In this document: piece after piece, positions 1-17,779 of the stretch
Layout of the letters: each line of letters opens with the position of its first letter
How positions within the stretch are numbered: position 1 is the first letter of the stretch
Source of the DNA: Candidatus Hydrogenedentota bacterium
Lineage (GTDB): Bacteria > Hydrogenedentota > Hydrogenedentia > Hydrogenedentales > SLHB01
Reading direction: 5' to 3'
Length of the DNA stretch: 17,779 nucleotides
Assembly (NCBI GenBank): GCA_034408725.1
Contig: JAWXCN010000254.1
Coordinates: forward strand, 1-17,779
The notes under the pieces: model-generated
What the model was told of the DNA's origin: nothing
The model's input: only the letters and a program-made list of their open reading frames with translations
The model's database searches: none
Program-made: the position numbers and the translations under genes

Positions 1-255
1 ACTCAGGGGAGCGTAACCATCCGCAAGGAACTGCCTATCCGCCAAGCATTTGGCGATTTACCCAGCGCCGTGTTAATAATTAAGGTGGAACTGGGCCAGA
101 CCGGTCCCACCGCCTGGATATTTACCGGCGGCGGCAGGGGACACGGGGTGGGGTTGTGCCAGCATGGCGCGCGCGGGATGGCGCTAAAGGGTTTTCGGCA
201 CGACGCCATTGTGGCGCACTATTTTAGCGGTTCGGCGTTGGAGACAGTGCAATAA
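1..255 (+). CDS. SpoIID/LytB-domain protein (lytic transglycosylase family), C-terminal fragment, 5'-truncated by window edge
   Basis: Frame 1 is open from base 1 (TQGSVTIRKELPIRQAFGDLPSA...) to TAA at 253-255. It ends in the SpoIID/LytB signature GGGRGHGVGLCQHGARGMALKG...IVAHYF (consensus G.G.GHGVG[LM].Q.GA..MA..G....IL.HY[YF]). Confidence 0.88.
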   Translation, partial: TQGSVTIRKELPIRQAFGDLPSAVLIIKVELGQTGPTAWIFTGGGRGHGVGLCQHGARGMALKGFRHDAIVAHYFSGSALETVQ

Positions 256-288
256 TGCGCGCTTGCTACACACGGGCGGAAGAGGAAC

Positions 289-1449
289 ATGCTTTACGAG
301 GGCATTAAGAAGAAACCGACCCGGTACGCAATCGGCATTACCTGCGGCAATTCGTCGCGCGGGGCCGATGCGGCGCTCGTTCGAATCAAGGGTACCGGCG
401 ATGATCTCGCGATAAAACTCATCCGGTTCAAACATTATCCTTTCGAGCAGGGGCTCCGCACGCGGCTGATTGTTGCCCGAAAAGACGCGCGGGAAATTTG
501 TTTGCTCAATTTTGAGCTTGGCGAATTTCTTGCCGGACTTACCGTGGACATGCAACGCATCGCGCACTCGGAAATGTGCGAAGTCGATTTCGTCGCGTCA
601 ACGGGATTCACCGTTACCCACAACCCGCCGCGGGGCTACGATCAATCGGTGGGCACGCTGCAGGTCGGCGAACCCGCGGTAATCGCCGAGCGCACGAACC
701 TGCCGGTCGTATCCGATTTTCGCGCCCGCGACATGGCCGCGGGCGGACAGGGCGGACCGATATCCGCATACTCCGATTGGGCGGTGTTCCGCCGCGAAGA
801 CCGGACGGTTGCGCGCGTACACCTCGGCGGTATCACGACGGTATCGGTGCTTACACCGAAGCTGAGCGATATTGTCGCGTTCGATGCCGGACCTGGCACC
901 GTCGCAATAGATGGCGCGGTACGGCTCTTATCCGGCGGCACGCAGGAGATCGACGAGAAAGGCGCCGCCGCCATGAAGGGCGTGGTAATTGACGAGTTTT
1001 TGGATTACCTTCTTGATCATCCGTACTTCGCGAAGGTCCCGCCCAAATGCACGAGCCGCGAAGAGTTTGGCCCAGAGGTGTATCTGCGAGATGCGCTCGC
1101 CGGGCGTAAAGACCATCCATACGAAGACCTGCTCGCCACGGTCTCGTCCGCGGTAAGTTATTGCATCGTGCGCGCGTTCAACCGTTTCGTGAAACCGCAG
1201 CACAGTGTATCGCGCATCATTCTCAGCGGCGGCGGCGTCATGAATCAGGCATTGATGCTGCGCATTAAAAACGGGTTAACGGATTCGACCGTCAAGTTAA
1301 GCGAAGAGTATGGATTGCCGCACGACGCTGTCGACGCCATTGGCGCGGCGATTCTGGGAAATGAAACCTTCTGCGGAACGCCCTGCAACGTGCCCAGCGC
1401 CACTGGCGCAAAGGCCGCGGTGGTGTTGGGGCGAATTACGCCCGCCTAA
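289..1449 (+). CDS. anmK: Anhydro-N-acetylmuramic acid kinase family protein (divergent)
   Basis: 386 aa with AnmK family motifs TLQVGEPAVIAERT..PVVSDFRARDMAAGGQGGP, FDAGPG, HPYF...PPKCTSREEFG, SGGG..N and NVPSATGA...VVLG. SD-like GAGGA at 281-285. Confidence 0.85.
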   Translation: MLYEGIKKKPTRYAIGITCGNSSRGADAALVRIKGTGDDLAIKLIRFKHYPFEQGLRTRLIVARKDAREICLLNFELGEFLAGLTVDMQRIAHSEMCEVDFVASTGFTVTHNPPRGYDQSVGTLQVGEPAVIAERTNLPVVSDFRARDMAAGGQGGPISAYSDWAVFRREDRTVARVHLGGITTVSVLTPKLSDIVAFDAGPGTVAIDGAVRLLSGGTQEIDEKGAAAMKGVVIDEFLDYLLDHPYFAKVPPKCTSREEFGPEVYLRDALAGRKDHPYEDLLATVSSAVSYCIVRAFNRFVKPQHSVSRIILSGGGVMNQALMLRIKNGLTDSTVKLSEEYGLPHDAVDAIGAAILGNETFCGTPCNVPSATGAKAAVVLGRITPA

Positions 1450-1471
1450 GTTGGGGTCTGTCCCGGCGTAG

Positions 1472-1494
1472 CGCCGCCATCGCTGAGGGCGGCG
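1472..1494 (+). other. GC-rich intergenic hairpin downstream of anmK
   Basis: CGCCGCC (1472-1478) pairs with GGCGGCG (1488-1494). No adjacent U-tract, so not a canonical intrinsic terminator. Confidence 0.35.
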
Positions 1495-1555
1495 AGCACT
1501 GCGGACAACAGTGAAAACGGCAACACGGACTTTTTCGGGCGCAGTCACTTACACT

Positions 1556-2518
1556 ATGAAACGCATTCTTGTCACCGGCGCAGCCGGATTCATTGGCTCC
1601 CACACCTGCGACGCGCTAATTGCGCGAGGCGATTTCGTGGCCGGGATCGATTGCTTTGATTCGTTCTACGATCCCGCGATCAAGCTGCGAAACCTCGACG
1701 GCGCAATGAAATCCGATCTCTTTCGTTTGCATGAAACTGACATCTGCGACGAACACGGCTTGATGCGCGTGTTTGAGATCGAGAAGCCGGACGTGGTGGT
1801 ACACCTTGCCGCGCGCGCCGGCGTCCGTCCTTCGCTTGACGATCCGAACCTGTATCACCGCGTCAACGTCATCGGATCGCAGCACCTCCTTGATGCATGC
1901 CGCCGATACAAGCCCTCGCATATGGTGTTCGCATCAAGTTCATCAGTGTATGGCGGGATTAAGGAAACCCCATTCCGCGAAACGATGACCTGCGACAGGC
2001 CCGTTAGTCCGTATGCCGCGACGAAGCGTATGAACGAACTCATGTGCCACGTATACCACCACGTTTACGGTATGCGCGTAACGTTACTGCGATTCTTTAC
2101 GGTGTACGGTCCGCGGCAGCGCCCGGAAATGGCGATCCACAAATTTGCGAAGCTAATCGATGCAGGCAAGCCTGTGCCGATGTTTGGCGACGGGTCCTCG
2201 CTGCGGGACTACACCTACATCGAAGACATTCTCGACGGCGTTCTAAAAGCGGTGGACACGCCGTTCGATTATGAAATTTTTAATCTTGGCGAAAACCAAA
2301 CGACGGACCTTCGCGCGCTGATCAACCTGCTCGGTGAATTGCTGGGGAAACCCGTCGATATCACGCCGCTTCCCTTTCCGTCGTCCGACATGGAAACGAC
2401 CTTCGCTGATATTTCAAAAGCGCGCGAGATGCTGGGCTATGCGCCCAAGACCGCAATGCGCGAAGGATTGTCCCGGTTCATTGACTGGTTTCGGGCTGAA
2501 GCGCGTCGAGTTCCATGA
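1556..2518 (+). CDS. NAD-dependent epimerase/dehydratase, UDP-glucuronate 4-epimerase-like (extended SDR)
   Basis: Motifs TGAAGFIG (Rossmann), HLAARAGVRPS, SSSSVYG, YAATK (YxxxK) and RFFTVYGPRQRPEMA. ATG 1556 (MKRILVTG) matches the family N-terminus better than GTG 1511. Confidence 0.9.
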   Translation: MKRILVTGAAGFIGSHTCDALIARGDFVAGIDCFDSFYDPAIKLRNLDGAMKSDLFRLHETDICDEHGLMRVFEIEKPDVVVHLAARAGVRPSLDDPNLYHRVNVIGSQHLLDACRRYKPSHMVFASSSSVYGGIKETPFRETMTCDRPVSPYAATKRMNELMCHVYHHVYGMRVTLLRFFTVYGPRQRPEMAIHKFAKLIDAGKPVPMFGDGSSLRDYTYIEDILDGVLKAVDTPFDYEIFNLGENQTTDLRALINLLGELLGKPVDITPLPFPSSDMETTFADISKAREMLGYAPKTAMREGLSRFIDWFRAEARRVP

Positions 2519-3149
2519 CCCCACCGGCCATGCCGCGGGTAAGCGGGAACGCGGTGGTTCGCGCATGCGGGATGAATTCCACGTGTCCATCGAGAAAGAA
2601 GACATGCGCGCCGCGCATGGCGTGATGCTTGCTCCGCTCGTAAAGCATCGGTATGCGCGAAGGATTTTGGTACCAAGTCTTCCATGCGCTTCCATCAGGA
2701 CCGTCCCCCATCACGCGCAGACGCAGGATCGCATTACGTCCACCGGCGCGTGGTTTCGAGAGCGGAATTGCGTCCTCGAACGGCGCGCTGTTCGAGGTTC
2801 GCCCGGTATAGTACTCTCGGAACGCGTTGAAGTCCTGCTCATCTTCGAACATATAGCCGAGGTACAAAAAACGGGAATCGTCCATCGCGCCATCGTGGTA
2901 TCCGGTCACGGGTGCGAGCGCGCCTTTAACGGGTGAAAGTGCCGGTGCAAAACCATCCGGGTCTTCTTCCATCGCTGCAAGCAGCGCCGCTCCCGCCTGC
3001 TGCATTTCCGCGCGGCACGATTCGAGGGCGCGCGCATCCCGCGACTGCAACATGACCACAAGTGCCGGGGCCGCCACAATCGCCAATCCAATGAGGGCGG
3101 CGACGGGCGCGTTGACTATCGTTAGAATTTGTCCCGAACTCGATTCCAT
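2478..3149 (-). CDS. Membrane-anchored H-X9-DG / DUF1559-like protein
   Basis: N-terminal hydrophobic helix, then ARALESCRAEMQQAGAAL (cf. AR...C..NLKQ.G), FLYLGY, ILRLR, SRIPMLYER and HHAMRGAHVFFLDGHVEF. GGAGG lies 9 nt upstream of ATG 3149, favouring it over TTG 3155. Confidence 0.75.
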   Translation of the reverse strand: MESSSGQILTIVNAPVAALIGLAIVAAPALVVMLQSRDARALESCRAEMQQAGAALLAAMEEDPDGFAPALSPVKGALAPVTGYHDGAMDDSRFLYLGYMFEDEQDFNAFREYYTGRTSNSAPFEDAIPLSKPRAGGRNAILRLRVMGDGPDGSAWKTWYQNPSRIPMLYERSKHHAMRGAHVFFLDGHVEFIPHARTTAFPLTRGMAGGVMELDALQPETSQ

Positions 3150-3267
3150 CCCCAATTCCCTCCAATTTGTTCGACAGCGTACCTTTCATGGCAATACATA
3201 GTCATCTAGCCGTCGGATTGATCGTTTTCCCCGTGGATCGGCATTGTACTGACCGAAGGAACAGTAA

Positions 3268-3296
3268 TTGCGCGGTCGTTCAACGTCCGATATACT
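3268..3296 (+). promoter_or_regulatory. Putative sigma70-type promoter for the MoxR/vWA operon
   Basis: TTGCGC (3268-3273), 17-nt spacer, TATACT (3291-3296). It lies in the divergent intergenic region just upstream of the SD GAGGAGG (3309-3315) and ATG 3324. Confidence 0.6.
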
Positions 3297-3323
3297 TGTA
3301 GGATGGTAGAGGAGGTATCCGCC

Positions 3324-4853
3324 ATGGACCCCTTGCAGACAGCGCTACGGCGTCTCCGGCTGCGATTGTTCATTGTGCAGTGGACGCGCGCCCTTGTGTG
3401 GTCATTAATTATATCCACGGGACTCGCCTGTGTTTGGCTTACCATCGCCCGATTGTTTCCATCCGTTGGCAATGTCGAAACTGTCACTGTAGGCCTCGTT
3501 GGATTCGGGCTGCTCGCCGCGACGGCTCGTGCCCTGTGGAAACGCCCGAACATGTTGGGCGCGGCCCTCGAGGCTGACCGGCGCCTGGGGTTGCAGGAAC
3601 GCATCACCAGTTCGCTTCAGTTGACCGATGCCGATGGCCCTATGGTCGGTGCCGTACACGACGACGCCCGCAAGCAGTTAGCGCGGCTCAACTACACCCG
3701 CGAATTTCCTTTCACGACGCCCCGTTCAATCCGCTGGCTAGCTATGCCGGTCGTCCTCTATCTGGTCGCCTACGTGTTGCTGCCGGAATTTGATTTGTTG
3801 TCGCAGCGAAAACGCGAAGCCGAAGCCAAGGCGAAGGAAGTCGCGGTCCGCGTCGAGGCGGATCGCCTTGTCGAAGCGGTGAAACCGTTGCGCGAGCTTG
3901 GGCTGGAAGAAAGCACGAAAGTCGAAGGCATCGCGATGGAAGTCGAGCGTATCGCGGAGCAGATGAAGCTGGGCAAACTCAGCGAGAAAACGGCGTTCGC
4001 GAAGCTCACGAATCTAACCGATCAGCTTGCCGAACAGCGCCAGAAATTGCAGGCGAAATCGCCGTTGCCGCAGTTGAGCAATGAAATTGCAAAGCTCGAC
4101 AAAACCAAGGAACTCGCCGAGAACATTCAGAAAGGCGATTTCACCAAGGCGCTGGAGAAGGCGCAAGAACTTGCCGCGAAAATAGAATCCGGCGATATGA
4201 AGCCGGAAGAAAAAGAAGCGCTTTCAAAAGAACTCGATCAATTGTCCAAGGCGTTGTCCGAAATGAGTCCGGAGCTCGCGGAAGCGCTGTCGAAAATGGC
4301 GGCGGGCATGAAAATGAATGACGCCGCGCAGATGCAGATGGCAATGGACGCAATGAAGATGTCCCTGGAGGACATGAAGTCCTTGATGGCGCAGTTGCAG
4401 AAAATGGCCCAATCTGAAGGCAAACTGGGCGAGTGCAAAAACAAGTTGTATTGCGCGACCTGCGTGGGTATGTGCAAGACGGGGAACTGCGCCGGCGTGG
4501 GCGCGGGCTTGCGTGGAAAAGGACAGGGCCGTGGAAACCGGATCGGCGAACTGCCTGAAACGAAAACAGCGACCGACCCCTCAATGGCGCCTGGCGACGT
4601 CACGAAGGGCAAAATACTTGCCACGATTATGCAGCGTACTGCACCCGGCGAGGGTGAGCAAGCGTCGGTGGATTATTCCTCCCAGGCGCTGGTGCAAATC
4701 CAGCAGCAAAGCGAGGAAGCGCTGACGAAGGAAGAAATACCCGCCGGCGCGAAGGAATTCGTGCGGCAGTATTTTGGATCGCTTGAACCAGAAGGTGATC
4801 GGACGGAATCGAAACCTGCCGCGGCGGCTGGAACGATCGCGGGTTCGGAGTAG
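3324..4853 (+). CDS. Membrane-anchored coiled-coil protein of MoxR/vWA gene clusters (DUF4175-like architecture)
   Basis: Two N-terminal TM helices, ADRRLGLQERITSSLQL, a third TM helix, a long E/K/Q/L/M coiled coil, a Cys cluster, a Gly-rich linker and C-terminal EEALTKEEIPAGAKEFVRQYFGSL (cf. IP..Y...V..YF). Strong SD GAGGAGG before ATG 3324. Confidence 0.75.
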   Translation: MDPLQTALRRLRLRLFIVQWTRALVWSLIISTGLACVWLTIARLFPSVGNVETVTVGLVGFGLLAATARALWKRPNMLGAALEADRRLGLQERITSSLQLTDADGPMVGAVHDDARKQLARLNYTREFPFTTPRSIRWLAMPVVLYLVAYVLLPEFDLLSQRKREAEAKAKEVAVRVEADRLVEAVKPLRELGLEESTKVEGIAMEVERIAEQMKLGKLSEKTAFAKLTNLTDQLAEQRQKLQAKSPLPQLSNEIAKLDKTKELAENIQKGDFTKALEKAQELAAKIESGDMKPEEKEALSKELDQLSKALSEMSPELAEALSKMAAGMKMNDAAQMQMAMDAMKMSLEDMKSLMAQLQKMAQSEGKLGECKNKLYCATCVGMCKTGNCAGVGAGLRGKGQGRGNRIGELPETKTATDPSMAPGDVTKGKILATIMQRTAPGEGEQASVDYSSQALVQIQQQSEEALTKEEIPAGAKEFVRQYFGSLEPEGDRTESKPAAAAGTIAGSE

Positions 4854-4870
4854 TAGCGGAACGGCTGAAC

Positions 4871-4888
4871 GCGAAGCCGGCGCTTCGC
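4871..4888 (+). other. Intergenic hairpin after a TAG TAG double stop
   Basis: GCGAAGC-cggc-GCTTCGC, a perfect 7-bp stem with no U-tract. Confidence 0.35.
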
Positions 4889-4967
4889 TCACTGTGTTCT
4901 CAAGCGAGAGCCGGGAACGAGTTGATGGCTGGACGCTTAGAGCCGGCCGGGTGCGAGAGGCGTTTGG

Positions 4968-5888
4968 GTGCAAGTTAACCGCCGTCACTTTTTGATCACC
5001 ATTTCCGCGGCCTGTCTTGGAGCATGCGGTCCTCGCCTGCAAACCACCGATGCGCGCATGTGGGGACGGTCCGGAATGCGGAACGGCGAATTTCACAGGC
5101 CACGCGCCATCGCCGCGGACAGCGCTGAAATCTACGTAATCGACACCACTGGCCGCGTGCAGGTTTTCACACACGCGGGTGAGTGGCTTCGAAGCTGGAA
5201 CATGCCCGAGGCTGACAACGGCACGCCAACCGGCATCACGTTTGCCTCGAAAGATCGGATCGTCATACCGGATACGCACTACAGCCGGATTATGGAGATT
5301 ACAACAGACGGCGAAGTGCTTGACACCTGGGGAGCATTTGGAACCGGAGAATCCGAGTTTATTTATCCCACTGACGTCGTGATCGGACCGGACGGCAGAT
5401 ACTTCATCTCCGAGTATGGCGTCGATGCCGAACGCCTGCACGTGTTCGACGCGGATCGTAAGTTCGTTCAGCAATGGGGTAGCCACGGCGATACGGCCGG
5501 CAACTTCTCGCGAGCGATGTCGTTGACCATTGTGAAAGACGAATTGTTTATCGCGGACACGGCCAACCACCGGATTCAATGCTTCACGTTCGACGGCGTC
5601 TACCGCCGCGCGCTTGGCGGGCTTGGCGCGGAACCAGGCCAACTGCGGTTCCCACACGACATCGCGCGCGCGCCGGATGACACGCTCATCGTATGCGAAT
5701 ACGGAAACAACCGCATTTCGAGGTATACCTGCGAAGGGCGCTGCATCGGCACGCTCGGCCAGCCTGGACGCGGCTATGGCGAGTTCAACACCCCCCGCGG
5801 CGTGTCCGTGTCGCCGCAGGGCACAGTCTTTGTCGCGGACACAGACAATGATCGTATTCAGCGGTTTGCGCTGGAGGACTTCGCGTGA
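4968..5888 (+). CDS. NHL-repeat six-bladed beta-propeller lipoprotein with twin-arginine (Tat) signal
   Basis: N-terminus MQVNRRHFLITISAACLGAC (RRxFL plus lipobox, Cys20 at 5025). Repeated NHL motifs: GEFHRPRAIA..IYVIDT, GQLRFPHDIA, GEFNTPRGVSV..VFVADTDNDRIQRF, FIADTANHRIQCF. SD-like GAGAGG before GTG. Confidence 0.85.
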   Translation: MQVNRRHFLITISAACLGACGPRLQTTDARMWGRSGMRNGEFHRPRAIAADSAEIYVIDTTGRVQVFTHAGEWLRSWNMPEADNGTPTGITFASKDRIVIPDTHYSRIMEITTDGEVLDTWGAFGTGESEFIYPTDVVIGPDGRYFISEYGVDAERLHVFDADRKFVQQWGSHGDTAGNFSRAMSLTIVKDELFIADTANHRIQCFTFDGVYRRALGGLGAEPGQLRFPHDIARAPDDTLIVCEYGNNRISRYTCEGRCIGTLGQPGRGYGEFNTPRGVSVSPQGTVFVADTDNDRIQRFALEDFA

Positions 5889-8845
5889 GCGATTGGCTTT
5901 CCAGCATCAACCTGTTTTCAATCCGATTTTCCTATCCCTGGGCATTGTTGTTCCTCGTTCTGATTCCCTACACGATATGGCTTGGCCGGCATGTCCGTTC
6001 ATTGGGCAAAGCGCGGAAATGGTTGGCGATCGTATTACGGTGCATGGTGCTGCTCTGCCTAATCGCGGCCTTGGCGGGCACAGAGCTTGTGCGGATCAAC
6101 GATCGGCTTGCGGTATTTTTTCTACTCGACCGCTCCAACAGCATTCCGGAAGAACAACGCGAGGCAACGCAGCAAGCCGTGCAAACGCTCGCCGGTGCAT
6201 TCATGACGTCCAGAGACGAAGCAGGCGTAATTTCCTTTGGCCAGGAACCGAGCATTGAACTGACCGTAGGACCGAGTCTCGGGCTAACCAGTGTGCAATC
6301 CTATGTCGGCGGCGAACAAACCGATCTCGCCGCGGCGATCCGATTGGCAATCGCCGCATTTCCCCAAGGGTACATGCGCCGTATCGTCGTGTTCACGGAT
6401 GGCAACGAGACCCGCGGTTCAGCGTTGGAAGAAGTCAAACTGGCGCAGGCGAGTGGCGCGTCCGTCGACATCGTGCCCATCGCGATTGGCGGCCGGAGTG
6501 AAGTGCGCATCGCAGGCGTTACCGCGCCAAACCGCGTGAACGCGAACGAACCGTTCAAGGTGCAAGTCAATGTTCACGCGGACCAGGATGGCCCAGCCAC
6601 GTTGCGGTTGTACCAGAAAGTCAGTGATGGCACGGTCATGCTCCCGCCCGCTGAAGTGATGCTGCAAAAAGGCGCGAACGCATTTCTACTGCCGCAGGAA
6701 TTGAGCGCGTCCGGGTTCTACGAATACGAAGCTGTCATAGAGTCACCCAATGACACTGTGGTCGCAAACAATGAAGGGCGCGCATATACCGTCATCCACG
6801 GAGAGCCGACCGTGTTATATCTGGCATCCGACCCTGAGCACAGCCAGCGGTTGGCGCCCGCAATGCAGCAGGAAGGAATCACCGTCACGCCGGTCGACCT
6901 CGGATCGATGCCGTCGTCGCTTGCGCAACTTCAAAACTACGACGCAGTGGTGCTCGACGATGTAAGCGCAACCGATTTGACGAATGAGCAACTTCGTTCG
7001 CTCGAAGCGATGGTGCGTGATTTCGGCGTCGGCCTTGTCATGGTCGGCGGACCGAACTCCTACGGCGCGGGCGGATATTTCGACACCCCGGTCGAACGCG
7101 CGTTGCCGGTAAGCATGGACCTGAAACAACGCAAACAGATGCCGCAGGGCGCGCTCGTGGTGATTCTGCATACTTGCGAATTTCCCGATGGAAACGCATG
7201 GGCGCGCGACATTGCGCTCGCGGCACTCGACGTTCTATCGAGCCAGGACCTCATGGGCGCGCTTGCCTACGATTGGAAAGTTGGCGAAGACTGGTTGTTC
7301 GATCTGCAACTTGTCGGTGACAAATCCGCGATGCGCCAGGCGCTCAACACGACAAATATAGGCGATATGCCGTCCGCAGATCCTACCTTGCAGATGGCAT
7401 ACGACGCGCTTGCGGCCAGCACGGCATCGGTCAAACGCGTCATTCTTATCTCCGACGGCGACCCCGCTGCTCCAAATGCCGCTTTGCTTACGCAATTACA
7501 GGCAGCAGCTATTTCAGTCAGCACCTGTTGCATCAACCCGCACAGCCCATCCGATCAGCAGATGCTCCAATACGTCGCGGCCCAAACCGGTGGCAACTAC
7601 TATTTCGTGTCCAACCCCGCCAAGCTCCCGCAGATTTTCACGAAGGAGGCAGCGTTGGTAAAGCGTGGGTTGCTCGTCGAGGATACTTTCGTGCCCGTTG
7701 TCCAATACGACTCCGAGATTCTGCGGGGCATGGCGGCCGATGCGCTTCCGCCATTGCAGGGCTACGTTGCCACCACGCCAAAAGAAAGCGCGATCATTTC
7801 GCTTATATCGGACAAAGGAGACCCTGTTCTTGCGCAATGGCGGTTCGGTCTCGGCAAATCGGTTGCCTTCACTTCGGACGTGACGAGCAGGTGGGCCGCG
7901 GATTGGCTCGCGTGGGACGGCTTCAACCGGTTCTGGTCGCAGACCGTGCGATGGGCCATGCGCGAGGCGTCGCCGTCGAATTTCCGTGTCGACACGCGCG
8001 TTCGCGACGGCAAAGGCTACGTGAAAATCGATGCAGTCGACGAACAGGGCAAGTACATCAATTTTCTCAAGCCCCAAGGCACTGTAACGGGACCGCCGCC
8101 AGAGTTCGCGCGGCAGGACATCGCACTCGCGCAGACCGCGCCGGGCATCTACGAGGCCACTTTCCCGCTCGGCAATCGCGGCGTGTACATGATCAACATG
8201 ACCTATACGCGCGAAGACGGGTCGCAGGGCATGATCCCCGCCGGGCTCGCTCTGGACTATTCCAAAGAATACGAATACAACACGACCAACATGCCATTGA
8301 TCGAACAGTTGGCTTCCGTCGGTGGCGGACGCGTCGTGAAACCTACTGACAATCCATTCGAACACAATCTCCCCATGTCCGAATCGGTCACGCCTATCTG
8401 GCCGTATCTCGCCGCGCTTGGAGTTGGCCTGTTCCCCGTCGAGATATTCGTGCGCAGAGTAATGTTTGATTTAAGCCGGCTGTTCGTAGGGCTGTTCGCC
8501 GTGTTGCGGAAAATCCCGGGACTGCACCGCATCATTCCCGCGCCCAAGCGCAGGCGCTCCCAGCTCACTGGCGCGTACGGCACGATGACTGCCCCGTCGA
8601 AAAGTTTTGTCTATGTGGCATCGGGTTCGTTTTCGGTGGCGGGGCAGGCCGCGGCGGTATCCGCGCACGTGCCGGAGAATGCGCCGGTCGCGGATGGAGG
8701 GGAAGTAATCGTGAACGCGGAAGAAATGAAAGCCGTTGGACGCAGCGAGTACACGCGGCAGTTGTTGGAAGCAAAAGAACGCGCGCTCGACAAGCGCAAA
8801 CGCAGGCGAAAAGCGCCCGGATCGCCGGACGACAAGGAGCAATAG
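5885..8845 (+). CDS. Large membrane protein: N-terminal double TM, vWA, Ig-like, glutamine-amidotransferase-like domain, second (variant) vWA, C-terminal TM
   Basis: vWA1 MIDAS LLDRSNS..TDL..VFTDG. GATase-like segment YDAVVLDDV...GVGLVMVGGPNSYGAGGY...VERALPV, closed later by DPVLAQWRFGLGKSVAFTSD...W..W. vWA2 ILHTCEF...ISDGD. GTGA overlap with the NHL gene stop. Confidence 0.85.
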   Translation: MSDWLSSINLFSIRFSYPWALLFLVLIPYTIWLGRHVRSLGKARKWLAIVLRCMVLLCLIAALAGTELVRINDRLAVFFLLDRSNSIPEEQREATQQAVQTLAGAFMTSRDEAGVISFGQEPSIELTVGPSLGLTSVQSYVGGEQTDLAAAIRLAIAAFPQGYMRRIVVFTDGNETRGSALEEVKLAQASGASVDIVPIAIGGRSEVRIAGVTAPNRVNANEPFKVQVNVHADQDGPATLRLYQKVSDGTVMLPPAEVMLQKGANAFLLPQELSASGFYEYEAVIESPNDTVVANNEGRAYTVIHGEPTVLYLASDPEHSQRLAPAMQQEGITVTPVDLGSMPSSLAQLQNYDAVVLDDVSATDLTNEQLRSLEAMVRDFGVGLVMVGGPNSYGAGGYFDTPVERALPVSMDLKQRKQMPQGALVVILHTCEFPDGNAWARDIALAALDVLSSQDLMGALAYDWKVGEDWLFDLQLVGDKSAMRQALNTTNIGDMPSADPTLQMAYDALAASTASVKRVILISDGDPAAPNAALLTQLQAAAISVSTCCINPHSPSDQQMLQYVAAQTGGNYYFVSNPAKLPQIFTKEAALVKRGLLVEDTFVPVVQYDSEILRGMAADALPPLQGYVATTPKESAIISLISDKGDPVLAQWRFGLGKSVAFTSDVTSRWAADWLAWDGFNRFWSQTVRWAMREASPSNFRVDTRVRDGKGYVKIDAVDEQGKYINFLKPQGTVTGPPPEFARQDIALAQTAPGIYEATFPLGNRGVYMINMTYTREDGSQGMIPAGLALDYSKEYEYNTTNMPLIEQLASVGGGRVVKPTDNPFEHNLPMSESVTPIWPYLAALGVGLFPVEIFVRRVMFDLSRLFVGLFAVLRKIPGLHRIIPAPKRRRSQLTGAYGTMTAPSKSFVYVASGSFSVAGQAAAVSAHVPENAPVADGGEVIVNAEEMKAVGRSEYTRQLLEAKERALDKRKRRRKAPGSPDDKEQ

Positions 8846-8846
8846 C

Positions 8847-9842
8847 ATGGACGTTGTGAAAGAGGCCGAAGAGTTTCGCCAGGATTTCAAGCGCTTGCAC
8901 GATGAAATTTCAAAGGTCATCGTCGGCGGCGAGGGCATTATCGACGGGGTGCTCACGTGCCTGTTCGCCGGCGGGCACTGCCTCCTCGAGGGCGTGCCAG
9001 GGCTGGGCAAAACGCTGCTGGTGCGTACGCTGAGCGAGGCGTTGAGCCTCAACTTCTCGCGCATCCAGTTCACGCCGGACCTCATGCCCGCCGACATCAT
9101 CGGCACCAATATCATCGCCGAAGACGACGCGGGACGCCGCGAATTCAGGTTTAGGCCAGGTCCGCTTTTCGCCAACATTGTGCTAGCCGACGAGATCAAT
9201 CGCGCCACGCCTAAAACACAGTCCGCGCTACTTGAGGCCATGCAGGAACACACCGTCAGTGTCGCGCGGCAGATTCATAAACTCGAAGAACCGTTTTTCG
9301 TCATGGCGACGCAAAACCCGATCGAAATGGAAGGCACGTACACGCTGCCGGAAGCGCAGTTGGACCGGTTCTTCTTCAAGCTGCTGCTCGATTATCCGAA
9401 CGAGAATGATTTGATGTCGATCCTCGCGCGGACCACCGTGCGCGACGTGGCCAAAGGCACACCGGTGATGGACTCCGCATCCATCAAGCGCTGGCAAGGC
9501 CTCGTTCGTGACGTCGCCGCCGCGCCGCAAGTCGTGAATTACGCCGTCCGGCTCGTGCTCGGCACGCAACCGTCCAAACAACACTCCACCGACATGGTCA
9601 CCAAATACGTGCGCTACGGTTCGAGCCCGCGCGGCGCACAGGCGCTCATGCTCGGCGCAAAGGTGAACGCCTTGCGCGCGGGCAGGTTTAACGTGAGTTT
9701 CGATGATATCCGCGCCGCCGCGCTTCCAGCCTTGCGGCATCGCATCATTCTGAACTTCGAAGGTGAAGCGGATGGGGTGAAAACGGATCAAGTTGTCGCA
9801 GACCTTCTGAAACATACCGATACCAGCGCAAAGGTCGCTTGA
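8847..9842 (+). CDS. moxR: MoxR-family AAA+ ATPase
   Basis: Walker A GVPGLGKT, RIQFTPDLMPADIIG, Walker B LADEINRATPKTQSALLEAMQE, ATQNPIEMEGTYTLPEAQLDRF and GSSPRG. SD AAGGAG 8834-8839 before ATG 8847 (the ORF-track start at 8736 overlaps the upstream gene). Confidence 0.95.
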   Translation: MDVVKEAEEFRQDFKRLHDEISKVIVGGEGIIDGVLTCLFAGGHCLLEGVPGLGKTLLVRTLSEALSLNFSRIQFTPDLMPADIIGTNIIAEDDAGRREFRFRPGPLFANIVLADEINRATPKTQSALLEAMQEHTVSVARQIHKLEEPFFVMATQNPIEMEGTYTLPEAQLDRFFFKLLLDYPNENDLMSILARTTVRDVAKGTPVMDSASIKRWQGLVRDVAAAPQVVNYAVRLVLGTQPSKQHSTDMVTKYVRYGSSPRGAQALMLGAKVNALRAGRFNVSFDDIRAAALPALRHRIILNFEGEADGVKTDQVVADLLKHTDTSAKVA

Positions 9843-9870
9843 TATCGGGTTCCGGGTTTCGGGTATCGCA
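9843..9870 (+). repeat. Left arm of a perfect 28-bp inverted repeat (heptamer units CGGGTTC/CGGGTTT/CGGGTAT)
   Basis: TATCGGGTTCCGGGTTTCGGGTATCGCA is the exact reverse complement of 10348-10375. It begins at the base immediately after the moxR TGA. Confidence 0.95.
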
Positions 9871-9901
9871 AACTTGAGACCCGCAGCCGGAAAGGAATTA
9901 C

Positions 9902-10288
9902 ATGGCCGACAAGCTCAAAAAAAATGGTGAACTGGATGTATGGAAAAAATCCGTGGATATGGTCGTGTCAATTTACGAACTATCAAAGACATTTCCTGCG
10001 TCTGAAAAATTTGGTCTCACATCTCAAATACAACGTGCGGCAGTGTCGATTCCTGCTAACATCGCCGAGGGGTATGGGCGTTCGCACCGTCGTGAATATA
10101 TGCAGCATGTGTCAATCGCACGAGGTTCATTGGCTGAACTCGAGACACATTTAATCATCGCTGTGAAACTCGGCTACGTTTCGAGGGACGAATCAAAAAT
10201 CGTTTGGAACCTGGCTCAGATCGTTGGAAAAATGCTCATAAGGCTTTCGCAATCGCTTTCGACTACGAATAGCAATGTGTCAGTGTAG
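9902..10288 (+). CDS. Four helix bundle protein (23S rRNA intervening-sequence protein / Avd-like family)
   Basis: 128 aa with ELDVWKKS..V..IYEL.K.FPASEKFGLTSQIQRAAVSIPANIAEGYGR...EY...VSIARGSLAELETHL, the diagnostic family motifs. SD AAGGA 9892-9896. Confidence 0.95.
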   Translation: MADKLKKNGELDVWKKSVDMVVSIYELSKTFPASEKFGLTSQIQRAAVSIPANIAEGYGRSHRREYMQHVSIARGSLAELETHLIIAVKLGYVSRDESKIVWNLAQIVGKMLIRLSQSLSTTNSNVSV

Positions 10289-10347
10289 ATATTGGAAATT
10301 CGGATATGAGTGTTCGAGACAAAAAGGCCCATTGCGTGCATTTATTC

Positions 10348-10380
10348 TGCGATACCCGAAACCCGGAACCCGATACCCGA
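10348..10380 (-). repeat. Right arm of the inverted repeat (28 bp perfect at 10348-10375, plus one extra heptamer)
   Basis: TGCGATACCCGAAACCCGGAACCCGATACCCGA, with tandem units ATACCCG/AAACCCG/GAACCCG/ATACCCG. It ends 8 nt before the DUF58 SD (GAGGT 10389-10393). Confidence 0.95.
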
Positions 10381-10398
10381 TTTACGGTGAGGTAGCTT

Positions 10399-11289
10399 AT
10401 GACGACTGAAACACCATCCCTGCTCTCCGCTGAATTCCTGCAGCGGCTGGATCGGCTCGCCCTAATCGCGCGCAAAACCCAGATTGGTGGCATGAAAGGT
10501 GAGCGTAGAAGCAAGCGGAAGGGCAGCAGCGTCGAATTCGCCGATTACCGCGATTATGTGCAGGGCGATGATTTGCGGCATGTGGATTGGAATATCTATG
10601 CGCGCTTGGAATCCCTTTACCTCAAGTTATTTCAGGAACAGGAAGACCTGACCGTTCATTTGCTAATTGATTCGAGCCGGTCCATGGCATTTGGCGAACC
10701 ATCGAAAATTGATCTTGCAACTAAACTTGCCGCTGCAATCGGATATATCGGTTTAGTGGGATACGACCGCGTGTCCGCGGAATCATTTGCGGACGGAACA
10801 ACCCACCGCTTGCAACCTTGCCGCGGTCGCGCAAACGCCGCAAAGCTGTTGTCATTCATGAGCGCGATCCAGCCCGATGGCCGCACCGCGCTCGAAGCCT
10901 CGACAAAATCTTACTCGCTACGCAACCGCGCGAAAGGCGTCGCAGTGCTTTTCTCCGATTTCCTCGACCCGGAAGGGTTCGATGGTTGCCTGCGCAGACT
11001 GCAACAAACGGGGTCGGATTGTTACGCGATCCACGTGCTGTCGCGCGACGAAATTGATCCGCCGGTTGCCGGTGATCTGCGGCTCCTTGACAGTGAATTC
11101 GCCGTTCATGTGGAAGTCAGCGCGAGCCCGGGCCTAATCAAACGCTATAAACATAACCTCGAAGGCTTTTGCGAAAGCATCCGCAAACAATGCCTGTCGC
11201 GCGGCATTGGCTATATTTTCGCGCCCAGCGATGAATCGTTTGAACGTCTCACGCTTGACGTGCTGCGCCGGGGAGGAATGCTCCGATGA
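10399..11289 (+). CDS. DUF58 domain-containing protein (vWA-like MoxR partner)
   Basis: GERRSKRKGSSVEFADYRDYVQGDDLRHVDWNIYAR...LYLKLFQEQED, plus MIDAS-like LIDSSRSM..GRT..FSDF. Confidence 0.93.
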   Translation: MTTETPSLLSAEFLQRLDRLALIARKTQIGGMKGERRSKRKGSSVEFADYRDYVQGDDLRHVDWNIYARLESLYLKLFQEQEDLTVHLLIDSSRSMAFGEPSKIDLATKLAAAIGYIGLVGYDRVSAESFADGTTHRLQPCRGRANAAKLLSFMSAIQPDGRTALEASTKSYSLRNRAKGVAVLFSDFLDPEGFDGCLRRLQQTGSDCYAIHVLSRDEIDPPVAGDLRLLDSEFAVHVEVSASPGLIKRYKHNLEGFCESIRKQCLSRGIGYIFAPSDESFERLTLDVLRRGGMLR

Positions 11290-13244
11290 ATGCCTGGGAA
11301 CTATTCTGGCGAAATACCGGCACAGTCCTTCGCAATGCGTTTCTCGCGCCGCCGTATCTCTGGTTTCTGGCGATTGTGCCGATCATTGTGTTGCTGTACC
11401 TGCTCAAACTCCGGCGCACACAGGTGGTGATCGCGAGCACGCTGCTGTGGATGAAGACCCTCGAAGACCTCACCGCGAATGCGCCATTCCAGCGGTTGCG
11501 AAAAAACCTGTTGTTGCTCCTTCAGATAATTATTGCGCTGCTGATCGCCTTTGCGCTCGCGCGTCCGTTCATTAAAACGCAAGGCGCGGCCGGGCAGAAC
11601 CTGTGCGTCCTGATAGACCGCTCCGCCAGCATGCAAACGCGCGAAGGCGAACAAACCCGATTGGACCTGGCAAAACAACAGGCGGTCGAAATGGTCAATG
11701 CGATGCAGCGAGGCGATAAAATGATGGTGCTTAGTTTTGCGGAAAATTCCGATGTGCTTTGCGAACTCACCGAGGACCGTTCGCGGTTACGTGGCGCGAT
11801 CGCTTCCATCGAACCCAGCGACACTGCCACGCGCCTGCGCGACGCATTCTTCGTGGCGCATTCGCTTCGGCTCACGGTGGCCGATCTCCACGCGGTCGTC
11901 ATCAGCGACGGCAACATCCACGATCTTGCGGAGATTGGGCCGCGCGAATTCGGGCAGTCCCGGGAAGTCGCCGACCAGTCCACGGAAGCGCGTTCACGCG
12001 GCTACGATCTGAGCTTCCTCCAGGTCGGTTCGACGAACAACAACGTCGGCATAACCGAATTCAGCAAACGCGAACCCGTCCCGGGCGCGTCAGGCGAACA
12101 GCAGGCGCTCGTGGCGGTGCAGAACGCCGGCGCGGAAATGTCCGCGGTCACCGTCACGCTCTCCTTCAACGATCAACCCCTTGCCGTCGAAGGCGTCGAA
12201 ATTGCGCCGGGCGAAACCCGGGAACTCGTATTCGCGCATCCAGAATTAGGCGAAGGCATTCTGAAAGCAGTGTTGGATAGCGACGACGCATTGATGGTGG
12301 ACAACACGGCGTGGCTGTCGTTGCGGCCCGCGGCGAAACTGCGCGTGTTGCTCGTTGCCCAGCCCGACGCGACGGGCACGTATTTTCTGCAACGCGTGTT
12401 GGCGCCTGATCCGCGTGTTGAACTCAGCACCATCGCGCCGGTCAACTACACGCCCACCGCGGGTTACGATTTGACCGTTTTTTACGATCACGCGCCCGAT
12501 GCGCTCCCGGAGGGCACGCTGCTATTCATCAAGGCGTTGCCCCCCATCGAGGGCCTCGTATCTGAAGGCACGATTGAGAATCCCCCTGTTGTTGCCGTTG
12601 ACGCGGAACATCCTCTCATGCGATTCAATTTGAATCCCGCGAACGTCGGAATACAGTCCGCGGTCAAGGCGGTATTGCCTGAAGGCTCGCGGCCGGTTGT
12701 TTCCACGACAGGCGGCGCGCTGATTGCCGACGTGTCTCGCGGCGGACAACAAATTGTATGGATCGCATTTGATCTCACGGATTCGGATTGGCCCCTGAAT
12801 TTGTCATTTCCGCTGTTCTTTCAAAATGTGCTCGCATGGGCGCCGCGTTCCGCGTTGGCCTCGGAAAGCTCAGTAGACGCGGGCCGTCCGATTACGTTGA
12901 TTGGCCAATCCGACGTCGCTGCTGCAGTGATTACGCGACCCGACGGAACGCAGGAAACGGTTCCGCTCGATCCCCTGCGCCCGGTGTTCTACAGTAATAC
13001 CCAGCAGGCCGGTGTTTACACGGCGCAACTGGGCGATAATACAGAGCGGTTTGCGGTGAACCTGCTTGATCCGGCCGAGTCCGCGGTGGCGCCGTCCGAT
13101 GCGCTCGCGATTGGCCGGGGTGATTTCGAGGCGGAACGCGGCAACGTGCGGCAGAACCGCGAATATTGGCGCGCGCTTTTGGTAGTGGCGCTATGCGTGC
13201 TTGCGCTGGAATGGCTGGTGTTCAGCCGGAGGGCGTGGATGTGA
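11286..13244 (+). CDS. BatA-like N-terminal double-TM + vWA domain membrane protein
   Basis: PIIVLLYLLKLRR..V.IASTLLW...LLLLLQ.....LIAFALARP (BatA N-terminal double TM), MIDAS LIDRSASM..TAT..ISDG and C-terminal TM REYWRALLVVALCVLALEW. ATGA overlap with the DUF58 stop. Confidence 0.88.
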   Translation: MNAWELFWRNTGTVLRNAFLAPPYLWFLAIVPIIVLLYLLKLRRTQVVIASTLLWMKTLEDLTANAPFQRLRKNLLLLLQIIIALLIAFALARPFIKTQGAAGQNLCVLIDRSASMQTREGEQTRLDLAKQQAVEMVNAMQRGDKMMVLSFAENSDVLCELTEDRSRLRGAIASIEPSDTATRLRDAFFVAHSLRLTVADLHAVVISDGNIHDLAEIGPREFGQSREVADQSTEARSRGYDLSFLQVGSTNNNVGITEFSKREPVPGASGEQQALVAVQNAGAEMSAVTVTLSFNDQPLAVEGVEIAPGETRELVFAHPELGEGILKAVLDSDDALMVDNTAWLSLRPAAKLRVLLVAQPDATGTYFLQRVLAPDPRVELSTIAPVNYTPTAGYDLTVFYDHAPDALPEGTLLFIKALPPIEGLVSEGTIENPPVVAVDAEHPLMRFNLNPANVGIQSAVKAVLPEGSRPVVSTTGGALIADVSRGGQQIVWIAFDLTDSDWPLNLSFPLFFQNVLAWAPRSALASESSVDAGRPITLIGQSDVAAAVITRPDGTQETVPLDPLRPVFYSNTQQAGVYTAQLGDNTERFAVNLLDPAESAVAPSDALAIGRGDFEAERGNVRQNREYWRALLVVALCVLALEWLVFSRRAWM

Positions 13245-15799
13245 AGATAGCAAACAGTATCGCGCGATCTGCAGGGGCAACGTGCGCGTGCGCATGTCTC
13301 GTGCTTGCCGCGTATGCCCAACCCGAACCCGGACCCATCGGCGAAGGCCAGTTGGTGGTGGACGTTCTGCCGCAGTTCGTGACGACGCTACGCCCGGATT
13401 CCTGGGTTCCCGTCGATATTCTCGTCAACAACAACAAGCAGGACATCTCCGGTTCGCTTCAGCTCACATTGCTAAACAACGACGACCGGCTAAGCCCCAT
13501 TTACCGGTTGCCCATCGATTCTCCAAAGAATTCGCGCAAGCGGTTCCGAATGTATTGCAACTTCAAGAACGCGACGTCGATGTCGGTGATGTTATACAAC
13601 GGCCGTCGCGCGGCGCTGCCCGATGACATCAGGCTGACCTTGCGCCCGATCAATCCCAATGACGTGCTGGCGCTGATTCTCGACGACGAACCGTCGGACT
13701 ACGGATTCCTGTTCAACGCAGTGCAGGAGATCGGCGAAGGAGTGGGGGTTCACCGCGAAAGTTTGCGCACCGAAGAACTCAGCCAGTTGCCCGAATATCC
13801 GCAGTGTTACGAACCGTACACACTCATTGTGCTTGGCCGGATCGATCCCGAAGCAATTCCAACGCGGCAACGCGAACTTCTCCGCCGCTACGTCGAACAC
13901 GGCGGATTGCTGGTCGTGTGCCTCGGCGAGAACGCGCCGCGATACCGGGGAACCTGGGTCGAAGAACTCGCGGGCGCGGGCATAGGCGAGGTCCAGGCGT
14001 CCGACGAAGCGGCCTATGCCGCGCGCGTGTTCAGCCCCGAGTGGGCAGGAGGCGCGAGGGAAGGCAAGAGCATTCTGTATGCGCGCATTGCGCCGCAGCC
14101 GGGCGTTTACGTGCCCGCGAGCGCCGCCCCGGAAACCGTCGCGGACAGGGAGGTGGCGGTGGTAGTGCGCCCCATCGGTTCCGGTCATGTCGCCGTCGTT
14201 GCGACGGATGCCGCGGGAAAGGCGCTTCAGGGGTCGAAGGGTTTTGTGCAGGTGTGGCGGAACCTCATCGCGTTGCGCCAGGAAACCACCGAATTGCACT
14301 ATGACCATGCCGCGTCACAAGCCGAATACGCGTTGCCGTCCGCGACGGGAATTCGGGTATACCCGCGATCATCAGTGCTGATCTATCTCGGGCTCTACTT
14401 CGCAATCGGCATCGTGGGCAACTGGATATTTTGGAGTTTGTTCAAACGGCGGGAGATGGCGTGGGTTTGCCTGATATTCATTTCATTCGGATTTACAGCG
14501 TACGCGCTCGTATATGGGACCGCGGGCCGCGCGAAACAAACCGAAATCGCGCAGCTCGAAGTCGTCCGGCTTCCGAAAGAAAGCCCGACAGCCCGCGTCC
14601 GCTCAACGGTAGGCGTGGTCGCGGCGAGGTCATCCAGATACACGCTGACATTTCCAAACGCCTTCCCGCTGGTGTCCGATATCGCGGGCGCGCCGCTGAT
14701 GGGCATGCCGATGCAGGATTCCCTCCTCGACCGTGTGAACGCATTTCACTTTGTGCAGGGGCCGGAGTCCACGGTCGAGAACCTCACCGTCGGCGCGAGC
14801 ACCATGCGGTTAATCCAGGTGGACTCCGAGATTGCGTCGCCCGGAAAAATTGAGGGCGCCCTCACCTGGGATGCCGACGGTATCCACGGCGAATTGACGA
14901 ACGCCACCGGGCTGGTGATCCAGGCGCCGTTTTTGGTGGTGAACGGTAAGCGGTTTTCCGTGCAACAACGCGACGGCGTCTGGGTAGTGAACGTGCCGGC
15001 AACGAGTATTGACTCGCGTGAATTGACGACGCAGTCCCCAACGATTCGCTACGGGATGTATGGAATGTATGGAGGCGATTTGCTTGACGTAGCCCAGTTG
15101 CGCGAGGGATTCGTGTCGGATTTGCTGACAGCCGACGCAATATCCGGATTTAGCGATGCGCGTATCGGCCCGTTTGTGTGCGGATGGGTCGAGGGCAAGC
15201 CCGTTCGCAGCATCGATATTGGCGAACCCGCAACCGAACGCATTCACGCCACGTTGCTGGTCGCCGACGTTGATATCGACAGGTTGGCCTCGGCAGGAGG
15301 GCGACAATCCGAAATAACGGTGAGCATCACGCCAGATAACACATTAAGATTAAGACAAAATTATCCCGGCTACTACGCGAACTATGGCGGAGGCCCGCAA
15401 ATGTACGACATCAGCGGCAACGAGCCGTTGGAGGTATTAATTTCGTTGCCTCGATATTTGCTCGCCGGCGCTGGCGGCCGCATCGAAGTGAGTGTGTACT
15501 GGACCGCCAATAGTGGCGGGTCCGTTGTCTTTTCGCCAAAGGATGCGCCCGGCGTGTGGGCAGACGAGAATCTGCTGAACACCACAACGACGACAAGCCA
15601 GGGCGAAACCATCAACGTCACCACGTTTGCCCTGAAGGACTGGGCTGAGCGAATTGATCCAAAGTCCGGATTGCTCGAAGGCAAACTGATGTTGACGAAA
15701 AGTGGGGCCAATCCCTATGCCCGCGCCACGGCGCGCGCGCACATAATCGAGTCGCAAACGGATTCCTACGGCGGAGACTGGAAACCATGGCAATCGTAG
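13241..15799 (+). CDS. Large exported/membrane protein with glutamine-amidotransferase-like domain and central TM pair
   Basis: GTG 13241 overlaps the previous TGA (GTGA), with SD GGAGG 13228-13232. Signal-peptide-like N-terminus (..CLVLAAYA|QPEP), RPDSWVPV, GATase-fold-like LIVLG...LRRYVEHGGLLVV...GSGHVAVV, and TM pair VLIYLGLYFAIGIVGNW...KRREMAWVCL...FTAYALVYG. Confidence 0.75.
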   Translation: MKIANSIARSAGATCACACLVLAAYAQPEPGPIGEGQLVVDVLPQFVTTLRPDSWVPVDILVNNNKQDISGSLQLTLLNNDDRLSPIYRLPIDSPKNSRKRFRMYCNFKNATSMSVMLYNGRRAALPDDIRLTLRPINPNDVLALILDDEPSDYGFLFNAVQEIGEGVGVHRESLRTEELSQLPEYPQCYEPYTLIVLGRIDPEAIPTRQRELLRRYVEHGGLLVVCLGENAPRYRGTWVEELAGAGIGEVQASDEAAYAARVFSPEWAGGAREGKSILYARIAPQPGVYVPASAAPETVADREVAVVVRPIGSGHVAVVATDAAGKALQGSKGFVQVWRNLIALRQETTELHYDHAASQAEYALPSATGIRVYPRSSVLIYLGLYFAIGIVGNWIFWSLFKRREMAWVCLIFISFGFTAYALVYGTAGRAKQTEIAQLEVVRLPKESPTARVRSTVGVVAARSSRYTLTFPNAFPLVSDIAGAPLMGMPMQDSLLDRVNAFHFVQGPESTVENLTVGASTMRLIQVDSEIASPGKIEGALTWDADGIHGELTNATGLVIQAPFLVVNGKRFSVQQRDGVWVVNVPATSIDSRELTTQSPTIRYGMYGMYGGDLLDVAQLREGFVSDLLTADAISGFSDARIGPFVCGWVEGKPVRSIDIGEPATERIHATLLVADVDIDRLASAGGRQSEITVSITPDNTLRLRQNYPGYYANYGGGPQMYDISGNEPLEVLISLPRYLLAGAGGRIEVSVYWTANSGGSVVFSPKDAPGVWADENLLNTTTTTSQGETINVTTFALKDWAERIDPKSGLLEGKLMLTKSGANPYARATARAHIIESQTDSYGGDWKPWQS

Positions 15800-16716
15800 A
15801 AACGCGATCCCTGACCAAGCGGTACAACTCGTTTACCGCGCTCAAAGACCTGAATTTGACCTTGGAAGTCGGCGACATCTTCGGGTTCATCGGCCCGAAC
15901 GGCGCGGGAAAGACGACGACCATCCGCATTCTATCGACGCTGTTGGTGCCGACGGTAGGCGAAGCTTTTATTGATGGCATCGATGTAACGAAGCATCCCT
16001 ACGAAATCAAAAAAATTCTGGGCTATATGCCGGACGCCTTCGGCGTCTATGACGGAATGCGGTTGCGCGAATATCTCGACTTCTTCGGCGCGGCATACAA
16101 AATTCCCAGCAAAAAACGAAGGACGATTATCGACGACGTGCTCGCCCTGACAGACTTGACATCGAAGGCCGATGACTTCGTAAGCGCGTTTTCGCGCGGC
16201 ATGAAGCAACGGTGCTGTCTCGCGAAAACCCTGCTGCACGACCCGAAAGTGCTGCTGCTCGACGAGCCCGCGAGCGGACTCGATCCGCGGGCGCGCATCG
16301 AAATGCGCGAACTGCTCAAGACGCTGCAGGGCATGGGCAAGACCATCCTGATCTCATCCCACATCCTCTCCGAACTCGGCGACATGTGCAACAAGATCGG
16401 GATCATCGAACATGGGACCCTCCTGGCCGCGGGCGATTACCGCGAAATCCTGAACAGCCTGAAGCAGGAACGCGAAGTGCGCATCGAAGTGCTCGAAGGC
16501 GAAGACGCGGCCGCGCGTATCATCGAGGCGACACCCGGCGTATCAAACCTCGAACGCTCCGGCAGCGAGTTTCACTTCGTCTCGATGCTCGACCGTGTCG
16601 CCCTGGCAGATCTCAACACAAACCTCGTGAATGCCGGCGTGAAAGTGTTGTCATTCACCCAGGAAGAAGGAACGCTCGAAGACGTGTTTTTGCAGGTTAC
16701 GAAAGGGGGTTTGTAA
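15787..16716 (+). CDS. ABC transporter ATP-binding protein (ABC-2/DrrA/GldA-like exporter type)
   Basis: Walker A GPNGAGKTT, GYMPD, signature FSRGMKQR, Walker B LLLDEPASGLDP, H-loop ISSHIL and C-terminal TLEDVFL. 13-nt overlap with the upstream gene. Confidence 0.95.
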   Translation: MAIVETRSLTKRYNSFTALKDLNLTLEVGDIFGFIGPNGAGKTTTIRILSTLLVPTVGEAFIDGIDVTKHPYEIKKILGYMPDAFGVYDGMRLREYLDFFGAAYKIPSKKRRTIIDDVLALTDLTSKADDFVSAFSRGMKQRCCLAKTLLHDPKVLLLDEPASGLDPRARIEMRELLKTLQGMGKTILISSHILSELGDMCNKIGIIEHGTLLAAGDYREILNSLKQEREVRIEVLEGEDAAARIIEATPGVSNLERSGSEFHFVSMLDRVALADLNTNLVNAGVKVLSFTQEEGTLEDVFLQVTKGGL

Positions 16717-16722
16717 CCGGAG

Positions 16723-17779
16723 ATGGTCGCGCCTGGGGAATGGATAATTCTTCGGCGGGAGCTGCGTGGCACGTTCACACGGCGGCGGTGGTTGGCCGTC
16801 ATTATTTTATGGCTCGTTGCATCTGCTGCAATCGTCACGGCGCGTTGGCCGGAGGGGACGCTTGCTCCAGAAGTTTACGCAGGGGAGGCACGCGACCTTC
16901 TCGCGGAACAGTGCCTTCTCATGCTCGCGGCGCTCGCATGTGTTCTCCCTGCAATAAGTGTCACGGCAATAACCCGCGAACATGAAATGGATACCTACGA
17001 TCAACTTCGTCTGTCGCTCATTCGAGATTCCGCGCTCGTCAGGGGTAAGGCATTCGCCTCAATGGTCATGGCGGTGCTGTTTGCAGTAGCGGTTTTGCCG
17101 ATGTTTGGCATCAGTCAGTTTCTGCTGGGTCTTGATAACGAGCATATATACGTAATCGCGATCTACATTCTTCTGTTTGCACTCATGGTCGTCAGTGTGA
17201 GCTCGGCGGCAGCTTTTGCCTTTGGACGGCTAGTGCCTGCACTTCTCGTGTCCTATGGAATTTGCGGCATGCTTTTACTATCGCCCCTATGGTTTGGGGC
17301 GGAGGCTTACAATTATGGCAGCGGATTGGTTTTTCTTCCGCGGGACGAATTTTCTTTATTAGAACGCTTTCCGGTTATCGGCAGTTGGATGCTTAGTTTT
17401 CTTTTTCCCAGTACGGCGCTATTGACCATTGTTCTAGACTTAGTTCATTACGAGTTATTTGCCGTTCAATGCACAATTCTTGCCGGTCTGTCCCTTCTGG
17501 CATACGGGATTGCAATTAAGAGTCTCCGGCGTCGCGACCGTTTTGAGTCCTCGGTGCAGTCACGCGAGGTGACTGATGAACAATCCTTGCATGCGCGCCG
17601 CGCGAGTTTTCCATACTATCTTGTCGATCCGTTGAGGCCCAAGCCGTCTATATCCGACCACCAAAACCCGGTGCTTGTTCGAGAGTTCCGTTGCGCGCTT
17701 TTTTACAAATTGAGTACGATGATCCGGGTGGCTTGCGTCACGTTTGTCTTCGCGTTGTTTGCGATTGCGGCGGCTTCCC
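16723..17779 (+). CDS. ABC-2 type transporter permease, apparently two fused permease domains; 3'-truncated by the window
   Basis: Not in the ORF track. I read frame 1 from ATG 16723 to the window end with no stop: MVAPGEWIILRRELRG...AITREHEMDTYDQLRLSLI...LVRGK (ABC-2 E.E..T...L....GK motif), several TM helices, then FPYYLVDPLRPKPSISDHQNPVLVREFR, which starts a second permease repeat. Confidence 0.85.
   Translation, partial: MVAPGEWIILRRELRGTFTRRRWLAVIILWLVASAAIVTARWPEGTLAPEVYAGEARDLLAEQCLLMLAALACVLPAISVTAITREHEMDTYDQLRLSLIRDSALVRGKAFASMVMAVLFAVAVLPMFGISQFLLGLDNEHIYVIAIYILLFALMVVSVSSAAAFAFGRLVPALLVSYGICGMLLLSPLWFGAEAYNYGSGLVFLPRDEFSLLERFPVIGSWMLSFLFPSTALLTIVLDLVHYELFAVQCTILAGLSLLAYGIAIKSLRRRDRFESSVQSREVTDEQSLHARRASFPYYLVDPLRPKPSISDHQNPVLVREFRCALFYKLSTMIRVACVTFVFALFAIAAAS

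Follow-up and report, generated by a model that had tools for sequence, protein, structure and literature searches.

The region 9843-10381 of the DNA analysed here (the window, i.e., the whole stretch of 17,779 nt) is, judging from its sequence, an acquired and compositionally foreign cassette, and its closest known relative is the 23S rRNA intervening sequence (IVS) that bears an S23p gene. We give slightly better than even odds (a probability of roughly 0.55) to the reading that it was acquired as a cassette without a promoter, of the ORF-bearing 23S rRNA IVS type, the protein of which recognises its own repeat unit, with gene-less hairpins as non-autonomous kin. A PF05635 gene enclosed by inverted NNCGGGT arrays is inserted right after the moxR stop codon, in a junction that otherwise measures 2-58 nt.

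The cassette between moxR and DUF58

The region comprises the following features:

8736..9842, + strand: moxR-type AAA+ ATPase gene, the upstream host neighbour (PF07726 AAA_3, 211 bits, and AAA_lid_2; TGA at 9840-9842)
9843..9870, imperfect to 9885, + strand: left arm, composed of NNCGGGT heptamers (three and a half of them), the G-rich strand facing inward
9890..9897, + strand: putative Shine-Dalgarno-like element GAAAGGAA, 5 nt 5' of the four-helix-bundle ATG
9902..10288, + strand: four-helix-bundle gene of 128 aa, PF05635 / TIGR02436 (S23p/IVP family), by profile scores
10348..10381, + strand: right arm; the left arm recurs in exact reverse complement at 10348-10375, and an extra ACCCGAT-type unit occupies 10376-10381
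9843..10381, + strand: entire cassette, ~540 nt, missing at 13 of 14 orthologous junctions
10399..11289, + strand: DUF58 gene, the downstream host neighbour (PF01882, 121 bits)

The inverted repeat pairs 9843-9870 (TATCGGGTTCCGGGTTTCGGGTATCGCA) with 10348-10375 in perfect complementarity over 28 nt, and the arms as a whole reach 43 nt at 84%. As the left arm reads ATCGGGT TCCGGGT TTCGGGT ATCGC, it is built of heptamers, as the initial annotation had claimed for a perfect 28-bp repeat; the tandem heptamers ATCGGGT TCCGGGT TTCGGGT lie 31 nt 5' of the four-helix-bundle ATG. The moxR ORF ends at 9842, so the first base of the arm is directly next to the stop codon, and the DUF58 gene has retained its own Shine-Dalgarno sequence (GAGG) between the right arm and its ATG, 8 nt upstream of the start at 10399. 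Both placements had been described correctly, as had the low GC content, which is 0.44-0.48 inside the cassette versus 0.55-0.66 in the flanks and 0.57 in the genome; with about 45% GC, the cassette is 12 points under the genome. The inverted-repeat score at this locus is 28, whereas composition-preserving chance controls at 75 comparable loci reached a score of at least 18 in one locus (complement-only) and in none (reverse-only). When contigs of four DNA sequencing runs were compared, the unchanged cassette was also found in a second run, on a 791-nt piece covering 9756-10546. Two joints that skip 486-489 nt were considered as excision products and rejected; as their flanking sides are only 21-25 nt long, one of them with other letters between, they are other NNCGGGT hairpins.

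Scans with promoter and terminator consensus sequences gave no match within the cassette and none upstream of the four-helix-bundle gene, and PADLOC gave no match. A Pfam scan covering 12 large ORFs of the window revealed no transposase, recombinase, or reverse transcriptase (RT), which upholds the initial claim of their absence within the reach of Pfam, as two of these ORFs (516 aa and 877 aa) matched no family. With regard to the criteria for insertion sequences and MITEs, inverted arms are present and a transposase is absent among the ORFs of the window, as far as Pfam detects.

The 128-aa protein belongs to the PF05635 / TIGR02436 family, the curated cut-offs of which are exceeded over the whole domain, in agreement with the four-helix bundle proposed initially. 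It matches PF05635 with 131.5 bits (cut-off 33.8; residues 10-113 on profile positions 2-105/106), TIGR02436 with 121.2 bits (cut-off 24), and NF008911 with 141.2 bits (cut-off 137). Its nearest solved structure is 2gsc_A (E 1.3e-25, residues 8-115), followed by 2rld_A (5e-07). The S23p/IVP family is large, with 6988 matches at E<=1e-10 among 7189 candidates and thousands of members. Two structures have been solved, and to our knowledge the family has no established function other than in diversity-generating retroelements (DGRs). The 2GSC homologue has been described as a homopentameric ring (PMC4990558), and the structure entry holds five chains. Comparison of the four-helix-bundle gene with its relatives gave a pN of 0.23-0.33 and a pS of 0.68-0.88, which shows purifying selection on the encoded protein; the gene is therefore not mere cargo. 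As no catalytic domain is recognisable in the protein, it cannot be a transposase.

The moxR-DUF58 junction was compared at 14 orthologous loci, ten of which measure 2-58 nt, while one holds a related cassette and three hold other inserts. The related cassette, in G001, has NNCGGGT arms around a gene of 68% identity. At the same junction, G023 carries a Y1-transposase (Y1_Tnp) gene between 71-nt inverted repeats and G015 carries other arrays, so this junction is a general landing place. The cassette is missing at 13 of the 14 loci, including those of the two relatives placed nearest to it on the tree. In a tree of moxR and DUF58, the genome studied here (G000) groups with the empty G003 (support 90/91) and G001 groups with the empty G002 (support 90/89); with these supports of about 90%, which are moderate, the tree of the flanking genes cannot be explained with fewer than two gains or losses. 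This empty-site comparison shows, on the level of the aligned sequences, that 9843-10381 is an insertion with a gain-or-loss history, one of the possibilities raised in the initial annotation. Compared with the empty junctions of G003 and G002, the borders leave no more than one T (1 nt) ambiguous, and there is hence no clear target-site duplication. As the pS values of the flanks (0.61-0.82, leaving out the G003 moxR rows, which are out of frame) and of the four-helix-bundle gene are all near saturation, the insertion is undatable. At a second locus of the same genome, accB-accC, a cassette is present in three genomes (G000, G001, and G003); a 29-nt inverted repeat without a gene occupies this site in G002, and the spacers are 8-60 nt long in 17 of 18 other genera.

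Kinship with rRNA intervening sequences and the family-wide design

ORF-bearing 23S rRNA IVSs that encode S23p have been described in helix 45 of Coxiella burnetii and also in Leptospira and Xanthomonas (PMC4990558). The Coxiella IVS is 428 nt long, has a 28-bp stem and no transposase, and carries two to three tandem GACAGAT units in its 5' arm just upstream of the ORF; its excision by RNase III was shown, and the IVS was discussed as a possible mobile or selfish element (PMC4990558). The cassette analysed here shares the protein family, the similar size (428 versus ~540 nt), the 28-bp stem, the heptamers of the arms, and the lack of a transposase, and the initial comparison of its build with that of an S23p-bearing 23S rRNA IVS is supported. 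Unlike these IVSs, however, it lies between the protein-coding genes moxR and DUF58 and not in helix 25 or 45 of the rRNA. The genome's partial 23S rRNA lies on contig C151, a contig without any of the six PF05635 matches of the genome. A further difference is that dispersed gene-less arrays of the same unit do not feature in the account of the Coxiella IVS (PMC4990558).

The flanks of other family members, which the initial annotation had suggested to inspect for heptamer-built inverted repeats, revealed that the armed design is not restricted to this locus. Inverted arms, mostly with a period of 7, were present in 103 of 132 distinct PF05635 cassettes pooled from many phyla and viral contigs, and 29 had no clear arm pair. 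An inverted-repeat score of at least 14 was reached in 54 of 75 loci from many phyla (5 and 1 in the two controls), and 26 of 34 cassettes on viral contigs had arms, compared with 4 in the control. In 30 of the 54 armed loci, the best period was 7 at a self-match of at least 0.6. Aligned units gave the consensus nYAGKGr with 3.72 bits, versus 2.82 +/- 0.09 in controls. The arms also have a common chirality, with more G than C in the left arm of 90 cassettes and less G than C in 8, so that the G-rich strand faces inward.

The surroundings of these cassettes are similarly uniform. In 47 of 53 cassettes, the gene upstream points in the same direction, and the left arm starts at most 10 nt from the upstream stop codon in 33 of 49 cases, and at most 3 nt from it in 21 of 49. 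Thirty-four of 53 cassettes are inside co-directional gene pairs, with a median of 13 nt left before the next start. The armed design was found after many different genes (at least 100 loci, including unrelated junctions such as accB-accC). The comparison of loci shows that the design is family-wide and extends across phyla, and that PF05635 cassettes typically follow the stop codon of a gene with the same orientation. Our literature search found no description of an armed S23p/IVP cassette design outside rRNA.

Gene-less arrays and the genes armed by the same unit

In the genome studied here, the NNCGGGT unit also builds dozens of inverted arrays that contain no gene; array periods and classes were called with TRF. 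All seven NNCGGGT array pairs of this genome have one chirality, and their cargo is this gene or nothing. Five of the six PF05635 matches in the genome are armed, each with a different unit class, and the arming units comprise one 9-mer class, one 10-mer class, and those array classes of 6-7 nt that are most frequent in the genome; one copy (L004) is unarmed and has a host-like GC content.

A corresponding relation was seen between genomes. In eight of nine genome-by-class cases, gene-less arrays are accompanied by a four-helix-bundle gene with arms of the same unit. This co-occurrence may reflect simple co-descent, as related genomes are not independent samples. Among 41 related genomes, CGGGT triple units were found in four, three of which hold a CGGGT-armed gene, and the comparison showed that related genomes without an NNCGGGT-armed gene also have no gene-less NNCGGGT arrays. 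The exception is G013, which is 93% complete and has CGGGT arrays: none of its five PF05635 matches is on an array-bearing contig, and neither of the two matches that were examined is CGGGT-armed. GATTTTR triple units are abundant in five genomes, all of which hold a PF05635 match between such arrays. In three Xanthomonadaceae genomes, GGGAATN gave 271, 139, and 42 matches (control 0), and a PF05635 gene with GGGAAT-type arms was found in two of them (Xanthomonas with 271 and Pseudoxanthomonas with 139 matches). Between array pairs of the same unit, only a PF05635 gene or nothing was seen as cargo. The proteins of the four CGGGT-armed cassettes are closest to each other (63-70% versus 44-61% to others), with one exception at 68%.

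Within the gene-less hairpins, which are composite, several unit classes are nested in one another. An all-versus-all BLAST of 18 NNCGGGT loci gave mostly array-to-array matches; with few shared inner stretches, such as 133 nt at 78% between two C111 loci, there were too few to call a MITE-like core, and this candidate was dropped.

This organisation is reminiscent of RAYT/REPIN systems (REPtrons). RAYT is an HUH/Y1 transposase, and RAYT genes are flanked by inverted copies of their own short repeat, which is also dispersed as gene-less hairpins, with one repeat class for one gene. The cassettes described here likewise have a gene between inverted copies of its own repeat, gene-less copies of that repeat genome-wide, and the one-gene-one-repeat-class relation, and the Y1_Tnp gene of G023 is a real example of the RAYT/REPIN type at the very same junction. 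In contrast to RAYT, PF05635 has no known catalytic motif, and the cassette protein matches only PF05635 and bAvd; the Y1_Tnp matches of the genome are all on other contigs. In contrast to the single palindromes of REPINs, the repeats are tandem arrays of 6-10-nt units.

On this basis, we propose that the four-helix-bundle gene is probably transcribed by read-through from the host operon, and that its basic, ring-forming product would recognise its own repeat unit, either on DNA or on RNA. By analogy with RAYT/REPIN, gene-bearing cassette and gene-less hairpins could form one family of autonomous and non-autonomous members, for which the cutting and joining enzyme is presumably supplied by the host. 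The earlier suggestion of a minimal mobile element with a repeat-binding protein has gained indirect support from the co-occurrence of gene-less arrays with a gene armed by the same unit, whereas the binding is inferred.

Heptamer repeats have been reported for Xanthomonas (GGGAATC) and Nostoc (GGGGA(C/T)T), with 70-75 convergent inverted heptamer pairs of unknown function per Xanthomonas genome (Rehm et al., 2015, PMC4692102). Like the units described here, they are G-rich, intergenic, and 7 nt long, and the GGGAAT-type arms of PF05635 genes in the Xanthomonas and Pseudoxanthomonas genomes match the Xanthomonas heptamer. That study treats heptamers as G-quadruplex formers, and the terms "S23" and "intervening" are absent from its main text (PMC4692102). 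We tentatively extend our proposal, at odds clearly below even, to the view that PF05635 proteins could be trans-acting partners of phylum-spanning, transposase-less mobile hairpin elements, with each lineage recognising its own 6-10-nt unit and maintaining or spreading the cassette and gene-less arrays; the bacterial heptamer excess (Xanthomonas GGGAATC and others) and the ORF-bearing 23S rRNA IVSs might then be two faces of one system. A small acquired gene links the PF05635 family to unexplained bacterial heptamer repeats, and a defined protein, a 7-nt unit, and empty as well as occupied sites form a testable set. Cultured, non-pathogenic carriers of the same design exist, among them Luteimonas soli KCTC 42441, Adhaeretor mobilis HG15A2, and Sphingobacterium alkalisoli. 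If the protein recognises the unit, this would explain what rRNA intervening sequences are and would add a repeat-and-partner system like RAYT/REPIN, based on a non-enzymatic ring protein.

Transcript pairing and other readings of the arms

The initial annotation had seen selection on RNA pairing as a possible reason for the perfect arms. In the corresponding reading, the cassette would be an intervening sequence of the mRNA: the arms would be selected for pairing within the operon transcript, cleavage by RNase III or looping out of the stem would keep moxR and DUF58, whose usual distance is 2-35 nt, functionally coupled, and the protein would be dispensable cargo. The 28-bp stem does close the predicted minimum free energy structure of the cassette (-185 kcal/mol, z = -4.0, with none of 100 shuffles as good), by which RNA processing would be feasible, and the genome has an RNase III gene. 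By analogy with rRNA, in which the Coxiella IVS with its 28-bp terminal stem and tandem heptamers is cleaved by RNase III (PMC4990558), the stem in the transcript could be an RNase III substrate. The frequent location inside co-directional gene pairs with short distances to the next start also suits this reading, and at accB-accC, the arms stay complementary across species with saturated synonymous sites, with unit variants mirrored between the arms. However, the wobble signature of RNA pairing is absent. Among 365 arm mismatches in 103 cassettes, 81 are compatible with G·U on the sense strand and 82 are of the A·C type, and the first 54 cassettes had already given 50 versus 54. As there is no excess of G·U, pairing of the sense RNA is not visibly the selected property, and this part of the initial interpretation is unsupported. 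The mismatch spectrum rather suggests that complementarity is renewed at the DNA level, which might occur by copying, arm-to-arm conversion, or fresh insertion. Purifying selection on the gene also speaks against dispensable cargo, and transcript pairing does not tell why the same unit is dispersed in arrays without a gene or why a unit consensus is shared. We therefore regard an mRNA-borne intervening sequence as unlikely, albeit the strongest competitor.

Slightly poorer prospects are given to a passive association, in which arrays born by slippage would be recombination-prone hairpins and the gene would be cargo moved by homologous exchange, with a product unrelated to the repeats, for example an RT partner. 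Heptamers are over-represented in many bacteria, which has been ascribed to polymerase slippage (PMC4692102). The nested composite structure of the gene-less hairpins and the other occupants of the moxR-DUF58 junction (G023, G015) would fit, and the genome has one RT and four Y1_Tnp matches. Such an association does not account, however, for PF05635 genes as the sole cargo seen between array pairs of one unit, for the separate unit class of each armed gene in the genome, or for the mutual closeness of the CGGGT-armed proteins, its one exception notwithstanding, and slippage gives no reason for so uniform an inward orientation (90 versus 8) or for a unit consensus across phyla.

That the four-helix-bundle protein is a resident host factor of the MoxR/DUF58/BatA operon, with the arms as operator or attenuator, is very improbable: the location within the operon and the Shine-Dalgarno-like sequence 5' of the ORF would agree with it, but the gene is missing at 13 of 14 orthologous junctions, the same design recurs at accB-accC and after many other genes, and the GC content is far below that of the genome.

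PF05635 is homologous to the DGR accessory protein Avd, and Avd (4DWL) and 2GSC share a homologous four-helix-bundle fold (PMC10053308). A remnant of such a retroelement with the gene as Avd is nevertheless scarcely credible, as the weak matches to the Avd models (PF22296 bAvd, 27 bits, cut-off 40; NF033474, 29.2 bits, cut-off 80) are below the cut-offs, the window has neither an RT among its ORFs scanned against Pfam nor a direct repeat pair of template (TR) and variable (VR) type, and the sole RVT_1 match of the genome is on a different contig. Avd acts together with the RT of diversity-generating retroelements.

In practical terms, armed cassettes separate operon genes whose junctions are translationally coupled, and assemblies break at them, which leaves contig ends; in automated screens, they may also mimic CRISPR-like repeats.

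The cassette at the moxR–DUF58 junction and its turnover

The window is one entire contig (C254) of a 5.17 Mb genome (G000; 280 contigs, 57% GC), and the junction under study is built from the following genes:

8736-9842, moxR-type ATPase gene with a TGA stop; the left arm starts at the very next base
between the arms, a single ORF of 128 aa (PF05635, 131.5 bits; TIGR02436, 121.2 bits)
behind the right arm, DUF58 gene, whose ATG lies 23 nt past the arm end and which keeps its own GAGG

The inverted repeat (9843-9870 versus 10348-10375) is 28 nt long without mismatch and reaches 43 nt at 84% if mismatches are allowed. In the left arm, the sequence is ATCGGGT TCCGGGT TTCGGGT ATCGC, and one extra unit follows the right arm. 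GC content is 0.44-0.48 within the cassette versus 0.55-0.66 in the flanks. Sequence, profile scores and GC thus bear out the initial annotation, which had described a four-helix-bundle gene of foreign composition within a perfect inverted repeat between moxR and DUF58. A consensus scan found no promoter or terminator in the cassette. Elsewhere in the operon region, a 516-aa ORF (3303-4853) and an 877-aa ORF (13166-15799) are without Pfam match, the latter also without NCBIfam match.

According to PMC10053308, PF05635 and Avd are homologous; the Avd models of diversity-generating retroelements scored under their cut-offs in a profile search with the 128-aa protein. Among solved structures, 2GSC is nearest to this protein (E 1.3e-25); it is reported as a homopentameric ring (PMC4990558). 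No catalytic domain is apparent in the protein, and PADLOC gave no match for the cassette. Six cassette genes showed pN values of 0.23-0.33 versus pS values of 0.68-0.88, which indicates purifying selection. One RVT_1 hit and four Y1_Tnp hits occur elsewhere in G000.

To compare the insertion site, we took the DUF58 orthologue with its flanks from 40 relatives and placed moxR and DUF58 in each locus. The empty sites that the initial annotation had proposed to look for were indeed found: an orthologous junction is present in 14 relatives, and 10 of these junctions measure only 2-58 nt. One further junction, in G001 of the same genus, holds a related cassette, with a PF05635 gene 68% identical to that of the window and imperfect NNCGGGT arms likewise beginning right behind the stop. 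The other three junctions carry different inserts, namely 272 nt with other short-unit arrays (G015), 206 nt (G025) and 1132 nt (G023). In the G023 insert (L016:340-1490), 71-nt inverted repeats (94%) made up of TTCCCCGAAGGGGA-type palindromes enclose a 149-aa Y1_Tnp (IS200-like) gene (65.7 bits); by its build, the insert is a REPtron-like unit at the same site as the window's cassette.

In a moxR+DUF58 tree, G000 grouped with the empty G003 (90/91) and G001 with the empty G002 (90/89), supports being moderate; a tree of moxR only also paired G000 and G003 (92/95). As each carrier is paired with an empty relative, at least two events are needed: either the cassette was gained twice at the same base, or it was gained once and cleanly lost twice. 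Synonymous sites are close to saturation in cassette gene and flanks alike, and the insertion is therefore not datable. By these sequence comparisons, the window cassette is an acquired insertion with turnover.

A second locus of G000 (L002, contig C161:382-918) shows the same pattern. Here, a PF05635 gene with arms of GCTCGT and TAATCG hexamers splits accB and accC. This junction is also occupied in G001 (68% identical) and G003 (56%), has a gene-less 29-nt inverted repeat in G002 and measures 329 nt in G004; among 18 other genera, 17 have a spacer of 8-60 nt and the remaining one has 105 nt. In all three carriers, the arms are complementary despite differing unit variants; in G001, for instance, a GCTCCT variant has its counterpart in the opposite arm.

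Inverted arms across the PF05635 family

Of 7189 candidates, 6988 are relatives of the window protein at E<=1e-10, and Candidatus Hydrogenedentes genomes supply the nearest named ones. With an alignment of 33 relatives as query, we surveyed the best 80 of 602 confirmed loci on one-genome-per-species contigs and, for the 75 loci where each side offered 150 nt or more, scored inverted repeats across the gene. The heptamer-built flanking repeats that the initial annotation had proposed to test for were recovered: a score of at least 14 was reached at 54 of 75 loci, versus 5 in the complement-only control, 1 in the reverse-only control and 9 for direct repeats. Period 7 was the best period at a self-match of at least 0.6 in 30 of the 54, and also the best in most others at lower values. 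When survey loci, relatives' copies and viral contigs were pooled, 103 of 132 distinct cassettes with adequate flanks were armed; viral contigs alone gave 26 of 34, versus 4 in the control. On this sequence evidence, inverted short-unit arms are a property of the PF05635 family.

The left arm on the gene strand has more G than C in 90 cassettes and fewer in 8. This chirality does not depend on which strand is read: at both ends, the G-rich unit strand is directed inward. The seven NNCGGGT array pairs of G000 all share it, with none opposite. After rotation into register, the units of 47 period-7 cassettes gave a loose consensus, nYAGKGr, of 3.72 bits, compared to 2.82 +/- 0.09 bits (maximum 2.98) for column-shuffled units.

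Of 53 cassettes, 47 have a co-directional upstream neighbour and 37 a co-directional downstream neighbour. A co-directional ORF of at least 100 aa lies upstream of 49 cassettes (survey loci L037-L116). The arm begins no farther than 10 nt from the end of that ORF's stop codon in 33 cases and no farther than 3 nt in 21; in 16, the arm itself contains the stop, and 25 of the stops are TAG. TAG is contained in many units, and at period 7 three units in a row are enough to put a stop into each of the three frames. From right-arm end to the next possible start, the median distance is 13 nt (a lower bound). This placement behind co-directional stops, together with the short gap to the next start, indicates that the cassettes fill short operon junctions, and we infer that they would depend on upstream transcription.

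RNA pairing, proposed arm renewal and known systems

In the predicted transcript fold of minimum energy (-185 kcal/mol, z = -4.0), the 28-bp stem closes the structure, and G000 has an RNase III gene. The 23S intervening sequence of Coxiella is reported to have a 28-bp stem with GACAGAT heptamers, which RNase III cuts (PMC4990558), and similar processing of the cassette transcript is thus possible by analogy. Selection on arm pairing in mRNA, suggested by the initial annotation, found no support. Under such selection on the sense RNA, G·U mismatches should outnumber A·C mismatches; the respective counts were 50 versus 54 in the first 54 cassettes and 81 versus 82 in all 103 cassettes, which have 365 mismatches in total. 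As G·U received no credit when the register was chosen, the counting favours neither type. There is no G·U excess, yet arm complementarity of the accB–accC cassette outlives synonymous-site saturation, which suggests that renewal of the arms takes place in DNA; a fresh copy could replace them, or copying or arm-to-arm conversion could restore them. Contigs of four DNA runs contained no excision products, only other hairpins.

S23p-type intervening sequences have the same build, but the window cassette lies outside rRNA and is therefore not classed as a 23S intervening sequence. RAYT/REPIN is a repeat-and-partner system in which the RAYT gene is a transposase; its logic is similar, whereas the cassette gene is not a transposase. 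The window cassette is real and acquired, and its mechanism is only partly inferred. The literature covered, with subscription journals outside it, yielded neither heptamer-armed PF05635 cassettes outside rRNA nor a link of such cassettes to dispersed heptamer repeats. A large clustering screen lists '23S rRNA IVP' among CRISPR-array-associated proteins (PMC10910872); speculatively, such screens might pick up the arrays flanking PF05635 genes.

Cognate dispersed repeats

Commonest tandem-array classes of G000 (TRF census, arrays of at least three copies; counts in brackets)
Period 6: ACGAGC (56), AATCGT (34)
Period 7: AAAATCC/T (40), ACCCGAT-like (about 27)
Period 9: ...CCCAT
Period 10: ...CACGGAC

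Five of the six PF05635 hits in G000 are armed, each with a different one of these commonest classes, and the sixth (L004) is GC-rich and without arms. In L003 (C161:7415-7968), the gene has an in-frame TAG inside perfect 32-nt GATTTTA/G arms, and the TGA of the upstream gene overlaps the first arm unit; it may be a pseudogene with arms still perfect. Two weaker hits of about 30 bits (L005 on C183; L006 on C259, with an in-frame TAA within the match) are surrounded by arrays of 9-nt (..TCCCAT) and 10-nt (..CACGGAC) units, which extends the design beyond period 7.

Triple CGGGT units occur in only 4 of 41 related genomes (69, 86, 22 and 17 matches; reversed-pattern control 0 there), three of which have a CGGGT-armed gene; the PF05635 hits of the fourth, G013, are all away from such arrays. 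Five of the 41 genomes are rich in triple GATTTTR units (18-46 matches), and each of the five has a PF05635 hit flanked by such units. These co-occurrence counts come from mutually related genomes and should not be read as independent trials. Mutual identity among the four CGGGT-armed proteins is 63-70%; to proteins with other arms it is 44-61%, apart from one value of 68%. In another phylum, three Xanthomonadaceae genomes gave 271, 139 and 42 GGGAATN matches (control 0); in two of these genomes, GGGAAT-type arms enclose a PF05635 gene. Rehm et al. (PMC4692102) described GGGAATC-type repeats with 70-75 convergent pairs per genome and called them unexplained; 'S23' and 'intervening' are absent from the main text of that paper.

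Long NNCGGGT arrays lie at contig ends of G000 (C110:170-239, C127:7-125, C47:229-284). These repeats probably break the assembly, so that the counts of arrays and armed genes are lower bounds. Gene-less NNCGGGT hairpins (C111:1441-1663, C153:8100-8358, C235:20264-20547, C89 and C251) hold nested inner arrays of TATTGG/CCAATA, TAATCG and GCTCGT, and two hairpin loci on C111 have a common 133-nt inner stretch (78%) in opposite orientation.
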